Source of the DNA: Chitinophagales bacterium
GTDB taxonomy: Bacteria > Bacteroidota > Bacteroidia > Chitinophagales > CAIOSU01
Assembly (NCBI GenBank): GCA_018401955.1
Contig: JAGYJT010000006.1
Location: 10,351 to 74,350, forward strand
Length of the DNA stretch: 64,000 nt
Direction of reading: 5' to 3'
In this document: positions 1-64,000 of the stretch, piece by piece
Numbering within the stretch: the stretch's first letter is position 1
Layout of the letters: every line of letters starts with the position of its first letter
The notes under the pieces: generated by a model
The model's input: the letters and a program-made list of their open reading frames with translations, nothing else
Databases searched by the model: none
What the model was told of the DNA's origin: nothing
Position numbers and translations under genes: made by a program

Positions 1-1
1 T

Positions 2-724
2 ACTACTGAGTTTAACGTTACCATTTTTAATGAGCTAAACCTCAATTACTCCAAATCAATTTGGGAATCGTGTGCACAGCACAACATACCACTTATATAT
101 GCATCTTCGGCAGCTACCTATGGCCTGGGTGAGCAAGGTTTTGATGACGACCACCATAAAATACCATTATTAAAGCCGCTGAACCCTTACGGGCAAAGCA
201 AGCAAGATTTTGATGTATGGGCCTTGGCACAAACCGAGCAACCGCCGTTTTGGGCTGGGCTGAAGTTTTTCAACGTATATGGCCCCAACGAGTACCACAA
301 GGGCCGCATGGGTTCGGTGGTTTTCCATGCATACATGCAGATAAAAGAAACGGGACAAATGACCCTTTTCCGTTCGCACAACCCAGAATACAAAGATGGT
401 GAGCAGCTGCGCGACTTTATCTATGTAATGGATGTAGTGAATGTAATCGTTTGGTTGATGGAGCACAAACCCACTTCGGCCATCTATAATCTAGGCACGG
501 GCCAAGCCCGCACGTTTATCGACCTTACCAAAGCCACCTTTATGGCCATGGGTATTGAGCCGGTAATCAATTTTAGAGACACTCCTGAAGACATCCGCGA
601 CAAATACCAATACTTCACCGAAGCCAATATGGAGAAACTGTGCGCGGCTGGCTACACCCAACCTTTTACTAGCTTGGAAGATGGGGTAGGAGAGTATGTT
701 GGGGTGTTGAATTCAAAATTGTAA
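2..724 (+). CDS. rfaD: ADP-L-glycero-D-manno-heptose 6-epimerase (5'-truncated by window)
   Basis: Frame open from base 2: TTEFN...YASSAATYG...PLNPYGQSK (YxxxK), FFNVYGPNEYHKGRM, RDFIYV, KYQYFTEA. Confidence 0.93.
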   Translation, partial: TTEFNVTIFNELNLNYSKSIWESCAQHNIPLIYASSAATYGLGEQGFDDDHHKIPLLKPLNPYGQSKQDFDVWALAQTEQPPFWAGLKFFNVYGPNEYHKGRMGSVVFHAYMQIKETGQMTLFRSHNPEYKDGEQLRDFIYVMDVVNVIVWLMEHKPTSAIYNLGTGQARTFIDLTKATFMAMGIEPVINFRDTPEDIRDKYQYFTEANMEKLCAAGYTQPFTSLEDGVGEYVGVLNSKL

Positions 725-780
725 TACGGCAGGCTAAATGTAATTAAGTTGAGGATTTAGCTTCTTAATTGCATTCCCGA

Positions 781-944
781 CGTGTCATGGTGAGCGGAGC
801 CGAACCATCCGTAACATGTACACGTAACTTGTACGCAAAATACAAGGACTCATAGCATCTTAAAAGGATAATGTTTTGCCACCTACATTATGAATGGTTC
901 GTAATTCGACGACGCTCACTATGACATCCGCTCACCATGGCACG
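781..944. repeat. REP/MITE-like element with long terminal inverted repeats
   Basis: CGTGTCATGGTGAGCGGA (781-798) vs TCCGCTCACCATGGCACG (927-944), 17/18 inverted match; related half-site GTCATCCTGAGCGTAGTCGAAGG near 28879. Confidence 0.7.
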
Positions 945-1010
945 CAACTACATCAGTCAGGTCACTCCCCAGCGTTAACTTTATGCCATTAGAAGGAGCC
1001 AAGGTGGTAT

Positions 1011-1046
1011 AAAACAAAAGCCGCTCCTGTTTCCAAGAGCGGCTTT
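1011..1046. terminator. Intrinsic terminator between convergent rfaD and ahpC
   Basis: AAAGCCGCTC-loop-GAGCGGCTTT stem; T-rich tail on the minus strand. Confidence 0.75.
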
Positions 1047-1103
1047 ATATCAGGTTCAATTATCAGTTACCAATCAACCAGTAACCAATAACCGATAACC
1101 AAA

Positions 1104-1733
1104 TTAATGGGTAGCCAAGTAAGAAGAAACACCAGCGTGGTCGGCTTTCATGCCTTCTTTGCCTTCTTCCCAGTTAGCGGGGCAAACTTCACCTTTCTCT
1201 TCTACAAACTGTAGGGCTTTCAAGGTACGGATGGCCTCGTCAACGTTACGGCCCAATGGCAAGTCGTTAATGGTTTCGTGACGTACCACACCATTTTTGT
1301 CGATAAGGAACAAGCCACGGTAAGCAACCGGTTCGCCTTCGAAAGTGGTTTGGCCTTCGTCGTTGTAGTCAAACTCACCGGCCAATACACCGTAGTTCAT
1401 GGCAATAGTTTTGCTGAAATCGGCAACCAATGGGTAAGTAACGCCTTCAATACCACCTTTATCTTTCGGGGTATTCAACCAAGCCCAGTGGCTAAAGTGT
1501 GAATCTACAGAACATGCTACTACTTCGGTATCCAATTTTTTGAACTCATCCAATTTGGCTTGGAAAGCGTGCAACTCGGTAGGGCACACAAAAGTGAAAT
1601 CCATAGGGTAGAAAAAGAACACTACGAATTTTTTACCGATGTACTGTTCCAATGAAAAGTTCTCTTCAAACTCACCACCGTCTACAACAGCCGTGGTGCT
1701 AAATTTAGGAGCAGGTTTACCTACTAAAGACAT
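1104..1733 (-). CDS. ahpC: 2-Cys peroxiredoxin (AhpC/TSA)
   Basis: FFYPMDFTFVCPTE peroxidatic motif, GRNVDE, GEVCPANW resolving Cys. Confidence 0.95.
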   Translation of the reverse strand: MSLVGKPAPKFSTTAVVDGGEFEENFSLEQYIGKKFVVFFFYPMDFTFVCPTELHAFQAKLDEFKKLDTEVVACSVDSHFSHWAWLNTPKDKGGIEGVTYPLVADFSKTIAMNYGVLAGEFDYNDEGQTTFEGEPVAYRGLFLIDKNGVVRHETINDLPLGRNVDEAIRTLKALQFVEEKGEVCPANWEEGKEGMKADHAGVSSYLATH

Positions 1734-1815
1734 AATAATCTGGTTTTAGGGTTTAATATTGATTGTTGCAACATCGACAGTAACGCACGGTCAGTGCTTA
1801 TTGTTCCTGTCGTTG

Positions 1816-1823
1816 CAAAAATA
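1816..1823 (-). promoter_or_regulatory. Bacteroidota -7 box upstream of ahpC
   Basis: TATTTTTG on the minus strand matches TAnnTTTG. Confidence 0.5.
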
Positions 1824-1956
1824 GGAAAATGTGGGTGTAATGCGATGGATGGGGTGAGTATTAATTATATGATGATGTTTGTTTGACAGAAGGCATTATA
1901 TTTGAAATACAGTGAGTCATCATTTTTTGCTTAATCCGTTATATACAATTTAAGGG

Positions 1957-2394
1957 ATGAAGATATTTATAGAGGAGTTCATTAGGCCAAATTCATTTTT
2001 GCAGTTTCAAGTAGGTGACATTTTAGATTTGTCAACTTATGTGCAAGGTCTTGACTACAATGCAATCAATGCTCAGGCATTTTATTTTTTTAGCACTCCA
2101 ATTGATGTTGAGGTAACCCTTAAGGATGGCACCATAAATTCATTCGATATTCTTCTTCGGAATCAATCTAACAGTCTTTTTCTTGGAAAGAGTGAAACTT
2201 CTAATATGGAGTTGTCAACGTGTGACTTGGATTCTGCTATTAGTTACTTGCAAAGTAGAGATGCAATATTTACTGTTGGTGAAATGGATACTGCTAAGTG
2301 CATTACATTGGTATATCACGCTGACTTAGATATTAATCTATTTTTTGACGTTGAGAATTCCCCACAATTATCATTGATACACATTTGCAAGTAA
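1957..2394 (+). CDS. Hypothetical protein, AT-rich, 145 aa
   Basis: Open ORF with TATATTTG -7-like box at 1897-1904; no recognisable motif. Confidence 0.65.
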   Translation: MKIFIEEFIRPNSFLQFQVGDILDLSTYVQGLDYNAINAQAFYFFSTPIDVEVTLKDGTINSFDILLRNQSNSLFLGKSETSNMELSTCDLDSAISYLQSRDAIFTVGEMDTAKCITLVYHADLDINLFFDVENSPQLSLIHICK

Positions 2395-2476
2395 TTTACT
2401 CGGCCCATCCGAATGCCCCGAGCGTAGGATTTGTAATCCGCTATTGGAAGAATAATCGTACAAAAACAGAAATAGG

Positions 2477-3091
2477 GTGATAGCAAAAAACAGAAACAAC
2501 AACATTATCATATTGTTGGCTGCATTCCTCTCTATTTGGGGATGTGAAGAGTTTGTAAGAAGAAAGATAGGTGGGTTTGCAGGTAGCTATCCATTTGCGG
2601 AAAGCTGGGATATACACGCCACTGAGGACGAGGTGATAGCGGCAATAGTTGAGTTAAAGAGAGAAAACCCCAGTTTGCAGCCACCCAACGAAGAGGAGCT
2701 GTATTTCCCAAGAAAAATGGATTACGACTGGGGTTCGGATGAAATGAAGGACCATTTGCACCGTTCAATAGCCCTTAAAGATTCAACTCTGCCTTTGCCA
2801 CCAATGACCAAGAGCAACACCACATCGGGTAATTGGCTTTTCATTCATTTTTACTACTCTGGCACTAAAGAAATTGTATATACATGGACTAGTCCTGAAT
2901 ATGGTGATACAACAATTACGACGTTTGCCTTTGTAAGCCTTAGAAATATTGATAACCCAAAAGGAACAAGAAAGCTCATAAACAGGGATTTTTGGTACTT
3001 GGCAAACAAGTGGCAGATACATAAGTTTAAAACCACGGTCGTGGATAGAATAAAAGAAATAGTAGCACGTAAAAGGGCTTCAAAGGCGTAG
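2477..3091 (+). CDS. Hypothetical probable lipoprotein
   Basis: GTG start, basic N-terminus, hydrophobic stretch then SIWG-C lipobox-like site. Confidence 0.65.
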   Translation: MIAKNRNNNIIILLAAFLSIWGCEEFVRRKIGGFAGSYPFAESWDIHATEDEVIAAIVELKRENPSLQPPNEEELYFPRKMDYDWGSDEMKDHLHRSIALKDSTLPLPPMTKSNTTSGNWLFIHFYYSGTKEIVYTWTSPEYGDTTITTFAFVSLRNIDNPKGTRKLINRDFWYLANKWQIHKFKTTVVDRIKEIVARKRASKA

Positions 3092-3299
3092 TTGGTTAGC
3101 TGACCAGCCCCCCAATCGTCCTCGTCTTTCTTTTAACGAGGATGAAACGGACACCGCGTCTTCAGCCTGTCCCGCCTTGGGCGGGGACGCCCGTATGTTA
3201 TTTTGAACCTTTCGTTCAATCCATCTACCCATCCAAACCCACCCACCCGCAAAATTTCCATATCTTAGCCACAGCTATTGTTTAACCAAATTATATACC

Positions 3300-4928
3300 A
3301 TGGCGAATGCTATTTTTCGTGTGCCGAAGGCGGTAAATGAACCTGTAAAAAACTATGCACCGGGCTCACCGGAGCGGACTGAATTGAAGGCGGCTTTAAA
3401 GGAACTAAAGGGCCAAGAGCTTGATATACCGATGGTTATTGGTGGTAAGGAAATCCGTACCAACAACAAGGTTGCCATACACCCCCCACACGAGCTATCG
3501 CATACCTTGGGGCATTTCCATCATGGCGATGCGCAGCATGTAAAAGACGCTATTGACGCGGCTTTAGCGGCCAAAGACGAATGGGAAAACACCCCTTGGG
3601 AGCAGCGCGCGGCCATCTTTTTAAAGGCTGCCGATTTGTTGGCGGGCAAGTACCGCGCCGTTACCAATGCGGCTACCATGCTGGGCCAATCTAAAAACGT
3701 ATATCAAGCTGAGATTGATGCGGTTTGTGAGTTGATTGACTTCTATCGCTTTAACGTGGAATATGCTACGCAAATGTACAGCGAGCAACCATACTCGCCG
3801 CCAGGGCAATGGAACCGCTTGGAGTTCCGTCCGCTGGAGGGGTTTGTGTTTGCCGTTACACCGTTCAACTTTACCTCAATAGGTGCCAACCTGCCCACGG
3901 CGCCGGCTTTGATGGGCAATACCGTGGTTTGGAAACCATCAGAAACCCAGATTTATTCTGCTTGGTTTACGATGATGGTGCTAAAAGAAGCTGGCCTGCC
4001 CGATGGCGTAATCAATATTATCTATACCGATGGCCCGGTTGCGGGCAATGTGGTATTTGAGCACCGCGATTTTGCTGGAATCCATTTTACGGGTTCTACC
4101 AAAACGTTTAATTACATGTGGAAGACCATTGGCGAAAATATGGACAAATACCGCAGCTACCCACGCATAGTAGGGGAGACGGGCGGTAAAGACTTTGTAA
4201 TTGCCCACCCAAGTGCCGACCCAGTAGCAGTTTCGGTGGCTTTAGCCCGTGGCGCTTTTGAGTACCAAGGGCAGAAGTGCTCGGCCGCATCGCGTGCTTA
4301 CATTCCTAAAAGCCTTTGGCCGCAGGTTAAAGAGCGCTTGGTAGCTGACGTGAAGAGCTTTAAAATGGGCACGGTGGAGCGATTTGATAACTTCATTAAT
4401 GCCGTTATCGATGAAAAGTCGTTTGATAAACTCGCCAAATATATTGACCAAGCGAAAGCCGATGGGCAGGAGATAATAGTGGGCGGCAATTACGATAAAT
4501 CGAAAGGGTACTTTATTGAGCCTACCGTAATTGTAGCCAACGACCCTAAGTACACGACCATGTGCGAGGAGCTTTTTGGCCCAGTGCTTACCCTATATGT
4601 GTACGATGACGATAAGTGGGAAGAAACCTTAGAGTTGGTTGACAGCACCTCGCCTTATGCCCTTACAGGTGCCGTTTTCTCGCAAGACCGCTATGCCCTT
4701 GAGGTAGCCAACCGCAAGCTGAAACACGCTGCCGGTAACTATTACATCAACGATAAGCCTACTGGGGCTGTTGTTGGCCAGCAACCGTTTGGCGGTGCGC
4801 GCGGCTCGGGCACTAACGATAAGGCAGGTTCCATAATCAACCTATATCGTTGGGTTTCGGCGCGTACCATGAAAGAGACCCTTTCACCTGCCCTTGACTA
4901 TCGATATCCGTTTTTGGCTGACGAATAG
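3300..4928 (+). CDS. pruA: L-glutamate gamma-semialdehyde (P5C) dehydrogenase
   Basis: NEPVKNYAPGSPER, PFNFT, FTGST, GETGGKDF, FEYQGQKCSA, KPTGAVVGQQPFGG. Confidence 0.96.
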   Translation: MANAIFRVPKAVNEPVKNYAPGSPERTELKAALKELKGQELDIPMVIGGKEIRTNNKVAIHPPHELSHTLGHFHHGDAQHVKDAIDAALAAKDEWENTPWEQRAAIFLKAADLLAGKYRAVTNAATMLGQSKNVYQAEIDAVCELIDFYRFNVEYATQMYSEQPYSPPGQWNRLEFRPLEGFVFAVTPFNFTSIGANLPTAPALMGNTVVWKPSETQIYSAWFTMMVLKEAGLPDGVINIIYTDGPVAGNVVFEHRDFAGIHFTGSTKTFNYMWKTIGENMDKYRSYPRIVGETGGKDFVIAHPSADPVAVSVALARGAFEYQGQKCSAASRAYIPKSLWPQVKERLVADVKSFKMGTVERFDNFINAVIDEKSFDKLAKYIDQAKADGQEIIVGGNYDKSKGYFIEPTVIVANDPKYTTMCEELFGPVLTLYVYDDDKWEETLELVDSTSPYALTGAVFSQDRYALEVANRKLKHAAGNYYINDKPTGAVVGQQPFGGARGSGTNDKAGSIINLYRWVSARTMKETLSPALDYRYPFLADE

Positions 4929-5024
4929 TGCAACTTGCTATTTTGTAGTGTCAAATCAATCATATTTCCATACAATAAGTTATTTTTACGCTTACACAAT
5001 ACCAGCTAACCCATAATTACCACT

Positions 5025-8000
5025 ATGCGCAAGGGAACTTTACTTAGCATTATTTTCAGTATCACTTTTTTAGTGTTTTTGGCACCTCAGGCCTTTAACA
5101 ATGCCAGCCAACCGCCAGAGGGGCACACCGGTGCACCTGGCGAGTTAAATTGCTCGGCATCAGGCTGCCACGTGGGCACTCCGGTATCCAACAGGAGTCT
5201 TTTTCGTATGGATATAGTAAGCCGCCCGCCTACATACGATACGGCGGTAACCTACAATCTATTTGTAAACAACAGTGCTGGCACTGCAGCCTATGGTTTT
5301 CAGGTTACTGCCGTTGATGCAAATGGTTTTCCGGCGGGTAACTTTATATTAAACAGTACCACTACCACATCGTTGGTTGCGGGTGCTAATGGCAGGCAAT
5401 ATGTTGGTCACAACAATGCCAACTCTACCAATGCTTGGGCGTTTAAATGGAAGCCAACGCGCTACGTAGGCCCGGTAACGTTTTATATTGCGGGTTTAGG
5501 TGCCAATAACGATGGTTCGGTAACTGGCGACCAAACTTACCTAGATACTTTGCGCTTTGTGGGGCAAGGCCAACCAGCTAACCTTAACGCAGATTTTACC
5601 ATTAGTAATACTACTGTTTGTGTTGGCGATGCAATAACATACACTAATACTAGCACCGGTACTGTAACCACCTACAACTGGACTTTTGGTGCTGGAGCTA
5701 ATCCGGCAGATGCTGCTACGGTTGGCCCACATAGTGTTACTTACAGCACAACCGGCACTAAAACTATCAGTCTAACGGTAGGAGATGGCTTGCTTACCGA
5801 CACAGAAACAAAAACAGTGACAGTAGTTTCTGCACCTGTGGCTAATGCTGGTAACGATACCACCATTTGTGCCGGTGGTACTGCAACGCTTCGTGCAACT
5901 GGCGGCACTATCTATGCTTGGAGCAATGGTGCTGGCTCAGGTGCTAGCGTAACCGTTAGTCCACTTACCACCACTACTTATACCGTAACCGCTACATCGG
6001 GCTCATGCACGGCTACTGATGAGGTAATTGTAACCGTTAGCCCTGGCCCTGCTGCCGATGCTGGCGTAAATGATACCGTTTGCCTTGGCGAACCTGCTAC
6101 CCTTACCGCCTCAGGTGGGGTTGGTTATCAATGGAATACTACCCAAACTACTGCCACTATTACGGCAATAATACCTGCTGCTGGTACCTATACGGCTGTA
6201 GTTACCGTAACCGATGCACAAGGCTGCACAGGTGTTGACTCTGCCCAAGTAATTGTAAACCCACTACCTAACGTAACCGTTGCCGATGTTACTACCTGTG
6301 GCACGGGCACGGCGACATTAGATGCTGGTGCTGGTTTTGCATCTTATGTATGGAGTAATGCTGATGTTACGCAAACAACCGATGTAACCACTACTGGAAG
6401 CTATAGTGTAACCGTTACCGATGCCAATGGCTGCGAAAATGCCGATACGGCCACCGCTACTATTCTTTCTAGTTTGGTAGTTACGCTTAACGATACCAGC
6501 TTTTGCCCAGGCGGTAGTGTAACTCTAGATGCTGGCTACCCAGGTGCTACTTATTTGTGGAGCGATAACTCAACAGACCAAACCCTTGTAGTTACCTCAG
6601 CTGGCACTTATAGCGTAACCGTTACCGATGGTAGCTGCAGTGGTAGCGAAGATGCAGTAGTAAGTATTGCTACTTTGCCTTCGGTGGGCGCGGGTGCTGA
6701 TGTTATTATTTGCGCTGGTGATGTTGCCAATATTGGTAATCCGGATAGTGTAGATGTGGTTATCGTTCAATCAGAAAATTTTAACGGTTGTGGTCTTCCA
6801 ACAGGTTGGCAGGCAAACATTCTGGCTGGTGTTGATAATTGGCTGTTCACAGTACCTAGTTATGGCGGCGGCGGTATTAACGGCTCTTGTATGGCGCATT
6901 TTAACGATGACGACGCTGGCAGCGGCCAAGTAAACAGAGTAGAACTTTTGTCTCCAAGTTTTGATGCTACCCCTTACAGTGTTTTATTGGTAAACCTAGA
7001 TGTTCACTTTAGGGTATCAACAAGTAGCCAATTTAATATTCAAGTTTGGGATGGTACTGCATACCAAGATTTAGCCGTTTACAATTCAACTATCAACGGT
7101 AACACTTGGGGTAGCTTTCAAAACGAGACGTTTGACTTGACTCCTTACCTAAACGCTAACCTTCACCTTCGTTTCTTTTACGATGATTTGGGTGGCTACG
7201 AGTGGTGGGCTGGTATAGATAACTTCCTTGTTGGTGGTATTCCAGCGGGTCTATATTCTTGGTCGCCAACCACAGGGCTTGCTGATCCAAATTCACCATT
7301 AACCACCGCACAACCTACAACCACTACAAGCTATGTATTGTCGGCAACTGTAAATGGCTGCACCAAAACTGATACGGTGCTGGTTACGGTTAACCAATCG
7401 CCAACGGTTTCGTTTACCGGTATTGCCACCACTTATTGCGCAGACGTGGACGTGGATTATTCATTAACAGGCACTCCTACTGGAGGTACATTCAGCGGTC
7501 CTGGCGTTACAGGCAGCAGTTTTAATCCGTCGGATGCTGGTGCTGGCGTGCACAATGTGGTTTATGAATATTTTGATGCCGCACTTAACTGCACAGGCAG
7601 AGACACCATAGTTGTTACGGTCAATCCTATTCCAAATGCGGTTATCACCAGTGCTAACACTTTTGTTTGTATTGATGAGCCTGCATTTACCTTAACAGCA
7701 ACCCCTGCGGGTGGTACTTTTAGTGGTCCTGGGGTAAGCAGCGGCACCTTTAATGCAAGTATTGCTGGCGCTGGTGCTCATCTTGTTTCCTACGTTTACA
7801 CTAGCCCAGCAGGATGCTCGGATACTGCTACTATTATTTACAATGTTGTTGACTTTACACCAAGCTTTAGTGGTTTGGGTAGTGGTTATTGTGCATCTAC
7901 TAGCACCACGGTTGCTTTAACTGGAAGCCCTGCTGGCGGTACTTTCAGTGGCCCTGGCATAGTGGGTAATGATTTCGACCCCGCATTGTCGGGTGGTGGT

Positions 8001-10493
8001 ACCCATACAATTAATTATGCTATTGATTCTTTCTTGGGCTATTCAATCGATACCAACTTCGCTTATACTATTGTTCCAACAGCTGCCAGTGCAGTTGTCT
8101 ACAATTTTATTGACGATGATGAGGAGCTATCAAACACCATTCCGATTGGTTTCAGTTTTAATTTCTTTGGGCAAGATTATACTGATTTGAAGGTGAGCAC
8201 CAATGGTTTCTTAACTTTTGATGTGGCCTCAACCGACCCTGAGTTTTCTAACCAAGCTTTACCTGATACCGATGCGCCTAACAATTTGGTAGCGTTTATG
8301 TGGGATGATTTGGAACTGTCGGGTTTTGAATACTTTGTAACTGGCACTGCACCCAATAGGGCCATGGTTATGAACTTCGATGCATTCCATTTCTTTAGTT
8401 TTAGTGTGGTGCGTGCGCAGATTGTGTTGCAAGAGACCACCAATGAGATTGAAATACATTGTACTAACTGTCAGCCTGATGATTCAGGTGCCTCGGCCAC
8501 GCAAGGTGTTGAAAATGCCGATGGAACTAGGGCTTATGTGCCTACTGGTCGTAATAATTCGGGTTGGGGTTCAGCTTTGTCGAGCGTAAGGTTTATACCT
8601 GCATCTTGTACTTTCTCTACCAGCCAACAAGTAACAGTTGGTGGGGTTGTTGTTGATATTGCTGATACCTCAATTTGCGGAGGTGAAAGCGTTGTGGTTA
8701 CGGCATCTGGCAGCACCAGTTATGCTTGGAGCCACGGCCCTACAACCGCCTCTGTAACGCTTTCGCCTGCTGATACTACCGTTTATACCGTTACAGGTAC
8801 CGATGTGAGCTGTACTTCGTCTACAACAGTTACTGTTAATGTTCGTCCGGGTGTAAATGCAAGTATCAACGGTTTGAATGATACGGTTTGCTCAGGTGAT
8901 TTGTTAATCACTTTGGTGGGTACACCAGCGGGCGGTACATTCGCTGGTCCAGGTGTTTCCGGTTCAACTTTCGACCCTGCTCAAGCTACAGTTAGTGCTA
9001 TCAATATCATTACCTACGCAGTAACTAATGCTTTTGGTTGTTCAGATACGGCTGAGTTCGATGTATTTGTTTCGCCATCACCAATGGCACAGTTTACGCT
9101 AGCCGATTCGGCATATTGCCTTAGCGCTTTACCTGTAACTCTTTCAGCAACTCCAGCAGGAGGTGTATTTACGGGCCCGGGTATAAGCAATGGTACCTTT
9201 GTTCCTTACTTTGCAGGTGTTGGTGTCCATCAACTGGTTTACCGTGTAGCTATACCTGGCGGCTGCGATGCTATTGATACGCTAAGCGTTACGGTATATG
9301 GTTTGCCAACAGTTAGTTTTAATACTATTGCTACTCAGTATTGTGTTCAGTCTGATTCGGTTTCCTTAATCGGTACACCAACTGGCGGAACGTTTATGGG
9401 AGTGGGTATAAGTAATGATGCTTTTCACCCAAGTGACGCAGGTGTTGGTGGTCCTTATATCATCTCTTATACATACACTGATAGCAATGGTTGCAGTAGC
9501 AACAATGTACAACTTACAGAAGTGGTAACCAACCCTACCTTGCAGTGGGTTGGCTTACGCAACAGCTATTGCATCAACGGCGATTCGGTTAGCTTGGTGG
9601 CTTTACCTGGCGGCGGTACTTTTAGTGGTAATGGTGTAAGTGGCACCTTCTTTAACCCAACCAATGCTGGTGTGGGTACTCAAACACTTACTTATGATTA
9701 TACTGATGGCGCAGGTTGCGCTGCATCACTAGATGCAAATGTAGTAGTAAACGATGTGTTGCCAATAGGCATTGACAATCTTGATAGCACCTATTGCGTA
9801 AATGATCCTTTGGTTCTTCTTTCTGCATTTCCTTCAGGTGGCGTGTTTAGTGGCAACGGCGTAGTAGGCAATGTATTTTCGCCTGACACTGCTGGCACAG
9901 GCGGCCCATATGTGGTTACCTACACTTATACTGATTTGAACGGTTGTGTAACTTCAACTTCAGCTAGCACCCGCATTAAGCCAGCAACCAATCTATTGAT
10001 TAGTGGCTTAGTGCCTGACTATTGTATAGAGGATAATATCGAAGTGGACATCAATGTAGCACCGCAAGGAGGAACTCTGCTTGGTTCTGGTATATCTGGT
10101 ACTAGTTTTAACCCATCATTAGCTGGTTTTGGGGAGTATATACTTACCTATGAGTATACTAACACGCAAGGTTGCACAAGCTATACTTCGTACACCGTAA
10201 ATGTAAGAGGTTGTACCGGTATTGACGAAGTGGATGCTGCCGTGCTAGTTGGTTTATACCCGAACCCAACTACAGGTGTATTGAATTTTGGTGTAGATGG
10301 GTTGGATGGGGAAACCTTGCAGCTAAACGTGTTTAGCATACACGGACAGCGATTAATGCAAGAGCAGTATAATAATGTAACCAGCCAAGTACCTATGCAA
10401 ATAGATATGAGCCTATTATCAGAAGGTACCTACATGGTACAGTTGCAAGCAGGCAATTATAGTAGTGTGCATAGAGTTGTTTTAACCAGATAA
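5025..10493 (+). CDS. Large T9SS-secreted protein: Reeler-like N-terminus, PKD and Ig-like repeats, MAM/adhesin-like and nidogen-like inserts, T9SS CTD
   Basis: Signal peptide; GHTGAPGELNCSASGCH; YNWTFG PKD; repeated GGTFSGPG modules with paired Cys; C-terminal LYPNPT...GTYMVQL. Confidence 0.85.
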   Translation: MRKGTLLSIIFSITFLVFLAPQAFNNASQPPEGHTGAPGELNCSASGCHVGTPVSNRSLFRMDIVSRPPTYDTAVTYNLFVNNSAGTAAYGFQVTAVDANGFPAGNFILNSTTTTSLVAGANGRQYVGHNNANSTNAWAFKWKPTRYVGPVTFYIAGLGANNDGSVTGDQTYLDTLRFVGQGQPANLNADFTISNTTVCVGDAITYTNTSTGTVTTYNWTFGAGANPADAATVGPHSVTYSTTGTKTISLTVGDGLLTDTETKTVTVVSAPVANAGNDTTICAGGTATLRATGGTIYAWSNGAGSGASVTVSPLTTTTYTVTATSGSCTATDEVIVTVSPGPAADAGVNDTVCLGEPATLTASGGVGYQWNTTQTTATITAIIPAAGTYTAVVTVTDAQGCTGVDSAQVIVNPLPNVTVADVTTCGTGTATLDAGAGFASYVWSNADVTQTTDVTTTGSYSVTVTDANGCENADTATATILSSLVVTLNDTSFCPGGSVTLDAGYPGATYLWSDNSTDQTLVVTSAGTYSVTVTDGSCSGSEDAVVSIATLPSVGAGADVIICAGDVANIGNPDSVDVVIVQSENFNGCGLPTGWQANILAGVDNWLFTVPSYGGGGINGSCMAHFNDDDAGSGQVNRVELLSPSFDATPYSVLLVNLDVHFRVSTSSQFNIQVWDGTAYQDLAVYNSTINGNTWGSFQNETFDLTPYLNANLHLRFFYDDLGGYEWWAGIDNFLVGGIPAGLYSWSPTTGLADPNSPLTTAQPTTTTSYVLSATVNGCTKTDTVLVTVNQSPTVSFTGIATTYCADVDVDYSLTGTPTGGTFSGPGVTGSSFNPSDAGAGVHNVVYEYFDAALNCTGRDTIVVTVNPIPNAVITSANTFVCIDEPAFTLTATPAGGTFSGPGVSSGTFNASIAGAGAHLVSYVYTSPAGCSDTATIIYNVVDFTPSFSGLGSGYCASTSTTVALTGSPAGGTFSGPGIVGNDFDPALSGGGTHTINYAIDSFLGYSIDTNFAYTIVPTAASAVVYNFIDDDEELSNTIPIGFSFNFFGQDYTDLKVSTNGFLTFDVASTDPEFSNQALPDTDAPNNLVAFMWDDLELSGFEYFVTGTAPNRAMVMNFDAFHFFSFSVVRAQIVLQETTNEIEIHCTNCQPDDSGASATQGVENADGTRAYVPTGRNNSGWGSALSSVRFIPASCTFSTSQQVTVGGVVVDIADTSICGGESVVVTASGSTSYAWSHGPTTASVTLSPADTTVYTVTGTDVSCTSSTTVTVNVRPGVNASINGLNDTVCSGDLLITLVGTPAGGTFAGPGVSGSTFDPAQATVSAINIITYAVTNAFGCSDTAEFDVFVSPSPMAQFTLADSAYCLSALPVTLSATPAGGVFTGPGISNGTFVPYFAGVGVHQLVYRVAIPGGCDAIDTLSVTVYGLPTVSFNTIATQYCVQSDSVSLIGTPTGGTFMGVGISNDAFHPSDAGVGGPYIISYTYTDSNGCSSNNVQLTEVVTNPTLQWVGLRNSYCINGDSVSLVALPGGGTFSGNGVSGTFFNPTNAGVGTQTLTYDYTDGAGCAASLDANVVVNDVLPIGIDNLDSTYCVNDPLVLLSAFPSGGVFSGNGVVGNVFSPDTAGTGGPYVVTYTYTDLNGCVTSTSASTRIKPATNLLISGLVPDYCIEDNIEVDINVAPQGGTLLGSGISGTSFNPSLAGFGEYILTYEYTNTQGCTSYTSYTVNVRGCTGIDEVDAAVLVGLYPNPTTGVLNFGVDGLDGETLQLNVFSIHGQRLMQEQYNNVTSQVPMQIDMSLLSEGTYMVQLQAGNYSSVHRVVLTR

Positions 10494-10516
10494 TTATTTG
10501 GTAAATGATATCCTGT

Positions 10517-10552
10517 AATGGGTGCAGCATACACGCTGCACCCATTTTTTTT
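10517..10552 (+). terminator. Intrinsic terminator
   Basis: AATGGGTGCAGC/GCTGCACCCATT stem followed by a T run. Confidence 0.85.
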
Positions 10553-10621
10553 GCACTGTTTTTTCAAATGCAGAACTGATTAATGAATAAACTGTTACTT
10601 TAGTGATACTGAAAAGATATT

Positions 10622-10720
10622 ATGATACTCAATCTGTTTTTAGCCATTTTTGCTTTTGCCGCTATTATGGCGTTGATTATTAAGTTCTTGCCCAGCCAAG
10701 AGGAAGACGAGAATAAGTAA
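10622..10720 (+). CDS. Putative 32-aa single-pass membrane protein (not in ORF track)
   Basis: MILNLFLAIFAFAAIMALIIKFLPSQEEDENK*: 20-aa hydrophobic helix plus charged tail, AT-rich upstream. Confidence 0.55.
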   Translation: MILNLFLAIFAFAAIMALIIKFLPSQEEDENK

Positions 10721-10816
10721 ATAACTGATAAAAGTGGGTTGAAAACCACTCAAACCTCAAATATTTATTTTCATATCTCGGCATAAGTTTGTAGTTTTCT
10801 GCTACACTATTTTACT

Positions 10817-12556
10817 ATGCTACACATACGATTCATGATTATTGCTTGCCTATTTTTAGCAGCAGGCAATTGTGTTTATGCACAGAGCAGTCCCTTTTTA
10901 AATACTTCAGCCAAACAACGTGAGCAGCCTAAGGTGCGGCCGGGTCAATTGTTGGTTAGCCTTAATGAAGGCGTGGATGCCAACCAGCTATTGGGAGCAA
11001 ACGAAGCCTTGGTTGAGAGTTATGGTCTCTCCGTTATTAAGCAGGTTTCTAAAACCATGAACATTTGGCTAATTGGCCACAGCTTGAATGTATCTTCAAG
11101 CGAAGTGCTAGAAGCGTTTTACCGTTTGCCTGAAGTAGCCGTGGCGCAGTTTAACCACGTTATAAAAAAACGGAATGACACTGTTAGACCCAATGATAAT
11201 TTATACAACTTGCAATGGCAATATAATAATACGGGCGGTAATGGCGGTGTAGCAGGAGCCGATATTAGTGCTGAGCTAGCATGGTATATTACCACTGGCG
11301 GCGTTACACCTAATGGCGATACTATCGTGGTAGCCATTATTGATGATGGGTTGGATACTACCTTGGTGGATATGGCACCTAACTGGTGGAAAAACCTTAA
11401 CGAAGTACCCAATAACGGTATTGATGATGATGGAAATGGTTTTATTGACGATTATAGAGGGTGGAACGCTTACGATGGCAATGATGTAATCTATAGTGCA
11501 TTTTCATGGGAAGCAGGTGGTTGGCATGGTAGCCCGGTAGCTGGTATTGTTGGTGCTAAAGGTAACGATGGTGTTGGGGTAACGGGCGTAAACTGGAACG
11601 TAAAGCTCATGATTATTGCTGGGGGCGGCGATGAAGCCGATGCCCTTGAAGCATATGAGTATGCATTGCAAAACCGTAAGCTATATAATGCCACATTTGG
11701 AGCCAAAGGCGCTTACGTAGTATCTACAAATGCTTCGTGGGGTATTGACGGCATTTTTTATACTGATGCACCTTTATGGTGTAGTTTTTATGATTCGTTG
11801 GGGGCGGCAGGTATATTGAACGCAGGAGCTACTGTAAACGACAACTGGGATGTTGAGGTTTTAGGCGATATGCCTACAAGTTGCCCTAGCGACTATTTGG
11901 TTGCGGTAACTAATACTAAGCGCAACGACGAAAAAGAAACTTTTGCGGGCTATGGTGAAATAAGTATTGACCTTGGTGCCCCTGGCGAAGACGCCTATAA
12001 CGTTGATGTGTATAGTGATTATGGTGCTTTTGGGGGTACATCGGGCGCTACGCCCCACGTGGCTGGTGCTATTGCATTGCTGCACTCAGTGCCCAACCAA
12101 GAGTTTGCTGACTATACAGCCATGCACCCAGATAGCGCGGCCGTATGGGTAAAACGCTTTATTTTGGAAGGGGTTGATAGCAATGCTAGCTTACAAAACA
12201 AAAGTGTTACTGGCGGTAGGCTCAACCTCTTTGGGGCTATCGAAAAAATGTACGAGTATTTTCCTGATTTGCCTTTGGATACTACCCCAACTGTTGGCAT
12301 CAATAATGTTGTATTAGAGGGCGTAAGTGTTTACCCCAACCCCGCAAGCGCTGAGGTTATTGTTGAGTTACCATATAGCGATGTAGTGAGTATTAAGGTT
12401 ATAGGATTGGACGGTAAAGTTGCTGTAGATATATTTACCGCTTCGCCAATGCGCTTTCACCACATCAATATTGAACCGTTGGCTTTGGGTGTATATGTTT
12501 TGCAAATTGAAAACACCAGCGGCGCAAAAGCATATCAGAGGATTATGAAAAATTAA
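10817..12556 (+). CDS. S8 (subtilisin-like) serine peptidase with T9SS CTD
   Basis: Catalytic triad IIDDG / WHGSPVAG / GTSGATPHVAG; NGIDDDGNGFIDD Ca loop; VYPNP CTD. Confidence 0.93.
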   Translation: MLHIRFMIIACLFLAAGNCVYAQSSPFLNTSAKQREQPKVRPGQLLVSLNEGVDANQLLGANEALVESYGLSVIKQVSKTMNIWLIGHSLNVSSSEVLEAFYRLPEVAVAQFNHVIKKRNDTVRPNDNLYNLQWQYNNTGGNGGVAGADISAELAWYITTGGVTPNGDTIVVAIIDDGLDTTLVDMAPNWWKNLNEVPNNGIDDDGNGFIDDYRGWNAYDGNDVIYSAFSWEAGGWHGSPVAGIVGAKGNDGVGVTGVNWNVKLMIIAGGGDEADALEAYEYALQNRKLYNATFGAKGAYVVSTNASWGIDGIFYTDAPLWCSFYDSLGAAGILNAGATVNDNWDVEVLGDMPTSCPSDYLVAVTNTKRNDEKETFAGYGEISIDLGAPGEDAYNVDVYSDYGAFGGTSGATPHVAGAIALLHSVPNQEFADYTAMHPDSAAVWVKRFILEGVDSNASLQNKSVTGGRLNLFGAIEKMYEYFPDLPLDTTPTVGINNVVLEGVSVYPNPASAEVIVELPYSDVVSIKVIGLDGKVAVDIFTASPMRFHHINIEPLALGVYVLQIENTSGAKAYQRIMKN

Positions 12557-12630
12557 CGGGTACGTTTTTTTTAAGTTTAAAGTTGCTGTATACTATCTGC
12601 TGTGGACCGTGGACATCAACCAATTTTCCT

Positions 12631-12638
12631 TAACTTTG
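12631..12638 (+). promoter_or_regulatory. Bacteroidota -7 box
   Basis: TAACTTTG 21 nt before the ATG at 12660. Confidence 0.6.
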
Positions 12639-12659
12639 TTTTAATAAAAAAGCGAAGCT

Positions 12660-13871
12660 ATGGCTACGGATACGATAGAGCACCAAAAGAAAGCGTTTAA
12701 CGATTTATATCAGCACCATGACTATTACGGTGTGGATGATTTGCTTACCGATGAGCACAAATTGATTCGTGACACGGTGCGTAGCTTCGTTAAAAAGGAA
12801 GTAACCCCGATAATAGACGATTACGCCCAACGTGCTGACTTTCCGAAGCACTTGATTAAGGGTTTAGGCGAAATTGGTGCCTTTGGGCCGCATATACCCA
12901 CTGAGTATGGTGGCGGGGGCATGGATGAGATATCGTATGGTATCATTATGCAAGAGATAGAACGAGGTGATTCCGGTATTCGTTCTACCGCTTCGGTACA
13001 AGGCTCTTTGGTAATGTACCCTATCTATAAGTTTGCCAGCGAAGCACAAAAACACAAGTGGTTGCCTAAATTGGCAACAGGTGAACTTATGGGCTGTTTC
13101 GGCCTTACCGAGCCTAACCACGGTAGTAACCCATCGGGCATGGAGACCAACATTAAAGATGCTGGCGACCAAGTGATATTAAACGGTGCTAAAATGTGGA
13201 TTAGCAATGCCCCGTTTGCCGATATAGCAGTGGTGTGGGCCAAAAACGAGGAAGGTCGCATACGTGGTATGGTGGTTGAGCGCGGTATGGAAGGGTTTAG
13301 TACCCCAACTACACACAATAAATGGTCGCTTAGGGCATCAGCAACCGGTGAGTTGGTGTTTGATAACGTGAAGGTGCCAAAAGAGAATGTTTTTCCAGAA
13401 GTAGAAGGCTTACGCGGACCCCTTACTTGTCTTTCATCTGCACGCTATGGTATCTCTTGGGGCGCTATTGGTGCAGCCTTGGATTGCTACGATACTGCAC
13501 TACGTTATGCTAAAGAGCGTGTTCAGTTTGGTAAGCCTATTGCAGGTTTCCAGCTTACGCAAAAAAAGTTGGCTGAGATGATTACCGAAATTACTAAAGC
13601 ACAGCTATTGGCTTGGCGCTTGGGTACTTTAAAAAATGAAGGGAAAGCCACCCCAGCGCAAATAAGCATGGCTAAGCGCAACAACGTGGATATGGCCATC
13701 AATATAGCCCGTGAGTCGCGCCAAATACTTGGCGGCATGGGTATCAGTGGCGACTATAGCATTATGCGCCACAGCATGAACCTTGAATCTGTAATCACCT
13801 ACGAAGGTACACACGATATTCACCTGCTTATTACAGGGCAGGATATTACTGGATTGAATGCTTTTGGTTGA
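12660..13871 (+). CDS. gcdH: Acyl-CoA dehydrogenase, glutaryl-CoA dehydrogenase type
   Basis: GCFGLTEPNHGSNP, ERVQFGKPIAGFQL, LESVITYEGTHDIH. Confidence 0.88.
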   Translation: MATDTIEHQKKAFNDLYQHHDYYGVDDLLTDEHKLIRDTVRSFVKKEVTPIIDDYAQRADFPKHLIKGLGEIGAFGPHIPTEYGGGGMDEISYGIIMQEIERGDSGIRSTASVQGSLVMYPIYKFASEAQKHKWLPKLATGELMGCFGLTEPNHGSNPSGMETNIKDAGDQVILNGAKMWISNAPFADIAVVWAKNEEGRIRGMVVERGMEGFSTPTTHNKWSLRASATGELVFDNVKVPKENVFPEVEGLRGPLTCLSSARYGISWGAIGAALDCYDTALRYAKERVQFGKPIAGFQLTQKKLAEMITEITKAQLLAWRLGTLKNEGKATPAQISMAKRNNVDMAINIARESRQILGGMGISGDYSIMRHSMNLESVITYEGTHDIHLLITGQDITGLNAFG

Positions 13872-14037
13872 GCTTGGTTATTGGATGACTAGTTAACTGG
13901 TTATTGGTATAGTATGTAAGCCCATCTCCCCATGGGAGAGGTTGGGAGAGGGAAATGTGCGGGTGGTAAAGTTCTGCTTGCAAAAGCCACTGTTGCGGAG
14001 AATTTCGCTGTACCCAAAGCAACCTACAGAGATGCCC

Positions 14038-14082
14038 AAAACAAAAGCCGCCGCATGAAATTCATGCAGCGGCTTTTGTTTT
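14038..14082. terminator. Bidirectional intrinsic terminator
   Basis: AAAACAAAAGCCGC...GCGGCTTTTGTTTT between convergent genes. Confidence 0.8.
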
Positions 14083-14103
14083 ATAATTATATGTTATATA
14101 TTG

Positions 14104-16893
14104 CTACTTCCTAGCCCCAACTAACTTAAAGTTATCAACGGTAACTTTGGTGTATATCGTTTGGCAGAAAAAACCAAAAGTAGTACCGGCAATGCGCGGT
14201 AGGTTTTGGTTGCTAATGAGTTTGGTGCCGTTTACATATACATTTACGCTACTGCCTTTCTTCTCCACTTTAATGGTATTGCTCTGTCCCGAACGGGTAT
14301 TAATAGCGCTGCTTTTTGAGTACTCTACAATCGTTTTCCAATCGCCGCCGCCATACTTCTTCAGTGCAAGATAGCCACCATCGGTATCAAGCAACACTCG
14401 ATAACTATCGCCGCTACCTTTACCGCCAAAAACCAAACCATGCGGGTCGGTAGTACCGCTAATGCTAAACTCTGCTTCTACGGTATAATCTTCCATAGAG
14501 TTTAGGTCATCAAAGTCTTGAGTGTAGCTAGAGCCAATGTCTTTTGACAGGTAATAAACCAACTTACCATTGGCAATGTAAATTTCACGATTGCTATCAG
14601 AGAACTTCTTTTTATCAGGAAAAAAGTAACTGCTGCTGTAACTACTAAAATTATCGATGTAAGTGACTTTACCTAAACCGTTTTCCTTTAACAACGATTT
14701 GATGCTGGTAGTTTTGGCCAAATCATAGGCATCACGGCCATTAGATGCTGTAATGGTTACGTCGGCCTTATTATCTATTAGGTATTTTACAACATCGTAG
14801 TGGCCATTGCTTGCGGCCTCTAACACTGGTGTTAGTTTGTAGGAGCCTTGCCTAATGTTTTTATTGGCGCCTTTGCCTACCATATACTTAACAACATCTA
14901 GCTTACCCGCGGAAGCCGCAGCGCCTAGCGGGCTCCAGCCATCGTTGCTTTTGGTGCTTGAGTCATACTCTTGGTCGTTTACGGGCACGTTACAGCTTTC
15001 GATAAAATACTTTAATATGTCGAGTTTGCCCATACCTGCAGCCAACACACTAGGACTGCCATAACTAGCAGAGCCAATAACGAGGTTGCCACTCTTATCG
15101 GTGCATTTAGCACCTGCCGATACCAAGTCCTTTACTAATTGTAGGTTGCCATTTTTTACCGCCAAAAACAACACAGGGGTTTTACCATCATGTGCACTAG
15201 GGTCGGCACCTGCTTTTAGGGCCGCGCTTACCTCGGCAGCCGAGCCATTTTTAACACCCGCAATAAGTTGGGCATTTACTGCGGCAAGTTTAATGGCTTT
15301 TTCTTGGCGGCTAGCTTCGTCAAACTTACCTTGTGCTACTTCATCACCAGCTTTAAAGCTGAGCGCGTTTTCATAGGCCATACGGGCATTTTCATAATCT
15401 TTAGCTGCCAAATAGTTATCACCTTTGTCAAGCTCAATAAAATACTTTGCCTCTGCGGCTTTATCGGTAGCTTCCTTATCATCAGGTATAAAGGTAAGGG
15501 CCAGCTCATATTTTGCTATCGCATCTCCATATTTCTTCTCTTCCAGCAGCTTATTACCTTCATCATAAGCAGCAGTATATTTTTCCTTGATTTTTTCCTC
15601 AACTGATTCCAGTCCCGATTTTGCAATGGCATCATCAGGATATATTTCGAGTGCAGCCAAGTAAGCCTCTTTTGCATCAGCATACTTATCGCCTGCCAAT
15701 GCGGTGTTGGCTTTGTTTATTGAGGTATCGTACTGTGCCTTAAGGTTAGCAGCTTTTTGTTGTTGCATAAAAAAGTAACCGCCGGCACCGGCCAGTAGCA
15801 GCACCACTACAACAATAGCTGCAATAAGTGGTGTTTTACTCTTCCTTTTGGTTGCTGTCGGCGAAAAATCGGCCCTAGTAGCATTGGGGTCAATCGGCTT
15901 TGAAGCGGGTGGGGCAGGGGTTGGTTCGGCTACATTTCTCGAGTTGTTAGGCGTATCAATTGCCGAAATAGAGGGGATGCTATCCAACCTTTCGGTTTGT
16001 CGGCCGCTAGAAGCAAAGGCTGGGGCATCGTCTTGGGCAGCACTGTCATCTTTTACAAAACTAATGTCCCACTTACCAGTTGTTAAATAAGCTCTTGCGC
16101 TGCTGGCTAGCTCTGCTGCCGAAGGGCGGTTTTGCATACGCAACGACAAGCAAGCCTGTATTAGTTTTGCCAGCTCGGGGCTAAATTTGTCGCTAATTAA
16201 TGGAGGTTTTGAGCCAGATAGCAACGATACGCCGCCCGAACCCATCCATGGCACATCGCCTTCGCAAAGCTCGTACAACATTACGCCCATTGAAAACACA
16301 TCACCTGCGGTGGTATTTTGCGGGTTTTGGTCAAACCTTTCCGGCGGTGCATAGGCTACGGTTAGGGCCCCGCTCATGGTAGTGGCCTTACGTAAGGTGC
16401 TGCGCATGCGGCTGCTTATGCCAAAATCGGTAAGTAGGTAGTTGTTGTCATTATCAATAAGTATGTTATCGGGCTTAATGTCTTGGTGCACAATATCTTT
16501 GCTGTGCAAATACGATAAGCCGTCGCCCACTTGGGCCAGTATTTGTGCTATTTCTTTCTCGCCAAGCACCTGGTGCTCCATTAGCTTATTGCCTACAGAG
16601 CCTTTGGAGCAGTATGGCATTACCAAAAACGGTGAGCCATCAGCAATGTCAAAATAAGAGGCTTTAAGTAAGTTTGGATGATTTAATGGTTGGGTAAGCG
16701 AATACTCCCTACGAAACTGCTTTAGGCCATATTCATCCAATCCTTTTTCTGGGGCATATATTTTAACAGCTACTACGGTGCCTTCGGTCATTTCATCTTC
16801 AGCCTGCCATACTTCCGAAAATCCGCCGATACCTAGTTTGCGCGTTAATTTATACCTTCCTCCAAAAACATCATCCTTTGCGAAATTACCCAT
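14104..16893 (-). CDS. Hanks-type Ser/Thr kinase with TM helix, TPR, ankyrin repeats and C-terminal ConA/LamG-like domain
   Basis: LGIGGFSEV, VAVK, HQDIKPDN, TDFG, YAPPE; TM LIAAIVVVVLLLAGAGG; TPR-like YxxAL repeats; ankyrin TPVLEAASNGHYDVVKYL. Confidence 0.9.
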   Translation of the reverse strand: MGNFAKDDVFGGRYKLTRKLGIGGFSEVWQAEDEMTEGTVVAVKIYAPEKGLDEYGLKQFRREYSLTQPLNHPNLLKASYFDIADGSPFLVMPYCSKGSVGNKLMEHQVLGEKEIAQILAQVGDGLSYLHSKDIVHQDIKPDNILIDNDNNYLLTDFGISSRMRSTLRKATTMSGALTVAYAPPERFDQNPQNTTAGDVFSMGVMLYELCEGDVPWMGSGGVSLLSGSKPPLISDKFSPELAKLIQACLSLRMQNRPSAAELASSARAYLTTGKWDISFVKDDSAAQDDAPAFASSGRQTERLDSIPSISAIDTPNNSRNVAEPTPAPPASKPIDPNATRADFSPTATKRKSKTPLIAAIVVVVLLLAGAGGYFFMQQQKAANLKAQYDTSINKANTALAGDKYADAKEAYLAALEIYPDDAIAKSGLESVEEKIKEKYTAAYDEGNKLLEEKKYGDAIAKYELALTFIPDDKEATDKAAEAKYFIELDKGDNYLAAKDYENARMAYENALSFKAGDEVAQGKFDEASRQEKAIKLAAVNAQLIAGVKNGSAAEVSAALKAGADPSAHDGKTPVLFLAVKNGNLQLVKDLVSAGAKCTDKSGNLVIGSASYGSPSVLAAGMGKLDILKYFIESCNVPVNDQEYDSSTKSNDGWSPLGAAASAGKLDVVKYMVGKGANKNIRQGSYKLTPVLEAASNGHYDVVKYLIDNKADVTITASNGRDAYDLAKTTSIKSLLKENGLGKVTYIDNFSSYSSSYFFPDKKKFSDSNREIYIANGKLVYYLSKDIGSSYTQDFDDLNSMEDYTVEAEFSISGTTDPHGLVFGGKGSGDSYRVLLDTDGGYLALKKYGGGDWKTIVEYSKSSAINTRSGQSNTIKVEKKGSSVNVYVNGTKLISNQNLPRIAGTTFGFFCQTIYTKVTVDNFKLVGARK

Positions 16894-17179
16894 GTTAGTT
16901 GCTGTAGTTATTAGCGTATGCTTGGTTCATTAAGTTGATTGTAACAAATTTAACCATTCGCACACGGAATATATTATTTTGCAACCGTAAAATTACCATT
17001 TAAAATATCCATGTATACCCGTGTTACTAGGTATTTTGTTAAAGCAAGTTACAATACTAAGCAGATACCTTAACTTATATTTTGTAGCATAGCCAACATC
17101 CGTCCACAAATAAAAATAGCCACAACCATATTGGGTTGGGGCTTGCAGCAGTGGTTGTTTACTGTTTGATGTATGGCAA

Positions 17180-17218
17180 CGACAATAGCCGCTCCTTTAT
17201 GGGAAACGGCTATTGTCG
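17180..17218. terminator. Strong hairpin, probable 3' end of the minus-strand transcript
   Basis: CGACAATAGCCG / CGGCTATTGTCG 12-bp stem; weak U tail. Confidence 0.5.
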
Positions 17219-17248
17219 CTCAAAACCAACCTCTGTTTTCTCCTCAAT

Positions 17249-17313
17249 ATCACTCTTCACATCGTTCTTCCACGATCGTTCTTCACAGTTCCTATCCCCT
17301 CATCACTCTTCAC
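17249..17313. repeat. Four ~12-bp direct repeats ATC(AC/GT)TCTTCAC
   Basis: Copies at 17249, 17261, 17275, 17302. Confidence 0.75.
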
Positions 17314-17347
17314 AATCAGCAGGGGCCGGTTTTATTTGCTTAAGCCG

Positions 17348-18256
17348 TTATCGGCCGGCCAATGTACCATTGCCTATTTCAACGGCAGGTATCATTTTTA
17401 CCGATCCATCATTATTTGTCAAAGTCATTCTATAAAATACTTTGCTTGAAGCAGTTAATTCCAAATCGCTGTAGCGGAAAGCTTGCGAAGCATCATCAAT
17501 GCTGCTGCCTTCTACCGATGCGATGGTAGTAAAATTTACGCCGTCTTCGCTCTTTTCGATTTCGTATTTGTTAAATTTCTTGTTCTCGCTATTCAATAAA
17601 CTCAATACTACTTGCTCTTTGCGGATACTGGCAGTAAGATATACTTCGCTAAAGATGCGCGCACCACAAAAACTCACAAAAGTAGAGTCAATGCTGCCAC
17701 CATCTACATTCATAAAGTTAGCTGAGCAAACATCAATATTGCCTTGTATTTGGCCCGACTTGCTGTTTACAAATTTGCTGTTGGCAATCATTTGGCCGCC
17801 GTTGCCGCTAATAGTACCCACATTATCAAGAATGTTGCCCACTACCATGCTTTGGTTATTGTATACCTTGCCGGTATTGATAAAATCTTTGGCGGTTTCC
17901 AATATGTTTTTGTTAAATAAAGTACCACGGTTGGTAATGGCATCAACAATGGTCATGCCGTTGTTCACCATTAACCCTTCATCCATGATAATAAGGTTTT
18001 TGCTGCCGGTAAAACGCGCTTGGTTTTTAACGAAAATAGCACCTTTAACCACCAAGTCAACATTCATATTGATGTTGCCCGATAGCAAAACGGTATCACC
18101 CTCAAAAATAACATTGCCCTGGTAGCCATCGCTCCAAAGCTTAGTATCATTGTAGTTGCCATTACCGTTTATGGTGTGTGTAGTAGCCGATGCCGAAAAG
18201 CTAAGGCTTAGCAAAGCAGCTAGTACCAGTCCTATTAACTGAAACTTAGTGACCAT
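17348..18256 (-). CDS. Secreted hypothetical protein (Asn/Gly-rich beta-helix-like region plus Ig-like domain)
   Basis: Signal peptide from MVTKFQLIG (likelier start than 18310); NxG repeats; SENKKF..YEIEKSEDGVNF..YSD..FYRM domain typical of Bacteroidota secreted proteins. Confidence 0.75.
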   Translation of the reverse strand: MVTKFQLIGLVLAALLSLSFSASATTHTINGNGNYNDTKLWSDGYQGNVIFEGDTVLLSGNINMNVDLVVKGAIFVKNQARFTGSKNLIIMDEGLMVNNGMTIVDAITNRGTLFNKNILETAKDFINTGKVYNNQSMVVGNILDNVGTISGNGGQMIANSKFVNSKSGQIQGNIDVCSANFMNVDGGSIDSTFVSFCGARIFSEVYLTASIRKEQVVLSLLNSENKKFNKYEIEKSEDGVNFTTIASVEGSSIDDASQAFRYSDLELTASSKVFYRMTLTNNDGSVKMIPAVEIGNGTLAGR

Positions 18257-18538
18257 GTTCTTATTTAAATTGTATCCTTTGATTGCGGTAGTAGTAAAAG
18301 TGGGAACCATAAGGTTTCGATTTTGCTGTTAGAAACTTATCCTCTTTTACGGGGCTTTGGTAAAGAAGGTTACAGGCGTATCGAAAAAAAATACAGTTGC
18401 GGTTGTAAACACTGGCTAAAGGTGTGCTAAGCAAATTATACCTAGGATTGTTAAAATTGCTTAGTTTTATGATTGTTACTAGTTCCTAAGTCGTTTTACA
18501 AATGGCACGATAAATTATAGTGCCTGTTATGTTTACCT

Positions 18539-21379
18539 ATGAAACAGCGTATAGCAATCGTAATTTTTTGGGCATTGTTGATAATCATTACAATTTGGTT
18601 TTCTTATCAGCGTGCCTCATCAAACTCATATACAGTATCAACTGGCAACGAAACTGGTATGCTAGATGCACCTTATAAAAAGGGGAGTGTAAAAAAGAAA
18701 ATACCAGGGCTGCCATCGGGTATTGGAACGCCCGAAGACCGCTATGCGCGCCTAACCTGGGAGAAAAGCAGATTGGTTAACCCAACTACAGGTTTAATAC
18801 CTGATAATATCAGGGCCAAAGAGCTAGCATTTGCCAATAAAGGCACACACAAAACCTCGGCTTCAACGGGTACTGTATGGGACCAGCGTGGCCCCAGCAA
18901 CATTGGTGGTCGCACCCGGGCTTTTGAATTTGATAATAATGATGAGAATATCATTTTGGCTGGCGGTGTTACGGGCGGTATGTTTCGCACTACCGATGCT
19001 GGGCAAACATGGACTAAGACAACCAGCGCTACGCAGCTGCACAGTGTAACCTCACTTGCGCAAGATACTCGCAATGGCAAAACCAATATTTGGTATCATG
19101 GCACAGGAGAATATTATGCAGTTATAAGCGCATCATCAGTTACTGGTAGCGGCAATGGTATATTTAAGAGCACCGATAGCGGGCAAAGCTGGCAGTTGTT
19201 GTCTTCAACCGCATCAAACACCCCTACAAACGGATACGGTAATGCCGATTTTGATTTTGTATGGGATGTGGTAGTAGACCATACGGACTATATTGACGAC
19301 GTGGTATATGCAGCGGTAATTAACGGAATATACCGCAGCCGTGACGGTGGCGCAACATGGACCGCTGTGCTAGGTGGCGACTCAACGGCACCATTGGGTA
19401 GTGCCAAAAATACAGGCATAGCCATTACCCCATCAGGGGTATTGTATGCTACCATAAGCGGCAACCGCCCCTACAGTGGCATTTGGCGCAGTACCGACCA
19501 AGGCGATAACTGGACCCAAATACGCCCTGCTAATTTTGGTAATTTTAGCAGGGTGGTTATTGCCATTACCCCGCAAGACGAAAATCGCATTTACTTTTTA
19601 GCGCTACAAAGTAATCACGCACTATGGAAGTATAACTACCTATCAGGTGATGGTAGCTTTTTTGGCGGGGCTTGGGAGAATTTATCGGCTAACTTGCCTG
19701 CTGGCCAGTGCCAATATTTTTATGATTTCGACTTTGCACCTTACGATTCGCAAGGAGGATATGATATGTGCCTTGCCATAAGCCCTGCTGATAGCAACTT
19801 GGTAATGCTAGGTGGTACAAATGTTTACCGCTCAACCGATGGGTTTTCGTCTGCTGCTAATACTGATTGGGTTGGCGGTTACCGCTGCGATGCCGTTACC
19901 CCATCAGACTATGTGTACCCCAATCACCATCCCGATCAGCATGAGTTTAAATTTTCTACAAGCAATCCAAACATATTTTATACCGCTAGCGATGGTGGTG
20001 TGCACAAAACCCTTGATATACTTAAAGACTCGGTAGATTGGATATCGTTAAACAATAGCTATTTCACTACGCAGTTTTATACTACTGCCATGGTGCCCGG
20101 CGAAACCAACAGCAATATAGTAATAGGTGGCATGCAAGATAATGGCACAGCGTTTACCAGCTCTGGTAGGGTGCAAGATCCTTGGCAATCAATTTTATAT
20201 GGCGATGGTGCTTATGCGGCTATTACCGAAGGAAAAGGAAACTATTACCTCTCTTGGCAGATAGGTAAAACTTTTAAATGCACTGTTGATGATAACGGCA
20301 CCCGCACGGGTATTACTCGCATTGATCCTCCTGGAGCATCAGGTTATCTTTTTATCAACCCTTTTATCCTCGACCCGGTAACATACAACCAAATGTACCT
20401 TGCGGCAGGCGGTTATGTTTGGCGTAACCTTGACCTTGCCTCCATCCCCATTGTGGGCGATGAGTACAACAGCACTAGTGTAGGTTGGGTCCGTTTGGAT
20501 GTATCGATTACTGGTAACCCTAACTTTGATGGTTCGGTTTCTGCACTTGGGATGAGCAAAGCCGATAACGATGTGTTGTATTACGGCACTACCGCGGGTA
20601 TACTGTTTAGGTTAGATAGCTTGCAGGGAGGCACCATAACCAAGAGTGTTATTACGGGTGCTAACTTCCCAAGTGGATATTTGGCTGCCATTAGCGTAAG
20701 CGATACCGATGCCGATGATGTATTGATTTGCATGAGTAACTATGAAATAGTTAACATTTTCCATAGCACCGATGGTGGTCAAAACTGGACTGATGTAAGC
20801 GGTAGTCTTGAAGAAAACCCTGATGGCAGCGGCAATGGCCCCGCGGTATTGTGGGTAAGCAGGTTAGAGTTGCCCGATAGCACTGTTTATTTTGCGGGTA
20901 CCTCAATAGGGCTTTATAGCACCGTTAACTTGGATGGAGCAAATACCACTTGGAGGCAAGAGGGCGAAGGCAGCATCGGCAAAGTAGTAATCAACATGAT
21001 AACTACGCGGTCATTCGACGGAAAAGTATCGGTGGCCACTCATGGCAACGGTATGTACAGTGCACGCTATAAAGATTATGTATCGGTAAGTGAAGTAGAA
21101 AAACCGAGTTTAGACGTAAGGGTTTATCCTAATCCGGCAAGCAACCAAGCGCAATTCCGTTTTGCCACTTCGGCAACCGGTTCGGTAATGTTGGATATAT
21201 ATGGCATGGATGGAAGGCACGTAAGCCAATTGCTTAAACAACAGCTGGCCGCAGGTGAGCATACTGTTAATTGGAAAGTTGATAATGCGCAAGGCAAGAG
21301 CTTGCCCGCGGGCACCTATATTGGTGTGTTGCGCATTAATAAGTCTCAGCAAACCGTTAAGCTCGTAATTACCCAATAA
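18539..21379 (+). CDS. BNR/Asp-box beta-propeller protein with T9SS/FlgD-like CTD
   Basis: GPSNIGGRTRA, repeated S-x-D-x-G-x-x-W boxes, HPDQH, GGMQDNG, ATHGNG, VYPNP. Confidence 0.88.
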   Translation: MKQRIAIVIFWALLIIITIWFSYQRASSNSYTVSTGNETGMLDAPYKKGSVKKKIPGLPSGIGTPEDRYARLTWEKSRLVNPTTGLIPDNIRAKELAFANKGTHKTSASTGTVWDQRGPSNIGGRTRAFEFDNNDENIILAGGVTGGMFRTTDAGQTWTKTTSATQLHSVTSLAQDTRNGKTNIWYHGTGEYYAVISASSVTGSGNGIFKSTDSGQSWQLLSSTASNTPTNGYGNADFDFVWDVVVDHTDYIDDVVYAAVINGIYRSRDGGATWTAVLGGDSTAPLGSAKNTGIAITPSGVLYATISGNRPYSGIWRSTDQGDNWTQIRPANFGNFSRVVIAITPQDENRIYFLALQSNHALWKYNYLSGDGSFFGGAWENLSANLPAGQCQYFYDFDFAPYDSQGGYDMCLAISPADSNLVMLGGTNVYRSTDGFSSAANTDWVGGYRCDAVTPSDYVYPNHHPDQHEFKFSTSNPNIFYTASDGGVHKTLDILKDSVDWISLNNSYFTTQFYTTAMVPGETNSNIVIGGMQDNGTAFTSSGRVQDPWQSILYGDGAYAAITEGKGNYYLSWQIGKTFKCTVDDNGTRTGITRIDPPGASGYLFINPFILDPVTYNQMYLAAGGYVWRNLDLASIPIVGDEYNSTSVGWVRLDVSITGNPNFDGSVSALGMSKADNDVLYYGTTAGILFRLDSLQGGTITKSVITGANFPSGYLAAISVSDTDADDVLICMSNYEIVNIFHSTDGGQNWTDVSGSLEENPDGSGNGPAVLWVSRLELPDSTVYFAGTSIGLYSTVNLDGANTTWRQEGEGSIGKVVINMITTRSFDGKVSVATHGNGMYSARYKDYVSVSEVEKPSLDVRVYPNPASNQAQFRFATSATGSVMLDIYGMDGRHVSQLLKQQLAAGEHTVNWKVDNAQGKSLPAGTYIGVLRINKSQQTVKLVITQ

Positions 21380-21381
21380 CT

Positions 21382-22527
21382 ATGAGCAAAAAAAAGGCAC
21401 TTTCGTTTTTGGTTGCGCCCAACACCATGAAGGGTAGCATTAGTGCTATCGATGCATCAGCTGCCTTACGAAAAGGTATAGATCTTGCTTTGCCGGGGGT
21501 TACCGTTATTGAGCAGCCCATTGCAGATGGCGGTGAACTAACTACTGAAATATTGGTAAAAGCCTTAGGGGGCGTGTTTAAAGAAGCCACCGTAAAAGAC
21601 CCATTGGGCAGGGATGTACGTGCCAGATACGGCTTAGTGGATGATGGTAAAACAGGTGTGCTTGAGCTGGCAGCCGCTAGTGGCATGACCTTACTAAAAC
21701 CCGAAGAGCTTAACCCCATGCGTGCCTCTACCTTTGGCACTGGTCAACTGATAACAGTCATACTCGATCAAGGCTGCAAGCGCATTCTATTAGGACTGGG
21801 CAACAGTGCTACTGTTGATGCAGGCACGGGTATATTGAAGGCTTTGGGCGTACGCTTAACAGAAAGGAACAAGAGTGCTATACCACTTGGTGGCAGCTAC
21901 CTGCATACCATAGTAAACATTGATATGGCCGAAATAGACCACCGCCTGCACGATACCGAGATAGTGGTGCTATGCGATGTAGAGAACACGTTGCTTGGCA
22001 AAGAAGGTGCGGCACAAGTATTTGGCCCGCAAAAGGGCGCTACTGGCGAGCAAGTAAATTTGCTAGAAGAGAATATGGCGCATTTCTGTAAAATTTCCAA
22101 TCAGTTGTTTGGGTTTGATTTGCCCAATATAAAACACGGGGCCGCTGCTGGCGGTGTGGCAGCTACTATGGCCGCTTACCTCAATGCAGAACTGGTGCAT
22201 GGCACACAGTACTTAATGCAAGTAGTAGGTATGGACGAAAAGATTGCCGCAGCCGATTATGTGTTTACTGCCGAGGGCCGCTTGGATGAGCAAACCCTCA
22301 AAGGTAAAGGTCCACACGGGTTGGCCTTGCTGGCCAATGAGCACAACAAGCCCATCGTTTGCTTTACCGGCGCTATACAATCAGGCTTCAAACAAGAGCA
22401 ATATCCTATGTTTCAGGCAGTAGTGGCCTTGCCCAACCGCCCGATGACGTTAAACGATAGCATGACCAACGCTGCCGAACTACTAGAATACCAAGCCATG
22501 CAGGTGGCGCGGTTGTTGGGGGTGTGA
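21382..22527 (+). CDS. glxK: Glycerate kinase
   Basis: VAPNTMKGS, PIADGGE, ELAAASG, FGPQKGA, EGRLDEQTLKGK. Confidence 0.92.
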   Translation: MSKKKALSFLVAPNTMKGSISAIDASAALRKGIDLALPGVTVIEQPIADGGELTTEILVKALGGVFKEATVKDPLGRDVRARYGLVDDGKTGVLELAAASGMTLLKPEELNPMRASTFGTGQLITVILDQGCKRILLGLGNSATVDAGTGILKALGVRLTERNKSAIPLGGSYLHTIVNIDMAEIDHRLHDTEIVVLCDVENTLLGKEGAAQVFGPQKGATGEQVNLLEENMAHFCKISNQLFGFDLPNIKHGAAAGGVAATMAAYLNAELVHGTQYLMQVVGMDEKIAAADYVFTAEGRLDEQTLKGKGPHGLALLANEHNKPIVCFTGAIQSGFKQEQYPMFQAVVALPNRPMTLNDSMTNAAELLEYQAMQVARLLGV

Positions 22528-22782
22528 GTTGGTCCATGGTCCGCGGTCGATAGTCCATGGAAAAGCAACATTTACCGTCATTGCGAAAAATGACAATGAG
22601 CTTTTCGCGAATTAGCATTTTGTGGCAATCCACTGAGAGATAGACTAAACCTAATTTTTACAATCGCCTCCTTGGCGTGATATGCGCGCAGGAAAAGGAG
22701 GGGCGCGGCGTTGGCTATTTTAGCGTTTGCGGGGTGGTTGTTTTGCATAACATCCTCTTTGTTCAACCAACTAATCCCCCTT

Positions 22783-23259
22783 TCAAAACGACTCATCCCC
22801 CGTCTTCACCTTCCGCCCAAACAAACTCCAAAGCACTATGGCTATGATAGCGGCGCTGCCGTAGGTAAAAAAGAAATAACCCAGTATGGTCAGTAAGTTC
22901 TTTTGGACCCAACCGAAGGGTGTACCACTGAATATGGCAGCAAACTCAGCAATCATCCATATCACTCCAATTATTGTTATGGTACTGCTCATGAGCGCCA
23001 CCAGTATGGTATGCGTTCTGTTGTTGGGATGGTCGCTATTGAGCGCCGTATAAATAGCGGTATATATCAAAGTAGGTACAATCAGTATTGCTAGCAAGAA
23101 AAGCTCTGATTGGTATACCTCCTCCAAAACATTATTAAAAATTAAGTATCCTAAAATACACCCAAAACTTATCAATGCACCCAATAGCCCTGCCTTCCAC
23201 CAAGCTATGGGTTTGCGGGTTTTGGGTGGTATGGTCGGGTCTTTTATCTCCCCGCTCAT
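22783..23259 (-). CDS. Hypothetical 4-TM membrane protein (paralog 3 of tandem trio)
   Basis: Four hydrophobic helices; MSGEI start shared with neighbour; ATGA overlap. Confidence 0.75.
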   Translation of the reverse strand: MSGEIKDPTIPPKTRKPIAWWKAGLLGALISFGCILGYLIFNNVLEEVYQSELFLLAILIVPTLIYTAIYTALNSDHPNNRTHTILVALMSSTITIIGVIWMIAEFAAIFSGTPFGWVQKNLLTILGYFFFTYGSAAIIAIVLWSLFGRKVKTGDESF

Positions 23260-23291
23260 GGCTCCACCTGTTTTCTAAAGTAAGGAAGTTT
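23245..23291. repeat. Gene-junction direct repeat, copy 1
   Basis: 44/47 identity to 23718-23764. Confidence 0.9.
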
Positions 23292-23732
23292 ACCAGTAGT
23301 TTTCCAGAATAAAAAGGCCAAAACAGGGACAACGAAATTGAGGTACAGGGGGTCCCTAAACCCCTTCGCAGAGAATGAAACAACAAAATACGGGTCTATG
23401 ATATCGCGTAAAATGCTAGCCATGTACATACAAATTATGGTAACCTGTAGGCTTAAGATACCAGTTGTTATTATTTTAATGAAATGTCGTTTCCTATTCC
23501 CATAGGCGGTAATTAGGTACAAGGCCACCAAAGTTGGAGTCAACCAAATTGCCACTAGTACATACCGAGTGAGAATGTGGTTGGCTATTTGATATGGAAA
23601 AAGGGCCATCCAAAATACCTTCATTACCGCGGAGACAAGTATTACCGAAATTGCTCCAGCCCAAAGCAATGTTTTGAAAACAGTCAATGGTTGTTTTTTT
23701 CCATTAGTGCTATCCAATATCTCCCCGCTCAT
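23256..23732 (-). CDS. Hypothetical 4-TM membrane protein (paralog 2)
   Basis: MSGEILDS start, GKLPYFRKQVEP end. Confidence 0.75.
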   Translation of the reverse strand: MSGEILDSTNGKKQPLTVFKTLLWAGAISVILVSAVMKVFWMALFPYQIANHILTRYVLVAIWLTPTLVALYLITAYGNRKRHFIKIITTGILSLQVTIICMYMASILRDIIDPYFVVSFSAKGFRDPLYLNFVVPVLAFLFWKTTGKLPYFRKQVEP

Positions 23733-23764
23733 AGCTCCATCTGTTTTCTAAAGTATGGAAGTTT
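23718..23764. repeat. Gene-junction direct repeat, copy 2
   Basis: 44/47 identity to 23245-23291, 473 bp apart. Confidence 0.9.
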
Positions 23765-24220
23765 GCCTGGGATGAGCCAAAGGATTAGAGCCATTATAAA
23801 GATAGGAATGTTTAAGCTTGCCCATATTAGTGTATCCTCCCCGCTAAAGAAACTTCTTGTTGAAGCTTTGATCAAGTGAATTGTATAAGAGTATATAACA
23901 ATCAATAATAAGGTTGTTTGATAACTTATTAGTCCAGTAAGTAGTATTCTAAAGTAATGAAACCTTCTATCGCCCCATGCTGCAACTCTATACATTGCAG
24001 CTCCATATGCTAGAAATACAACTAGGATAATTAGCCATATCAAAAAGTTATCTATAATATCTTCTCCAAAGTTTTCGGGTAAATTTGTTCGTAAAATAAA
24101 ATGATTGATGCTTAACACAAAAATGGCTACTGCTATACCAAACAACAGGCCATTCTTCCAAACTGAAGCATATTTGGGTTTAGCGGTAATTAACTGACTA
24201 TCCAATATCCCATCTTCCAT
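23729..24220 (-). CDS. Hypothetical 4-TM membrane protein (paralog 1)
   Basis: MEDGILDS start, GKLPYFRKQMEL end. Confidence 0.75.
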   Translation of the reverse strand: MEDGILDSQLITAKPKYASVWKNGLLFGIAVAIFVLSINHFILRTNLPENFGEDIIDNFLIWLIILVVFLAYGAAMYRVAAWGDRRFHYFRILLTGLISYQTTLLLIVIYSYTIHLIKASTRSFFSGEDTLIWASLNIPIFIMALILWLIPGKLPYFRKQMEL

Positions 24221-24375
24221 TTCCTTCCCTTTTATCGCCTAAAAATACAACCCTTATTTTTAATGAAACATATAACAAGGCCAATAAATCACTATGCCGC
24301 GACATCATGACAAAAGTCACTATGCTATTATTTGTTAAAAAGGAACGGGGCGAAGCCAAACTGAACATTTTGCCG

Positions 24376-24383
24376 TAACTTTG
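24376..24383 (+). promoter_or_regulatory. Bacteroidota -7 box for ccmE operon
   Basis: TAACTTTG 33 nt before ATG. Confidence 0.6.
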
Positions 24384-24416
24384 CGTTGCATTTGGTAGCA
24401 CTAAGAATACCTTGTT

Positions 24417-24824
24417 ATGAAAAAGACCCACATTGTTCTTTTGGTGTTTATCGCCGCTTGCGTAGGGGTCATTATTGCCCGCACAGGCGACTATAGCACC
24501 TACGAGAGTTTTACCACCGCAGCATCCAAGCCTGATAAAGAGTACCACGTAGTGGGCACTTTGGCCCGCGAAATGGATATGTACTACGACCCAGAGGTTG
24601 ACCCCAACTACTTTAGCTTCTATATGGTTGATAGCGACGGTGTGCAAAAGAAGGTTGTTTTCCCGGGTACTAAGCCGCAAGATTTTGAGCGCAGCGAGCA
24701 AGTGGTGCTGATAGGCAAAATGACTGGAGAGGAATTCCGCGCTACCAAGATATTGACCAAATGCCCTAGTAAGTATATTGAAGACGAACTAGAGGAAAAC
24801 GAGTATAACGCCGCAACTACTTAA
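24417..24824 (+). CDS. ccmE: Cytochrome c maturation heme chaperone, CxxxY variant
   Basis: N-terminal TM, PQDF, ILTKCPSKY. Confidence 0.9.
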   Translation: MKKTHIVLLVFIAACVGVIIARTGDYSTYESFTTAASKPDKEYHVVGTLAREMDMYYDPEVDPNYFSFYMVDSDGVQKKVVFPGTKPQDFERSEQVVLIGKMTGEEFRATKILTKCPSKYIEDELEENEYNAATT

Positions 24825-27268
24825 TGGAGCCCATCGAATATTTAAATGAAATGACCGCGCCCGGGAATCTCGGGCGTTTTCTTGTGATACTGGGCTTTGT
24901 GAGTGCCTTTTTTGCTTCCATCGCCTACTTCTTTTCTACCCAAAAGCGTGACGACCTGGCCGAGCATAACAGCTGGCGCTACTATGGCCGTGCATTGTTT
25001 TTGGTGCATGCCGTGTCCATTCTTGGCGTGGTGCTTACGCTGTTCTATCTTATCTACCACCACCGTTTTGAGTATATGTATGTGTGGCAACACTCTTCAT
25101 TGGGTTTGCCAGTGCGCTATTTGTTCTCATGTTTTTGGGAAGGGCAGGAGGGTAGCTTTATGCTTTGGGCCCTGTGGCACGCTGTGTTGGGCCTATTGAT
25201 GATGTTTACCACCAAAAAGTGGGAAGCACCCATAATGGCAGTGTTTGCCATTACCCAAGTATTTTTGATGAGTATGTTGTTGGGCCTTTGGGTGGGCGAT
25301 GTAAAAATTGGTAGCAACCCTTTTGCGCTATTACGCGACAGCATGGAGGCGCCCATATTTAGCAACCCCAACTACTTAAGTTTTATTAAAGACGGAAACG
25401 GCCTTAACCCGCTACTGAAAAACTATTGGATGACCATTCACCCGCCTACATTGTTCTTGGGTTTCTCATCTACGTTAATACCTTTTGCCTTTGCCATTGC
25501 CAGCCTTTGGGTACGCGATTTTACCAGTTGGGTAAAGCCTGCCTTGCCTTGGGTGCTGTTTAGTACCATTATTTTGGGCATAGGTATCCTTATGGGTGGT
25601 GCTTGGGCTTATGAGAGCTTAACCTTTGGTGGTTTCTGGGCATGGGACCCAGTAGAGAACGCCTCACTTGTGCCGTGGCTAACCTTAGTAGCTGGCCTGC
25701 ATACCATGGTGGCCTACCGCCATAGTGGCTATGGTTTAGTAGCTACGTTCGTATTCTTTATCCTTACCTTCTTGTTTATCCTGTTATCTACCTTCCTTAC
25801 TCGTAGCGGTATATTGGGAGATACTTCGGTACACGCGTTTACGGATTTGGGCATGAGTGGGCAGTTGCTCATTTTCATGTTGTTCTACATTGGGTTGTCC
25901 ATCTTCTTGTTTATCCGCAGTGGCAAGCAAATTCCATCGCCCCAAAAAGAAGAAAGCGCCTCCAGCAGAGAGTTTTGGATGTTTGTAGGTTCGCTGGTTT
26001 TCTTGCTTTCAGCCTTGATAGTTATAATTGCTACTTGTGTACCTATCTGGAATAAAGCGCTTTTGGCAGTTCAAGAACTCGGTATCCTTGAAGACCAATC
26101 AAAAATATCGCCCCCCGCTATAAAATATTACAACGATACCCACGTATGGATAGCCATATTGTTGGGCCTATTGTCGGGCGCAGTGCAATGGCTAAGGTTT
26201 AAAAAGTCTGATGCTACCAAGTTTGTGATGAGCATATTACTTGGTCTATCCGTTTCGGCGTTGCTAACAACTTTCACGGCCTTAATGACGGAGATAACTC
26301 AATGGCAGTATGTTATTATGTTGTATGCCGCGTTTTATGCTTCGGTTTCAAACCTCGACTACATCATTAGGGTGCTTAAGGGCAAAGTCAATGTTTCGGG
26401 TGGTTCGGTAGCGCATATTGGTTTTGGGTTGATGCTGGTAGGTATACTTATATCTAACTACAAACAAGAGGTTATATCTAAAGGTAATGTGCGCTTGGGC
26501 GACTTTACCGAAGAGGAGAGCTCTAACAACGTTTTGCTGCGATTAAACGACCCCATCCGTATGGGCGACTATTGGGTTACCTACATTGGCGATAGCATAT
26601 ATGAGGGCAAGAACTTTTATTTGGTTGACTATGTGCGCAACAATGAGGTAGGTGACACAGTGGAGCAGTTTATACTAATGCCGAATGCCGAGATTACCCC
26701 GAAAATGGGTATTGTAGCGCACCCTGATACGCGCCATTATTTGCACAAAGACATTTATACCCACGTAACATCGGTGCCCAACAAAGATGCCATCGAAGCA
26801 GCGCCCGATTCGTTTGAAGTGAGCATTGCCGGTATTGGCGATACCTTTTTTATTGCTAAAGCATTTGTGATTGTTGAGGATGTTAATAAAAATCCGGTTG
26901 TAGCAGATGGTAAAGAAGGGGACATTGCCATTGGTGTGAAACTATCCATTTTCAATCCGCTAACAGGTATAGAGACCAAGGCTGAGCCTATTTATTTGAT
27001 AAGGGGCAGGGAAGTGATACCACAAACCACGGAGGTGCCTGCCTTGGGCGTGAAGTTCAGGATTGAGAAAATTTTGATAGAGGAAAACAAGTTTGCCATT
27101 GGCGTGGCCCAGCGCGATACTGCGAGTGACTTTATTGTAATGAAAGCAATAGTGTTCCCTTGGATTAATCTATTGTGGATAGGTATTTTGATAATGACGG
27201 CGGGCTTTATCATTAGTATTAGGCGCCGCCGCAACGAAAACAAGAAAGAAGAATCTCGTGCAGCATAA
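24824..27268 (+). CDS. ccmF: Cytochrome c heme lyase CcmF
   Basis: WEGQEGS, GLNPLL, IHPP, WAYESLTFGGFWAWDPVENAS, LTRSG..SVHAF. Confidence 0.93.
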   Translation: MEPIEYLNEMTAPGNLGRFLVILGFVSAFFASIAYFFSTQKRDDLAEHNSWRYYGRALFLVHAVSILGVVLTLFYLIYHHRFEYMYVWQHSSLGLPVRYLFSCFWEGQEGSFMLWALWHAVLGLLMMFTTKKWEAPIMAVFAITQVFLMSMLLGLWVGDVKIGSNPFALLRDSMEAPIFSNPNYLSFIKDGNGLNPLLKNYWMTIHPPTLFLGFSSTLIPFAFAIASLWVRDFTSWVKPALPWVLFSTIILGIGILMGGAWAYESLTFGGFWAWDPVENASLVPWLTLVAGLHTMVAYRHSGYGLVATFVFFILTFLFILLSTFLTRSGILGDTSVHAFTDLGMSGQLLIFMLFYIGLSIFLFIRSGKQIPSPQKEESASSREFWMFVGSLVFLLSALIVIIATCVPIWNKALLAVQELGILEDQSKISPPAIKYYNDTHVWIAILLGLLSGAVQWLRFKKSDATKFVMSILLGLSVSALLTTFTALMTEITQWQYVIMLYAAFYASVSNLDYIIRVLKGKVNVSGGSVAHIGFGLMLVGILISNYKQEVISKGNVRLGDFTEEESSNNVLLRLNDPIRMGDYWVTYIGDSIYEGKNFYLVDYVRNNEVGDTVEQFILMPNAEITPKMGIVAHPDTRHYLHKDIYTHVTSVPNKDAIEAAPDSFEVSIAGIGDTFFIAKAFVIVEDVNKNPVVADGKEGDIAIGVKLSIFNPLTGIETKAEPIYLIRGREVIPQTTEVPALGVKFRIEKILIEENKFAIGVAQRDTASDFIVMKAIVFPWINLLWIGILIMTAGFIISIRRRRNENKKEESRAA

Positions 27269-28136
27269 GAACATCGTAATTATTGGTGCCGGTAATATGG
27301 CCTGGCATCTTGGGCACCAGTTTATTAAAGCTGGGCATAAAGTAGTGGAAGTATACAACCGTGGCAAAATTGCCGGTGAGGCATTGGCCGAAGAACTGGA
27401 TGCTGCATTTGCCAGTAAGCCCGAAGAGATTACCCGCACCGCCGACATTTACATTGTGGCAGTAAGCGACCATGGTATAGATGATATTATCCTTACCCTA
27501 CAATTGGATAAACAAATTGTGGCCCACACCAGTGGCGCCGTGCCTATGACGGGTATGGAGCGCATCAGCCTTAACCATGGTATCTTCTATTCTTTGCAAA
27601 CCCTTACCAAGGGTACCATGGTTGATTTTAGCGAGGTGCCCATTTTTATCGAAGGCTCAAGTAAAAAGGTAGAAGAAGAGCTAACCGCTCTGGCCAAAAC
27701 CATCAGCAAAAGCGCGCATAAACTGGATAGCCACAAGCGCCGGGCATTGCACGTGGCGGCGGTTTTTGCCAACAACTTTACCAATTACCTATACCATATC
27801 TCTAGCGAGATTTTGCGTAAAGAGGACATTGATTTTAAGCTGCTATTCCCTTTGATGGAAGAGACCATGGCGAAGCTTAAAACCCATACCCCACTCGAAG
27901 TACAAACCGGCCCCGCTAAGCGTGGTGACTACCGCACCATTGGCGAGCACATGAACTACCTGCAAGGCCATGATGCCTATAAGGAGATTTATCTGGTACT
28001 CTCGGAAGGGATAATGAGCTTATACAAGCCAGCTGCTGAAGGCCTAATAGGCGAGGAGTATTGGGGTAAAGACTTCGAGTTTGATGAGCAAGTTGACGAC
28101 TACGACGGCCTACCGCTGGAAGATGATGAAGATTGA
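27258..28136 (+). CDS. Rossmann-fold / DUF2520 oxidoreductase-like protein
   Basis: IIGAGN, HTSGA, LHVAAVFANNF, QTGPAKRGD. Confidence 0.88.
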   Translation: MQHKNIVIIGAGNMAWHLGHQFIKAGHKVVEVYNRGKIAGEALAEELDAAFASKPEEITRTADIYIVAVSDHGIDDIILTLQLDKQIVAHTSGAVPMTGMERISLNHGIFYSLQTLTKGTMVDFSEVPIFIEGSSKKVEEELTALAKTISKSAHKLDSHKRRALHVAAVFANNFTNYLYHISSEILRKEDIDFKLLFPLMEETMAKLKTHTPLEVQTGPAKRGDYRTIGEHMNYLQGHDAYKEIYLVLSEGIMSLYKPAAEGLIGEEYWGKDFEFDEQVDDYDGLPLEDDED

Positions 28137-28324
28137 TTAATGTGCTGATGTGCTAATGTACCAATGTGCTAATTGTGATGGACATTATGGGCCCAACTAT
28201 CTATCATTAGTAATTTCTTTGTGTCTTTTGCGTTTTTACTTTGCGCACGTTGTGGTTAAAAACATAACTCGTAACCCGTAACTCGCAACTATCTTGTTTT
28301 GTATCTTGTGTCTCAAACAATCGC

Positions 28325-28870
28325 ATGCAAGGCCCTACCCACATACTCGTTGGCATTAGCCTAGAGAAGATATTCTCCAAAAAACGCATGCAGCCCGTGG
28401 TGAGGTTTGTGGTGATAGCCGTAATAGCCTTGTTTCTGCACAGCGTATTCGATCGTATTGCCCGCATTACCTACCATCCGCCCGATGCCTGCTACACCGA
28501 CCCATTTTGGGTAGGCTACCATTTAATAGTGTACAGCGCCACCATATACATGCTGGTAAAGTATTGGCGCAAATACCCCATCGGCATTACGTTCTCTATC
28601 CTTCCTGATTTTGATTGGGTGATATTACACGGCAGCAAAGCCATTTTGGGAGAGCACCCCAGTTGGTACCAAACCGGCCACATACACCAGTTTCTGCACA
28701 ACATTACCGACGCTATACCGCCCTTTTCGCTCCTCCACCAATACCTCCCCGACCGCACCGACGACAAACTAGGTTTCCTCTGGGAAGTGCTCATCGTACT
28801 CAGTCTTATTTTGCTAATCCGTTGGCTAGATAAACGAGCGGCCAAGTTGGATAAAAACGCTGAAATATAA
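28325..28870 (+). CDS. Membrane protein, possibly metal-dependent hydrolase (YdjM-like)
   Basis: N-terminal THILVG, LHSVFD, LPDFD, His-rich; hydrophobic helices. Confidence 0.6.
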   Translation: MQGPTHILVGISLEKIFSKKRMQPVVRFVVIAVIALFLHSVFDRIARITYHPPDACYTDPFWVGYHLIVYSATIYMLVKYWRKYPIGITFSILPDFDWVILHGSKAILGEHPSWYQTGHIHQFLHNITDAIPPFSLLHQYLPDRTDDKLGFLWEVLIVLSLILLIRWLDKRAAKLDKNAEI

Positions 28871-29049
28871 ACTAGCATGTCATCCTGAGCGTAGTCGAAG
28901 GGTGCGTGCGTGGGCCGTTGGGTTGAGCGTTACATTCAAATTACCGTTACTCTGTAGCAAAGTGACAGTCTTGCTCCCCTCCTTTGCATGGCGCTGAGCG
29001 ATTGGCCAAGGAGGGGTTGGGGGTGGTCAGCACATAATACCAGTGAAAA

Positions 29050-29292
29050 TCAAGAAATAGAATTCCGCACCCGCTGCGTATAATTGCGCATAGCAGTGCG
29101 CACATCAGTGCCGTTATCGGTCATATCCTTTAGCACGGCTATGGCCGCAATGGCGTGGGTAAGCTGCTCGCCCTCATCGCTGCCTTCAATTTCAATTGTA
29201 GGGGTTTCCTCGTTCAGTATCGCCTCCTCGGCAGCAGTAAGTTGCTCAAGGGTATAGGTCTCAACCAATTGTTTTATTACCGGTAGTTTCAT
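29050..29292 (-). CDS. Conserved Bacteroidota small protein coupled to thioredoxin (DUF6952-like)
   Basis: MKLPVIK...GSDEGEQLTH...RVRNSIS; begins 1 nt after the thioredoxin stop. Confidence 0.8.
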   Translation of the reverse strand: MKLPVIKQLVETYTLEQLTAAEEAILNEETPTIEIEGSDEGEQLTHAIAAIAVLKDMTDNGTDVRTAMRNYTQRVRNSIS

Positions 29293-29293
29293 C

Positions 29294-29611
29294 TTAGTTC
29301 AATTTATCAATCATTCCGGTTACATAATCCTCTTTGCTGGTGCTGGCACCTTCTACCAACTCACCGTTTTTAAACACGGCAATAAACGGCAAGCTATCCA
29401 CATTAGCCAACTTGCGGGCATTGGGGCTCTTTTCGGCATTCACTTCCAAGAAGGCCACGCCAGCATAACGCTCATCAGCGCTCAAGCGCTTAAACTTCGG
29501 CGTAAACAACCGGCAGCTACCGCACCAGTCGGCATAGTACTTCACAATTACTTTCTCGTTATCCTTCAACAACGCCTCAAAATCGGCATCGGTAGCAGTT
29601 ATTACACTCAT
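29294..29611 (-). CDS. Thioredoxin family protein
   Basis: YADWCGSC active site; TATTTTTG -7 box at 29671-29678. Confidence 0.92.
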   Translation of the reverse strand: MSVITATDADFEALLKDNEKVIVKYYADWCGSCRLFTPKFKRLSADERYAGVAFLEVNAEKSPNARKLANVDSLPFIAVFKNGELVEGASTSKEDYVTGMIDKLN

Positions 29612-29913
29612 GGTATGGTTTACAAGTTTGTTCAGTAAAAAAGCATAACGCCCACGGGCATTACAAGGTTCAAAAATAGGTAGAAATACGAAAAGAGGAG
29701 CGTGAAAAAGTTAACCGCAAAGTGCGCAAAGAAAGGACCGCAACGAACGCAAAGAAAAAGTTTGCCATCTTACTTCCCTCCTAAAAAGGAGGGGTAGGGG
29801 AGGTGTAATTCGTCGCGCTAAACTCTGATAATCTGAACCTCTTAATTGCGAGTAATTCCACACAACACCTACCAATCAGCACATTGGTACATCAGCAAAT
29901 CAGCACATTGAGG

Positions 29914-31239
29914 TTATTCCCCCACATCAAAATTCGCCTTCAGCGCCTGCTCAATCCTCCTGCTATTATTCATGTTTTGGTAAAATTCCACCACCATCGG
30001 GCGCACAAAAATGTCGCGAGGCGTAAGCGGACGACGCAGCACCAGCCCTTCCAGCGTAGTGCAGCGGCTCAACGCCACGTATACCTGCCCAGCGGCAAAA
30101 GCCCCATTGCCAAGGTCGATTATCACTTTATGGAACGTAAGGCCTTGGCTTTTGTGTATGGTTATGCCCCACGCCAACTTCACCGGGAACTGCGTAAACG
30201 TGCCCACAATCTGCTCTTTGATGGCGCTCTTTAGGTTGTCGTAGTCGTAGCGGGTGTTGTCCCACGTTACGGTGGTTACCTTGTGCTCTTTGCCCTCAAT
30301 CTCAATCAGCAGTTCTTCGTTGGTTATAGCCAGCACCTTACCTATACTGCCGTTTACCCACTTCTTCTCCAAGTCGTTCTTCACCATCATCACCTGCGAG
30401 CCCACCTTTAGCTTTAGCTCCATTTCGGTAGGCATCAGTTCCGGCGGGAAAATGCCCGTACTCTTCCCCTTTAACGTATGTTCCTCGGTGTGCAAGCTCG
30501 CCAGTTTAAAGTCGTTGGTTTGTTGGGCTGCTTGGCGCGTGGCACATAGCGTTATGTACATCTCATCATTCACGGGCGACCCAATGGCGCGGCGATTCAT
30601 TTGCTCCAGCGCGTCCTCGTCCATCTCGTTATTGCGGATGCGGTTCAGCAGGTTCACAAAGCGCTCGTCTTGCTGGCGGTACACCGTGGTCAGTTCAATG
30701 TTCACGGGGTCTAGCTCTTTGTAGGCCGCACTGCTAAAAAAGAAAGGCGTATCGTAATGCTCGCGAAGCAGCGGCCAGTCGTTTTGGGTTACCACCGGCT
30801 CCAACTGGAACAAATCGCCCACCAGTAGCACCTGCACCCCACCGAAAGGCGCCCTAGGGTTGTCGCGCACCGCGCGCAGGGTGCTATCAATGGCATCCAT
30901 CAAGTCGGCGCGCACCATGCTCACCTCGTCAATTATCAGCAGGTCCATTTTCTGCATAATCTTTGCCTTGTTGCCCCGTATGCGCTTATGGTCTAGGCGG
31001 TTGTCGCCCGGTGGCAAAGGGCCAAATGGCAACTGGAAAAACGAGTGTATCGTTGCCCCCTTTACGTTCAGCGCCGCCACGCCCGTAGGCGCCACCAACA
31101 CCACACGCTTGGCCGTGCTCAGGGCCACATCGCGTATAAAAGTACTCTTACCCGTGCCCGCCTTGCCTGTAAGGAAAAGCGACCCCACCGTTTGGTCAAT
31201 TATCTGCCTGGCCTGCTGCTGTAGCGTATTTTCTTGCAT
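29914..31239 (-). CDS. PIF1/RecD-like SF1B DNA helicase
   Basis: LTGKAGTGKS, APTGVAA, IDEVSM, GDLFQLEPV, YRQ, QFPVKLAWGITIHKSQG, GQVYVALSR. Confidence 0.93.
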   Translation of the reverse strand: MQENTLQQQARQIIDQTVGSLFLTGKAGTGKSTFIRDVALSTAKRVVLVAPTGVAALNVKGATIHSFFQLPFGPLPPGDNRLDHKRIRGNKAKIMQKMDLLIIDEVSMVRADLMDAIDSTLRAVRDNPRAPFGGVQVLLVGDLFQLEPVVTQNDWPLLREHYDTPFFFSSAAYKELDPVNIELTTVYRQQDERFVNLLNRIRNNEMDEDALEQMNRRAIGSPVNDEMYITLCATRQAAQQTNDFKLASLHTEEHTLKGKSTGIFPPELMPTEMELKLKVGSQVMMVKNDLEKKWVNGSIGKVLAITNEELLIEIEGKEHKVTTVTWDNTRYDYDNLKSAIKEQIVGTFTQFPVKLAWGITIHKSQGLTFHKVIIDLGNGAFAAGQVYVALSRCTTLEGLVLRRPLTPRDIFVRPMVVEFYQNMNNSRRIEQALKANFDVGE

Positions 31240-31325
31240 AGTGGTAAAGTTACGGGTTATTGGTTAATCGGTTGATTGGTTACTTGTTGATTGGTTGATT
31301 GGCTTTCCATTGACCCGCGAAGCGA

Positions 31326-31973
31326 GTTTTGTCCTGCAGGAAGTGAGGTTTGGCGGGGGGGGTGAACCTTGATTTGCTTGATTACACGATTAGAAAAGGA
31401 TTTTTTTCGTGTTGCGGGTAATCCTTTTCCAATCTACAAATCCTTTATTAAATCAAGGTTCTTACCATTTGGGTTTTGTCGTCCAGGAATGTATATTTTA
31501 TGCGGGTTGTAGGTCTGGTTACTTGCTTGTCTCGCCTTGGGCGAGGGTGGATTGGTTATTGGTTTATTTGTTTTTTTGCCATGGACTATCGATCATGGAC
31601 CATGGACCCGCGCAGCCCAGTTTTGTCGTCCAGGAATCGTTATTTCATGAGGGTTGTGTTACGTGCTGACCACCCCCAACCCCTCCTTTTCCTATCGCTC
31701 ACATGCCATTCGAAGGAGGGGAGCTGTCAAGTGCTCGACTTAGCTCGGCCTTGTTACTTGGCTTTTTTGCCATGGACCATGGACCATTGACTGCGAAGCA
31801 TAGTTTTGTCGTCCACGAATGTATATTTTATGCGGGTTGTGGGGCTAGTTACTGGTCGAAATACGGTAGCTCCCCTCCTTCGCATGGCCATTTTTGCGCG
31901 CTTGCGAAAGGAGGGGCTGGGGGTGGTTAGCGCAGCCCAGTTTTGTCGTGCAGGAAGTGAGTTGTGGCGCAGG
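31326..31973. repeat. Array of five degenerate direct repeats GTTTTGTCGTCCAGGAA(TGTATATTTTATGCGGGTTGT) with ~100-145 nt spacers
   Basis: Starts at 31326, 31473, 31620, 31803, 31940 (periods 147, 147, 183, 137). Confidence 0.85.
31364..31461. repeat. ~98-bp MITE-like element, copy 1
   Basis: TIR GAACCTTGATTT/AAATCAAGGTTC; internal IR AAAAGGATT/AATCCTTTT. Confidence 0.8.
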
Positions 31974-32248
31974 TTTGCCGCGCCTTGGGTAAGCGTGGTT
32001 ACTGTAAATATAAACCGCTGTAAATGAATGGTTTGTGTGGTTGTTGGTTTTTGTATTGGGCTGGGGGAGAGGGAGTTGTGGGGCCGCTTATGGCGGAAAA
32101 TGCAAGCGGATGCTTGCTGCATGGTACACACATGCAAATGTTTGCGCGAGATAGGGGTGAAGGAGTAGCGAAAAACATGAGTTGAAGAACTTGAGATGTT
32201 ATTGAGGGTTTTAAGAGCCTGTTTTAAATTGGCATTTAGTATTTTTAT

Positions 32249-34975
32249 ATGGTAAAATGTAGATGCTTTATGGTATACCTTCTAATTGATACTTGTATTT
32301 GGAAAAAATTAGTTGATAAGGTTCAATTTAATCAAAAGCTATATACCCTGCAAAGTTGGGTAAACTCACGTCAAGTGAAGCTTCTATGTCCTACGATTTT
32401 AAAGACCGAGTGGAAAAAGCATAGAGATATTGAAATAAGGAACATTAATAAGAGGATTGCTGCAAGACGAAAGCAAATAGAAACTGAACAAAATTATGCT
32501 TCTCACATGGGTGCGTTAAAAGATGACCTTGGTTTTGCTTTATTGAAAGGTCAAATAGATGTGATTGATGAAATGTTTGAAAATAGCATTGAAATCCAAT
32601 GGACTGAGGCCGTGAGTGTACTAGGTTTTAATGCACTTAAAAACAAAAAGGCTCCGTTTTTTGAAAGACAAAATAGTGCAGCTGATGCCGAAATGATTTT
32701 CAGTACTTTATTGTTTTTAAAGCAAGATGGAGTTAATGATTTTTATTTTGTGACAGACAATCACAATGACTTTGCAGATATTAAAGATGGGGTTTATTAT
32801 CTGCACCCTGATATCTCTGGCTTATTTCCGACTATCAATATTATTTATATGGATAGTTATGATAATTTTAATAGTCATCTAATTTGCAATAAAAACTTTA
32901 CTGAGAAGATAATTATTAGGGAGAGCATAGACGAAGTTGATTTTAAGTTAAATATAAATGAACATTTAGGAGTAAAGGGTCAAATAGCTGCCTTGTTAAA
33001 ACATTTTAAGGATGTCAATTTTATTCCGTTACCATATATTATTAATAACTACCCATTTGTTAGTAATGAAGCTGGTTACAGTCATTACAGTGGCTTTACT
33101 TTAAAAACTAGAAATAAAGATTTGTTTGAAGGCATAAACGAATTGATCTCTTCAAAACAAACTAATACAGAATCGTTGAGCATAGTAGAAAGGATAGGAT
33201 CTAATTTGATTTATTTCATAGCCAATGATTCAAATGACACACTTGATTTATGCCCTTCAAATCATAATGAGGACTTTTCTATTAAGGGTAAAATAGAACA
33301 CTTTAAACTATTAGAGGCATATAGGGAGTTGCAAGAATGTAAAGACTTTGACCATCCCGATTGGGAAGCATTGGCATATTGTTTTTTTTATTTTGGTGAA
33401 TTTGATAAAGCAGGAAAGCTCTTCAGTAACTCATTGGCGAATCATAAACCTTCTGAACGAAGCAGCTTTAGCTATTCTATAATAGCGTCTAATTTGTTAT
33501 TGCTTAAAAATGTAAGGGATAGTAAAGTTTCTTTAGAATTGGTTTCCACCTTAGACGATAAATTGAAGTCAATTTACCCGTATACGGATAAGTTATTTAT
33601 GGAATATTTAAAGGGATATGATTACTATCACCATACTTTAAACTCCATGACTGCTGTCTTAAAGAAAATAACTGAGCATTTAGAAAGATATCTTCAGAAT
33701 GGTTGGAGTTACAATAACTCTCTAAGAGAAATCATTTGCTATTTCGCTCAATTGGATTTACTCACAAGTAAGAACAACATAATTTTTCACCATTACTCAG
33801 AAATGACCGCTGCTTCTTCTATACTGTTTGAGGCTCTTTTTATCTGCCATTCTTATGGTACTAAAGGGTTAAGGTTACTTGAAGCTTTTGACGATTATTT
33901 TTTGAATAGAATGGTACATTTGGGAAATCCCAAAGAGCTTTTAAGATTTGCGAAAAAATACGGTTTGAATGAAATTACATACTATAGACAGGATAAAAAT
34001 TATTTTATTCGGGACGTGAATAGTTTTTTTGATGATTTTGAAAAGAACTATATCGATATACATGAGATGTCTAAATCAAACCATGTACTCAACGACGTCC
34101 ACAACAGGATGTTTGACAATATCCTTGTTGTGCTATCACTGTTAGATATTGACCAAGATTTTGTACCTGTTATCACTAAAAAAATGGTTTCTTTTATAAG
34201 GGGAAACTCATTGCTCTATCTTACTTCTTATGATTACTTATCAGAATTTGTCAGTAAAAAGGGCAAGTTTATGAATTCTGAAAACCTTACTTCACTTCTC
34301 GAGTTATACTTTGAGGATAGGAACTTGGGACAATTTACTTATCACTCATTGTTATGCCATATAATTGAACAGTTAAATGTGAAGATTACAATTGATTTGT
34401 TAAATTATTTTAATGTCACCAACGCAATGCAAATTGGTCTAATTAGGAACGAGCGAATTAGACTGTTAATGATAGCAAGTAGGGTTATAAGTGATAAAAC
34501 AATTACCAGTAAACTTAGCGCAACTGTAGAGGAAACAGATGAACTTGAATTAATTTATTGGGCCTTAATGTACGACATACCTGTGTCAAAGACAAAAGAG
34601 GAGCATTATTTTAGGCTGGCATTGGAAAGACAAATTAACAGATATGCCCATTCGGATGATTTCTATGGACGATTAAATTCTTTGGGAAATGAGATGATAA
34701 ATATCGCCTTTATGAAGGGATATGAACTGAATTCTGAGAGATTTCAACCGCTTGCGCAATTATCAGAATATTTTAATTGGCTATTAAATATAGGAACTTA
34801 CGATTATTCTAAGTTTCAATTTGAATGGCTGTTCTATTACTTTAACGTGAATTACAAGAAAGAGTTTAGTAAGCATCCACAATTGAAACTCAAAGTTTTT
34901 GAGATTTTGGCAAATAATAGAAATATAAAAGGTGCTGAAACAGCATTTGGTATGTTTAAGGATATCGAAAATTAA
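32249..34975 (+). CDS. PIN-domain (DUF4935-like) protein with long helical/TPR C-terminal region resembling DSR2; putative anti-phage protein
   Basis: LLIDTCIW, KTEW, AADAEMI, FVTDNHNDF; TPR-like LAYCFFYFGEFDKAGKLF; C-terminal YFNWLL..YDYSKFQFEWL; strongly AT-rich; start may be the Met at 32270. Confidence 0.8.
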   Translation: MVKCRCFMVYLLIDTCIWKKLVDKVQFNQKLYTLQSWVNSRQVKLLCPTILKTEWKKHRDIEIRNINKRIAARRKQIETEQNYASHMGALKDDLGFALLKGQIDVIDEMFENSIEIQWTEAVSVLGFNALKNKKAPFFERQNSAADAEMIFSTLLFLKQDGVNDFYFVTDNHNDFADIKDGVYYLHPDISGLFPTINIIYMDSYDNFNSHLICNKNFTEKIIIRESIDEVDFKLNINEHLGVKGQIAALLKHFKDVNFIPLPYIINNYPFVSNEAGYSHYSGFTLKTRNKDLFEGINELISSKQTNTESLSIVERIGSNLIYFIANDSNDTLDLCPSNHNEDFSIKGKIEHFKLLEAYRELQECKDFDHPDWEALAYCFFYFGEFDKAGKLFSNSLANHKPSERSSFSYSIIASNLLLLKNVRDSKVSLELVSTLDDKLKSIYPYTDKLFMEYLKGYDYYHHTLNSMTAVLKKITEHLERYLQNGWSYNNSLREIICYFAQLDLLTSKNNIIFHHYSEMTAASSILFEALFICHSYGTKGLRLLEAFDDYFLNRMVHLGNPKELLRFAKKYGLNEITYYRQDKNYFIRDVNSFFDDFEKNYIDIHEMSKSNHVLNDVHNRMFDNILVVLSLLDIDQDFVPVITKKMVSFIRGNSLLYLTSYDYLSEFVSKKGKFMNSENLTSLLELYFEDRNLGQFTYHSLLCHIIEQLNVKITIDLLNYFNVTNAMQIGLIRNERIRLLMIASRVISDKTITSKLSATVEETDELELIYWALMYDIPVSKTKEEHYFRLALERQINRYAHSDDFYGRLNSLGNEMINIAFMKGYELNSERFQPLAQLSEYFNWLLNIGTYDYSKFQFEWLFYYFNVNYKKEFSKHPQLKLKVFEILANNRNIKGAETAFGMFKDIEN

Positions 34976-34980
34976 TCTCT

Positions 34981-35078
34981 CTCTCGCGGAAGTTCCTCTT
35001 CCGTGAGAGGGAACTTAGTTCCCACGCATTAAAAGTTCGAACCAAGTTCCAACGGCACGAAAGTAACTTTCACGCTAG
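34981..35078. repeat. Degenerate REP-like hairpins downstream of the PIN gene
   Basis: CTCTCGCGGAAG..CTTCCGTGAGAG; GGGAACT.AGTTCCC; GAAAGTAACTTTC. Confidence 0.55.
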
Positions 35079-35100
35079 TATAACTCAGACTGCCTTATTT

Positions 35101-36279
35101 CTACACCACCGCCACAAACAACCTATTCTCCTTGCCCTGCAGCGCATATAGCGAGGCGAAGGCGACTTCGGCAATGAGGTACTTTGCGCGGGGAGAGGTG
35201 TATTGCTCTATCACTTCTTTAATGTCCAAAGGTTCCAGTTCGGTGTCGTGGGTGTAGCGTATGTATAGGCGCAGCGTGAAGTCGGTGTGCAGTTGGTGCA
35301 GGCCGTGGCCGTTGGCTGCTATGTTTTGGTGCAGCTTTTTGTACTCGTAGCGGTATTGGTGGCTTAGTGCCGCCACATCGCTTAGCACGGCCGCGCCGGT
35401 AGGGTAGCTGCCTGCCCCCTTGCCCACCAGCAGTTGCTTGCCCGAAAATGCCCCATCTATCTCCACGGCGTTGTATTCGTTGTCGATGTTGATGAGGTTG
35501 CTCTCGGTGCCCACAAAGCGGGGCAGCACGTATGCTTGCAGTTGGTTGCCGTTGCGGGCGGCGTAGGCCACCAGCTTAATGCGCTGACCTTTGAGGGCGG
35601 CATGTTCAATATCAAATGCCGAAATGTTTTGTATGCCCAGGTTGAGCACTTCTTCGGGCTTGAAAATTACGCCAAAGGCATGCACCACCAGCAGCACCAG
35701 TTTGTATTTCGGGTCGAAGCCTGCTACATCGAGCCACGGGTCTATTTCGGCAAAGCCGAGCTCTTGGGCTTGTGCCAGGGCGGTAGCATAGTCCAGCCCG
35801 TCCTTATCCATGCGGGTGAGGATGTAGTTGCTGCTGCCATTGATGATGCCGCTGATGCTGTTAAGCGACTCGGTATCGTAGTACTCCTCCAAGTTGCGGA
35901 TGATGGGGATGCTGCCCGCGCAAGCACCCTCGTATAACAACGCCACGCTAAATTTTTGCTGCAATTGGAAGAGGGTGCTGAAGTGCTCGGCCAGCAGTTT
36001 TTTATTGGCTGATACTACGTGCAGCCCGCGCTGTATGGCCGTGCGCACAATATCGAGGGCATCTTCGGCATTGTCTACCAGTTCTACAATGGCCTGTATG
36101 TCGTTGCGGCCCAGTATCTCTAGGCTGTCAAACGAGAAATGGTCGAGGGCGATTTTGCGCGGTTTGTGGCGGTTTTTTACGCCAATTTTTTGGATGCCGG
36201 CCTTAAAGCCGTGGCTTTGCCCAAGGGCATCATAGAGTCCCTGGCCCACGCATCCAAATCCGAAAAGTGCTATCTTCAT
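35101..36279 (-). CDS. hom: Homoserine dehydrogenase
   Basis: GFGCVG, VVSANK, YEGACAGSIPII, GIINGSSNYIL, AQELGFAE, GKGAG. Confidence 0.93.
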   Translation of the reverse strand: MKIALFGFGCVGQGLYDALGQSHGFKAGIQKIGVKNRHKPRKIALDHFSFDSLEILGRNDIQAIVELVDNAEDALDIVRTAIQRGLHVVSANKKLLAEHFSTLFQLQQKFSVALLYEGACAGSIPIIRNLEEYYDTESLNSISGIINGSSNYILTRMDKDGLDYATALAQAQELGFAEIDPWLDVAGFDPKYKLVLLVVHAFGVIFKPEEVLNLGIQNISAFDIEHAALKGQRIKLVAYAARNGNQLQAYVLPRFVGTESNLINIDNEYNAVEIDGAFSGKQLLVGKGAGSYPTGAAVLSDVAALSHQYRYEYKKLHQNIAANGHGLHQLHTDFTLRLYIRYTHDTELEPLDIKEVIEQYTSPRAKYLIAEVAFASLYALQGKENRLFVAVV

Positions 36280-36495
36280 TTTGGTTGATTGGTTACTGGT
36301 TACTGGTTGATTGGTGTTGTTTCGTCCATGGTCGATTGTCCATGGTCCACGGTGATTTTCTTTGCGTTCGTTGCGATTTTATCGTTGCGCACGTTGCGGT
36401 TAAAGCACATAATATGTATGAATCGCCTCGTCTAAGCCGAGACAAGCTATCGTGTGCAAAGGAATTATGCAAAGGCCGCTACGTGTTGATTAGTT

Positions 36496-37557
36496 TCAAT
36501 CGTATTTCGTACCTCGTAAATCGTAAATCGGCACATCTTGATACTCGGTAACAAACTCCTCCAGCAACCCACTCAAGGCTTCAAACTCCAATAAAAAGCC
36601 ATCATGCCCATATATGGACGTGATGCTTTTGTGGATGCCGTTTTGAACGTTATCTGCAATAAACGCTTGCTCGTGGGGCGGAAACAACAAATCGCTGGTA
36701 ATGCTTACTGCCAACAATGGGGTAGTGATGGTGGCCAATGTTTCGGTTAACTCACCGCCTCGTCCTCGGCTTATGTTATGGCTATCCATGGCCTTGCTTA
36801 ATGCATAGTAGCTAAAGGCATTGAACCGTTTGGCGAGCTTTTCGCCTTGGTAGCGTTGGTAGCTGCTGGCTTTATAACCTTCAATTTTACCAGCATCGTC
36901 AAGTTGCGTTAAGTGGTAGGTGTCGTATGAGCGATAGGAAAGCATGGCAATGGAGCGCGCTATTTTAAGGCCGTTTAAGCCCGCTTCGGCATTGCTGTTT
37001 TTCCAGGTAGGGTCTTGTTCAATGGCTAGGCGCTGGCTCTCATTAAAAGCAACGCCCCACGGTGAGTGCCTGGCGCTTGTGGCAATTACTGCGGCTTGAT
37101 TAAAAACACCCGGTTCGCGCACGAGCCACTCCAACAATTGGTGCCCGCCCAATGAGCCCGCAATGCCCAAGTGTATGTGCTCGATGCCCAAATGCTGGCG
37201 CAGCAACACATGTGCCTCCACCATATCCTTTACCGTTACCAAAGGGAAACTATGATAGTATGGTTCAAAGGTTTCGGGGTTGATGCTCAGCGGCCCAGTG
37301 GTACCATAGCACGAGCCAAGTATGTTGGCGCAAACGATGAAGTACTTTTGCGGGTCGATGAACTTGCCTTCGCCCACCAAGCCATCCCACCAATCGGCGG
37401 CATCGGCATTGGCAGTAAGGGCGTGGCAAATCCATACTACATTGTCTTTAGCTGGGCTAAGAGTGCCGTAGGTATGGTAAACCACTTCAGGCCGGAGCAG
37501 CGTTTCACCGCTCTCCAGCCTAAGGGTATGGGGTATTTTAAACTTGTGTTCAGCCAT
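36496..37557 (-). CDS. metX: Homoserine O-acetyltransferase
   Basis: ICHALT, NILGSCYGTTGP, GSLGG nucleophile, SDLLFP, YGHDGFL. Confidence 0.93.
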   Translation of the reverse strand: MAEHKFKIPHTLRLESGETLLRPEVVYHTYGTLSPAKDNVVWICHALTANADAADWWDGLVGEGKFIDPQKYFIVCANILGSCYGTTGPLSINPETFEPYYHSFPLVTVKDMVEAHVLLRQHLGIEHIHLGIAGSLGGHQLLEWLVREPGVFNQAAVIATSARHSPWGVAFNESQRLAIEQDPTWKNSNAEAGLNGLKIARSIAMLSYRSYDTYHLTQLDDAGKIEGYKASSYQRYQGEKLAKRFNAFSYYALSKAMDSHNISRGRGGELTETLATITTPLLAVSITSDLLFPPHEQAFIADNVQNGIHKSITSIYGHDGFLLEFEALSGLLEEFVTEYQDVPIYDLRGTKYD

Positions 37558-37660
37558 TATGTTAATTTGAAAATTTGAAGATGAGTTAATTTGAAAATGG
37601 CTTTACGGAGCGGTAAAAACCATTTTCAAATTTTCAAATTGCCTCATTTCCAAGTTGGGT

Positions 37661-38998
<1,338 letters not shown>

Positions 38999-39042
38999 TT
39001 ATTGGTTTTTAAAAGTTGATTTATAATGGTTGAATTGGGTTG

Positions 39043-39082
39043 AAAAAGAAAAACCCGGCTCGGATAGGCTCCGGCCGGGTTT
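39043..39082 (-). terminator. Attenuator terminator upstream of metY
   Basis: Minus strand AAACCCGGC-CGGA-GCCTA-TCCG-A-GCCGGGTTT followed by TTCTTTTT. Confidence 0.85.
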
Positions 39083-39105
39083 AGAATATGCACCACGCTA
39101 AACGT

Positions 39106-39183
39106 TTACATACACCAATACCTGTCCGGTTGCCGGGGCGGGCAACAACAACAGCACATCATGGTTTGGGTGTATTGGTTCAT
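39106..39183 (-). CDS. Leader peptide MNQYTQTMMCCCCCPPRQPDRYWCM (not in ORF track)
   Basis: ATG at 39183, ATG ATG then five Cys codons, TAA at 39106, directly before a terminator and metY. Confidence 0.8.
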   Translation of the reverse strand: MNQYTQTMMCCCCCPPRQPDRYWCM

Positions 39184-39268
39184 TGGTAACTTGTTATAGG
39201 TTAATGGTTGAATTCAAAATTTAAAATTGAAAATTGCATTGTTCTTGTTTTGATCCTTGATACTAAAA

Positions 39269-40429
39269 TCAGTACTTCGCCAAGCTAGTATCCACCTCAT
39301 CGGCGTAGGCCAATATGCCACCTTTGAGGTTGTAAAGGTTATCATAGCCAAACTGGGTTTCCAGTAGGCGAACGGCATTGGCGCTACGGGCACCACTGCG
39401 GCAATGTATAATTACTTGCTTGCCCTTGGCAATACGCTCTGCATTGGCAGGCACCGTAGCTAAAGGAATCAATTCGGCACCCAAGTTGGCAAGGTTAGCA
39501 ATCTCATATTCGTACTCTTCGCGCACGTCAATCAATTGGAAATCGGCACCTTGGTCTTTTAAGGCTTTCAGTTCGGTTACGGTTATCTCTTTCACGGTAT
39601 TGTCTTTTTTAGCCTCGGTAGCGGCTGGTTTTTCAATACCACAAAATTGCTCATAATCAATCAGTTTTTCAATCTTTGGGGTGTTCGGGTCTTTCTTGAA
39701 TTTGAGTGTGCGGCTCTCAAAGCTCAGCGCATCAAACAAATACAACCGGCCCACCAAAGGTTCGCCCACGCCAGTAATTACCTTAATCACCTCACTGGCT
39801 TGCAAGCTGCCGATAATGCCAGGCAACACGCCCAATACGCCACCTTCGGCACAGCTAGGTACAAGGCCCGGTGGCGGCGGGGTAGGGTATAGGTCGCGGT
39901 ACTGCGGACCAAAAGTGCCATCGGCATATTTGTAATTAAACACGGTTACCTGCCCATCGAAACGGAAGATAGAAGCATACACGTTGGTTTTGCCTTGTAT
40001 CACGGCCGCATCGTTTACCAAGTATCGGGTAGGGAAGTTATCCGTACCATCGGCTACTAAATCATAGTCTTTTAACAGCTCCAATGCGTTGCTGCTATGA
40101 AACTGCGTGTTGTAGGTATTGATGGTAATGTATGGATTTAAGGCGCGCAACCTATCGGCGGCGGCTTCCACTTTCGGGCGACCTACATCACCAACACCAA
40201 ACAATACTTGGCGCTGCAAGTTGCTATCGTCAACTTTATCAAAGTCAACTATGCCCAAGGTACCCACACCGGCTGCTGCTAGGTAAAGCAATAGTGGACT
40301 GCCCAAGCCACCGGTACCTATTACCAGCACTTTGGCTTCTTTCAATTTGCGCTGCCCCTCCATACCAAATTCTGGTATAATGATGTGGCGGCTATATCGT
40401 TCTAGTTCTTGTTTACTGAAATTCGACAT
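39269..40429 (-). CDS. moeZ: MoeZ/MoeB-type E1-like adenylyltransferase with C-terminal rhodanese domain
   Basis: RYSRH, GTGGLG, SNLQRQ, DGTDNFPTRY, SCAEGGVLG, rhodanese HCRSGARS. Confidence 0.9.
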   Translation of the reverse strand: MSNFSKQELERYSRHIIIPEFGMEGQRKLKEAKVLVIGTGGLGSPLLLYLAAAGVGTLGIVDFDKVDDSNLQRQVLFGVGDVGRPKVEAAADRLRALNPYITINTYNTQFHSSNALELLKDYDLVADGTDNFPTRYLVNDAAVIQGKTNVYASIFRFDGQVTVFNYKYADGTFGPQYRDLYPTPPPPGLVPSCAEGGVLGVLPGIIGSLQASEVIKVITGVGEPLVGRLYLFDALSFESRTLKFKKDPNTPKIEKLIDYEQFCGIEKPAATEAKKDNTVKEITVTELKALKDQGADFQLIDVREEYEYEIANLANLGAELIPLATVPANAERIAKGKQVIIHCRSGARSANAVRLLETQFGYDNLYNLKGGILAYADEVDTSLAKY

Positions 40430-40508
40430 GCGTCTTAGTTCAAAATTTAAAATTCAAAATTCAAAATTGTTTTTTTACCATGGACCATCGACTATGGACC
40501 ATGGACTA

Positions 40509-40784
40509 TTAGCAGCCTCCCGCAATGGCAGGTACTATGCTTATTACGGTTCCGCTCTCTACTGCGGTAGCATTGTTATCAAGGTCTTTTATATCGTCTT
40601 CGCCTACAAACACCTTGATAAATTGGCGCACCTGTCCGTTATCATCAAATAGATGGCCTTTTACGCCTGGGTACGTGGTTGTCAATTCGTTCAATGCCTC
40701 GCCCACGTTGCCGGAGGTAGCTTGAAAGCTGCTCTGGTTATCGGTAAACTTACGTAGCGGTGTAGGTATGATAATTTTTGCCAT
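40509..40784 (-). CDS. cysO: Ubiquitin-like sulfur carrier (MoaD/ThiS/CysO family) ending AGG-C
   Basis: IPTPLRKFT..., ISIVPAIAGGC*. Confidence 0.85.
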   Translation of the reverse strand: MAKIIIPTPLRKFTDNQSSFQATSGNVGEALNELTTTYPGVKGHLFDDNGQVRQFIKVFVGEDDIKDLDNNATAVESGTVISIVPAIAGGC

Positions 40785-40841
40785 GGGGTTTGTTATTGGT
40801 TATAGGGTTATTTGTTATTGGTTTATTTGTAATTCGTATTC

Positions 40842-40939
40842 GAACCTTGATTTTTTTGATTCCCGTTATTTGAAAAGGATTTTTACATACTATGGTATAA
40901 TCCTTTTCTAATCCATAAATCCTTTCAAAATCATGGTTC
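40842..40939. repeat. ~98-bp MITE-like element, copy 2
   Basis: GAACCTTGATTT...AAAAGGATT...AATCCTTTT...AAATCATGGTTC. Confidence 0.8.
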
Positions 40940-40942
40940 AAA

Positions 40943-41419
40943 CTATTGGTTAAAGTTCGACAGCAACGCATCCACGTCAAAAGGGTTGTTTTGGTTAATT
41001 ACCTTTTCCTCCTCAAAGCGACCTTGATCATTCAGTTTCCAAGAAAGTACCGCCGCCGTTTTTGCTTTTTTTACTGATACAATAATGTACGAGAAGTAAG
41101 GCAATGCTTGGCGCAAATCGTGCTCGCTCGGTATGGCTGCGTGCTCTGGGTGGCTGTGGTACACGCCCAGCAGTGTTAGGCCATTTTCATCAGCATACTG
41201 CTCGGCTTTCATGTAATCAATTGATGAAATTTCAAACCTTCGTTCACGGTTTTCCTCTTTGGTATTTACTACTGGTATTGCTTCAGTAACAATTCGCTTA
41301 TCATCATCACTGCCATAAAAAAAACCGCAGCACTCGTGAGGGTAAGTGCTCTCAGCATCTTTAATAATCACTTTTCGTGCATCCTCAGTAAGTATCAGTT
41401 CACTCATCTTTTGGTCCAT
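40943..41419 (-). CDS. mec: JAMM/M67 metallopeptidase (Mec-like CysO-Cys carboxypeptidase)
   Basis: YPHECCG, GVYHSHP, PSEHD JAMM motif. Confidence 0.9.
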   Translation of the reverse strand: MDQKMSELILTEDARKVIIKDAESTYPHECCGFFYGSDDDKRIVTEAIPVVNTKEENRERRFEISSIDYMKAEQYADENGLTLLGVYHSHPEHAAIPSEHDLRQALPYFSYIIVSVKKAKTAAVLSWKLNDQGRFEEEKVINQNNPFDVDALLSNFNQ

Positions 41420-41430
41420 TGTTTTTGTAA

Positions 41431-41529
41431 GAACCTTGATTTTGCTTGATTCTCTTGATTTGAAAAGGATTTTTTACATACTTCGGTAAAATCCTTTTCT
41501 AATCTGTTAATCCTTTTGAATCATGGTTC
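41431..41529. repeat. ~98-bp MITE-like element, copy 3
   Basis: GAACCTTGATT...AAAAGGATT...AATCCTTTT...AATCATGGTTC. Confidence 0.8.
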
Positions 41530-41537
41530 AGACCTTA

Positions 41538-42461
41538 TTAAATTGACAACTCCGGATAATTGCTGCCGTGGTCAGGGAAAACCGTAACTACTACACCGCT
41601 ATCCAATTCGTTGGCTACCCTTATGGCACCAGCCAAGTTTGCCGCCGATGATGGGCTTAACAGCAATCCATCTTTTTTAGCCACTTCTTTTATCAAGGCA
41701 TAAGCCTCTTCGGTGCTCACCTCTAGGTTTCTGTCAGCTAGCGTGGGGTCATATATCTTCGGCACTTTGGCAGTCTCCAAGTGTTTCCAACCTTCTAGGG
41801 CATGCATGGCAAAATCAGGCTGCAAAGATATTACCTCAATGTTCGAGTCAATTTCTTTCAATCTGCGTGAAGTACCCGTAAAAGTACCTGAGGTGCCCAG
41901 CCCTGCAACAAAGTGCGTTATTTTGCCACGGGTTTGGTCAAATATTTCACGGCCAGTGCCGTAGTAGTGTGCCTTCCAGTTGTGCTCGTTGCTATATTGG
42001 TCGGCATAATAATACTGGTCTGGGTTGTTTTGGTATAGTTCCAATGCATACTCTTGTGCACCATCGGTGCCTTCAAATCGACTGGTTTCAATAATGTTTA
42101 CGCCATGTGCTTTAAGGGCGTTTTTCTTTTGGCTGCTGGCATTAGCTGGCAGAGCTAGGGTAACTGGTATGCCCAACGCCGCTCCAATAGCGCCATAAGC
42201 CACGCCGGTGTTACCACTGCTGGCATCCAATAAATGGATGTGCTCGTCTAGTTTACCTGCTGCTACCGCCTCTTTAATAATATTGTAAGCGGCACGCGCC
42301 TTAACGCTGCTGCCAATTTGGTACCACTCTAGCTTGGCATAAATGGTTACACCAGGTTTGTTAAAAGTTCCGTTCAACGGGAACAGGGGGGTGTTCCCGA
42401 TGAACGGTTCCAATGAAAAAACCCTATTTAGTAAGCTCGATTTCGATTCTTTGATGAGCAT
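41538..42461 (-). CDS. cysM: PLP-dependent cysteine synthase, CysM-like
   Basis: IGNTPL, SVKARAA PLP Lys, SSGNTG, GLGTSGT, FPDHG. Confidence 0.88.
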   Translation of the reverse strand: MLIKESKSSLLNRVFSLEPFIGNTPLFPLNGTFNKPGVTIYAKLEWYQIGSSVKARAAYNIIKEAVAAGKLDEHIHLLDASSGNTGVAYGAIGAALGIPVTLALPANASSQKKNALKAHGVNIIETSRFEGTDGAQEYALELYQNNPDQYYYADQYSNEHNWKAHYYGTGREIFDQTRGKITHFVAGLGTSGTFTGTSRRLKEIDSNIEVISLQPDFAMHALEGWKHLETAKVPKIYDPTLADRNLEVSTEEAYALIKEVAKKDGLLLSPSSAANLAGAIRVANELDSGVVVTVFPDHGSNYPELSI

Positions 42462-42566
42462 GTGTTTTTGATTTTCGATTTACGAGGTACGATTTACGAT
42501 TGTGTACCCTGTTAACTCTTTTACTTTTCAATTCATTCGCACCTTGTGCTTCTTTTTTTTTGATTT

Positions 42567-42616
42567 CCGGTATTCGGGCCCTGTATTCTTTCGAACCAGC
42601 AGGGCCCGAATACCGG
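42567..42616. repeat. Perfect 17-bp inverted repeat between prx and cysM
   Basis: CCGGTATTCGGGCCCTG / CAGGGCCCGAATACCGG, 16-nt loop. Confidence 0.85.
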
Positions 42617-42712
42617 TCAATCATGACAATTATTGACAAACCATTATTTCAAATGACAGATATGAGATGAGAGATGAAAAATATTTTTGCTGACACACTC
42701 ACCTCACTGTCG

Positions 42713-43381
42713 TTAACTTAGTTCTTTTTTTGAGAGGTAGAAATCTACTTTCTCGTAAGTAGCATTCGCAAGGCGCTCTTCCACTTCTACCAAGGTTTTT
42801 GGTGGCGGCACAATTACTTTATCACCTGGGCGCCAGTTGGCTGGTAGAGCAACGCTGTGCTTATCGGCCGTTTGTAATGCCTCTATAACACGTTTAATCT
42901 CGTCAAGGTTGCGGCCAATATTCAATGGGTAATAAATTATAGCACGGATAACGTTTTTTGGGTCGATAACAAACACGGCACGTACGGTAGCGGTTTGGCT
43001 TTCGCCTGGATGAATCAATCCGTATAATTGCGCCACTTTGGTATCCAAATCGGCCACAATCGGGAAATCAAGGTATACACCTGTTTTCTCCCTAACGTTT
43101 TGTACCCAAGCTACGTGGCTATGAATGCTATCAATGCTCACGCCAATCAAATTGGTATTGCGGGCGGCAAAAAACTCCTTTTCGCGGGCAAACTCAATCA
43201 GCTCGGTGGTACATACAGGGGTAAAGTCAGCAGGGTGAGAAAACAGGATGGTATACTTATCCTTCTTGAAATCGTAGAAGTTTAAGCTGCCCACGGTGGT
43301 AACGGCAGTAAAGTTCGGGGCGGCATCGCCAATGCGTGGGATGCCGTTTTGTACTACTGGGTTTTCGGTTGCTGTTGACAT
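42713..43381 (-). CDS. 1-Cys (Prx6-type) peroxiredoxin
   Basis: LFSHPADFTPVCTTE, YPLNIGRN, PANWRPGD. Confidence 0.93.
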   Translation of the reverse strand: MSTATENPVVQNGIPRIGDAAPNFTAVTTVGSLNFYDFKKDKYTILFSHPADFTPVCTTELIEFAREKEFFAARNTNLIGVSIDSIHSHVAWVQNVREKTGVYLDFPIVADLDTKVAQLYGLIHPGESQTATVRAVFVIDPKNVIRAIIYYPLNIGRNLDEIKRVIEALQTADKHSVALPANWRPGDKVIVPPPKTLVEVEERLANATYEKVDFYLSKKELS

Positions 43382-43443
43382 GGTATTTTGTTTTTTACTG
43401 GCTATTGATGGCCTCGTTTCTTGTTTCGATAATGTTGTAAATG

Positions 43444-43476
43444 AAAAAAGCCCTCCCGCTTTGGCGGAAGGGCTTT
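43444..43476 (-). terminator. Attenuator terminator upstream of prx
   Basis: Minus strand AAAGCCCTTCCGC-CAAA-GCGGGAGGGCTTTTTT. Confidence 0.88.
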
Positions 43477-43518
43477 GTATAGCTTTTAGTGTTTGGTTGT
43501 TGTCTTATCTATCCAATA

Positions 43519-43623
43519 TTACCTACACAAATACAATGCACCCTGTCCGCCAGAGGCGAAACAACAGCAGCAACAACACATCATGTTGTTCATCGCTTGG
43601 GTGATATTTGTGTGAGTATTCAT
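43519..43623 (-). CDS. Leader peptide MNTHTNITQAMNNMMCCCCCCFASGGQGALYLCR (not in ORF track)
   Basis: ATG at 43623, ATG ATG then six Cys codons, TAA at 43519; terminator follows; TAGATTAG -7-like box at 43632-43639. Confidence 0.82.
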   Translation of the reverse strand: MNTHTNITQAMNNMMCCCCCCFASGGQGALYLCR

Positions 43624-43737
43624 TTCGGTTGCTAATCTATGACATAATAACCCAATTGTCAATCTTTGGTTCAATTAGTTCTGTTAAATAATTTAGGTAA
43701 AACAGTGTTAGGTGTTGATAATCAACGAGAAAAATTA

Positions 43738-44154
43738 TTAAAAATTAGCGCCGCTAAATATACTCCATATAATAATGCCTATTAAAGCAAGCCCAATAGC
43801 CAACGGCACCCATATTTTACGCTTGGGCATACTTTCGTGGCCAGGAATGTATTGGTCGTGTAGATATTTCCCCATAACCCACGATGTGGCTAAATTGATT
43901 GGGATGCCTACACCTCTGGGTATGTCAATTACAAATTGAAGCGCAACTAATGCTACCATAAATGCAATGCTGCCTAATAATACTTTAATAGCAATATCGT
44001 TTTTACCGACTCTATTAAGGTTTTGATAAGCCATTATACCTCCAAAAATGGTGGAGAAAAAGAAGGTAAAACCCGCCACCGCACTACTGGAGTATATTTC
44101 TGGTGCTGGGGTTTCATCTATAGGTGCATCAAGTATAGTGTTGTGCTGTTCCAT
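43738..44154 (-). CDS. Hypothetical membrane protein
   Basis: IYS..AVAGFTFFFSTIFGGI, four hydrophobic segments; TATCTTTG -7 box at 44169-44176. Confidence 0.8.
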   Translation of the reverse strand: MEQHNTILDAPIDETPAPEIYSSSAVAGFTFFFSTIFGGIMAYQNLNRVGKNDIAIKVLLGSIAFMVALVALQFVIDIPRGVGIPINLATSWVMGKYLHDQYIPGHESMPKRKIWVPLAIGLALIGIIIWSIFSGANF

Positions 44155-44220
44155 GGTAGCCTTTTGGGCAAAGATATACCATTTGCCTTTTAGTTGTAAT
44201 GTGTAAGCAAAGCAAAAGTA

Positions 44221-46065
44221 TTAATATACCAGCACCTTTTTACGAGAAATTGCTTTGCCGTTGATAGTTGTTAGTAGATACATGCCAGTACCTGTGCTAA
44301 TTGGCAAGGTTAGCGTGTTACATACATTGCAACTGGCAACTACTTTGCCTGTAATATCGGTAACCGTTACATCAGTATGAGTTGAGAGGTTAATGGCGTT
44401 CCCTGCTTTTACTGGGTTAGGATAGAAGCTTACCTCATTGGTAGGTTCCATAACTTCATTTAAGCCAACATACAAAGCACCTTTGTATCGGTGGCTCGAA
44501 AACCAGAACCAGTCGGGGTTATTGGTTACAAAGGCAACCAATTCCTGTGTTTGAAATTGTTGATAGGTTAGCGTTCTGCTCCAAACATCCGTTACTCCAT
44601 CAATCCAAAGGATATCGGTATAATTATTAGAGTCTAATGATAGGGTTACAGCACTAGAATCTGGCGAGAAGCTGATATTTATGTAAGGCCTTAAATCATC
44701 AAACGGTAGTTGATTGTCAAAATATGGATAAAAACGATAGGTTAGGAACGAGTAATCTTGATTGATGGCAAACACCATGGTGTTGCTGTTATCCCAAACC
44801 CCCAACTTGGGCACACCATTGTCATTTGACAAATCAAAATTAGTGGAACCGATGTTGCCAAAAGAGAGGGCGTTGTTAATTTCTGATATTGAGCTAGCAT
44901 AGCGGTTTTGTAGCATAACCCCGCCGTTACCCATGGCAGTACTTTGCCCAAGCACATCATATAATCCCTTGCGAGTGGTTCTGATTGAATCGCCTGAAGA
45001 TTGTATAAATACCTTGTAGCCGGTGTTAGGTTTTGCCCTACAGCCTCCATTATCCCATAATGATTTTACCAAGGTGTCTTTATTGGCATACAAGTATTGA
45101 AGGTCGTGGGCTGTATTTACCCAAACCGAATCATCGGATTGATGGCCCAAATGATTTGATTTGCTCAATACTTGCACGCTACTGGTTACCCATTTGGTAC
45201 CATTAAAAGTTGCCGTAATTTCAAATTCTGAATCGGTATTACGGTTAAATATGCCAATTTTCACAGTGTCTACTGCTGTTTGTATGGCTGCAATAGAATT
45301 TGGGTGGTAAAAATCGATAATATTATTGTCAAACGTATCTAGTGTGGTGTAGCTGCAAGTAGATTGGGGTGTGCCAGCCGGGCTTATGCCCCAAGCAGGG
45401 TCTGCAGCACTCCAATAAAAATTTGTATTGTGATTAGCTGATACCCAGTTAACGGTAGGGTACGTAACGCCACCAGTTTGTTGGCTTCCAAGGAATGCAT
45501 ATCCCAGGTTGTTGGGCATTACATAAAACTCGTGTGGGTTGCCTATGCCAAAGGTATCAATTACCTCAAAATTTCTATCGCATACATAACCAACTACAGG
45601 TTTAATGCTGTAGTCTCGTATTTCGGCCCAAGTAAAAAGTTCTTCCTCTGGCCAATATCTAAAATTCCAAATAGGAAAATTTGACCCATCGGGTACTAAA
45701 CGAAACGCAGCGGGTATCTTTTCATATACATCATATAGTACCATCATTTGCTCAAGTACAAATGGAGAGCTAGCAGCCCAAAGGCCATACCTTACTTTGG
45801 TTTGTGCTATCGCCTGGTCGTTATAGTTTATTTGAAACGGAAATATAACACTGTTAGAGTCTTCTACAAGCGGTGCATAGATAGTTTGGGCATAAACTTG
45901 CGCATTTAAGCATACTGCTATCACTAGCATTATAACGTACTTGACGCAATTATCTATAAAACTATTTTTGGCGCAAGGCGATGAGAAAATGCTTAGGCTA
46001 GTTGATAATGTTACATACGCTTTTGCCAAAGGGTTTTGGTACAAAAGCAACATTTGTTTTCCCAT
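44221..46065 (-). CDS. T9SS-secreted protein, arylsulfotransferase (ASST)-like; start uncertain (may be 45930)
   Basis: NPHEF, DFYHPNSI, TAHD, WDNG, YRFY motifs reminiscent of ASST propellers; FYPNP..GMYLL CTD. Confidence 0.65.
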   Translation of the reverse strand: MGKQMLLLYQNPLAKAYVTLSTSLSIFSSPCAKNSFIDNCVKYVIMLVIAVCLNAQVYAQTIYAPLVEDSNSVIFPFQINYNDQAIAQTKVRYGLWAASSPFVLEQMMVLYDVYEKIPAAFRLVPDGSNFPIWNFRYWPEEELFTWAEIRDYSIKPVVGYVCDRNFEVIDTFGIGNPHEFYVMPNNLGYAFLGSQQTGGVTYPTVNWVSANHNTNFYWSAADPAWGISPAGTPQSTCSYTTLDTFDNNIIDFYHPNSIAAIQTAVDTVKIGIFNRNTDSEFEITATFNGTKWVTSSVQVLSKSNHLGHQSDDSVWVNTAHDLQYLYANKDTLVKSLWDNGGCRAKPNTGYKVFIQSSGDSIRTTRKGLYDVLGQSTAMGNGGVMLQNRYASSISEINNALSFGNIGSTNFDLSNDNGVPKLGVWDNSNTMVFAINQDYSFLTYRFYPYFDNQLPFDDLRPYINISFSPDSSAVTLSLDSNNYTDILWIDGVTDVWSRTLTYQQFQTQELVAFVTNNPDWFWFSSHRYKGALYVGLNEVMEPTNEVSFYPNPVKAGNAINLSTHTDVTVTDITGKVVASCNVCNTLTLPISTGTGMYLLTTINGKAISRKKVLVY

Positions 46066-46301
46066 AGTAGATAATAATGAGTCAAAGGTACGCAGCCCAA
46101 GGAAATATGGCCTGAAAACTCATTAAATTTTGATTAAAATAACCAGGGTTAACTGTCTGAAATTCAGTAATTTAGGTTGCAGTTTGTGCTTTAAAATAGA
46201 CAGTCATAACGTATCAAAATAATCAGCATAATCATATTGGTGATTTGCAATGCGGTATGATTGTATAAAATAGCCGTTGCATAGCTATTAGTTAAACGGT
46301 G

Positions 46302-46898
46302 CTACTGGTCTCTTTGTACCCAACCTTCATAAATGCCATCCATAGTCTCAGTAGATAGTTGTGGAGCATGGTAAAGCCCTGTTTCAATACGTTGGCGCAT
46401 TACCTCAAACACACTCACAGCACATGCTACCGAAATATTGAGGCTCTGCACCATGCCCTGCATCGGGATAATGAAATTGCCATCGGCATACTCCAATATT
46501 TCAGCTGATAAGCCTAAACGCTCGTTGCCAAACAACAAAGCTACCGAGCCGGTTAAGTTTAGGTTATATAAACTAACGGCATCTTGGCTTAGGTGGGTAG
46601 CATAGACCTTATCGTACTTAGCCTTTACGGCGGTCATACAATCGGCAATGTTTTCAAAAGTATGTAGGTCAACCCACTTTTTTGCGCCAGCAGAGCTACG
46701 TTTACCCAATTTAGTAATGGGCGGGGTAAGGGTGTTAACCACATATACCTCCATAATACCCACGGCATCGCAACTGCGCATTACAGCCGATAGGTTGTGC
46801 GGGTCGTGAACGTCTTCGAGCACAACGGTAACATTTGGTTGCCGTTGCGACAAAACTTTCCGCATTTTTTGTTGTCTTATACTTAGTGTATCATCCAT
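46302..46898 (-). CDS. trmH: tRNA (guanosine-18-2'-O)-methyltransferase, SpoU family
   Basis: DPHNLSAVMRSCDAVG, FGNERLG, IPMQGMVQSLNISVA. Confidence 0.93.
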   Translation of the reverse strand: MDDTLSIRQQKMRKVLSQRQPNVTVVLEDVHDPHNLSAVMRSCDAVGIMEVYVVNTLTPPITKLGKRSSAGAKKWVDLHTFENIADCMTAVKAKYDKVYATHLSQDAVSLYNLNLTGSVALLFGNERLGLSAEILEYADGNFIIPMQGMVQSLNISVACAVSVFEVMRQRIETGLYHAPQLSTETMDGIYEGWVQRDQ

Positions 46899-46947
46899 TC
46901 GTTTGTAAAACTAAACAGAATGGTATCTTTATAAAAACTTTTCCACT

Positions 46948-49632
46948 ATGTTACGTAAGCTTCTATTAGGCTTTTTAATTTTTATCGTGTTGTTGGTAGG
47001 TGCTTTAGCCGCAGTGCCGTTTATTTTTAAGGACCAATTGCTGGCGTTTGCCAAAACCCAGATAAACACATATCTCACCGCCACGGTCGATTTTGATGAG
47101 TTTGGTGTCTCGGTTTTCAAAGATTTTCCTAACATCAGTCTCACCCTAGGTGATGTATCGGTAATTAACGGCGCCCCTTTTGAGGGCGATACCTTAGCGG
47201 GTATAAAAGACGTTACTGTTAGCCTCGACATAATGAGCGTTATCAAAGGCGACCAATATGTTATCCGTAACGTGGCGCTTACCCAACCGCGCATAAAGGT
47301 TAAGGTGTTAAAAGACGGCACGGCCAACTATGACATAATGAAACCTAGCGATGCGGCTGATACCACTAGCGGCGGTGCTACCCCGGCCATCGAAATAAAT
47401 GGTTACAGCATTACCAAAGGCTATATTTTATATGACGATAAGGCAGGGGATATGTATGCGGAGATTGTTGACCTAGACCATAAGGGTAGCGGCGATTTTG
47501 CACAAGATATTGTTGACCTTTCAACCACTACCAGCATTAAAGCCCTAACCGTGAAGACCGGTGGTGTGGCCTACCTGAGCAAAGCCGAACTGGAAGCAAA
47601 GCTTGACCTGAACCTTGATTTGCCGAACAGCAAATATACTTTTAAAGAAAACACCGTAAGGCTTAACCAATTGGAGCTGGCCTTCAACGGCTGGTTGCAA
47701 TTGCTTGCAAATGAGGCTATGGATTTGGATGTGAGCTTTGATGCCAAGAAAACAGAGTTTAAGAACATCCTTTCGCTGTTGCCGGCCATATATGCCAAAG
47801 ATTTTGAGCAAGTGCAAACCAGCGGTAGCTTGGTGCTGCGTGGCTATGCCAAAGGCAAATTGGAAGGTGAAAGCTATCCAGCCTTTGCCTTGGAATTGGG
47901 TGTAGACAATGCCAGTTTCAAATACCCAGATTTGCCTGTTGGGGTAAGTGCTATAAACATTGATGCCAGCGTAAAATCGCCGGGCGGTAGTTTGGATAGA
48001 ACGGTAGTTGATGTGCCAAAGTTTGATTTTGTAGCAGGTACCGATCCGTTTAAAATGAAGATAAATGTGCGTACCCCAATTTCAGACCCTAATATTGATG
48101 CTAGCCTAAAGGGCAAAATCAATTTGGATAACGTAAAGAACTTTTACCCAATGGCGCAGGGCGAAAGCCTATCTGGCCTATTGGATATGGATGTAACGGC
48201 TGAGGGTAGGCTTAGTGCCATTGAGGCAGAGAAGTATCAAAACTTTGATGCCCAGGGTAGTATTGCCATTACCAATTTGAGGTATGCTAGCCCTGACGTG
48301 CCTAAGCCCGTATCGGTTGATGCACTTAACATGACCTTTACGCCGCAAGTGGTAACCTTGGATAAGTTGGTTGCTAAAATTGGCAGAAGTGATATTGATG
48401 CGGTTGGCAGGCTCGATAATTTACTAAATTACCTATTTGCCGGTGAGGTGCTTAAAGGTAGCCTAACCTTAAACTCGAAGTTGTTGGATTTGAACGAGTT
48501 TATGACCGAGGAAACTACTACCACAACCACCACTACCACCGACGGTGACGGCAGCACCAGCACTACTATGGAAACTACCGGTGCCGATGTGCCCGATGAT
48601 TTAGATTTTACCCTAAACGCAACAATGGCCAGGGTTATTTATGATAACATCGAGATTAAGGGTGCTAGTGCCAAATTTACGGTAAAGAACGAAACGGTAA
48701 CCATTACTGATTTGAAAGCCAATATTTTGGATGGGGCTCTGGCTCTTGATGGTACTTACTCCACTTACCAGACCGAAAGGCCAGCGCTTGACTTCAAGTT
48801 TAAATTTATGAACGTTGATGTGCAGCAGGCGTTCAAAACCTTCAATTCGGTGCAGCAAATTATGCCTATTGCCGACCAGATAAGTGGCAAGTTTAGTACC
48901 CAGTTTGATATGAAGGGCTTTTTGGGCGACGATTTATCGCCTGACTTAAATACCTTATTGGGCGAGGGTACTGTTGAGTTGACCAATGCAAAGCTTACTG
49001 GTAGTGATGTACTGAATAATTTGGCGGATAAATTTAAGTTGCCACAATTAAAGTCGATTGATATACCTAAGTCTTGGACCATTGTGAAACTGGTAAATGG
49101 TAAGATTTTTGTTGAGCCGTTTGACTTTAAGTACCAAGATATAGCCATGACTATTGCCGGTTCGCACAGCCTGTTAAACGTGATGGACTACGGTGTACTG
49201 ATGGATGTGCCGAGCAACAAAATGGGCCCAGCCAAAGGTATGGTTGATGGTTTATTAGCCCAATCGCCAATACCGGGTATTACACCAACCTCGTTGCCAG
49301 ATATGTTGCGCTTTAAGGTTGGTATAACGGGTGATATGGCGAAACCAAAGATTGATGTAAAGCTACTAGGCTCCGGCGGTTCTACCAGTCCGGTTAAAGA
49401 TTTGGTAAACGACCAGGTGGATAAGGTTAAGGAAGAGTTTGACAAACAAAAGGACGAGGCCATTAAACAAGCAGAGGATGCCAAGCGTAAAGCTGAAGAA
49501 GAAGCCCAAAGGCAGCTTGATGAGGCTAAGCGCAAAGCCGACGAAGCTAAAAAGAAAGCCGAAGAAGAGGCTAAAAAGAAGGCTAAGGAAGAGGCTGATA
49601 AGCTAAAAGATAAGATTAAGACGCCTTGGTAA
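46948..49632 (+). CDS. AsmA-like bridge protein
   Basis: N-terminal TM anchor, DGTANYDI, long beta-rich body, C-terminal KKKAEEEA coiled coil. Confidence 0.88.
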   Translation: MLRKLLLGFLIFIVLLVGALAAVPFIFKDQLLAFAKTQINTYLTATVDFDEFGVSVFKDFPNISLTLGDVSVINGAPFEGDTLAGIKDVTVSLDIMSVIKGDQYVIRNVALTQPRIKVKVLKDGTANYDIMKPSDAADTTSGGATPAIEINGYSITKGYILYDDKAGDMYAEIVDLDHKGSGDFAQDIVDLSTTTSIKALTVKTGGVAYLSKAELEAKLDLNLDLPNSKYTFKENTVRLNQLELAFNGWLQLLANEAMDLDVSFDAKKTEFKNILSLLPAIYAKDFEQVQTSGSLVLRGYAKGKLEGESYPAFALELGVDNASFKYPDLPVGVSAINIDASVKSPGGSLDRTVVDVPKFDFVAGTDPFKMKINVRTPISDPNIDASLKGKINLDNVKNFYPMAQGESLSGLLDMDVTAEGRLSAIEAEKYQNFDAQGSIAITNLRYASPDVPKPVSVDALNMTFTPQVVTLDKLVAKIGRSDIDAVGRLDNLLNYLFAGEVLKGSLTLNSKLLDLNEFMTEETTTTTTTTTDGDGSTSTTMETTGADVPDDLDFTLNATMARVIYDNIEIKGASAKFTVKNETVTITDLKANILDGALALDGTYSTYQTERPALDFKFKFMNVDVQQAFKTFNSVQQIMPIADQISGKFSTQFDMKGFLGDDLSPDLNTLLGEGTVELTNAKLTGSDVLNNLADKFKLPQLKSIDIPKSWTIVKLVNGKIFVEPFDFKYQDIAMTIAGSHSLLNVMDYGVLMDVPSNKMGPAKGMVDGLLAQSPIPGITPTSLPDMLRFKVGITGDMAKPKIDVKLLGSGGSTSPVKDLVNDQVDKVKEEFDKQKDEAIKQAEDAKRKAEEEAQRQLDEAKRKADEAKKKAEEEAKKKAKEEADKLKDKIKTPW

Positions 49633-49643
49633 AGGCTGGTTTT

Positions 49644-49819
49644 CCGTCATAGCTGAGGAAGGAAATGCTGTAGCAACCGACTGACGAAGTAACTATTCTT
49701 ACTGCTTTTGCACAGAATGCCATCTGGTCGTGAGCACCTTTCATCGACTCAGGGGATTGCTTCAAGTCCTTGTTGGCCTGGAGTTTAGCTAGGTTTAGTG
49801 TGGACTTTCGCAATGACGG
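49644..49819. repeat. REP-like element with inverted ends
   Basis: CCGTCAT...GAAGTAA / GATTGCTTC...TCGCAATGACGG; related half-site CCGTCATTGCGA near 22575. Confidence 0.55.
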
Positions 49820-49831
49820 TGTGTTAAAATT

Positions 49832-49867
49832 AAAAATGCCCCCGCGGATTCGTGGGGGCATTTTTTA
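49832..49867. terminator. Bidirectional intrinsic terminator
   Basis: AAAAATGCCCCC...GGGGGCATTTTTTT. Confidence 0.85.
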
Positions 49868-50138
49868 TAATGTTTGCTGAGTTAAATCAGCTTAATATGC
49901 TTATTGAAAAAGGAAGGCAAAAATATACTGGTGCTGCCAATCGCCGAAGTGAATATTGTATGATGCAAAGCTTGGGTATTCGGCAAGTATAGCTTTGGTA
50001 ATGGCTATACTCCAGCTACCCAAAACGGCCAGCATAATGAATATGTAAGTGGGTGTTTGTTTCAAATGTTTTTTCATCGCATTGTGGTTTACCCTTACTA
50101 AACGATTAAATATACCAAATAGTTGCCTTGCTATCAAA

Positions 50139-51269
50139 TTACCCTTTCAAATTTACACCCATTTCCAACAAAACATCTTGAATGGCAGCTAATAAACCAC
50201 GAATGTCAACCTCGGTTATGTGGCCTATGTTGCCAATACGGAAACAATCTACTTGACTCAATTTGCCTGGGTAGATAACGTAATCCATATTGTTCAACAG
50301 CTCATAAAATCGTTTGAAATCGAAATTGGGGTCGGTTGGGTACAAAAATGAGCTGATGATGTAACCTTGTTTCTCTGGTGCTAAATATTCTTTAAAACCC
50401 AGTTCGCGCATGCCAGCAACCAACAAGTTGTAGTTAGCTTGGTAGCGGGCACTGCGGCCAGCCACACTACCTTCGGCGGTATGTTCTTTTATAGCTTGCG
50501 CAAAAGCCAATATGGTATGCGTAGGTGGTGTAAAACGGAACTGGCCATTTTGCTCCAAACCTTCCCACTGAGCGTATAAATCTAGGCTTAGGCTGCGGGC
50601 ATTGCCTTTGCAGGCATCCAATGCATCCTTTTTGATGATAGAGAAACTAAAGCCTGGCACACCCTCAATACACTTGTTAGAAGACGAAACCAAGAAATCT
50701 ATTTGGTAATCGGTAATGTTGGTAGGCACCGCACCAAAGCTGCTCATGGCATCTACAATATAGTTTTTGCCATATTTTTTCACCACCTCGCCAATGGCCT
50801 TTATCGGGTTGAAAATACCGCTAGTAGTTTCGCAATGCACCACCACGGCGTGGGTAATACCTGGGTTTTGTGCAAGGGTGCTATCTATCTCTTCTAAAGA
50901 CGGATATTCATCTTCGGCATATTTTAGTACCGTTTTGGTTATGCCGTGTACATCGGCCATTTTGGCTATACGATCGCCATAAGCACCATTGATGATAACC
51001 AACAGGTGCCCGCCAACCTTGGGCAATGCAGATGATATAACCGATTCGACACCAAAAGTGCCCGAGCCCTGCATCAACACCGACTCATAACCTTGGGCTT
51101 GGCTTACCTCACCCATTTCTAGCAAAGCATTACGCACTTGCTTTACGGTATTAATAAACTCAATATCGCGAGAACCTAGGTCGCGAAGCATCGCCTGCTT
51201 TACAGTCATGCTGGTGGTAAGCGGACCAGGGGTAAATAGTAATTTATCTTTGGTAAGAGTGTTTTCCAT
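50139..51269 (-). CDS. phnW: 2-aminoethylphosphonate--pyruvate transaminase
   Basis: LFTPGPLTTS, QGSGT, HCETTSG, DAMSSFG, SSNKCIEGVPG, RFTPPT, IYPGK. Confidence 0.95.
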   Translation of the reverse strand: MENTLTKDKLLFTPGPLTTSMTVKQAMLRDLGSRDIEFINTVKQVRNALLEMGEVSQAQGYESVLMQGSGTFGVESVISSALPKVGGHLLVIINGAYGDRIAKMADVHGITKTVLKYAEDEYPSLEEIDSTLAQNPGITHAVVVHCETTSGIFNPIKAIGEVVKKYGKNYIVDAMSSFGAVPTNITDYQIDFLVSSSNKCIEGVPGFSFSIIKKDALDACKGNARSLSLDLYAQWEGLEQNGQFRFTPPTHTILAFAQAIKEHTAEGSVAGRSARYQANYNLLVAGMRELGFKEYLAPEKQGYIISSFLYPTDPNFDFKRFYELLNNMDYVIYPGKLSQVDCFRIGNIGHITEVDIRGLLAAIQDVLLEMGVNLKG

Positions 51270-51323
51270 TGTGTTTGGTTGATTAGTTGATTGGTTAATT
51301 AGTTATTGGTTAATTCGTTAAAA

Positions 51324-52022
51324 CTAATCTACCAATACACCAGCAACCAACGCAGGCACTTCATTGATGCTATTCAGTATGTGTGTGTGGGGGTGTGCCT
51401 CTAGTTCGGCACGGGTACATGCACCGCTCAACACGCCAATGTTAAAGCTGGTATTGCTGTTGTGCCCTTCGTTTAGGTCGGCAGGGGTATCGCCAACTTT
51501 GGCAACCGCCTTAGGGTCGGTAATACCGAATGCGGCCATGGCTTTTTGTATCATGTGGGCAGCTGGGCGGCCTTGTGGCACCTCGTCGCTGGCTACGCTA
51601 ATGTCAATTAAGCCATCACGTTCCCAACCAAGGCGCTCAATAATGGTATCTATAATATCACGGCTAAAACCGCTATCAATAGCCACTTTAATACCAGCAG
51701 CCTTTAGTGCACGAAAAACATCACTAGCGCCGTCAATTTCCTTCACTCGAGGGTCGTTTTTGTAAAAATTGATCGTTTCTGCTAAAAATACATCATGCAG
51801 CTCGTTTACATATTCATCGGTAATGGTGCTGTGGTCGGTCAATTTGCTTTCCAACACCAAACGGATAGCCAAAGGCTTTTGTAGTCCCATTACGGCATTA
51901 ATATCGTCGCGGGTTATGGGCAAGCCAGTGCTTTTAAGGGCAGCTTGAAAGCAAATATTTACATCATCATTGTCATGTACGGTAGTACCGGCCATGTCGA
52001 ACATTACCATTTGAATTTTCAT
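51324..52022 (-). CDS. phnX: Phosphonatase-like HAD hydrolase
   Basis: FDMAGT, GRP, KVGDTPAD; adjacent to phnW; real start MKIQ at 52022 with TATCTTTG box at 52051-52058. Confidence 0.82.
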   Translation of the reverse strand: MKIQMVMFDMAGTTVHDNDDVNICFQAALKSTGLPITRDDINAVMGLQKPLAIRLVLESKLTDHSTITDEYVNELHDVFLAETINFYKNDPRVKEIDGASDVFRALKAAGIKVAIDSGFSRDIIDTIIERLGWERDGLIDISVASDEVPQGRPAAHMIQKAMAAFGITDPKAVAKVGDTPADLNEGHNSNTSFNIGVLSGACTRAELEAHPHTHILNSINEVPALVAGVLVD

Positions 52023-52243
52023 GTTAGAGGAGGGTTTGTTTGTTGTACTGCAAAGATAAGTAGTCCATAGTCGATTGCCCATCCTTGAAGGGAAAAATAA
52101 TGAACACTTAATAGTAATTACCCACATGCCAAGTGATTTAACATTTTTTATTTCAAATTTCTCATTTAGGTAAAACCTAATTTTTGTTTTTTGAAGTCTT
52201 GTGTCTTGAGTCTTGTGTCTAAAAATGATTAATTTTGCACTCA

Positions 52244-54031
52244 ATGGAGCAATATGTGGTATCGGCGCGAAAGTATCGCCCGAGGAAGTTTGAAGAAGTA
52301 GTAGGGCAGGAGGGTGTAACCAACACGCTCAAGAATGCTATACGCAGTGGGCACTTGGCCCATGCGCTGCTATTCTGTGGTCCGCGTGGGGTGGGCAAAA
52401 CAACCTGTGCCCGTATTTTGGCACAGATGATTAACTCTAGCCAGGAAGTTGATAGTTTTGACCCGAAGAGCGAAAAAGCCCTCGACGAAAGCTTTAACGT
52501 ATATGAGCTGGATGCGGCCTCTAACAACTCCGTTGACGATATACGAGCCCTGGTAGACCAAGTGCGCATACCACCACAGGGTGCTAAATACAAAGTATAC
52601 ATCATCGATGAGGTGCACATGCTCTCTACGGCCGCTTTCAATGCGTTCCTTAAAACGCTTGAAGAGCCACCTGGTTATGCCATATTTATATTAGCTACTA
52701 CCGAGAAGCATAAGATTATACCGACCATCCTTTCCCGTTGTCAGATTTACGATTTCAATCGTATTACCATTGACGATACGGTAAACCACTTGGAAGGTAT
52801 TTGCCAAACCGAAGGCATCACTGCCGACCCCAATGCCTTGCACATCATCGCCCAAAAGGCTGATGGTGCTCTAAGAGATGCACTTTCGCTGTTTGATAGG
52901 TTGGTTGATTATGGTACCAAGCAACTTACTTACGAGAGTGTATTGGTAAACCTGAATATTCTCGACTACGATTACTATTTCCGCATAACCGACCAATTGC
53001 TTACGCAAGATTTCTCGGGCTTGATGCTGAGCTTTGATGAGATTGTGCGCAAAGGTTTTGAAGGCGATATGTTTATAGGTGGCTTGGCTGACCATTTCCG
53101 TAACCTAATGGTGGCCCGCGACCCAGAAACGATAAAAGTGCTAGAGGTTAGTGGAGACTTAAAAGACCGCTACCAGCAGCAGGCCGTGCTAATACCAATG
53201 GGCTTTTTGATTAATGCCCTTAACCTAGCGGCCCAATGCGAGGTGAGTTTTAAAACCAGCCGCAATAAACGGTTGCATGTAGAGTTGGCACTGATGAAAA
53301 TGTGCTACTTGCCAGCGGCCATGCAACTCGCCTCAAGCGGCGAGGCCACAAAAAAAAACTCTAGTAACGAACAGGTAGCAGCGCACCAAGCTGTACAAAA
53401 GCCTGCAAGTCAGCCACAAACAAATAGCCCCCCATCGTTGGCTAATAAGCCAGCGATTGATGAGGCTAGTAAACCCGCTACGCCAGCTGAGCAACCCGCA
53501 TCGCTAGAGCAGCAGGTTGCCCCAACCCCGGTAAAAAAGATGCCGGCCGCGGGTAGTGGCACAGGCAGTATGATGGGCGGTATTACCGGGTTTAGTTTAT
53601 CGGCTGCAAAGCCCACAAAGCCAGTAGTTGCTAAGCAAGATGAGGAAGAGGAAAATGTTCCGCTAGATGTAATTGATGAAGCCAAACTTGCAGAGGCTTG
53701 GAAGGCTTTTGCTGCTCAATCGCAAGATTTGATGCGCGGTTTGCTTGACCGCAGTATGTGCAAGTTGGATGAAGGAAAAGTAAAAGTGGTGGTTGGCACT
53801 ACCGTGGGTAGAGACTTGTTTGAGCCGGAGCGCACTGCTTTTCGAGAGTTTTTGCAAGCACAATTGGGATTGCAGCGTGTGGCTGTTGAGGTAGAGATAG
53901 ACAAGAGTTTGGCTGAATCAAATGCACCACGAAAAGCTTTCTCCAGCAAAGAAAAACTAATGCAAATGGCAGAAAAGAATCCTGCTATATTGAAATTAAA
54001 AGATAACTTAGACTTGAAATTCGACCTATAA
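52244..54031 (+). CDS. dnaX: DNA polymerase III subunit gamma/tau
   Basis: SARKYRP, GPRGVGKTT, ELDAASN, IIDEVHML, FNAFLKTLEEPP, SRC. Confidence 0.96.
   Translation: MEQYVVSARKYRPRKFEEVVGQEGVTNTLKNAIRSGHLAHALLFCGPRGVGKTTCARILAQMINSSQEVDSFDPKSEKALDESFNVYELDAASNNSVDDIRALVDQVRIPPQGAKYKVYIIDEVHMLSTAAFNAFLKTLEEPPGYAIFILATTEKHKIIPTILSRCQIYDFNRITIDDTVNHLEGICQTEGITADPNALHIIAQKADGALRDALSLFDRLVDYGTKQLTYESVLVNLNILDYDYYFRITDQLLTQDFSGLMLSFDEIVRKGFEGDMFIGGLADHFRNLMVARDPETIKVLEVSGDLKDRYQQQAVLIPMGFLINALNLAAQCEVSFKTSRNKRLHVELALMKMCYLPAAMQLASSGEATKKNSSNEQVAAHQAVQKPASQPQTNSPPSLANKPAIDEASKPATPAEQPASLEQQVAPTPVKKMPAAGSGTGSMMGGITGFSLSAAKPTKPVVAKQDEEEENVPLDVIDEAKLAEAWKAFAAQSQDLMRGLLDRSMCKLDEGKVKVVVGTTVGRDLFEPERTAFREFLQAQLGLQRVAVEVEIDKSLAESNAPRKAFSSKEKLMQMAEKNPAILKLKDNLDLKFDL
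53350..53358 (+). other. A9 run, probable recoding site in dnaX
   Basis: ACA AAA AAA AAC TCT AG: immediate TAG in -1 frame and nearby TAG in +1 frame, at the gamma/tau boundary. Confidence 0.65.
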
Positions 54032-54042
54032 TACTACCCTAT

Positions 54043-56976
54043 ATGAAACCCATTACATTCCGCTTTTTATTATTGCTGTTGTTGCCTGTCCTTTTTTCAG
54101 TTGGCTGCGGCGAGGAAAAGGAACCCGTATCCGAATCGAAATACCAGTACGAATCGGTACCCAACGACCCGCTGGATGCGCGCATCTATACCCTCGATAA
54201 TGGCTTGAAAGTTTACCTCACGGTAAACAAAAAAGAGCCTAGGGTACAAACCTTTATTGCGGTTCGTGCAGGTTCAAAGTCAGACCCTAAAGAAACTACC
54301 GGCTTAGCCCATTACTTGGAGCACATGGTGTTTAAAGGCACGCACAAAATAGGCACCATTAATTGGGAAGCCGAAAAAGTAGTGCTTGATCAAATTAGCG
54401 ACCTATACGAGCAGCACCGCCAAACTGCTGACCCAGAGCAGAAAAAAGCGCTTTATCATCAGATTGATAGCCTATCTCATGAGGCATCAAAGTTTGCGGT
54501 GCCCAATGAGTACGACAAAATGATATCTTCTTTGGGCGCCCAAGGCACCAATGCTTACACTTGGGTTGAGCAAACCGTGTATGTAAACGATGTGCCTAGC
54601 AATGAGTTGGAGAAATGGATGATGGTAGAATCTGAGCGGTTTCAAACCTTGGTATTGCGCTTGTTTCATACCGAGTTGGAGACCGTGTACGAAGAGTTTA
54701 ACCGTGGCGAAGATAGCGATACCCGCAAATCGTGGCAAGAAATGTATAAAGGGTTGTTTCCTAACCATCCATATGGCACGCAAACCACTATTGGCGAAGG
54801 CGAACACCTTAAAAACCCGAGCATGGTGAACATACATAACTACTTTGACAAGTATTATGTACCCAATAACATGGCTATCTGCCTTTCTGGCGACTTAGAC
54901 CCCGACAAAACTATCGCCATGATTGACCAATACTTTGGCAGCTGGCAAAAGAAAGACGTTGAGCCGTTCTCTTTTACCAAAGATGAACCATTGGCCGGCG
55001 TTTCAGAAATTAATGTAACGGGTGTGCAGCCTGAACATGTGCGTGTAGGTTACCGCTTGGCTGGAGCAGGCACCAAAGATGCCATGATGGGTAAATTGTT
55101 GGAACAGGTATTGAGTAATGGCCAAGCGGGCTTGATTGATTTGAATTTGAATCAAAAACAGACCGTATTGGGTGCCTCGGCAGGAATTGTGGAAATGGTT
55201 GATTATAGTGTGTTTATGCTATATGGTACCCCACGCGAAGGGCAAACTTTGCCGCAGGTAAAAGACTCATTAGTAGCCCAACTCGAGTTGGTTAAGCAAG
55301 GTAAGTTTGATGATTGGTTGATAGAGGCCTGCATAAAAAACTTGAAGCTTAACCGCATGAAGGAGTTGGAGAACAACCGTAATCGTGCGGATTATTTTGT
55401 TGATGCCTTTATACGCGAGGCTAACTGGAGCGACTATATTTTTGAATTGGACGAAATGGCCAAAATTACCAAGCAACAGCTTGTGGATTGGACCAATGCT
55501 AATTTTGACGACAATTACGTAGCCGTGTATAAAAACTTTGGTGAAGACCCTAATCGCCATAAAGTGGAGAAGCCGGTTATTACCCCAGTAGTAATGAACC
55601 GCGATACTGCTTCAGCCTTTTTTACGCACTTTGATTTGCTTGCGTCAGATAGGCTCGAGGCGCAGTTTTTAGACTATGATAAGCTGATTACCGAAACCAA
55701 ACTGGGTAACGGTGTTCCGGTAAGTTATATTGAGAATGATGTAAACGGGTTGTTTAGCCTGTACTACATTTTTGATATGGGCACCGATAACGATCAAAAA
55801 CTTGGCTTGGCCATTGAGTATTTGCCATACCTAGGTACTGAAGACTTTACGGCTGAAGAGTTGCAGAAAGAGTTCTTTAAACTTGGTTTGAGCTTTGATG
55901 TGTTTTCTAGTCGTGATAGGGTATATGTTACTTTGAGCGGTTTGGATGAGTCTTTTAATGACGGCGTAAAGTTGTTTGAGCATATTCTGTCGTCAGTTAA
56001 ACCCGATGATAAGGCCTTGGCCGACCAAATTGATGGTATATTAAAAGGGCGCTCTGATAGCAAAAAGAACAAGGGCGCTATATTATACGGCGGCATGAGC
56101 AATTATGCCAAATATGGCGCCACCTCGCCATTTACCCATAATTTAAGCACTACCGAACTGAAGAACCTAAAGGGTGAAGAGCTGGTTGCTAAGCTGCAAG
56201 GCCTATCAGGGTACAAACACCGCATGTTCTACTACGGTACACTTAAGCCTGCAGTAGTGGTTGAAACGTTGGATAAATACCATACCGTGCCGGCCACTTT
56301 GGCCGAGTACCCTAAGCCTGTAACGTTCCCAGAGTTGGATATCAATGAAAACAAGGTGTTTTTTGTGCATTATGATATGAAACAAACGGAACTTTACCTT
56401 ATTAGCAAAGGGCCTACTTTTGATAAGGGTTTAGTACCTTACGCCAATCTTTTCAACGAGTATTTTGGCTCTGGCTTGTCTTCAATTGTTTTTCAAGAAA
56501 TACGTGAGGCCAAGGCCTTGGCATATTCAGCATACTCATACGTAAGTGTACCACGCTTGAATACGGAGTCGCATTATATTGCGGCGTATATAGGTACCCA
56601 AGCTGACAAACTGGGCGATGCTACGGATGCCATGATTACGCTAATGAACGACATGCCTCAAGTTGAGGCACAGTTTAAAGGGGCGAAAGATGCAGCCCTA
56701 AAAAAGATTGAAAGCAACCGTACCACTGGGGCATCAATTTATTGGAGTAGGGAGAGTGCGCGTAACCGTGGCTTGGATTATGACTTGAACAAAGAAGTAT
56801 ATAGTGCAATAGGAAGTATGGATGTTGCGACACTGAAAAACTTTTTTGATGCCAATATCAAGGGGAAAAATTATACTTTCTTAGTTTTGGGGAATAGAAA
56901 GGATGTTGACTTTAACGTGCTTAAGAAATTGGGCCCGGTAAAGGAGCTGAAATTAGAAGAGATATTTCGATACTAA
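54043..56976 (+). CDS. M16 (insulinase) zinc peptidase, lipoprotein
   Basis: Lipobox SVG-C, GLAHYLEH (HxxEH), TNAYT, FQEIREAKALAYS. Confidence 0.93.
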   Translation: MKPITFRFLLLLLLPVLFSVGCGEEKEPVSESKYQYESVPNDPLDARIYTLDNGLKVYLTVNKKEPRVQTFIAVRAGSKSDPKETTGLAHYLEHMVFKGTHKIGTINWEAEKVVLDQISDLYEQHRQTADPEQKKALYHQIDSLSHEASKFAVPNEYDKMISSLGAQGTNAYTWVEQTVYVNDVPSNELEKWMMVESERFQTLVLRLFHTELETVYEEFNRGEDSDTRKSWQEMYKGLFPNHPYGTQTTIGEGEHLKNPSMVNIHNYFDKYYVPNNMAICLSGDLDPDKTIAMIDQYFGSWQKKDVEPFSFTKDEPLAGVSEINVTGVQPEHVRVGYRLAGAGTKDAMMGKLLEQVLSNGQAGLIDLNLNQKQTVLGASAGIVEMVDYSVFMLYGTPREGQTLPQVKDSLVAQLELVKQGKFDDWLIEACIKNLKLNRMKELENNRNRADYFVDAFIREANWSDYIFELDEMAKITKQQLVDWTNANFDDNYVAVYKNFGEDPNRHKVEKPVITPVVMNRDTASAFFTHFDLLASDRLEAQFLDYDKLITETKLGNGVPVSYIENDVNGLFSLYYIFDMGTDNDQKLGLAIEYLPYLGTEDFTAEELQKEFFKLGLSFDVFSSRDRVYVTLSGLDESFNDGVKLFEHILSSVKPDDKALADQIDGILKGRSDSKKNKGAILYGGMSNYAKYGATSPFTHNLSTTELKNLKGEELVAKLQGLSGYKHRMFYYGTLKPAVVVETLDKYHTVPATLAEYPKPVTFPELDINENKVFFVHYDMKQTELYLISKGPTFDKGLVPYANLFNEYFGSGLSSIVFQEIREAKALAYSAYSYVSVPRLNTESHYIAAYIGTQADKLGDATDAMITLMNDMPQVEAQFKGAKDAALKKIESNRTTGASIYWSRESARNRGLDYDLNKEVYSAIGSMDVATLKNFFDANIKGKNYTFLVLGNRKDVDFNVLKKLGPVKELKLEEIFRY

Positions 56977-57115
56977 ACAATTTACGACGTACGATTTACG
57001 AATTACGATTGTGGTTTGGAATATGTGCCAAATGTATTTTGTGATTTTTTAAATAATTCAATCGTACCTCGTACGTCGTAAATCGTACTTGATACTAGAT
57101 ACTAAAAACTAGACT

Positions 57116-58399
57116 ATGGCTGAAGTGATAAGGATGCCGCGGATGAGCGACACGATGGAAGAAGGGGTGATAGTGGCTTGGCACAAAAAGGTTGGCGACA
57201 ATGTAAAGTCTGGCGACCTACTGGCCGAGGTAGAAACCGATAAAGCGACCATGGAGCTGGAAAGCTACCAAGAGGGGGTGCTATTGTATATCGGCGTTGA
57301 AGAGGGTGCCGCGGTTCAGGTAAATGGTATTTTAGCCATCGTTGGTAAAAAAGGCGAAGACTATAAGCCACTACTTGCTGAAGAGAAAGAGCAGGACAAG
57401 GAAGAAGCCTCTGCTGACAAGGAAGAAGCAAAACAGGAAGATACCAAGGAAGAGGCCAAGCCGGAACCTAAGCAGGCAGAAACCAAGCCTGAACCTAAAG
57501 AACCGGAAACATCATCAGCAGATGATAGCCGACTGAAGATTTCTCCGTTGGCACGCAAAATGGCCGAGGATAAGGGTATTGATGTAAATGACTTGAAAGG
57601 TACTGGCGATGATGGCCGCATTGTAAAGCGTGATGTGGAGCAATACCAGCCAGCCGCCAAGAAAGCCGAAAGTGCCCCACAACAAGTGGTGCAATTGCCT
57701 AAGGTGGTAGGAGAGGAGAGCTATGAGGAGGTGAACGTTTCGCAGATGCGCAAAACGATTGCCAAGCGCCTAGGCGAAAGCAAATTCAGCGCGCCGCATT
57801 TTTACCTTACTATGGAGATAAACATGGATAAGGCCACTGCTGCCCGCGAAGGCTTGAATGCTTTCTCGCCAGTGAAAATTTCGTTCAATGATTTGGTGCT
57901 GAAAGCTGCTGCTGCTGCATTGCGCCGTCACCCTAAAGTAAACAGCTCATGGTTGGGCGATAAAATACGCTACAACCACCACATCCATATTGGGGTGGCC
58001 GTAGCCGTTGAAGAGGGTTTGCTAGTGCCTGTTATCCGCTTTGCCGATAACAAGGGCCTATCGCACATTGCTGCTGAAGTAAGGGAACTTGCTGGCAAAG
58101 CCAAAGACAAAAAGCTACAGCCTGCCGAAATGCAGGGCAATACCTTTACCATCTCCAACTTGGGTATGTTTGGTATTGATGAGTTTACTGCTATCATTAA
58201 TCCACCAGATGCTTCTATACTAGCCGTTGGCGGTATTAATAAGCGCTTGGTAATGGACGATGATGGTGAGCTGCGCAATGAGCTGATTATGAAAGTAACC
58301 CTATCATGCGACCACCGTGTGGTTGATGGTGCCATGGGTGCTAGATTCTTGCAAACCTTTAAAGAGTTGCTGGAAGACCCAGTGAGGATGTTGGTTTAG
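57116..58399 (+). CDS. pdhC: Pyruvate dehydrogenase E2 dihydrolipoamide acetyltransferase
   Basis: Lipoyl VETDKA, SPLARK, GTGDDGRI, FTAIINPP, SCDHRVVDG. Confidence 0.94.
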   Translation: MAEVIRMPRMSDTMEEGVIVAWHKKVGDNVKSGDLLAEVETDKATMELESYQEGVLLYIGVEEGAAVQVNGILAIVGKKGEDYKPLLAEEKEQDKEEASADKEEAKQEDTKEEAKPEPKQAETKPEPKEPETSSADDSRLKISPLARKMAEDKGIDVNDLKGTGDDGRIVKRDVEQYQPAAKKAESAPQQVVQLPKVVGEESYEEVNVSQMRKTIAKRLGESKFSAPHFYLTMEINMDKATAAREGLNAFSPVKISFNDLVLKAAAAALRRHPKVNSSWLGDKIRYNHHIHIGVAVAVEEGLLVPVIRFADNKGLSHIAAEVRELAGKAKDKKLQPAEMQGNTFTISNLGMFGIDEFTAIINPPDASILAVGGINKRLVMDDDGELRNELIMKVTLSCDHRVVDGAMGARFLQTFKELLEDPVRMLV

Positions 58400-58447
58400 T
58401 CGATGGTCGATGGTCCATGGTCGATAGGCCATGGAAAAATTATACTT

Positions 58448-58485
58448 AAAAGCGAAGCCGAGCACCTTGCTCGGCTTCGCTTTTT
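58448..58485. terminator. Bidirectional intrinsic terminator
   Basis: AAAAGCGAAGCCGAGCA / TGCTCGGCTTCGCTTTTT. Confidence 0.88.
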
Positions 58486-58533
58486 ATGTTATTTATACAT
58501 TGTACTTTGTACCTCGTACATCGTACATGCAAA

Positions 58534-59772
58534 TTATCCTTTCACCAACTCCATCACCGTAATCTCGGGTAGTATACCAATGCGGCCCGGAAAACCAAGA
58601 TAGCCTAAGCCACGGTTAACATAAATGTATTGGGTGCCTTTTTGGTACAGGCCAGCCCATTGCTTATAAATATACTGGGCAGGGCTCCAACGGAGTTTAC
58701 CCAACTCAATGCCAAACTGCGCACCATGCGTATGGCCAGCAAATGTGATATCTATATCCTCGTAGTCGCGTATTTTCGCATCCCAATATGTTGGGTCGTG
58801 CGATAGTAGCAATTTCACAGGTGCCTCGCAGCCTTTATAAGCTACATCCAAATCTCCATAAGTATGGAAACTCTTGGTGCCACTGCAATTCTGCACACCA
58901 ATAATGGCTATTCGCTGGCCATCTTTCTCTAAGTAAGTATGTTCGTCCCACAGCAGTTTCCAGCCCATATCAGTATGGGCTGTTTTAAGCCGTTCAATGT
59001 TATCTTGCTTCTCTTTTTGCGAATTCCAAGGTACATAATCTCCATAGTCATGGTTTCCGAAAACGGAGTATTTACCCAACTTGGCATTCATTTGGCTAAA
59101 CATTGCAACGTATGGTTCAACCTCCTCAGCAATATTATTTACCAGGTCGCCGGTAAAGAAAATCAGGTCTGGCTTTTCAGCATTGATCATTGCAATTGCC
59201 TTTTTCAATGGGTCACCCGAAGGAAAACTGCCTGCATGGATGTCAGAAAGCTGAACAATCTTCAACCCATTAAAAGCATCAGGCAAGTTTGGTAGGGTAA
59301 TTTTTACCCGGTGTATGGTATAGTCATGTGCGCCTTTTAGTATACCCCAAAGCCCAGCAATAAGCGGCGCAGTGGCTACCACCAAACCGGTTTGGCTTAA
59401 AAACTTTGCCCGGCTAAGGTTGGTTGGGCCGCCATCAGACGGCGGAAACACCAATGAATATATCCACCTGAAAAAACGTTGTACATCATCAATCAACAGA
59501 AAAACGATGATAAACATCTTGCCGAGCATAGCCAGCGCAATAACACTGAAAACTATGGCCCTTAATGTATGCGGCCACTCTCTTACAGAAAATGCGAAGT
59601 TTGATAAAATGGTGGCGATGGTAATAAACGTAAAGCTCCAATAAATAATATAACTGATGCGCTTAACGTTTTCTGAGCTATCGCGAAGAGAGGTTTTTAC
59701 CGCTTGAAAGGCATAAACATCAGCTGCCAATAGTAACAGGGTAATGATTAGGAACAATAACTCTCTTCTCAT
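58534..59772 (-). CDS. Membrane-anchored calcineurin-like metallophosphoesterase
   Basis: SDIH, FTGDLVN, GNHD, LSHDP, GHTHG. Confidence 0.92.
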   Translation of the reverse strand: MRRELLFLIITLLLLAADVYAFQAVKTSLRDSSENVKRISYIIYWSFTFITIATILSNFAFSVREWPHTLRAIVFSVIALAMLGKMFIIVFLLIDDVQRFFRWIYSLVFPPSDGGPTNLSRAKFLSQTGLVVATAPLIAGLWGILKGAHDYTIHRVKITLPNLPDAFNGLKIVQLSDIHAGSFPSGDPLKKAIAMINAEKPDLIFFTGDLVNNIAEEVEPYVAMFSQMNAKLGKYSVFGNHDYGDYVPWNSQKEKQDNIERLKTAHTDMGWKLLWDEHTYLEKDGQRIAIIGVQNCSGTKSFHTYGDLDVAYKGCEAPVKLLLSHDPTYWDAKIRDYEDIDITFAGHTHGAQFGIELGKLRWSPAQYIYKQWAGLYQKGTQYIYVNRGLGYLGFPGRIGILPEITVMELVKG

Positions 59773-59883
59773 GGTCGAATAACCCTATCTAGTATAAAAA
59801 TGTTCGGCTTGGTGTAAAACTATCGTATTTTTGTTGTTGCTAGTTTAAAAAAGGACAAACCCGAATACAAACCAGACGAACGG

Positions 59884-61527
59884 ATGAGAAAAATATTGTT
59901 GAGCTTGATATTTATGGCAGTTGCCATTTTGGGTTTCGGCCAGTCTTTTACCAAAGGCGATACCTTAAGAGGAATGCTTACGCCCTTGCGTACTTGTTAC
60001 GATGTGGTATATTACGACCTGGATGTAAAGGTGGATATTGAGAATAAGCGCCTTTCTGGTTCCACCTTGTTCAAGTTTAAGGCTACGCAAAACTTCACCA
60101 AGCTACAGTTTGATTTGTTTGATAACATGCAGATTGATTCGGTAGTATACAATGGGGCCAAGCTGCCATTTAAACGCGAGTACAACGCCGTGTTTATTGA
60201 GTTTGAAACGCCCATCAATCGTGATGCTATTGATAGTTTCAAGGTGTTTTATCAAGGTACACCTATTGCCGCCAAAATGCCGCCCTGGGACGGTGGCCTG
60301 GTATGGCGCGAAGATAAAAACGGCGACCCGTTTGTGGGCGTGGCGTGCGAAGGTATAGGCGCTAGCCTGTGGTGGCCTAATAAAGACCACTTGAGCGATG
60401 AGCCGGATAGTATGATGATTCGCATAACCGTGCCCAAAGGGTTAATAAATGTATCAAACGGCCGGTTGCGCCAAACAGTAGAACTGGATTCGGCATGGAC
60501 GCGTTTTGATTGGTTTGTGGCTAACCCCATCAACAATTATAATGTTACCATCAACATTGCCAAATATGCGCATTTTCACGATATCCATATTAACGAAGAG
60601 GGGGATACTTTGGATTTGGATTATTACGTGCTGCCCTACAACTTAAGCAAGGCTAAGCAACATTTTGAGCAGGTAAAACCTATGATGAAATGCTTCGAGC
60701 AATACATGGGCAACTATCCTTTTTATGAGGATGGCTACAAACTGATTGAAACACCATATTTGGGCATGGAACATCAAAGTGCCATTGCTTATGGAAACAA
60801 CTACCGCACTGGCTACAATGGTACCGACTATTCTCGTATTGGGTTGACGTTTGACTATATCATCATACACGAAACGGGGCACGAGTGGTGGGGCAACAAC
60901 GTGAGCATGAAAGACATTGCCGATATGTGGATTCATGAGGGTTTTTGCACTTACTCAGAGGCCATTTACGTGGAGTGTATGTTTGGTTACGATACGGCTA
61001 TAGCCTACGTTAATGCCAAAAAGCCAGGCATTGATAACGAGGAGCCTATTATTGGCACTTACAACGTAAATAGTGAAGGTGCTGGCGATATGTACAACAA
61101 GGGTATGTTATTGCTCAATACCTTACGACACGTGGTGAACAATGATGAGCTATGGTGGGATATCATCCGTGGCATACAAAAGGATTTTGGTAAAACCACC
61201 ACTACCACCGAGGAAATTGTGGCCTATATTAGCCGCCAAACTAACCAAGACCTTACGTACTTCTTCGACCAGTACTTGCGCTACCCAAATATACCGGAGT
61301 TTGAGTACCAGATTACCAAAAAGAAGAAACAACTAACCTTGCGCTTCCGCTGGGTGGCCGATGTTAAGGACTTCCGTATGCCGATAAAGGTATTGGTTGC
61401 GCCGGGTAACTATGAATTTATTTACCCAACCACCGAGTGGCAAAACACGATACTTGACCTAAAAAAGCCTACCGACTTTAACGTGGCCGAGGATTTGTTT
61501 TATGTAAATGTGGTGGAGGTGCAGTAA
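59884..61527 (+). CDS. M1 family aminopeptidase
   Basis: GMEHQ, HETGHEWWGN, WIHEG, YNKG; signal peptide; TATTTTTG box at 59826-59833. Confidence 0.93.
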   Translation: MRKILLSLIFMAVAILGFGQSFTKGDTLRGMLTPLRTCYDVVYYDLDVKVDIENKRLSGSTLFKFKATQNFTKLQFDLFDNMQIDSVVYNGAKLPFKREYNAVFIEFETPINRDAIDSFKVFYQGTPIAAKMPPWDGGLVWREDKNGDPFVGVACEGIGASLWWPNKDHLSDEPDSMMIRITVPKGLINVSNGRLRQTVELDSAWTRFDWFVANPINNYNVTINIAKYAHFHDIHINEEGDTLDLDYYVLPYNLSKAKQHFEQVKPMMKCFEQYMGNYPFYEDGYKLIETPYLGMEHQSAIAYGNNYRTGYNGTDYSRIGLTFDYIIIHETGHEWWGNNVSMKDIADMWIHEGFCTYSEAIYVECMFGYDTAIAYVNAKKPGIDNEEPIIGTYNVNSEGAGDMYNKGMLLLNTLRHVVNNDELWWDIIRGIQKDFGKTTTTTEEIVAYISRQTNQDLTYFFDQYLRYPNIPEFEYQITKKKKQLTLRFRWVADVKDFRMPIKVLVAPGNYEFIYPTTEWQNTILDLKKPTDFNVAEDLFYVNVVEVQ

Positions 61528-61566
61528 GGTTGTTACCCAAAATGGTTGTATTACCAAAATACGGTC

Positions 61567-62007
61567 ATGAAACCCTTATTTACTGCCATTCTTCTCAATT
61601 GGTTCTTTGTGTCTTTTGCCCAATTGGGTGGTGATATACTTTCACCAGCCCCAAGTGCCTATGACACCATCAGTGTTTCTAGTGCCGATGATGAAGTTTA
61701 TAAAGTAGTTGAGCAAATGCCTGTTTTTCCGGGAGGGTTAGCTGGTTTAACGCAATACTTTTTAGATGTTCCGTACCCCAAAAGTGTACTGGATGAGCAG
61801 ATACATGCCACCGTTTATCTTGAATTTGTAATAGATAAAAGTGGGAATATTACGCAACCTAGAGTAGCAAGAAGTTCTGGTAACCAAATACTAGATGATG
61901 CCGCATTAGCGTATTTGAGATACATGCCCAAATGGCAACCCGGCAGGCAACGAGGGAAAGCGGTGTTAGTACAAATGGTTGTTCCTGTTAGGTTTAATCT
62001 TAACTAA
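61567..62007 (+). CDS. Short TonB C-terminal domain protein
   Basis: VEQMPVFPGG, FVIDKSG, LDDAA, MPKWQPG, PVRF; ATG at 61567 gives a signal peptide. Confidence 0.85.
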   Translation: MKPLFTAILLNWFFVSFAQLGGDILSPAPSAYDTISVSSADDEVYKVVEQMPVFPGGLAGLTQYFLDVPYPKSVLDEQIHATVYLEFVIDKSGNITQPRVARSSGNQILDDAALAYLRYMPKWQPGRQRGKAVLVQMVVPVRFNLN

Positions 62008-62163
62008 CCGCACCATGTCATGTGGAATTACTTCCCCAACTAGTGGTACCGAAAAATGCTAGTTTAATTTTATTCATCACCCAAACCCATACTAATTAAC
62101 CAATAACCAATCAACTAATACACTACCACACTCGCTGGCACAGTTTTTACATAGTAGTATGTT

Positions 62164-63141
62164 ATGAAAGTGAAAGATTGGATTATTGATACTTTTAACA
62201 TCTTTAAAGAGGCTGGCATTAGGTGGGTTAAAGACGATGCCTTTGAAATGAGCGCTGCCATTGCCTACTATGCCATATTTTCTATTCCTGCATTGTTGGT
62301 AATTGTTATTACCATAGCTGGCTGGTTTTTTGGTGAGGATGCAATTACTGGCAAGGTGGCTGCCGAACTGCAGGGTGTTGTAGGTGCCGAGGCCGCTAAA
62401 ACAGTTGAAAATGCAATAGCAACCTCCAGCCAGTTTGATGGTAAATGGTATGCCGTTATCATTAGTATTGGTACTTTGTTGTTTGGTGCCACAGGAGTGT
62501 TTTTCCAGTTGCAAAAATCATTGAACAAGGTTTGGAGCCTAGAGCCAAGGCCAAAACAGGCCTTGGTAAAAATGCTGCTGGATAGGGCCACAGGCTTAGG
62601 CGTTATCCTTATTATAGGTTTTTTATTATTGGTATCACTGGTTCTTACATCATTGCTATCAGCCCTAAGCGATTGGATGATGGGTTTTTTGCCAGAGTTT
62701 ATGACGGTATTGTTCATGGTACTCGATTTTGGCCTGTCGTTCGTGGTAATAACCGTATTGTTTGCCTTAATATTTAAACTATTGCCCGATGCGGAGATTC
62801 AATGGCGAACGGTTTGGACCGGTGCGGGGCTTACCACATTGCTGTTTTTGATAGGTAAGTTCTTATTGGGTCTTTACTTTGGCTTTGTTGATCCCTCATC
62901 GGCCTATGGTGCGGCGGGGTCGGTAGTGTTATTATTGCTTTGGATAAACTACTCATGCCTGATTGTGATATACGGTGCCGAGTTTACAGAGGTATATTCG
63001 CGCCACCGAGGCGATGGCATTAAGCCTTCGCAACATGCCGTGTTTGTTACCAAAGTAGTAAAGGAGACCAGCAGCCACGCTGAATCTGCGGATAGCAAAG
63101 ATGCCGAACCCGAGATTGATGCTGAGTGTAAGCCTGATTGA
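62164..63141 (+). CDS. YihY/BrkB family membrane protein
   Basis: SAAIAYYAIFS, GATGVF, YGAAGS, YGAEF. Confidence 0.92.
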   Translation: MKVKDWIIDTFNIFKEAGIRWVKDDAFEMSAAIAYYAIFSIPALLVIVITIAGWFFGEDAITGKVAAELQGVVGAEAAKTVENAIATSSQFDGKWYAVIISIGTLLFGATGVFFQLQKSLNKVWSLEPRPKQALVKMLLDRATGLGVILIIGFLLLVSLVLTSLLSALSDWMMGFLPEFMTVLFMVLDFGLSFVVITVLFALIFKLLPDAEIQWRTVWTGAGLTTLLFLIGKFLLGLYFGFVDPSSAYGAAGSVVLLLLWINYSCLIVIYGAEFTEVYSRHRGDGIKPSQHAVFVTKVVKETSSHAESADSKDAEPEIDAECKPD

Positions 63142-63464
63142 GACGGCTTTTGCATAACTTAAAATAATAAACCAATTTTCGCGCTGGATGTGACTTGCAC
63201 TGCAAGATTTACGCGTCGAAATACACCTGTCTAGTCCTTTCTACGGCTATCGCTTAGATCTGACTGACCTTTTCTAGGAGGGAAGTGATATGTAATTAGA
63301 AGGATGACAATTTTAATATTCCCCAATTCTGTTAATTCTGATTCCGACCGAAAATAATTTCCAACAATACCTGTATCTTTTTTGGGTTAATGTATTATAG
63401 CTGGTGAAAAGGGCACAGACGGCTACCTATTGTAAGTCGCAAGCCATTAAACAGCTTGAAAACC

Positions 63465-64000
63465 ATGTTTGCTATGAACATTCCTAGAACCAACTTGTCG
63501 CATACCGCAGCGCCGCCCCCCAGCGAGGCGCAGCTGGTAGCTGCGGCGCAAAAAGACATCAGCCGCTTTGAGCCATTGTACAACCATTACCACGAGCCGG
63601 TAGTGCGTTTTTTGGCGCGTAGGCTTGATGACCAAGACCAGGCCTTTGACCTCGCCTCGCAGGTATTCCTTAAAGCCATGCAAAACCTAGCTAAGTATGA
63701 GCAGCGCGGTTTGCCCTTTGGCTCGTGGTTGTTCCGTATTGCCCGAAACGAACTGTATACCTATTTCAAAAAATCGCCAGAAAGCCGCTCGGTAAACATC
63801 GAAACCCGTGAAATAGGCACTACCATGGCCGACGAGATGGAAGAAAACAGCCTTGAGCCATACATGGATAAAATGATTGAGGCCATTGGCGATTTGCCCG
63901 AAGACGACCTACAAATGATAGAGATGCGCTACTTTGAAAAGCGACCATATAAAGAAATAGGTGAGATATTGGACATGACGGAGAACAATGCGAAGGTGAA
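63465..64000 (+). CDS. ECF sigma-70 factor (3'-truncated; not in ORF track)
   Basis: FEPLYNHY, AFDLASQVFLKA, FGSWLFRIARN, RYFEKRPYKEIGEILDMTENNAKV; start at 63465 or 63474. Confidence 0.92.
   Translation, partial: MFAMNIPRTNLSHTAAPPPSEAQLVAAAQKDISRFEPLYNHYHEPVVRFLARRLDDQDQAFDLASQVFLKAMQNLAKYEQRGLPFGSWLFRIARNELYTYFKKSPESRSVNIETREIGTTMADEMEENSLEPYMDKMIEAIGDLPEDDLQMIEMRYFEKRPYKEIGEILDMTENNAKV

Follow-up and report, generated by a model that had tools for sequence, protein, structure and literature searches.

The repeat array lies in the gap between a PIF1-family helicase gene on the minus strand (29914-31239) and a plus-strand gene for a 908-amino-acid protein (32249-34975), in the 64,000-base stretch of DNA that was analysed as a whole and is referred to here as the window. 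The sole domain recognised in the 908-residue protein was an N-terminal PIN_12. An earlier note on this DNA had named the two neighbours as PIF1 and PIN/DSR2-like genes; the helicase and the PIN gene were borne out, whereas the DSR2-like label was unsupported, since the protein matched 0 PADLOC families (E ≤ 0.01) and 0 NCBIfam families. Besides itself, four distant homologues (24% identity, all PIN_12) were found among 8,000 scored candidates. The PIN_12 gene is the only gene of a low-GC island (32078-35050 on the plus strand, the right edge being approximate), which has a GC content of 32.8% compared with 54% for pif1 and hom and which is context lying outside the repeat family. No direct repeats flanking this island were found. 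Pfam analysis of 40 ORFs of the 64-kb window, comprising nearly all non-shadow ORFs of at least 150 amino acids plus two shorter ones, detected no recombinase, transposase or integrase and no Cas families.

A pattern search located five plus-strand copies of the core GTTTTGTC.T.CA.GAA at 31326, 31473, 31620, 31803, and 31940, with periods of 147, 147, 183, and 137, so that the five-unit array is real. These were the only matches with at most 3 mismatches in the whole window. Shuffled versions of the window gave a mean of 0.16 matches, and five or more were reached in 0 of 100 shuffles. A profile search at E ≤ 10 revealed no further copy in the window, degenerate copies included, and none to the right of the PIN gene. 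The relationships between copies that had been pointed out before were also reproduced: copies 2 and 4 have 37 of 38 nucleotides in common (92% identity over 51 nucleotides), copies 1 and 5 share TGCAGGAAGTGAG, and copies 3 and 5 share the prefix GCGCAGCCCA. In the profile alignment, the cores extend on the plus strand from 31324 to 31358 (U1; 31.2 bits over profile positions 1-35, 2 mismatches), 31471 to 31511 (U2; 33.8 bits, a locus-specific 'TGTAT' variant), 31619 to 31657 (U3; 35.1 bits), 31802 to 31840 (U4; 32.2 bits), and 31939 to 31976 (U5, the terminal unit; 35.3 bits). The 3' part of U1 is truncated by a G-run and an inserted 98-bp element.

The modules that the earlier note had seen in the spacers were likewise confirmed. 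The 98-bp insert in the first spacer (31364-31461) has perfect 12-nt terminal inverted repeats and related copies near 40851 and 41441, and as a dispersed element with such termini it qualifies as MITE-like. U2 is followed by the CTCGCCTTGGGCGAG palindrome (31531-31545), which has weaker relatives at 3171 (2 mismatches) and 36427 (3 mismatches) and which also follows cores at two loci of related genomes (L008 and L030). CCATGGA-type heptamer tracts lie on the plus strand at 31580-31608 and 31771-31791, and in the relatives such tracts are often found directly 5' of a core. The CCCCTCCTT...AAGGAGGGG hairpins at 31680 and 31872, a further example of which is located at 28976, belong to mutually inverted modules: a GACCACCCCCAACCCCTCC...GGAGGGGAGCT module on the plus strand (31665-31725) and the same module on the minus strand (31868-31931). 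This module also comes after a core at loci L028 and L064. The tail of the terminal unit occupies 31977-32077 on the plus strand. A tract of another type, composed of GGTTGAT/GGTTACT-type heptamers, is situated at 31247-31308 (plus strand), directly upstream of the start codon of pif1. On the pif1 strand it reads as an A/C-rich CCAATCA-type leader, and tracts of this type also occur just upstream of two minus-strand gene starts (36280 and 51275).

The distribution of the core was examined by a pattern scan of 185,579 species genomes, among the representatives of which the window's own genome is absent. As only exact matches to a 19-mer were collected, with 2 kb on either side, the copy numbers given here are lower bounds. 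The scan yielded 83 loci, and the extended 40-nt consensus was present in 20 of them, all in four related MAGs of uncultured Bacteroidota (JAIXOI01, 8; JAIXUD01, 4; CAMDKI01, 4; CAIOSU01, 4). The remaining 63 loci match only the searched 19-mer and belong to unrelated taxa; by our arithmetic, approximately 35 chance matches were expected. The two classes were cleanly resolved by a profile: scores of the family copies were 27-48 bits over approximately 40 positions, whereas those of the chance matches were 16-25 bits over the first 20-26 or so. In total, the family comprises 50 copies at 19 distinct loci and in the window, corresponding to 12 independent chromosomal sites. A single copy was found in just 2 of these 20 places, and the others hold arrays of 2-5 copies. 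All copies of a locus have one orientation in 20 of 20 places, with a spacing of 85-214 nt. No description of the core was retrieved from the literature by exact-string search, and Rfam contained none.

According to Pfam, the genes on the 5' side of the arrays are pif1, a menD-like TPP enzyme gene, smc, a SRAP gene (after gpsA), an aldehyde-dehydrogenase-family gene, a carboxyltransferase gene, purM, Lhr, gcvP, and the genes for a TonB-dependent receptor and a class I tRNA synthetase; an unnamed 124-amino-acid ORF forms the 5' flank at L062. A specific link of the array to PIN, which the earlier note had put forward as a possibility, or to PIF1 is refuted by the arrays at 11 other independent sites. 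Since these adjoin unrelated housekeeping genes (smc, gcvP, tRNA synthetase, carboxyltransferase), the adjacency to the PIN and PIF1 genes is incidental: in the relatives the core is a dispersed repeat with no tie to either gene. Eight of the 12 sites have a divergent gene start and four a gene end on the 5' side, and the orientations on the 3' side are mixed; this bias is too weak to indicate a promoter or terminator role. In the scanned 2-kb flanks of the relatives' loci, genes for a recombinase, transposase or integrase were not detected. Phage or plasmid attachment sites were also considered. With a consensus-like copy as the query, blastn against 50,697 phage and 72,556 plasmid records returned nothing beyond partial matches at the level of chance (best E = 0.8). 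ARAGORN found 0 tRNA or tmRNA genes, so that attachment repeats at tRNA ends were rejected as well.

The orthologous pif1 site of a sister genome (L028) contains three cores compared with five in the window, and its array is followed by a Dazbog-like gene in place of the PIN gene. The array is kept there with no PIN gene beside it, which likewise counts against a tie to PIN. Positions 1610-2164 of L028 align with 31610-32077 of the window, with cores A, B, and C of L028 being the orthologues of U3, U4, and U5, and the pif1 genes are 88% identical in DNA. The homology stops at 32077, 137 nt beyond the start of the last core. Two motifs were considered in connection with such boundaries. A junction in a dispersed GGGAGAGGGAG palindrome family at the window/L028 break was rejected, as the motif is confined to that site. 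The AGTTGAAAAACTTGCGC... hairpin was found near cargo at L025, L028, and L030, and weakly in the window, and is not a general boundary motif.

Copy numbers also differ between orthologous loci at other sites (3 at L024 versus 2 at L044; 1 at L036 versus 2 at L078). The extra unit of L078, which has a core at its start and at its end, was inserted precisely where a core already existed, and it has a homologue in the unit of the L026/L047 site. In the window, U2 and U4 are closer to each other than U4 is to its L028 orthologue. Colinearity extends over a block of three cores and two hairpins that the pif1 site shares with the L064 site, which belongs to another genome. The spacers are irregular in length (43-173 nt); of the 30 internal ones, 21 have a match in a spacer or tail of a non-orthologous site, and 11 match another spacer within their own array. 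These results show that entire units, core plus spacer, turn up again at non-orthologous sites and that the junctions fall inside the core; they also show a family that is dispersed, has dynamic arrays, and does not depend on PIN or PIF1.

The core represents the conserved 5' portion of an element of approximately 40 nt, with the family consensus GTTTTGTCGTCCAGGAAGTGAG followed by a looser ..TTGRTG.GG.TTG. Its 5' edge is sharp: upstream of position −2 the information content is approximately 0 bits, whereas most of the first 17 nt carry 2 bits. The mean identity to the consensus is 93% in the first 22 nt and 70% in the next 18, in a count in which one copy was mis-registered. By inspection the core has no dyad symmetry and is not a palindrome, and it always occurs in direct orientation. 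An ATG or GTG is located approximately 9 nt after the AGGAAG stretch in 38 of the 50 copies, an arrangement that could have a translation-start-like function; the frames opened by these codons are 1-123 codons long and are not conserved. In the minus-strand three-frame translation of the array, FL(D/Q/H)DKT-like strings appear at each core and are followed by early stops. A coding array was rejected on the basis of substitutions that are not codon-like, a gap-rich orthologue alignment, the early stops, and the unconserved frames.

Another suggestion of the earlier note, a repeat-structured non-coding RNA, found no support either. Rfam gave nothing in the window at the gathering score and nothing in 31100-32350 at E ≤ 10; on the 19 family loci its sole matches were an SRP RNA and a TPP riboswitch, neither of them within a core. 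RNAalifold of 43 copies returned no conserved fold of the core on either strand (energy 0.0), and the mean fold z values on the two strands were approximately +0.3 and +0.2. The single-unit z values of U1 to U5 were −3.07, −1.10, −1.07, −2.29, and +0.37, the values of −3.07 and −2.29 being due to the MITE and the long hairpin, respectively, and not to the core. Upstream of the core, nothing that might act as a promoter was conserved. A sigma-70 scan gave one site, only at the PIN gene. The Bacteroidetes promoter pattern TTTG-N17-21-TAnnTTTG had 0 matches in the array, but this is a weak test because the whole window contains 1 match. Terminator-like sites in 31000-32400 numbered 2, compared with 2.3 expected.

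Taken together, the array is probably a local cluster of a dispersed, non-coding repeat, approximately 40 nt long and specific to this lineage, that recombination has built into an intergenic mosaic. The repeat would serve as punctuation, with copies in the same orientation placed between spacers composed of a common set of other small repeat modules, namely heptamer tracts, short GC palindromes, long CCCCTCC/GGAGGGG hairpins, and the MITE. Arrays would gain, lose, and swap units through recombination at the core, which may be of the RecA type acting on 40 nt of identity or may involve a putative core-specific recombinase. The near-invariance of the first 22 nt across five genomes, in arrays that are otherwise approximately 69% identical, argues for a real sequence-specific function, which counts against this explanation, as do the lack of a recombinase, transposase or integrase gene in the window and in the scanned flanks and the possible translation-start-like function of the core; the 5' half may have been kept as a recombination or protein-recognition site, or else by continual gene conversion. 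A dedicated role of the array for the neighbouring genes most likely does not exist, and its position beside the foreign PIN gene would reflect the siting of arrays in long, recombination-permissive gaps. The tempting but wrong idea of a repeat-structured RNA tied to a PIN defence protein is thereby set aside.

It is also conceivable, if unlikely, that a dedicated putative site-specific recombinase recognises the core and that the arrays are landing pads for foreign, mostly defence, genes. The core-plus-spacer units would then be what earlier events left behind, as scars or as empty cassettes, in a gene-exchange system resembling integrons or NIMEs. Low-GC cargo lies 3' of the array at 5 of the 12 sites (32-42% GC versus 49-55% in the native flanks). 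Its genes are for GajA of Gabija at L064 (5e-150), DzbA of Dazbog at L028 (2e-37), a retron-type reverse transcriptase at L019 (8.6e-41), PDC-S06 at L022 (5e-53), a PLD nuclease at L030 (weak matches), and the orphan PIN_12 protein in the window, labels to be read with care because PADLOC also matches generic housekeeping domains (kinase, ThiF, SMC, Lhr). Such cargo occurs in 0 of 12 5' flanks (Fisher p = 0.037, in a small sample of sites that were found via the core itself). Moreover, the cargo varies between orthologous sites (window versus L028; L030 versus L061 and L008; L022 versus L053), and the direct orientation, the sharp 5' edge, and the addition of a unit at a core are expected of a site-specific system.

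On the other hand, the cargo is not flanked by cores, as exemplified by the lack of one on the right of the PIN gene; the window/L028 homology breaks off 137 nt after the last core begins, and the PLD insert of L030 is approximately 500 nt from the last core. In addition, no recombinase gene was detected in any flank, and foreign cargo is absent within 2 kb at 7 of the 12 sites. The proposal of the earlier note that the locus is a recombination or insertion hotspot therefore holds in part: the copy-number differences, the unit added at a core, and the variable 3' cargo agree with it, whereas cores that do not flank the cargo speak against it. The abutment of low-GC defence-type cargo at 5 of the 12 sites is nevertheless a suggestive lead. 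Should it apply across whole genomes, the arrays would flag hotspots of defence genes in a lineage represented only by MAGs and would, in addition, lead to a new recombination site and its enzyme. The bolder proposals to which this lead gives rise are slightly less probable again: that the 40-nt core is the target of a new site-specific recombination system, in which direct-repeat arrays at the edges of housekeeping genes act as landing pads for defence genes, and that this system would be a chromosomal exchange platform working like NIMEs or integrons with a different, non-palindromic site.

As an improbable alternative, a chromosomal protein (for instance a nucleoid protein, an insulator, or a regulator) would recognise the core as its DNA site, and the arrays would shield native promoters from transcription arising nearby. 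The first core lies 50-262 nt from a divergent housekeeping start codon at 8 of the 12 sites. The array of L064 begins approximately 20 nt past a promoter, read by eye against the −33/−7 consensus, that is predicted for a receptor gene under TPP-riboswitch control. The spacer hairpin modules resemble bidirectional terminators, one of which stands alone between convergent genes at 28976, and strong conservation of primary sequence in an element lacking a fold fits recognition by a protein. However, at 4 of the 12 sites the array follows the 3' end of a gene, with gaps of approximately 5 nt (two sites), 92 nt, and 104 nt; the core has no dyad, and 40 nt is long for a simple operator.

Still less probable is a reading of the units as small-RNA genes, or of the array as one long precursor cut at the cores, in the manner of a tandem sRNA family or a guide-like array. 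Tandem sRNA arrays such as NsiR1 in Nostoc and LhrC in Listeria resemble the arrays in their one-strand units of 100-200 nt in an intergenic gap. The units here are same-strand and tandem, of approximately 100-200 nt, with a conserved 5' block, a variable remainder, and often a GC hairpin. Some CRISPR repeats start with GTTTT and are unstructured, as is the core, and this was counted in favour of an RNA. Unlike those sRNA arrays, however, the core units appear to have no conserved promoter, terminator or fold, and no Rfam match was obtained; the spacers are irregular and consist of repeat modules that the genome also uses elsewhere, no cas gene was detected in the window, there is no inverted anti-repeat copy, and the orientation relative to the neighbouring genes is mixed. 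As for an assembly artefact, two contigs of one MAG (L019 and L056) end 50 nt from a core, indicating that the repeat can break short-read assemblies, but the five units differ in their spacers and the independently assembled L028 MAG is colinear at the same site, which leaves this explanation a negligible probability. In addition, the repeat can readily serve to locate variable islands in these genomes.

Among known systems, CRISPR arrays share with the present arrays direct repeats of approximately 40 nt that start with GTTTT, and non-identical spacers. True CRISPR arrays consist of near-identical repeats of 23-50 nt and spacers of regular length. A CRISPR array was rejected, because the periods (85-214 nt) and spacers (43-173 nt) are irregular, the 3' 18 nt of the repeat is only 70% conserved, no cas genes are present in the window, and 2-5 units per array are distributed over 12 independent sites. 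The spacers are not unique foreign sequences either, as 21 of the 30 are re-used elsewhere and those of the window hold its own heptamers, palindromes, and MITE. The core itself is not a MITE, since no locus contains an inverted copy.

Integrons and CALINs, the latter being attC clusters that lack an integrase, are alike in that sites in direct orientation bound variable units and units are added at an existing site; moreover, defence genes are known as integron cassette cargo. The attC site is an imperfect palindrome that folds as a single strand and is bounded by RYYYAAC and GTTRRRY; such sites bound cassettes that contain ORFs, and complete integrons also have an integrase. The core, in contrast, has no consensus fold, and its GTTTTGT start does not fit GTTRRRY. 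In addition, the units are 85-214 nt long and carry no conserved ORF, the cargo is not bounded by cores, and the window contains no IntI. A looser likeness exists to REPs and BIMEs, which also form extragenic clusters with intervening motifs, in many copies per genome and often at gene ends. The REPs of E. coli are imperfect palindromes in alternating orientation and are linked to RAYT transposases (IS200/IS605-like), whereas the core has no hairpin and keeps a single orientation in 20 of 20 places, i.e. neither palindrome nor alternation was found. No RAYT gene was seen within the 64 kb of the window or in the 2-kb flanks of the relatives.

The closest analogue is the group of intergenic mosaic elements of Neisseria (NIMEs), to which the likeness is one of architecture and not of sequence. 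In their published description, dRS3 repeats separate RS elements, and the spacers come from many small repeat families (PMC1797815). The description also has NIMEs taking in other repeats such as MITE-like elements, varying in unit number between syntenic arrays, and adjoining variable genes, with a proposed role in recombination with exogenous DNA or as the target of a recombinase (PMC1797815). The differences lie in the repeat and its setting. As given there, dRS3 is a 20-bp element with the terminal inverted repeats ATTCCC...GGGAAT (PMC1797815), whereas the core is approximately 40 nt long, has neither a dyad nor such termini, and occurs in direct orientation only. The core belongs to another phylum and shows no sequence similarity, and no integrating phage or recombinase is known for it. 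The variable neighbours are defence-type genes here and surface antigens in Neisseria. The shared features are spacers made of repeat families (21 of 30 matched across sites), variation in number at syntenic places, and variable adjoining cargo. A mosaic-array architecture that has so far been best known from Neisseria is here represented in Bacteroidota.

The core element, GTTTTGTC.T.CA.GAA, was present in five plus-strand copies at 31326-31956, with periods of 147, 147, 183 and 137 nt. The 64-kb window has no other match with 3 or fewer mismatches. After dinucleotide shuffling, the mean was 0.16 matches, and none of 100 shuffles had as many as five. A profile search (E ≤ 10) detected no further core in the window, including to the right of the PIN gene. 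The array gap is adjoined by a minus-strand PIF1-family helicase gene (29914-31239) and, on its other side, by a gene (32249-34975) encoding a 908-aa protein whose sole recognisable domain is an N-terminal PIN_12. Re-examination bore out the description of the array in the earlier note: copies 2 and 4 agree at 37 of 38 positions, copies 1 and 5 have variants in common, and copies 3 and 5 have a common prefix. The elements reported from the spacers were likewise found, namely a 98-bp MITE-like element whose 12-nt terminal inverted repeats are perfect (31364-31461; relatives near 40851 and 41441), a CTCGCCTTGGGCGAG palindrome, CCATGGA heptamers, and CCCCTCC/GGAGGGG hairpins, one in each orientation; a third such hairpin lies at 28976.

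A 19-nt degenerate pattern, searched once in 185,579 species-representative genomes, yielded 83 loci, against about 35 chance matches expected by our own arithmetic. Sixty-three were single matches in unrelated phyla with nothing in common beyond the searched word, several of them orthologous coding sequences. The other 20 loci, which have an extended element in common, came from only four MAGs (JAIXOI01, JAIXUD01, CAMDKI01 and CAIOSU01), recorded as Sphingobacteriales bacterium (two), a 'Chitinophaga pinensis' MAG and an uncultured bacterium. JAIXOI01 is the nearest relative of the window among the scanned species representatives (88% DNA identity in pif1), which do not include the genome of the window itself. 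The profile, derived from 43 aligned copies, set the two classes apart: family members scored 27-48 bits over about 40 positions, whereas chance matches scored 16-25 bits over approximately the first 20-26 positions. In total, at least 50 core copies were found at 19 distinct loci and in the window; these are lower bounds, because the scan demanded an exact 19-mer, and the relatives were covered to 2 kb per side. No counterpart was found in phage and plasmid collections, and the core as a string had no match in the searchable literature.

Alignment of 43 copies demonstrated that conservation begins abruptly 2 nt 5' of GTTTTG and that the first 17 nt are almost invariant. The mean identity to the consensus was 93% over the first 22 nt and faded to 70% over the next 18 nt. 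Neither strand of the core showed a conserved fold, there was no Rfam match or conserved coding content, and a tRNA-derived element was ruled out. The arrays are otherwise about 69% identical between genomes, and the near-invariance of the 22-nt half argues for a factor that reads it.

A lone core was seen at only 2 of the 20 places, and the orthologues of both hold more. The arrays contain 2-5 copies in a single orientation, spaced 85-214 nt apart. Among the 30 internal spacers, 21 matched a spacer or tail of a non-orthologous site and 11 matched another spacer of the same array. The spacers are not unique and are built from a small repertoire of modules: heptamer tracts, a CGCCTTGGGCG palindrome, two hairpins (the long GACCACCCCCAACCCCTCC...GGAGGGGAGCT, which is used both ways round, and GACCCTCGTTTGAAACGAGG) and occasional MITEs. 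Some modules were also found outside the array. A stand-alone CCCCTCCTT...AAGGAGGGG hairpin (28976-29016), which resembles a bidirectional terminator and also serves as an array spacer, separates two convergent genes, a 181-aa ORF and a DUF6952 gene. The MITE-like element (~98 bp; terminal inverted repeats GAACCTTGATTT) occurs at 31364-31461, ~40842-40940 and ~41431-41530, and the latter two copies flank the JAB-domain gene of a ThiF/JAB/PALP sulfur-carrier-type cluster (39269-42461). A/C-rich heptamer tracts (CCAATCA or CCAATAA type, coding-strand reading), which also occur within array spacers, lie directly 5' of minus-strand window genes and reach the start codon (31247-31308, 36280-36320, 40785-40840 and 51275-51323); such leaders look like a lineage habit.

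By orthology, the 20 core-bearing places were reduced to 12 independent chromosomal sites. Wherever the 5'-side gene could be named by Pfam, it was a housekeeping gene (pif1, menD-like TPP enzyme, smc, SRAP after gpsA, an aldehyde-dehydrogenase-family gene, carboxyltransferase, purM, Lhr, gcvP, TonB-dependent receptor and class I tRNA synthetase); the 5' flank of L062 holds a 124-aa ORF without a name. The 5' gene is divergent at 8 sites, with 50-262 nt from its start codon to the first core, and the array follows its stop codon at 4 sites. At L064, the stretch from the receptor gene to the first core contains a TPP riboswitch (1697-1796, minus strand; 69 bits) upstream of that gene and its predicted promoter, read by eye on the −33/−7 consensus, so that the array starts just outside that transcription unit. 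The L064 array, just past this predicted promoter, leads into Gabija gajA. The earlier note had raised a possible link of the array to the PIN protein and, as a check, co-occurrence with PIN or PIF1 homologues. The core is dispersed over 12 sites beside unrelated genes, and the orthologous pif1 locus of JAIXOI01 (L028) retains the array and lacks the PIN gene; a link to the PIN or PIF1 gene is therefore refuted. The term 'DSR2-like' for the 908-aa protein is also unsupported, since it had no PADLOC or NCBIfam match.

Core numbers differed between orthologous arrays: 5 in the window and 3 at L028, 3 at L024 and 2 at L044, and 1 at L036 and 2 at L078. The orthologues L061 and L030 have 4 cores each with unlike spacings, and 3 are present at L008. 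Cores A-C of L028 are the counterparts of window units U3-U5, and U1, the MITE and U2 are extra in the window. U2 and U4 were 92% identical over 51 nt, closer than U4 is to its L028 orthologue, a pattern indicative of duplication or gene conversion inside the array. Both ends of the extra L078 unit lie inside a core, and its spacer is homologous to a unit of the L026/L047 site. Furthermore, the pif1 site shares a colinear block of three cores and two hairpins with L064, a site of another genome; the similarity is about that between the two orthologous pif1 arrays. These two cases point to exchange between sites. Thus, units are gained, lost and copied with the core as their junction. In one MAG, two contigs (L019 1-70 and L056 1-70) terminate 50 nt from the same core, where they overlap; the repeat therefore breaks short-read assemblies. 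Elsewhere in the window, four successive minus-strand ORFs of 158-167 aa without a Pfam match (22783-24701) appear to be tandem paralogues, because a 50-nt stretch recurs at 473-nt spacing over two of their junctions (92% identity).

The homology between the window and L028 stops at 32077, 137 nt past the start of U5. Beyond it, the PIN_12 gene of the window lies in a 32.8%-GC island, and L028 has 34%-GC DNA with a DzbA-like (Dazbog) gene (2e-37). Four further sites have low-GC DNA with defence-type genes 3' of the array: GajA at L064 (5e-150), a retron-type reverse transcriptase (8.6e-41) behind an XRE-like ORF (by eye) 1.2 kb downstream of the core at L019, PDC-S06 at L022 (5e-53), and a PLD nuclease with weak matches at L030, inserted relative to L061 and L008. 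One of two readings offered in the earlier note was recombination or insertion sites of a cassette hotspot, and the gain, loss and copying of units at the core agree with the recombination part. Cores as insertion sites of cargo would fit the placement of low-GC defence-type cargo on the 3' side at 5 of 12 sites and on the 5' side at none of 12 (Fisher p = 0.037). However, the cores do not bound the cargo, about 500 nt separate the L030 insert from the last core, no recombinase was seen by Pfam in the window ORFs and scanned 2-kb flanks, and strong domain-level PADLOC matches were also obtained for housekeeping proteins. Therefore, the association between arrays and defence-type cargo is suggestive, and its simplest explanation is that repeats and foreign genes both pile up in long, recombination-tolerant gaps.

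The PIN_12 gene is the lone gene of its island, and only four distant homologues of its product (24% identity; each has PIN_12 and a length of about 900-950 aa) were found among 8,000 scored candidates; we class the protein as an orphan and a candidate defence nuclease. Strong, domain-level PADLOC matches (mad6 and PD-T4-6) came from a 929-aa ankyrin-repeat Ser/Thr protein kinase (14104-16893), so that caution is needed in taking such matches as defence. A hairpin motif, ACAAGTTGA(A/G)AAACTTGCGC(T/C)AGA, was observed at L025 2616, L028 2209 and L030 119 (minus strand) and, weakly, at 32180 in the window. It is placed 200-300 nt beyond the last core or, at L030, at the distal end of the insert, is oriented like the cores in every case, and was not found at the remaining sites.

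The array is best supported as an intergenic mosaic element, in which a lineage-specific 40-nt repeat would punctuate arrays of modular spacers and recombination at this repeat would build and remodel them. The core and array failed the defining tests of CRISPR, attC, REP/BIME and MITE. As described in PMC1797815, neisserial NIMEs are dRS3 arrays with RS-family spacers, other repeats included, which differ between syntenic loci, adjoin variable genes, and have been proposed as substrates of homologous recombination or targets of a recombinase. Compared with dRS3 as described there, the core is twice as long, lacks inverted termini, always has direct orientation and shows no sequence relationship, which rules it out as a member of that family. 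On the other hand, the architecture of repeat-punctuated mosaic arrays is common to both.

Follow-up and report, generated by a model that had tools for sequence, protein, structure and literature searches.

The gene at positions 32270–34975 has a good probability of encoding a single-protein anti-phage sensor-effector, which is predicted to consist of a DSR2-like sensor body and a PIN effector. The PIN-DSR2-like protein is a new form that is built from known parts, with a PIN domain placed on a DSR2-like sensor. The gene is found in a window of 64,000 nt, i.e., the whole stretch of DNA that was analysed, from contig JAGYJT010000006.1 of a Chitinophagales bacterium. Residue numbers of the protein are counted from position 32249, the start of the longest open reading frame. 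The coding sequence and the domains are as follows.

32270..34975, + strand: coding sequence of the PIN-DSR2-like protein (901 aa), with probable start ATG 32270; the longest ORF, from 32249, has 908 aa.
32270..32914, + strand: PIN_12 (PF16289, formerly DUF4935) predicted nuclease domain, aa 8-222, from Pfam and structure, with acidic residues D14, E54, D146 and D174, and also N171.
32960..33718, + strand: predicted equivalent of the DSR2 middle domain, ~aa 238-490 (end approximate), from the VIA alignment, with DSR2 domain limits taken from PMC11850899.
33719..34960, + strand: predicted equivalent of the DSR2 C-terminal alpha-solenoid (HEAT-like) sensor, ~aa 491-904 (start approximate), from profiles, Foldseek and VIA.
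34769..34831, + strand: C-terminal signature YFNWLLNIGTYDYSKFQFEW, aa 841-860/861, the most conserved stretch in the family, which aligns with DSR2 ~940-958.

The ORF at 32249..34975 on the + strand has 908 codons, an intact frame and no internal stops. The start codon of the gene is probably ATG 32270, as judged by comparison with related sequences. The database copy of the protein (P0002) and the homologues have an N-terminus that corresponds to M8 (ATG 32270), and the family consensus start MxxxLIDT is matched by MVYLLIDT. Two other features flank the coding region.

32229..32258, + strand: sigma-70-like promoter match TTGGCA-18-TAAAAT (10/12), a consensus match only, which overlaps the first ATG.
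34990..35016, no strand: hairpin AAGTTCC...GGAACTT, found from sequence between the convergent PIN and homoserine dehydrogenase genes and kept in the same-genus genome G404.

The promoter match, if used, would favour ATG 32270 as the start. The number of sigma-70-like sites around the gene is no greater than in shuffles, in a scan that covered the sigma-70 type alone. The hairpin may represent a terminator common to both convergent genes.

On the evidence of sequence and model, the N-terminus is a VapC-group PIN nuclease domain and a predicted nuclease. A first-pass annotation, made from the letters of the sequence, had pointed to an acidic PIN pattern in this region (IDT, E, D, TDNxxDF). All of these motifs are found, namely I13-D14-T15, E54, D146 and T169-D-N-H-N-D174-F175. 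The comparison with PIN families points the same way. Pfam gives a PIN_12 match at aa 12-175 (E 1.2e-12, profile positions 2-172 of 172) with a score of 49 bits, which is above the gathering cut-off of 32, and model residues 6-222 resemble the archaeal PIN proteins 1y82 (Z 9.7), 1v96 (Z 9.6) and 1v8p (Z 8.0). The secondary structure of the model displays a long two-helix insert within the PIN domain at aa 49-112. Across 102 PIN rows, E54 and D146 are present in every row (102/102), D14 in 90 (with a gap in 10) and N171 in 97, and position 174 is D in 74 and E in 22. Searches of the N-terminus with Pfam, NCBIfam and PADLOC gave 0 matches to SIR2.

By family profiles and modelling, the segment at aa ~238-904 is distantly homologous to the middle and C-terminal domains of DSR2. 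A profile of family alignment A1 (119 sequences) was compared with the PDB and matches full-length DSR2 at E 1.5e-9 and the 8ygo fragment at E 3.7e-12, with profile positions 368-935 aligned to DSR2 421-1001. 8ygo is also matched, at E 2e-4, when a profile is built from 5 members whose N-terminus is of another type. The AlphaFold model of the protein has a pLDDT of 89.5 and a pTM of 0.83, and the pLDDT is at least 70 in 830 of 908 residues. The structural comparison of the body with DSR2, which had been proposed with the original annotation, gives a consistent result: all of Foldseek ranks 1-47 are DSR2 (best E 3.2e-9), and VIA-align places model residues 238-904 on DSR2 300-1005 with a Z of 25.5 and an rmsd of 5.1 Å over 597 residues. 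Identity to DSR2 in the structural alignments is 10-13%. The domain junction is at 235-238 in the model and at about 297-304 in DSR2, where SIR2 ends. As the structural match begins at the SIR2 end of DSR2, the PIN domain takes the place of SIR2 at the same domain boundary. Both halves of the architecture that was initially suggested, a PIN domain and a DSR2-like body, are supported.

The C-terminal end of the protein was also said to resemble the FDYxKFxxxWL signature of DSR2. This resemblance holds at the level of the family, where HMMER aligns the motif YYdWLlDmdnFDYskFdpeW with DSR2 ~940-958, residues that contain NFDYKKFIPSW. In the protein itself, YFNWLLNIGTYDYSKFQFEWL contains Y841..W860, and Y841 and W860 are invariant in 119/119 rows of alignment A1. 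Two DSR2 structure papers make no mention of the signature residues in DSR2 (F949, Y951, F954, W958 and others). The remainder of the protein had been described as a long helical region with a TPR-like segment. The helical nature is borne out by the model, while the TPR-like segment is only hinted at, with aa 362-411 matching IFT56 at E 0.003 (phmmer, PDB) and the family profile matching the SRP72 TPR at E 0.009. The middle-domain equivalent displays a mixed alpha/beta linker part, a TPR-like helix pair (aa ~362-411) and a helical bundle.

When the single protein is used as query, the TPR stretch is the only phmmer match in the PDB. PADLOC and NCBIfam give 0 matches, the best match in PHROGs is at E 0.63, and the best score for the body in a protein atlas search is 0.82, which is under the meaningful level. 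Single-protein library searches thus miss DSR2, and the link shows only with the family profile or with structure. In 11 family proteins PADLOC-DB 2.0.0 likewise leaves the body without a match at E values up to 0.1-1, so the homology to DSR2 is distant. A STAND or P-loop NTPase was found neither in the protein (Pfam, NCBIfam, PADLOC) nor in the model. A dimer prediction for a pair of chains covering residues 1-500 scored 0.01, which speaks neither for nor against a dimer.

Helical repeat proteins commonly give middling structural scores with one another, and the protein could thus be viewed as a housekeeping RNA-processing enzyme, with PIN joined to helical repeats of a general type, much as eukaryotic PIN-repeat proteins are built, and with the likeness to DSR2 reflecting a common solenoid fold. 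The best non-DSR2 helical repeat proteins, karyopherins and CRM1, do reach Z values of 8-8.7 against the model. However, the Z for DSR2 is far higher, and the profiles match DSR2 at E 1e-9 and nothing else but weak TPR. Sampling of 401 genomes across the phylum found the body in 4. This patchy occurrence, together with the foreign GC content and the exchangeable TIR and nuclease heads described below, is a poor fit to a housekeeping gene, and we find this explanation barely credible.

The homologous family consists of 595 cluster representatives. A census of heads was made on the best 150 of the 595 family matches, 148 of which have a whole N-terminus. In this set the head is PIN in 130/148, a DUF4365 cluster in 8/148 (with a Pfam match in 6/8), TIR_2 in 4/148 (one of them under the Pfam cut-off), SMEK_N in 1/148 and a cluster without a named domain in 5/148. 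At least five heads (PIN, TIR, DUF4365, SMEK and the unnamed domain) are therefore carried on one scaffold. On the tree of the body there are at least 11 head changes, where the possible minimum is 4, and 0/200 shuffles are as low. This shows that head types are clustered yet have changed repeatedly. Effector exchange is characteristic of the family as a whole. The combination found here had been put forward as one that does not correspond to a described system, and this stands: the papers that could be searched give no description of PIN with a DSR2-like body, and PADLOC recognises the body with none of its models. Supplementary candidate lists (e.g., Gao 2020) could carry it under another name.

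The protein (P0001) has a long branch in this family, with 1.95 changes per column, and is 21-26% identical to all relatives. The gene occurs once in the assembled genome, which is incomplete (completeness 79%). These properties would be consistent with a decaying or inactive acquired gene, i.e., one that was transferred in and has lost its function, with degradation still to come. On the other hand, the 908-codon frame is intact, the four acidic PIN residues and the invariant Y841 and W860 are all retained, and the fold is of high confidence along the full length. Decay is highly improbable in our estimate, and a functional sensor-effector is the preferred reading.

The composition of the gene is foreign. 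Its GC content is 0.318 (31.8%) compared with 0.450 (45.0%) for the rest of the window, and it is below that of all 280 other 2.7-kb windows (minimum 0.392, mean 0.447, sd 0.022), in agreement with the initial description of the gene as AT-rich. The locus has the following features.

32160..34976, no strand: low-GC cargo cassette, defined by blastn and alignments against G404 and by GC.
31247..31970, no strand: repeat array at the left of the slot, made up of an intergenic repeat that recurs across the genome, and outside the gene.

Similarity to G404 fades at ~32080-32160 on the left and is back at 34977, 2 nt past the stop codon. The immediate neighbours in the window are housekeeping genes and not a defence island. 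The flanks are kept in G404 (Trx-PIF1-repeats ... homoserine dehydrogenase-hydrolase, 88-94% protein identity), and in the place of the PIN-DSR2-like gene lie two low-GC genes with matches to the Dazbog proteins DzbA (E 2e-37) and DzbB (E 1.4e-9); Dazbog is an anti-phage system in the PADLOC listing. Among the other four same-genus genomes, G402 has the genes for PIF1 and homoserine dehydrogenase on different contigs, each with other neighbours, and in G401, G403 and G405 the contigs stop at or near the slot. The genus has a defence slot, between the PIF1-like helicase gene and the homoserine dehydrogenase gene, which exchanges low-GC cargo. The window contains no tRNA and the slot shows no integrase, and a recognisable integrative element thus does not account for the exchange of cargo. 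A search of positions 28000-37000 with Rfam gave no match.

A putative defence role of the protein is supported by genomic context. Homologous loci were collected by means of alignment A3, which is narrower than A1, together with the pattern WLLD[ML]xxFDY; the 17 loci obtained are biased to members with that exact motif. The survey covers 115 ORFs beside 16 homologues, and its numbers are pooled raw ORF tallies, not per-locus counts or enrichment. PADLOC and Pfam identify type IIG and type I restriction-modification, QatB/C/D, PDC-S02, PDC-S39, PDC-M11B and AbiH among these ORFs, together with HEPN_AbiV (2), Mrr_cat (2) and HNH_5 (3). Restriction-modification, Qat, Abi and PDC genes are thus present in the neighbourhoods where the first-pass annotation had suggested looking for defence genes. 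No recurrent partner gene is found among the 115 neighbours, which points to a single-gene system.

The 115 neighbours also include mobile-element genes, RteC and DUF3987, which are genes of conjugative elements, and an HTH_17 domain, which we take to be excisionase-like. The same architecture could then protect from mobile elements of another kind (plasmids, conjugative elements), or act as an addiction or competition module, instead of sensing a structural protein of a phage. The Tube-binding loop of DSR2 is not conserved in the family (see below), and no close relative is present among 50,697 phage records, both of which would be compatible with such a role. Against it, the one relative of the body that has been characterised is a sensor of a phage tail tube protein (PMC11087589), the slot in G404 is filled by Dazbog, and full-length copies are absent from 72,556 plasmids, with 8 matches that are PIN only. 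A role directed at mobile elements other than phages, or in addiction or competition, is considered unlikely, and an anti-phage sensor-effector remains the favoured reading.

The defence phenotype, trigger, substrate and oligomeric state of the protein we infer as follows. In uninfected cells the protein would be kept inactive. During infection a phage protein would bind in the helical sensor, and a conformational or assembly change on binding would release the PIN nuclease. The released PIN would cut cellular and/or phage nucleic acid, with RNA the most likely substrate for this PIN group, and by analogy the domain may act as an RNase. With a PIN head in place of an NADase, the expected damage is nucleic-acid cleavage and not depletion of NAD+. 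Cleavage would halt phage production, probably at the expense of the cell, and the outcome would be abortive infection. The trigger might, by analogy to DSR2, be a tail tube protein. Binding of Tube by DSR2 requires L495/L497/L498 (PMC11087589, section 8), and this stretch is in an insert state relative to the family profile, i.e., it is a loop without a counterpart in the family. The DSR2 trigger therefore cannot simply be carried over, and the missing loop hints at another trigger or mode of binding.

A broader proposal, which we hold to be evenly balanced, is that the DSR2 body is the sensor of a wider family of effector-independent and NTPase-free phage-protein receptors and not an accessory of sirtuins, that it drives killing heads of at least five kinds, with the unnamed domain taken as nuclease-like, and that it probably recognises another phage protein or surface. 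As the Tube-binding loop is missing, a different phage protein or surface would probably be recognised. TIR is said to need assembly and SIR2 to need release from assembly, so that the scaffold would have to transmit ligand binding in a general manner. The family would represent a natural experiment, in which enzymes that are activated in opposite ways come under the control of one scaffold. It also adds hundreds of unannotated defence candidates in Bacteroidota, which are poorly covered by defence screens.

The PIN_12/DUF4935 domain has been placed in the VapC group of PIN-like domains, with function not known and, according to that study, no assay of any member (Matelska et al. 2017, PMC5499597). 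It is described as having a long helical insert after strand 2 and as encoded by genes outside operons (PMC5499597); the helical insert, the acidic residues and the stand-alone gene are all found here. The proteins in PMC5499597 are ~350 aa, whereas the present protein has 900 aa, with the domain at its head and a DSR2-like body behind it. PMC5499597 and one further paper with a mention of DUF4935 propose no link to defence. PIN_12/DUF4935 gains a first functional hypothesis.

The TIR, DUF4365 and SMEK heads, and SIR2 in DSR2 itself, are similar to those of the effector-APAZ partners of short Argonautes (SPARTA, SPARSA, SPARDA and relatives). DUF4365 and SMEK have been named as nuclease domains of short-Argonaute-associated proteins (PMC10810196). 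PIN is not named among APAZ-linked heads in the listed abstracts on short-Argonaute partners. The sensor in those systems is guide-dependent recognition of nucleic acid by Argonaute, whereas the sensor here would be an unrelated protein-binding solenoid. Avs (antiviral STAND) proteins unite in one chain a sensor of helical repeats, which responds to a phage protein, and effectors at the N-terminus that can be swapped (see also PMC11850899). The likeness of the PIN-DSR2-like protein to Avs is one of logic, but Avs has an NTPase domain and none is found here.

The closest comparison is with DSR2 of Bacillus subtilis (PDB 8WKX, 8WKS, 8WY8, 8K98 and others), which belongs to the few defence proteins whose direct recognition of a phage protein has been worked out in atomic detail. 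DSR2 is a homotetramer held together by its effector and middle domains, its SIR2 NADase has the catalytic residues N133 and H171, and it is inhibited by DSAD1. To our knowledge DSR2 has so far been known only with a SIR2 head. Both are single large proteins of ~900-1000 aa, with a homologous middle domain and C-terminal alpha-solenoid, a common FDYxKF...W signature and an N-terminal effector at the same boundary. They differ in the head, which is a SIR2 NADase in DSR2 and a PIN nuclease domain here, and in host, as the named members of the PIN-DSR2-like family are from Bacteroidota and not Bacillota. DSR2 senses the phage tail tube protein, and its assembly and regulation are through the SIR2 domains (PMC11087589). 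The tetramer core of DSR2 is built via SIR2, and the core here cannot be the same. A large sister family with nuclease and TIR heads would mean that the DSR2 sensor can be reused as a module, comparable to those of Avs or to the APAZ-Argonaute pair.

The gene at positions 32249–34975 is a single long open frame on the forward strand and runs for 908 codons without a stop. Its eighth codon is the start of the protein copy held in the collection and of nearly all homologues, and MVYLLIDT at that point fits the family start consensus MxxxLIDT. ATG 32270 is therefore the likely start as judged from sequence; a sigma-70-like match, a consensus match only, ends at 32258 and is compatible with it. 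The GC content is 31.8%, versus 45.0% in the remaining window, and none of 280 other 2.7-kb windows is below 39.2%. The first-pass annotation had described the gene as AT-rich, which these values bear out, and the protein motifs that it quoted are all present where it placed them.

Residues 12–175 (numbered from 32249) match the whole of the Pfam profile PIN_12 (PF16289) with 49 bits versus a cut-off of 32. PIN_12, formerly DUF4935, is assigned to the VapC group among PIN-like nucleases and listed as "function unknown" (Matelska et al. 2017, PMC5499597). According to that paper, DUF4935 proteins are encoded by stand-alone genes, and their strand 2 is followed by a long helical insert. The same insert is present in the AlphaFold model of the window protein as helices 49–79 and 85–112. 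Among the 102 rows of the family alignment that have a PIN domain, none has lost E54 or D146, 97 retain N171 and 90 retain D14 (a further 10 are gapped at D14); the residue at position 174 is D in 74 and E in 22 of them. In structural comparison, residues 6–222 of the model align with the archaeal PIN proteins 1y82 (Z 9.7), 1v96 (Z 9.6) and 1v8p (Z 8.0).

Single-sequence searches gave no match to the protein in PADLOC or NCBIfam, and in the PDB only a TPR stretch was matched. With exhaustive HMMER searching the family comprises 595 cluster representatives at E ≤1e-3, of which 97 reach E ≤1e-30; most are 900–950 aa in length and align end to end with 20–28% identity. A profile of 119 members searched against the PDB matches DSR2 chains, with E values of 1.5e-9 (full length) and 3.7e-12 (C-terminal fragment 8ygo), profile positions 368–935 corresponding to DSR2 421–1001. 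The most conserved stretch of the family, YYxWLLDMxxFDYxKFxPxW, falls on DSR2 ~940–958, which contains NFDYKKFIPSW; the C-terminal likeness to DSR2 named in the first-pass annotation is thus found in the alignment. A second profile, built from five members with another N-terminus, also matches 8ygo (E 2e-4).

The alignment-based AlphaFold model has a pLDDT of 89.5 and a pTM of 0.83. Foldseek comparison with the PDB places DSR2 at ranks 1–47 (best E 3.2e-9), with target-normalised TM-scores of 0.65–0.67 for DSR2 chains that hold the C-terminal part only. VIA-align superposes model residues 238–904 on DSR2 300–1005 over 597 residues (Z 25.5, rmsd 5.1 Å); among unrelated helical repeat proteins the highest score is Z 8.7 (karyopherins, CRM1). 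The domains of DSR2 are given as SIR2 1–298, middle 299–547 and HEAT-like C-terminal 548–1005 (PMC11850899). The match thus extends over all of DSR2 outside the catalytic domain, with PIN taking the place of SIR2 at the same domain boundary. We consider homology of the body to DSR2 nearly certain. The PF16289 match and the DSR2 profile and structure matches agree with the earlier proposal of a PIN domain on a DSR2-like body. The window protein has no SIR2 and so is not a strict DSR2 member; it is distantly homologous to the DSR2 sensor, and its head has been exchanged.

The family is large, unannotated and modular. N-terminal domains, or heads, were compared in 155 family proteins (the window protein counted twice), with the best 150 of the 595 matches as their basis; 148 have a complete N-terminus. 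Within this sample a PIN head is present in 130 of the 148, a DUF4365 cluster in 8 (6 with a Pfam match), TIR_2 in 4 (one below the Pfam cut-off) and SMEK_N in 1. Five further proteins (P0080, P0088, P0123, P0131 and P0136; alignment A2) share an N-terminal domain of ~195 aa that has no match in Pfam or PADLOC. A G-x-D ... E ... I-Q-C-K pattern is among its invariant residues and in our own reading looks like a restriction-endonuclease-like (PD-(D/E)xK) site. On a body-only FastTree (119 rows, 695 columns; a fast tree whose support values are only local), head type changes 11 times, the minimum possible being 4, and none of 200 shuffles is as low; head types are therefore clustered yet repeatedly changed. 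Some well-supported sisters differ in head, for example PIN against SMEK (support 97) and a pair of TIR rows against a PIN row (support 98). The window protein is on a long branch and its exact position is unsure. DUF4365 and SMEK are also named as nuclease domains in APAZ proteins, the partners of short Argonautes (PMC10810196), and the NADase versions of these are TIR-APAZ and SIR2-APAZ; the heads of the family are thus usual defence-system heads.

Short proteins of 390–437 aa (P0076, P0101, P0129, P0146) consist only of PIN and the alpha/beta linker with which the body begins, and short forms are also found at loci L006–L010 and L012. Some of these may be fragments. Among 401 genomes of the phylum sample, 9 have a match at E ≤1e-10; the body is matched in 4, the window's genome included, and the other 5 have stand-alone PIN_12 ORFs. 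Such ORFs, ~300–440 aa in length, are found as well on 8 plasmids of other phyla. The C-terminal alpha/beta region of classic 350-aa DUF4935 proteins may be the counterpart of the DSR2 linker subdomain.

The window gene stands alone among housekeeping genes. The features around it are:

Upstream: thioredoxin gene
29914–31239, minus strand: PIF1-like helicase gene (Pfam PIF1, E 5.5e-33), upstream, bordering the slot
Downstream, convergent with the PIN gene: homoserine dehydrogenase gene and methionine-pathway genes
34990–35016: hairpin within the conserved flank after the stop codon

There is no tRNA in the window and no Rfam match at 28000–37000. A genome of the same genus, G404, keeps the flanks of the slot, with protein identities of 88–94% and DNA identities of 86–88%. 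Its slot (locus L039, contig C54, positions 3246–5746) is occupied by an equally large but different cargo: two genes, 423 and 410 codons long, that overlap and have 31–36% GC. Their PADLOC matches are the Dazbog proteins DzbA (E 2e-37) and DzbB (E 1.4e-9), and tblastn with the PIN protein gives no match there. Similarity between the two genomes dies out on the left between ~32080 and 32160 and restarts at 34977, 2 bases past the stop codon. The conserved flanks and the different low-GC cargo therefore make the slot a small defence hotspot with exchangeable cargo, with no integrase or tRNA in sight. Among the other four same-genus genomes, one is rearranged at this slot and three have contig ends there.

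The PIF1-like helicase gene borders the slot in both genomes; because of its normal GC and 94% identity in G404 it looks like a resident and not cargo. Positions 31247–31970 hold five copies of a repeat at a spacing of 137–183 nt with the core AGTTTTGTCGTSCAGGAA. This core has 37 matches in the genome at ≤2 mismatches versus none for the reversed control, is often found in small arrays on other contigs and is partly conserved in G404; it is perhaps a REP-like intergenic repeat. Directly after the stop, positions 34977–35100 show repeated GGAACTT/AAGTTCC words and are nearly identical in G404. The words and hairpin could serve both convergent genes as a terminator, or be a site of recombination.

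A motif scan of the species-level genome collection confirmed 17 loci, 16 of them in Bacteroidota (Chitinophagaceae, Flavobacteriales, Sphingobacteriaceae, Cytophagales). The only non-Bacteroidota locus is in a Bacillota contig:

L029, Acetatifactor sp. contig, 88–384: 94-residue C-terminal fragment, 33% identity, at the contig end

It may come from the end of a classic DSR2-type protein. Four ORFs per side were surveyed at 16 usable loci, 115 ORFs in total. PADLOC identifies type IIG restriction-modification (2 members), type I and II methyltransferases, QatB, QatC, QatD, PDC-S02, PDC-S39, PDC-M11B and DrmMI. Pfam adds HEPN_AbiV (2), AbiH, Mrr_cat (2), HNH_5 (3) and Eco57I, together with the mobile-element genes RteC and DUF3987. 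Defence genes are thus present near the homologues, which is an association and not an enrichment, the tallies being per ORF and not per locus. No neighbour recurs among the 115 ORFs of the 16 loci, and this fits a single-gene system. At locus L013, an Mrr_cat restriction endonuclease (4850–5707, E 1.6e-10) is directly downstream of homologue P0041.

The literature covered holds no description of DSR2 together with a PIN domain or of a "DSR2-like" protein, and no link of DUF4935 to defence; the available portions of the DSR2 papers make no mention of homologues with other heads. PADLOC 2.0.0 does not detect the body. The family could be listed somewhere under another name, since supplements and subscription journals were outside this scope. 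The original observation and its structural reading were both right, and the window protein is probably a sensor-effector directed against phages or mobile elements.

DSR2 forms an autoinhibited tetramer with the SIR2 domains as its core. Each subunit captures one tail tube monomer through its middle and C-terminal domains, which makes the assembly more compact and opens the NADase site; DSAD1 competes for an overlapping site (PMC11087589). By homology, a resting PIN-headed protein would capture a phage protein with its solenoid, and a conformational or assembly change would free the PIN site for nucleic-acid cleavage. RNA would be the likelier substrate because PIN_12 belongs to the VapC group. 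However, the DSR2 loop that carries L495/L497/L498 and is required for Tube binding (PMC11087589) lies in an insert without a counterpart in the family profile. In addition, the DSR2 tetramer is built and regulated by SIR2–SIR2 contacts, which are impossible in a PIN-headed protein. Both differences argue against a mechanism that copies DSR2 in detail. TIR heads need assembly, and SIR2 in DSR2 needs its assembly loosened (PMC10973363); a TIR head on a DSR2-like body and SIR2 on DSR2 present a mechanistic puzzle.

What the first reader, a model, noticed from the sequence alone, without database searches (positions are those of the whole stretch)
39043..39183. Second MM-poly-Cys attenuator, upstream of metY-metX-hom
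Seen: a 25-aa ORF MNQYTQTMMCCCCCPPRQPDRYWCM. GTTGCC in the Cys codons pairs with GGCAAC; CGGACAGG(TATTGG) can pair with (CCGGAG)CCTATCCG inside the terminator; a U-rich terminator follows. It shares with the other leader the MN start, MMC5-6, the octamer CGGACAGG and a Y-x-C-x-stop ending, which suggests one regulatory module used twice. I saw no SAM riboswitch here. Inference: methionine genes are gated mainly by Cys codons, possibly in series with the upstream attenuator as a two-step sulfur switch.
Basis: partly seen in the sequence, partly recalled or inferred. Interest (0 to 1): 0.8.

Follow-up and report, generated by a model that had tools for sequence, protein, structure and literature searches.

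The report
Met/Cys-codon leader attenuator before metY
A tiny upstream reading frame with two methionine and five cysteine codons, followed by a transcription stop signal, most likely lets the cell switch on its homocysteine/methionine genes only when sulfur amino acids run short.

Summary
A 25-codon ORF (39183..39106, MNQYTQTMMCCCCCPPRQPDRYWCM) is followed by a strong hairpin plus U-tract (39082..39043), 55 nt before metY-metX-hom. No SAM riboswitch model fits the region, even at E<=10. The ORF, terminator and an alternative pairing are kept in three congeneric genomes. The terminator has compensatory changes, and one position covaries with both of its alternative partners.

The best reading is a classical ribosome-mediated transcription attenuator that senses Cys-tRNA charging, and probably Met-tRNA charging. 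A different register against the terminator's 5' arm is better conserved.

A second lineage has an unrelated Cys leader before metY in 11 genomes, with clear three-way covariation. MM-polyCys leaders with terminators also occur across several phyla. In 26 of the 40 clearest cases the next gene is a sulfite reductase, PAPS reductase, cysteine synthase, MetY-type enzyme or CysS.

The mechanism is a known kind: trp-type attenuation, and mycobacterial polyCys sORFs. I found no description of this terminator-based Met/Cys version, which here stands where orthologous metY genes often carry a SAM riboswitch. Whether the two leaders act in series remains untested.

The parts
39106..39183 (-). Leader ORF, 25 codons plus stop: MNQYTQTMMCCCCCPPRQPDRYWCM
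   Evidence: Kept in three congeners as MNQYTQTMMMCCCCPPRQPDRYWCM..TMCCCCPPRQPDRYWCM and MIQYTQNMMCCCCCQPRQPDSYWCR.
39157..39162 (-). Two Met codons directly before the Cys run (possible second sensed amino acid, or alternative start codons)
   Evidence: Met is enriched next to Cys runs in such leaders and absent before 30 chance Cys runs.
39142..39156 (-). Five consecutive Cys codons (UGC UGU UGU UGU UGC), the proposed stall site; region 1
   Evidence: UGC/UGU synonymous differences between congeners keep the Cys run.
39122..39154 (-). Region 1:2 hairpin: Cys codons CUGUU..GUUGCC paired with GGCAAC..GACAG
   Evidence: Minimum-free-energy fold. The two helices are 84% and 96% paired in 4 sequences, with one compensatory pair.
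39115..39134 (-). Region 2: 5' strand of the predicted antiterminator (GGC AA CCGG A C A GGU A UUGG); contains the octamer CGGACAGG (39128-39121)
   Evidence: Folds truncated before the terminator 3' arm, with a ribosome placed on the Cys codons. Pair counts.
39086..39113 (-). Hairpin B over the leader stop codon (39108-39106); forms the top of the antiterminator
   Evidence: 79% paired in 4 sequences.
39067..39084 (-). Region 3: 3' strand of the antiterminator, made of the 5' flank and 5' arm of the terminator (CUAA ACC C G G CCGG AG CC)
39043..39082 (-). Intrinsic terminator: 13-pair stem-loop (39082-39051) and U-tract UUUUUCUUUUU (39053-39043)
   Evidence: 98% of cells paired, and 3 of 13 pairs have compensatory changes in 4 sequences.
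37661..38986 (-). metY, O-acetylhomoserine sulfhydrylase family
   Evidence: Pfam Cys_Met_Meta_PP. NCBIfam TIGR01326 scores 687.6 bits against a cut-off of 495.1.
36496..37557 (-). metX, homoserine O-acetyltransferase-like
   Evidence: Best NCBIfam models are MetX: TIGR01392 at 350.5 bits (cut-off 500) and PRK00175 at 329.1 (cut-off 331). It falls just below both cut-offs.
35101..36279 (-). hom, homoserine dehydrogenase
   Evidence: Pfam Homoserine_dh. NF004976 scores 301.6 against a cut-off of 205.
39269..40429 (-). moeZ-like ThiF+rhodanese gene, last gene of the upstream operon; an 85-nt spacer separates it from the leader
   Evidence: No terminator-like site lies in the spacer. The spacer is not conserved among congeners.
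43519..43623 (-). Paralogous leader 1 (MNTHTNITQAMNNMMCCCCCCFASGGQGALYLCR), before prx-cysM-mec-cysO-moeZ
   Evidence: Its antiterminator GGCGGACAGGG: CCCUUCCGCC has z = -4.9, with 0 of 300 shuffles as good.
43447..43476 (-). Terminator of leader 1

Best explanation
This is a ribosome-mediated (leader-peptide) transcription attenuator for metY-metX-hom. RNA polymerase transcribes a 25-codon ORF whose codons 8-14 are Met-Met-Cys-Cys-Cys-Cys-Cys. When Cys-tRNA (and probably Met-tRNA) is well charged, the ribosome runs to the stop codon. There it covers the 3' part of region 2 (AGGUAUUGG) and the 5' half of hairpin B. The terminator 5' arm then pairs with its 3' arm, and transcription ends at the U-tract 55 nt before metY. 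When charging is low, the ribosome stalls on the Met/Cys codons. This melts the hairpin between the Cys codons and GGCAAC..GACAG and leaves region 2 (39134-39115) free. Region 2 pairs with the terminator's 5' flank and arm (39084-67) on top of hairpin B, and polymerase reads through. Shown here: the ORF, the terminator, their conservation, the complementarities, the absence of any riboswitch model, and the class-wide association with sulfur genes. Inferred: translation of the ORF, stalling, which antiterminator register is used, and actual termination and read-through. The leader is a paralogue of the one that heads the upstream cys operon. With no terminator and no conserved promoter in between, the two may act in series.
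For: Anatomy.

Riboswitch excluded.

State-dependent folds, truncated before the terminator 3' arm: with the ribosome on Cys codons the 5' arm is held in a -23 to -28 kcal/mol antiterminator. With the ribosome at the stop codon only -4.9 kcal/mol remains. The same pattern holds in the three congeners and in leader 1.

Genus alignment of 4 sequences: terminator 98% paired, with 3 of 13 pairs compensatory. Antiterminator 88% paired. Column 261 (region 3) covaries with column 213 in region 2 (UA:2, CG:1, UG:1) and with column 282 in region 4 (AU:2, GC:2).

Arm-pairing gain against 300 shuffles: congeners z = -2.9 and -3.1, leader 1 z = -4.9.

Independent lineage: G020 has an unrelated Cys leader plus terminator directly before metY-metX, with a divergent gene upstream, so that hairpin cannot be the end of an upstream operon. 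Homologous leaders were recovered in 11 of the 45 genomes of that family searched. In all 11, the segment at or just past the leader stop codon is complementary to the terminator 5' arm, about as strongly as the terminator itself. The three segments covary: ACCUUCC/GGAAGGU, AUCCUUCC/GGAAGGGU/GGAAGGAU, GCCUUUC/GAAAGGC, AGCCUUCC/GGAAGGCU.

Forty hits have a leader of 65 codons or fewer and a strong terminator within 110 nt. The next ORF is sulfite reductase in 9, cysteine-synthase-type PALP in 7, PAPS reductase in 4, MetY-type in 4, CysS in 2 and the Prx that heads cysM operons in 3. It is an ABC permease in 4, GST_C_2 in 3, DUF4395 in 2 and has no Pfam hit in 2. Across these 40, the median z for antiterminator complementarity is -1.7; 17 have z below -2 and 5 have z above 0.
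Against: There are no expression data of any kind.

In the window itself the antiterminator is not statistically distinct from shuffles. The gain is -10.7 against -6.7 +/- 2.7 kcal/mol, z = -1.46, with 30 of 300 shuffles as good, because the arm is rich in CCGG. The fourth congener is also weak (z = -1.4).

Only four homologous sequences exist for this leader, so covariation rests on very few events.

Two competing registers exist for region 2.

Full-length equilibrium folds keep the terminator in every ribosome state, so the switch has to be kinetic.

The ribosome-free truncated fold also forms the antiterminator, so the no-translation default is unclear.

The start codon is uncertain. One congener has replaced the N-terminal half of the ORF.

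Whether transcription and translation are coupled tightly enough in this phylum is not known to me (recalled; no call).
Confidence: 0.8

Rival explanations
1. The hairpin is simply the terminator of the upstream prx-cysM-mec-cysO-moeZ operon. metY has its own promoter after it, and the small ORF is incidental.
For: The hairpin lies downstream of moeZ with no other terminator between them. Promoters of this phylum cannot be recognised with the scan available, so a promoter in the 55 nt before metY cannot be excluded.
Against: The hairpin sits about 190 nt past the moeZ stop, with a conserved ORF in between. The spacer next to moeZ is not conserved. The Cys run is kept through synonymous changes. 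In G020 an analogous leader plus terminator precedes metY with a divergent gene upstream. In G012 moeZ and metY are about 26 nt apart with no hairpin, so co-transcription is the ancestral-looking layout. Gene association of such leaders.
Confidence: 0.07
2. The ORF does sense Cys, but it acts on translation or through Rho, as in mycobacteria, and not through the intrinsic terminator.
For: The characterised polyCys sORFs act translationally (Canestrari 2020, bioRxiv 10.1101/834739; abstract and passages read).
Against: Here a 13-pair GC-rich stem with a U-tract follows, and it is conserved with compensatory changes. The metY start lies 55 nt beyond the U-tract and is in none of the predicted helices.
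Confidence: 0.05
3. The element is a structured RNA bound by an unknown protein or ligand, and translation of the ORF is irrelevant.
For: The leader is well folded (z = -3.36). Not all regulators have Rfam models.
Against: What is conserved across unrelated leaders in several phyla is the Cys codon run in frame with an ATG. Sequence and fold are not conserved. No Rfam hit appears even at E<=10.
Confidence: 0.05
4. The ORF encodes a functional Cys-rich micropeptide (metal or redox binding) and is not a sensor.
For: The C-terminal ..YWC(M/R) is kept in the genus, and a similar ..YLCR ends leader 1.
Against: Apart from the Met/Cys run, peptide sequences differ completely between lineages. The conserved C-terminal codons coincide with RNA pairing segments.
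Confidence: 0.03

Closest known systems
Classical leader-peptide transcription attenuators (trp, his, leu, thr, ilv, pheA operons of Proteobacteria)
   Same: A short ORF with a run of regulatory codons, an intrinsic terminator, and a mutually exclusive antiterminator whose formation depends on where the ribosome sits. Mixed-codon leaders (as in thr and ilv) are a precedent for Met plus Cys. The textbook model is recalled; it is also summarised in passages of Canestrari 2020.
   Different: The sensed amino acids are Cys and possibly Met. The host is probably Bacteroidota, which I recall as largely lacking Shine-Dalgarno-led initiation. The regulated genes are the homocysteine branch of methionine synthesis. 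There is no sequence relationship to those leaders.
Mycobacterial polycysteine leaderless sORF attenuators ('Cys ribulon'; Canestrari et al. 2020, bioRxiv 10.1101/834739; predicted earlier by Seliverstov et al. 2005, PMC1262725)
   Same: Consecutive Cys codons in a tiny upstream ORF make operons of sulfur and Cys metabolism respond to Cys-tRNA charging. Several loci in one genome share the device (abstract and section 14 read).
   Different: Those act on translation by unmasking the ribosome-binding site and have no terminator (passages). Here an intrinsic terminator and antiterminator are present. Whether the mRNA is leaderless could not be tested. The phylum is different.
uORFC-8-2 motif upstream of cysS in Rhodobacterales (Brewer et al. 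2021, PMC8632094)
   Same: A uORF with tandem Cys codons in a stem, followed by a terminator, proposed as ribosome-mediated attenuation (passage read).
   Different: It has two Cys codons and not five. It regulates cysS, not metY. It occurs in Alphaproteobacteria. No Met codons are noted.
SAM-I riboswitch (RF00162), the usual RNA regulator of metY
   Same: It occupies the same position before orthologous metY genes. It was found in 24 of 80 metagenomic metY loci and in the relative G040 by eye. It also works by transcription termination.
   Different: It is absent here. In this genome the only SAM-I hit precedes a split metH. The signal would be tRNA charging and not SAM.

Membership tests
Leader-peptide (ribosome-mediated) transcription attenuator | Short upstream ORF with clustered codons for an amino acid tied to the regulated pathway | tested here: met
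   The 25-codon ORF has MM plus CCCCC at codons 8-14 and precedes metY-metX-hom.
Leader-peptide (ribosome-mediated) transcription attenuator | Intrinsic terminator between the ORF and the first structural gene | tested here: met
   A 13-pair stem and a U-tract lie at 39082-39043. 98% of cells are paired, and 3 of the 13 pairs show compensatory changes across 4 sequences.
Leader-peptide (ribosome-mediated) transcription attenuator | An antiterminator that uses the terminator 5' arm, is free when the ribosome stalls on the regulatory codons, and is masked when the ribosome reaches the stop codon | tested here: inconclusive
   It is predicted in the window and all three congeners. One pair covaries with both partners. 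The window's own complementarity is not better than shuffles (z = -1.46, 30 of 300), and a second register competes. The feature is clearly met in leader 1 (z = -4.9) and in the 11 leaders of the G020 lineage.
Leader-peptide (ribosome-mediated) transcription attenuator | ORF and codon run conserved at orthologous loci | tested here: met
   All three congeneric genomes that have a metY orthologue carry it. The same-family genome G012 has none and fuses metY to the cys operon.
Leader-peptide (ribosome-mediated) transcription attenuator | Read-through rises on starvation for the cognate amino acid | not testable with these tools
   No RNA run is listed for this sequence.
Mycobacterial polycysteine leaderless sORF attenuators | Consecutive Cys codons in an sORF upstream of sulfur or Cys genes | tested here: met
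Mycobacterial polycysteine leaderless sORF attenuators | Control by sequestering the downstream ribosome-binding site, without a terminator | tested here: not met
   A terminator is present, and the metY start lies outside all predicted helices.
Mycobacterial polycysteine leaderless sORF attenuators | Leaderless mRNA (transcription starts at the AUG) | not testable with these tools
   There are no transcription start data.
SAM-I riboswitch RF00162 (and the other Rfam SAM classes) | Covariance-model match at the gathering score | tested here: not met
   There are 0 hits in the window at gathering thresholds and no SAM-class hit at E<=10 in 38950-43760. The model works in this genome: it scores 82 bits at G000:C77.

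The most novel reading that the evidence does not exclude
Met-Met-polyCys leaders are a widespread, so far undescribed, cross-phylum class of terminator-based 'sulfur amino acid' attenuators that read both Met-tRNA and Cys-tRNA charging. They occur in Bacteroidota, Chlorobi-like, Acidobacteriota and Clostridia records. In this genus two paralogous copies are wired in series, so that homocysteine synthesis needs two successive read-through decisions. In other lineages the same kind of leader ORF starts 7-10 nt (2 nt in one locus) behind a SAM-I aptamer, which would give a combined SAM plus tRNA-charging gate on metY.
Probability: 0.35. Interest if true: 0.75.

Novelty: new variant of a known kind. 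Interest (0 to 1): 0.6.

Why it matters
Methionine genes are usually described as controlled by SAM riboswitches, T-boxes or protein repressors. Cysteine-sensing leader peptides are documented only as translational devices in mycobacteria and as a cysS leader in one alphaproteobacterial order.

This locus splits control of the pathway. The sulfur-incorporating branch (hom-metX-metY, next to a CysO/MoeZ sulfur-carrier operon) is placed under tRNA-charging control, while metH in the same genome keeps a SAM riboswitch.

The comparative data suggest that many unannotated MM-Cn mini-ORFs before sulfite reductase, PAPS reductase, cysK/M, metY and cysS are real regulators. That would improve the annotation of sulfur regulons in poorly studied phyla. 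It would also offer a simple, portable Cys/Met-responsive switch.

Tried and rejected
RNA evidence: no RNA holder is listed for window 37600-43800. I therefore did not use read laying.

Earlier findings: the search of earlier findings was not open.

Full-length equilibrium folds with a ribosome footprint always kept the terminator. They cannot show a kinetic switch, so I replaced them with folds truncated before the terminator 3' arm.

Its middle block is unpaired in 2-3 of the 4 sequences and it has no compensatory change. I kept it as an alternative register, not as the main model.

A search for five TGY codons in 201 genomes of the order returned one first-match locus per genome. These were nearly all off-frame chance runs without an ATG. 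I used them only as a control for Met adjacency.

The sigma-70 promoter scan does not cover promoters of this phylum, so it cannot decide whether leader 2 has its own promoter. A near-match to the TAnnTTTG motif I recall for this phylum is shared by the window and one congener only.

The MAFFT alignment A3 of the G020-lineage leaders was out of register. I replaced it with a per-sequence duplex table.

Literature: five full-text searches found no description of terminator-based polyCys leaders in Bacteroidota or before metY. Naville & Gautheret 2010 (PMC2965389; passages read) does not mention one. Subscription journals and supplements were not searchable, so prior description cannot be excluded.

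Full report
WHAT IS THERE

The feature lies on the minus strand. An ATG at 39183 opens a 25-codon ORF, MNQYTQTMMCCCCCPPRQPDRYWCM, with its stop codon at 39108-39106. Codons 8-9 are Met (39162-39157) and codons 10-14 are Cys (39156-39142). A 13-pair GC-rich stem-loop (39082-39051) runs into UUUUUCUUUUU (39053-39043), and metY starts at 38986.

The 156-nt leader folds at -51.7 kcal/mol, z = -3.36, with 2 of 200 shuffles as good. The fold has three parts:
- A hairpin inside the ORF: ACCAAUAC/GUAUUGGU on the outside, then Cys-codon CUGUU with GACAG, then GUUGCC with GGCAAC.
- Hairpin B over the stop codon.
- The terminator.

The genes, all on the minus strand, run in this order: leader 1, terminator, 1-Cys peroxiredoxin, CysM-like PLP enzyme, JAB/Mec-like protease, ThiS/CysO-like carrier, ThiF+rhodanese MoeZ-like enzyme, leader 2 (this finding), terminator, metY, metX, hom.
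- metY passes TIGR01326 (687.6 bits against a cut-off of 495.1).
- hom passes NF004976.
- metX is best matched by MetX models but falls just under their cut-offs.

From memory and not from a call: CysO/CysM/Mec/MoeZ is the thiocarboxylate route to cysteine in Mycobacterium tuberculosis, and a ThiS-like carrier feeds MetY in Wolinella. If so, one carrier serving both enzymes here would make sense.

A Por_Secre_tail domain nearby points to Bacteroidota. So do the closest named records with the same leader peptides, which are labelled Sphingobacteriales or Chitinophaga MAGs.

IS IT MORE THAN CHANCE?

A six-frame scan of the whole assembly (3.49 Mb, 153 contigs) found 39 runs of four or more Cys. 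Only the two leaders of this window are ATG-started short ORFs with MM plus C5-6. No Rfam family reaches its gathering score in the 64-kb window. At E<=10, nothing resembling a SAM, T-box or other riboswitch appears in 38950-43760. The SAM-I model does work in this genome. Its one hit (82 bits) lies on another contig, before a split metH with S-methyl_trans and Pterin_bind domains.

CONSERVATION OF THIS LEADER

Among 40 relatives, metY orthologues above 70% identity occur in three congeners (G002, G003, G004), one genome of the same family (G012) and one of another family (G020).
- All three congeners carry the leader: MNQYTQTMMMCCCCPPRQPDRYWCM..LTMCCCCPPRQPDRYWCM and MIQYTQNMMCCCCCQPRQPDSYWCR.
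- G002 and G004 also have leader 1, in the same two-leader layout as the window.
- G012 has a single leader (MKTITIQMCCCCCCETRSAGWLSVI) before cysM-mec-cysO-moeZ, with metY about 26 nt after moeZ and no second leader.
- G020 has an unrelated leader (MIKSFQIIMCCCCCQNKSEGF) plus terminator before metY-metX, with a divergent gene upstream.
- G040 shows what looks by eye like a SAM-I aptamer (no model was run on it).

In the four-sequence alignment, conservation starts just before the leader ATG and runs through the terminator. The spacer next to moeZ is not alignable.

Pair counts on that alignment:
- Terminator: 13 pairs, 98% of cells paired, 3 pairs with compensatory changes.
- Cys-codon hairpin GUUGCC/GGCAAC: 96% paired, one compensatory pair.

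THE SWITCH

Equilibrium folds of the full leader keep the terminator wherever a ribosome is placed, as expected for a kinetic device. I therefore folded the RNA truncated before the terminator 3' arm.
- Ribosome on the Cys codons: region 2 (GGC-AA-CCGG-A-C-A-GGU-A-UUGG, 39134-39115) pairs with the terminator's 5' flank and arm (39084-39067), stacked on hairpin B. The energy is -23 to -28 kcal/mol.
- Ribosome at the stop codon: only -4.9 kcal/mol of structure remains and the arm is largely free.

The same holds for the congeners and for leader 1.

On the alignment this antiterminator is 88% paired. Column 213 (the C of CGGACAGG; U in the others) pairs with column 261 of the terminator arm as UA:2, CG:1, UG:1. 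Column 261 in turn pairs with column 282 of the 3' arm as AU:2, GC:2. One nucleotide therefore covaries with both alternative partners, which is the signature expected of an attenuator. It rests on very few substitutions.

Shuffle tests of the energy gained by pairing the arm:

| Leader | z | Shuffles as good (of 300) |
|---|---|---|
| Window leader 2 | -1.46 | 30 |
| Congener L002 | -2.9 | 3 |
| Congener L003 | -3.1 | 0 |
| Congener L004 | -1.4 | 29 |
| Leader 1 | -4.9 | 0 |
| G020 (L006) | -5.3 | 1 |

For the window itself, the antiterminator is plausible and conserved but not individually significant.

Its central block is unpaired in 2-3 of the 4 sequences and it has no compensatory change.

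The shared octamer has a simple rationale. Its ACAG half is complementary to UGU Cys codons (region 1), and its CGG/CCGG half is complementary to the terminator arm.

INDEPENDENT SUPPORT FOR Cys LEADERS BEFORE metY

A DNA search of the 45 held genomes of G020's family found matches at E<=0.001 in 16 of them. Homologous leaders before metY were recovered in 11 of the 45. In all 11, the segment at or just after the leader stop codon is complementary to the terminator 5' arm. The energies are -8.3 to -13.9 kcal/mol, against -9.8 to -14.2 for the terminators. The three segments change together: ACCUUCC/GGAAGGU/GGAAGGU, AUCCUUCC/GGAAGGGU/GGAAGGAU, GCCUUUC/GAAAGGC/GAAAGG, AGCCUUUC/GAAAGGCU/GAAAGGCU and AGCCUUCC/GGAAGGCU/GGAAGGCU. 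This is strong evidence that Cys leaders before metY are genuine terminator/antiterminator switches. It concerns a different, non-homologous leader.

THE WIDER CLASS

- 116 of the 120 matches lie in ORFs of 65 codons or fewer, counted from the first in-frame ATG; 111 peptides are distinct.
- Forty have a strong terminator (-14 kcal/mol or better) within 110 nt of the leader stop, and a following ORF of at least 100 codons.

Pfam families of that following ORF:

| Family of the next ORF | Count (of 40) |
|---|---|
| NIR_SIR (sulfite reductase) | 9 |
| PALP (cysteine synthase type) | 7 |
| PAPS_reduct | 4 |
| Cys_Met_Meta_PP (MetY type) | 4 |
| CysS | 2 |
| AhpC/1-Cys Prx (as in leader 1) | 3 |
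| BPD_transp_1 (ABC permease) | 4 |
| GST_C_2 | 3 |
| DUF4395 | 2 |
| No family | 2 |

The titles of these records name Saprospiraceae, Chitinophagales, Sphingobacteriales, Prevotellaceae/Bacteroides, Chlorobiaceae, Terriglobia, Blastocatellia, Lachnospiraceae genera and a Clostridiaceae species (titles were shown only for the first 80 loci). Across the 40, complementarity between the post-stall segment and the terminator 5' arm has a median z of -1.7, with 17 below -2 and 5 above 0.

Met AS WELL AS Cys?

The evidence that Met codons cluster with the Cys run:
- The 80 metagenomic metY loci (71-76% identity) were searched only for runs of three or more Cys. Sixteen have a short ORF upstream, giving 14 distinct peptides. 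In 11 of the 14, Met directly precedes the run, often interleaved with Cys (MCMCCC, CCMCCCMC, CMCCCCC).
- In the MM-anchored set, the unconstrained position right after the run is Met in 15 of 111 peptides, against 3.1% elsewhere in the same peptides.
- None of 30 chance C5 runs is directly preceded by Met.

Against an obligatory role: in the G020 lineage only 3 of the 9 distinct leaders have Met directly before the run. The ATGs could also serve as alternative start codons. These counts include related sequences and are not independent.

WHAT USUALLY SITS THERE

Rfam scans of all 80 metagenomic metY loci found SAM-I upstream in 24. Eight of the 16 loci with a Cys ORF also have SAM-I. In the six distinct loci inspected, the ORF's ATG lies 7-10 nt after the end of the aptamer in five and 2 nt after it in one (L227). 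Forty-eight loci showed neither within the sequence held, and several of those were truncated upstream.

SERIES OR PARALLEL?

No terminator-like site lies between the moeZ stop (39269) and the leader. The spacer holds no motif conserved in all four genomes. G012 shows metY fused into the cys operon. This fits read-through from leader 1's operon into leader 2, which would be two decisions in series on the same signal. A promoter in the spacer cannot be excluded with these tools. The two leaders share CATGATGTG, CGGACAG and GTATT(T/G)GTGTA(G/T)GTAA, so they are probably duplicates of one module.

COMPARISON WITH THE LITERATURE

- Canestrari et al. 2020 (abstract, section 14 and passages read) showed polyCys leaderless sORFs in mycobacteria that act on translation. 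They state that uORF-mediated attenuation for cysteine had not been described.
- Seliverstov et al. 2005 (passages) predicted Cys leaders without terminators in Actinobacteria.
- Brewer et al. 2021 (passage) describe a two-Cys-codon uORF plus terminator before cysS in Rhodobacterales.
- Five searches and passages of Naville & Gautheret 2010 gave no description of this class in Bacteroidota or before metY.
- Supplements and non-open journals were not searchable.

VERDICT

The interpretation as a Cys-codon (and probably Met-codon) leader-peptide transcription attenuator of metY-metX-hom is well supported by anatomy, conservation and class-wide evidence (confidence 0.8). The exact antiterminator register and the series wiring remain open. 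It is a new variant of a known kind of regulator.

Noticed in passing
Loci L154, L170, L205, L213, L225, L227, L228, L230 (metagenome contigs): A SAM-I aptamer (RF00162, 61-85 bits) is followed by the ATG of a Met/Cys-rich leader ORF before metY. In the six distinct loci inspected the gap is 7-10 nt in five and 2 nt in L227. This could be a composite riboswitch plus leader-peptide gate. In L225 the Cys codons themselves form the 5' arm of the terminator-like hairpin.
   Followed up: partly
window 43519-43623 (-), terminator 43447-43476 (-): Leader 1 (MNTHTNITQAMNNMMCCCCCCFASGGQGALYLCR) precedes prx-cysM-mec-cysO-moeZ. It has the clearest four-region design: GGCGGACAGGG pairs with the terminator arm CCCUUCCGCC (z = -4.9, 0 of 300 shuffles as good). 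Near-identical leaders occur in named Sphingobacteriales and Chitinophaga MAG records (L039, L049, L069, L080).
   Followed up: partly
window 43634-43662 (-): A sigma-70-like TTGACA-17-TAGATT site ends about 11 nt before leader 1's ATG, so that mRNA could be nearly leaderless. This is only a consensus match, and promoters of this phylum differ.
   Followed up: no
G000:C77:80594-80705 (locus L265): The genome's only SAM-I riboswitch hit precedes a split methionine synthase (S-methyl_trans ORF, then a Pterin_bind ORF). The methylation step and the sulfur-incorporation step of methionine synthesis therefore appear to use different sensors.
   Followed up: partly
L261 (G012:C8:50500-57700): A genome of the same family has one leader (MKTITIQMCCCCCCETRSAGWLSVI) before cysM-mec-cysO-moeZ-metY. 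It has no peroxiredoxin gene and no second leader.
   Followed up: partly
Loci L031-L150 (species genomes): MM-Cn mini-ORFs with terminators precede sulfite reductase, PAPS reductase, cysK/M, cysS (Clostridium-like records), ABC permeases, GST_C_2 proteins (Lachnospiraceae) and DUF4395 (Chlorobiaceae). The last three associations hint at unrecognised sulfur-related functions.
   Followed up: partly
window 39112-39114 and 43525-43527 (-): Both leaders carry one extra Cys codon two codons before the stop (..YWCM*, ..YLCR*). Several Lachnospiraceae leaders also end ..YLCAPNNI or ..YALCTR. A second late checkpoint is possible but unexplained.
   Followed up: no
L264:6660-6740 (-) and L263:7690-7780 (+): The spacer between moeZ and leader 2 in congeners consists of short tandem repeats ((GATGTGCT)n, (AACCAAT)n, (GTAACCC)n) and evolves fast. 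(AACCAAT)n abuts the leader ATG.
   Followed up: no

Follow-up and report, generated by a model that had tools for sequence, protein, structure and literature searches.

Leader-peptide attenuation is a textbook mechanism of transcription control that has been documented mostly in Proteobacteria, and to our knowledge cysteine is not among its classical cases. In Bacteroidota, translation starts without Shine-Dalgarno pairing, the promoter consensus is TTTG/TAnnTTTG, and the regulation of sulfur amino acid genes is poorly known.

Leaders with runs of Cys codons have been predicted, without terminators, before cys operons of Mycobacterium, Propionibacterium and Bifidobacterium (Seliverstov et al. 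2005, PMC1262725). A leaderless poly-Cys short ORF (sORF) of M. smegmatis acts on the translation of the next gene, in a 'Cys ribulon' (Canestrari et al., bioRxiv 10.1101/834739). In Rhodobacterales, the uORFC-8-2 motif before cysS is a predicted ribosome-mediated attenuator with two Cys codons (Brewer et al. 2021, PMC8632094). For Bacteroidota, Bacteroid-trp (RF01692) is listed in Weinberg et al. 2010 (PMC2864571), and 'strong clues for leader peptide attenuation' upstream of amino acid operons were noted in Flavobacterium psychrophilum (PMC9723704). Our literature search covered subscription journals sparsely, so that absence is unproven; it returned poly-Cys leaders in Actinobacteria and before cysS of Rhodobacterales only and none in Bacteroidota, in line with the initial annotation of the present locus, whose author knew of no description from this phylum.

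Here we analysed a 64,000-nt stretch of DNA from a member of the Chitinophagales (the window), in which an sORF with six consecutive Cys codons precedes genes of cysteine and methionine synthesis. With a probability of roughly 0.85, we read this leader (leader 1) as a classical ribosome-mediated transcription attenuator that would sense charged tRNA-Cys.

Gene content and the two leaders

The genes following the leader form two modules, both on the minus strand: prx-cysM-mec-cysO-moeZ (module 1, 43381-39269) and metY-metX-hom (module 2, 38986-35101).

43381-42713, minus strand: prx, 1-Cys peroxiredoxin (Pfam, NCBIfam)
42461-41538, minus strand: cysM, CysM-like PLP enzyme (Pfam, NCBIfam)
41419-40943, minus strand: mec, JAB/Mec-like protease (Pfam, NCBIfam)
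40784-40509, minus strand: cysO, ThiS/CysO-like carrier with a product ending in AIAGGC, i.e. Gly-Gly plus one Cys (Pfam, NCBIfam, translation)
40429-39269, minus strand: moeZ, MoeZ-like ThiF-rhodanese protein (Pfam, NCBIfam)
38986-37661, minus strand: metY, O-acetylhomoserine sulfhydrylase (Pfam; NCBIfam TIGR01326 above cutoff)
37557-36496, minus strand: metX, homoserine O-acetyltransferase (Pfam, NCBIfam)
36279-35101, minus strand: hom, homoserine dehydrogenase (Pfam, NCBIfam)

We take the first five genes to encode the protein-thiocarboxylate pathway of cysteine synthesis, which is known from Mycobacterium tuberculosis. The locus reads as a single eight-gene operon with two putative Cys attenuators in series. 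With the queries used, tblastn against the genome's own assembly detected no sulfite reductase or PAPS reductase, which does not show their absence since the assembly is 79% complete, and just a partial cysS at a contig edge.

Leader 1 lies upstream of prx and comprises the following elements.

43662-43632, minus strand: promoter-like elements, TTGACA at 43662-43657, a 17-nt spacer and the -7-like box TAGATTAG at 43639-43632
43623-43519, minus strand: leader sORF 1, 34 codons plus TAA (ATG at 43623, TAA at 43521-43519), peptide MNTHTNITQAMNNMMCCCCCCFASGGQGALYLCR
43584-43561, minus strand: sensor codons, Met-Met at 43584-43579, then six Cys codons at 43578-43561 (TGT TGT TGC TGC TGT TGT)
43560-43546, minus strand: small hairpin, TTCGCC-TCT-GGCGGA
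43551-43522, minus strand: antiterminator strand (region 2), GGCGGACAGGGTGCATTGTATTTGTGTAGG, in the 3' part of the sORF
43482-43441, minus strand: region 3/4, CTATAC, the terminator hairpin at 43476-43447 (AAAGCCCTTCCGC-CAAA-GCGGGAGGGCTTT) and a U-run

The initial annotation had described the 34-codon minus-strand ORF with its MMCCCCCC stretch, the small hairpin, a GC hairpin with U6 and a segment complementary to the 5' arm of the terminator, and all of these are present at the positions given here. The GC hairpin with its T-run (43476-43441) begins 42 bases after the stop codon of the sORF and consists of 13 bp, 8 of them G-C, closed by a 4-nt loop and followed by six T (-22.8 kcal/mol). Between it and the prx ATG at 43381 lie approximately 60 nt of A-rich, unstructured sequence. 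Beginning 9 nt beyond the Cys run and extending to the stop codon, the antiterminator strand pairs with the 5' arm of the terminator (43482-43464) at -23.2 kcal/mol, a value equalled by none of 300 dinucleotide shuffles (z -5.8). As a whole, leader 1 (191 nt) folds at a z of -5.5 relative to 200 shuffles. The ATG at 43623 is the putative start codon; three more in-frame ATGs lie between it and the Cys run.

A scan of the window for sigma-70-type promoters gave no minus-strand site between the leader 1 terminator and prx. At Rfam gathering cutoffs, no family was found in the whole window and only rRNA and tRNA in nine related loci; a search of 42500-44500 with E values up to 10 gave nothing significant, the best match being Phe_leader with 19 bits (cutoff 55, E = 5).

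A second leader, absent from the initial annotation, sits in the 282-nt gap between moeZ and metY.

39183-39106, minus strand: leader sORF 2, 25 codons plus TAA, peptide MNQYTQTMMCCCCCPPRQPDRYWCM
39162-39142, minus strand: sensor codons, Met-Met at 39162-39157 and five Cys codons at 39156-39142 (MMCCCCC)
39082-39043, minus strand: terminator 2, hairpin AAACCCGGCCGGA-GCCTA-TCCGAGCCGGGTTT at 39082-39051 (-22.3 kcal/mol), then TTCTTTTT

Leaders 1 and 2 have in common the MMC(n) core and a GGACAGG..TTGGTGTA stretch; by sequence, leader 2 is a paralogue of leader 1. It was confined to the window's genus, where it was found in all four loci in which a gap separates moeZ from the metY that follows it; at locus L041, metY follows moeZ after 33 nt without a leader. 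No -7-like box was found near the leader 2 ATG in the window or in three other genomes with leader 2. This makes leader 2 a probable internal attenuator that is transcribed from the upstream promoter and reached by those transcripts that have passed leader 1. The plain duplex test gave a weak, non-significant result for leader 2 (71, 11, 261 and 10 of 300 shuffles were as good); the palindrome CCGG is frequent in its arms and makes for a higher background among the shuffles. In folding constrained by a stalled ribosome on the Cys run, 10 of the 13 bases of the 5' arm found partners upstream; a competing antiterminator for leader 2 was seen in constrained folding only.

Conservation of the leader and co-variation of its arms

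MoeZ was searched in 60 related genomes and, with the window's own genome included, 43 of 61 matched (E up to 1e-60). Flanks of up to 7 kb on each side were taken for 40 of the 42 matching relatives, G017 and G039 being left out for truncated matches on short contigs. The comparison thus covered 41 stretches, the window region and 40 MoeZ loci from 40 related genomes. The cluster cysM-mec-cysO-moeZ was present in 18 of them; 14 belonged to the window's own family and four to four other families within its taxonomic order.

The initial annotation had proposed looking for sORFs upstream of orthologous clusters, and an sORF with an intrinsic terminator was found upstream of the cluster, or of prx where present, in 18 of 18 loci. 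Loss of the in-frame Cys run in relatives had been named beforehand as the result that would speak against attenuation; the sORF carried four to seven consecutive Cys codons in 14 of the 18 loci and three in two more (L047 and L051). In L053, the start codon is TTG and the Cys pattern C-x-x-CC, while L046 keeps the sORF, antiterminator and terminator although it has just one Cys codon. Except in L053, the Cys codons share the frame of an upstream ATG (17 of the 18 loci). The leader peptides differed in length and, outside the Cys run, in sequence, a mark of a regulatory leader and not of a functional peptide.

Five consecutive TGY codons matched at five positions of the genome's own 3.49-Mb assembly (153 contigs, 79% complete): two overlapping positions are leader 1, one is leader 2, and two lie inside long genes, opposite Gln runs. 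On these counts and the conservation in relatives, a chance origin of leader 1 was rejected.

The promoter-like elements also recurred. In leader 1, only 8 nt separate the -7-like box TAGATTAG from the ATG. A TAnnTTTG-like box (at least three of four matches to TTTG) was located 4-9 nt 5' of the sORF ATG in 16 of the 18 related loci, the exceptions being L042 and L055, and most box-bearing loci had a TTG in the -33 region, so that the layout of TTG, approximately 19 nt, box, 4-9 nt and ATG recurs. With a start site the usual few bases past the -7-like box, the 5' UTR of the leader mRNA would be approximately 0-5 nt long. This spacing suggests a near-leaderless leader 1 mRNA, as the initial annotation had remarked in calling it 'almost leaderless'.

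The segment shortly after the Cys run nearly repeats the 3' arm of the terminator in every lineage and is hence able to pair with the 5' arm. Its best pairing with the 5' arm, extended by 6 nt upstream, was equalled by no more than 5 of 300 dinucleotide shuffles in 16 of the 18 loci; the exceptions were L055 (18/300) and L053 (93/300). The antiterminator started 7-18 nt past the last Cys codon (median 10) and ended 0-13 nt before the stop codon or overlapped it. When partners were swapped among 14 lineages, own pairs had a mean energy of -17.3 kcal/mol versus -12.0 kcal/mol for swapped pairs, and none of 20000 permutations reached the observed sum; the leader 1 antiterminator was the best partner in both its row and its column of the matrix. 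Antiterminator and terminator thus co-vary across lineages. A terminator was present in all 22 leaders examined (that of L048 was assigned by hand). RNAalifold on a MAFFT alignment of 17 sequences recovered the terminator, with compensatory changes in five of eight pairs, and not the antiterminator; the alignment shifts the registers of the arms between loci, and the antiterminator was therefore judged by the energy tests and not by aligned pair counts.

The alternative structures, whose folding the initial annotation had suggested as a check, were modelled with the ribosome at different positions. A stalled ribosome was modelled as blocking the RNA as far as 9 nt beyond the last Cys codon; under this model, 6-13 bases of the 5' arm were paired upstream before the 3' arm exists in all 22 leaders (12 of 13 bases in leader 1). 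In the free full-length RNA, the terminator was part of the minimum free energy structure in 21 of the 22. With the ribosome at the stop codon, the 5' arm was largely free (0-5 bases paired) in 10 of 22 leaders. In the window's genus, 7-10 bases of the arm were still paired in this position (10 of 13 at the most), so termination there would depend on kinetics or on the small hairpin. The TTCGCC-TCT-GGCGGA hairpin is, on this modelling, a likely way to re-sequester the antiterminator strand in the window's genus, as it could take up the first bases of that strand when the ribosome is past the Cys run. It was found in same-genus loci, and comparison of the printed sequences showed that other lineages differ at this place.

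Free RNA of the window folds a long 1:2 helix between sORF codons 2-9 and the antiterminator strand. Without a ribosome, 3 of 13 bases of the 5' arm were paired upstream in the window versus 7-11 of 12-13 in same-genus relatives. The long helix was missing from the folds of these relatives and was rejected as a part of the design. Of the 1:2 / 2:3 / 3:4 layout proposed initially, the 2:3 and 3:4 pairings are thus borne out by shuffles, swaps and folding; the small 1:2 hairpin, judged by sequence, seems particular to the genus and hence no part of a general design. Together with the in-frame Cys run of the relatives, the shuffles, partner swaps and constrained folding argue for the attenuation reading of the initial annotation.

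Wider distribution of Cys-run leaders and their Met codons

The pattern ATGATG(TGY)5 was scanned over 185,579 species genomes and occurred in at least 120 stretches; the matches listed comprise 82 in 80 loci. Open frames of 90 codons or fewer contained 77 of the 82 matches listed, and longer frames the other five. Their record labels included many Saprospiraceae, Chitinophagales and Cytophagales, as well as Clostridia, Acidobacteriota, Chlorobiaceae, Chloroflexota, Cyanobacteria and Proteobacteria. The closest named records among the matches listed had the same leader peptide and a prx 88-97% identical to that of the window, under the labels Sphingobacteriales bacterium or Chitinophaga (metagenome-assembled). 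The matches listed also include named isolates with an MMC5+ sORF, such as Portibacter marinus, in which sulfite reductase follows it, and Thermoflexibacter ruber, in which metY does.

Among the matches listed, 64 of the 77 sORFs are followed, no more than 600 nt away, by an ORF of 120 codons or longer. When compared by BLAST with the proteins of the window, these longer ORFs included metY (14), prx (3) and cysM-like genes (4). Pfam assigned 30 further downstream proteins of the matches listed to sulfite reductase (10), GST_C_2 (5), PAPS reductase (2), Cysteinyl-tRNA synthetase (2), ABC permease (2) and, once each, PALP, Cys/Met PLP enzyme, LCM, DUF4395, DAO and Histidine kinase, with three matching no family. 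The counts of downstream genes cover approximately 50 of the 64, and the MM required by the pattern biases the set. MMC5+ sORFs are clearly tied to sulfur-assimilation genes.

Met codons near the run were counted in sets other than the one selected for MM. In 12 cysM-leader lineages (same-genus duplicates and L046 dropped), Met occupied 9 of 36 positions in the three residues before the Cys run versus 10 of 215 elsewhere in the peptides (Fisher 3e-4). An unbiased class-level sample of 120 genomes contained a MetY ortholog in 19 genomes, at 20 loci, 11 of which had an upstream sORF with at least three consecutive Cys. In these 11 metY leaders, Met accounted for 10 of 33 residues before the run versus 19 of 356 elsewhere (Fisher 3e-5). 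As the lineages are related, both Fisher values overstate the enrichment. Mixed Met/Cys sORFs also preceded metY, e.g. at L201, L204, L207, L216 and L218.

The genome's own sequence was further scanned for sORFs with amino acid runs and a terminator, which gave 43 candidates. Leaders 1 and 2 were the only Cys leaders among them. A His-rich sORF (MKTTQHSHHHLLPLVG) with a terminator was found before hisG-hisD on the same contig, outside the window, which indicates that the genome uses leader-peptide control elsewhere too. A Thr-rich and a Leu-rich candidate precede unrelated genes (a VIT/VWA/TonB_C protein and a Na/sulfate symporter, respectively) and were dropped as chance occurrences. An Ile-rich candidate (L198) was also among the 43; of the His-, Thr- and Leu-rich candidates, just the His-rich one fits.

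Proposed mechanism, alternatives and comparison with known attenuators

From features of the sequence we infer where transcription starts, that the sORF is translated, that ribosomes stall on it and that the leader responds to cysteine. Transcription would begin a few bases 5' of the sORF ATG, and a ribosome would translate the sORF behind the advancing RNA polymerase. With plentiful Cys-tRNA, the ribosome would pass the six Cys codons and cover the antiterminator strand (43551-43522) up to the stop codon. While the ribosome, or the small hairpin behind it, occupies this strand, the terminator at 43476-43447 would form and transcription would end before prx. With scarce Cys-tRNA, the ribosome would stall on the Cys run. 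The front edge of a ribosome reaches approximately 9-10 nt beyond the A-site codon (toeprint geometry), and since the antiterminator strand starts 9 nt after the run, it would stay free. The free strand would capture the 5' arm of the terminator once made, no terminator would form, and prx-cysM-mec-cysO-moeZ would be transcribed. Read-through transcripts would then reach the second leader (MMCCCCC) and its terminator before metY-metX-hom, so that the methionine module would need a second read-through decision.

Within the same architecture, the Met codons may count too, so that a shortage of either sulfur amino acid would cause stalling, or these ATGs may be the real starts; we regard this possibility as somewhat doubtful. 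The enrichment of Met in the three residues before the run in both cysM and metY leaders points towards a dual sensor, as do the metY leaders that mix Met and Cys (L201, L207, L216 and L218) and the methionine genes under leader 2, and some sORFs among the matches listed begin directly with MMCCCCC. A stall sensor would, however, be expected to have more than one or two Met codons, Met is missing near the run in L042, L045, L047 and L055, and the statistical weight of the enrichment is inflated by related lineages, while the ATGATG(TGY)5 set, selected for MM, is unusable for this question.

Two other readings were also weighed. The UGY repeat could be an RNA element that is bound by a protein or paired with another RNA and so chooses between antiterminator and terminator, as the TRAP protein of Bacillus does on the leader RNA of trp. 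An array of protein-binding sites made up of triplet repeats is conceivable in principle, but the variation is restricted to the third codon position (T or C), the Cys codons keep their frame with an ATG in 17 of the 18 loci, and the stop codon falls just after or within the antiterminator strand. The spacing of approximately 10 nt between run and strand fits a ribosome footprint, like sORFs precede unrelated sulfur genes with unrelated terminators in several phyla, and the same genome has the His-codon sORF before hisG; we consider an RNA element of this kind very unlikely. That the sORF encodes a functional Cys-rich micropeptide, e.g. a metal- or redox-active one, with the hairpin as merely its terminator, would suit the adjoining peroxiredoxin gene, and short Cys-rich peptides do exist. 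Yet beyond the Cys run it is the RNA complementarity to the terminator that is conserved and neither the sequence nor the length of the peptide. The biosynthetic genes moreover follow only approximately 60-140 nt past the terminator, with no minus-strand sigma-70-type site from terminator to prx in the scan of the window, and a micropeptide seems exceedingly improbable to us.

A wider picture can also be drawn, for which we put the chances a little short of even. Both leaders may be members of an extensive class of Met/Cys-rich leader peptides, near-leaderless and so far undescribed, that forms a sulfur 'ribulon' in Bacteroidota, Acidobacteriota, Clostridia and Chlorobi and uses intrinsic terminators and not the mycobacterial translational mechanism. 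In the window's genus, two such leaders in series would split the operon into a cysteine and a methionine module, each gated by the supply of Cys-tRNA and Met-tRNA. In other Bacteroidia, a leader of this kind before metY begins 5-15 nt after a SAM-I riboswitch aptamer; the riboswitch may gate translation of the leader peptide and thereby make a two-input switch.

For annotation, the analysis yields a simple rule: a Cys run, approximately 10 nt, and a copy of the 3' arm of the terminator. Among the matches listed, such elements stand in several phyla upstream of genes for sulfite reductase and PAPS reductase and of metY, cysK/M and cysS. The serial leaders and the Met codons by the run suggest that cysteine and methionine synthesis are under graded control from one promoter.

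Like the trp, his, leu, thr and pheA attenuators of Proteobacteria, leader 1 combines a short ORF bearing tandem codons for the end-product amino acid with mutually exclusive antiterminator and terminator structures and an intrinsic terminator before the first gene, and the position of the ribosome is predicted to decide between them. It differs in the amino acid, as cysteine and possibly also methionine would be sensed, in its host phylum Bacteroidota, and in an sORF 4-9 nt past the -7-like box, which leaves no room for a Shine-Dalgarno leader. Here, two leaders also stand in series in one operon, and no covariance model matches (Phe_leader at 19 bits against a cutoff of 55).

With the poly-Cys leaders of mycobacteria and other Actinobacteria, as far as the accessible parts of those reports describe them, the locus shares a poly-Cys short ORF as the first cistron of cysteine-metabolism operons, a leaderless or near-leaderless start and several loci co-ordinated through tRNA-Cys (both predicted here). 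In contrast to them, it has a strong intrinsic terminator and a co-varying antiterminator that are conserved, and the sequences are unrelated. The uORFC-8-2 motif too is predicted to act by ribosome-mediated attenuation, with Cys codons and a terminator; there are, however, only two Cys codons, both inside the first stem, the gene controlled is that of a tRNA synthetase, the motif is confined to one alpha-proteobacterial order, and it is a prediction only. Bacteroid-trp and the F. psychrophilum leaders resemble the locus in that leader-type cis-regulation of amino acid operons was proposed in Bacteroidota, while neither of the two accessible passages mentions cysteine. What the locus adds to the known kind of attenuator is a complete, co-varying terminator/antiterminator design predicted to serve cysteine in Bacteroidota.

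SAM-I aptamers preceding metY leaders

In ten metY loci of other Bacteroidia, drawn from the class-level genome sample (L200, L202, L203, L204, L205, L209, L211, L212, L213 and L215), a SAM-I riboswitch aptamer (RF00162, 58–87 bits) was found immediately 5' of the Cys/Met-rich sORF lying ahead of metY. As read from the sequences, the sORF's farthest in-frame ATG lay approximately 5–15 nt beyond the aptamer end in most of the ten loci, and in L205 it overlapped the aptamer end. Between the farthest in-frame ATG and the Cys run, 31–52 codons were open. In these loci, the arrangement looks like a SAM-I riboswitch that gates translation of the metY leader peptide. An Rfam search of the whole 64-kb window returned no SAM riboswitch.

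Variation among leaders in other genomes

The locus L046, one of the 18 cysM-mec-cysO-moeZ clusters, retained the sORF, the antiterminator strand (the segment pairing with the terminator 5' arm) and the terminator 5' of cysM, and none of 300 dinucleotide shuffles was as good. Its sORF, MINKNFVRCRFNIFEGEGL, contained only one Cys codon; that of L047, from the same genus, contained three. Judged from its sequence, the L046 leader would be either a decaying sensor or a sensor of altered specificity.

Further putative poly-Cys leaders were present among the listed loci matching ATGATG(TGY)5 in the species-genome scan. The following pair was located in L111, a record labelled uncultured Saprospiraceae:

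L111 1173-1443, minus strand: two tandem MMC7-8 sORFs

Each of the two sORFs had its own terminator, and a sulfite reductase gene was located downstream. These putative tandem leaders are a further serial arrangement, besides that of the window operon. MMMCCCCCM-type sORFs were observed upstream of protein genes in Lachnospiraceae-type records (L075, L114, L120, L131, L137 and L144), and GST_C_2 was the sole Pfam match of the downstream proteins (five loci: L075, L114, L120, L131 and L144).

The operon, its surroundings and the remainder of the genome

Four additional features were recorded within and upstream of the window operon:

40509-40784, minus strand: CysO-like carrier gene, translation ending …AIAGGC
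42616-42567, minus strand: perfect 17-bp G+C-rich hairpin between prx and cysM, CCGGTATTCGGGCCCTG ... CAGGGCCCGAATACCGG
43738-44154, minus strand: 138-aa ORF upstream of the leader preceding prx
44221-46065, minus strand: 614-aa protein upstream of the same leader, with a weak, sub-cutoff match to a T9SS C-terminal sorting domain

On the operon strand, the hairpin has a 3' A-run instead of a U-run. The terminator scan did not class it as a terminator, and its role may lie in processing or in stability. According to its translation, the carrier encodes one additional Cys beyond the Gly-Gly end. Exposure of the Gly-Gly would require the adjacent JAB protease, and with its terminal Cys the carrier mimics the CysO-cysteine adduct. 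The 138-aa ORF had no match in Pfam or NCBIfam.

In tblastn searches of the organism's own assembly, which is only 79% complete, queries from related loci gave no match for sulfite reductase or PAPS reductase, and the query from the operon's cysM-like gene matched only that gene. For its cysteine, the organism may rely on reduced sulfur and solely on this operon. Outside the window, the same genome contained a His-rich sORF:

C110:2507-2557, plus strand: His-rich sORF MKTTQHSHHHLLPLVG (locus L195)

Together with a terminator of -19.6 kcal/mol, this sORF was located just 5' of hisG-hisD, and the pair is likely to form a leader-peptide attenuator for histidine.
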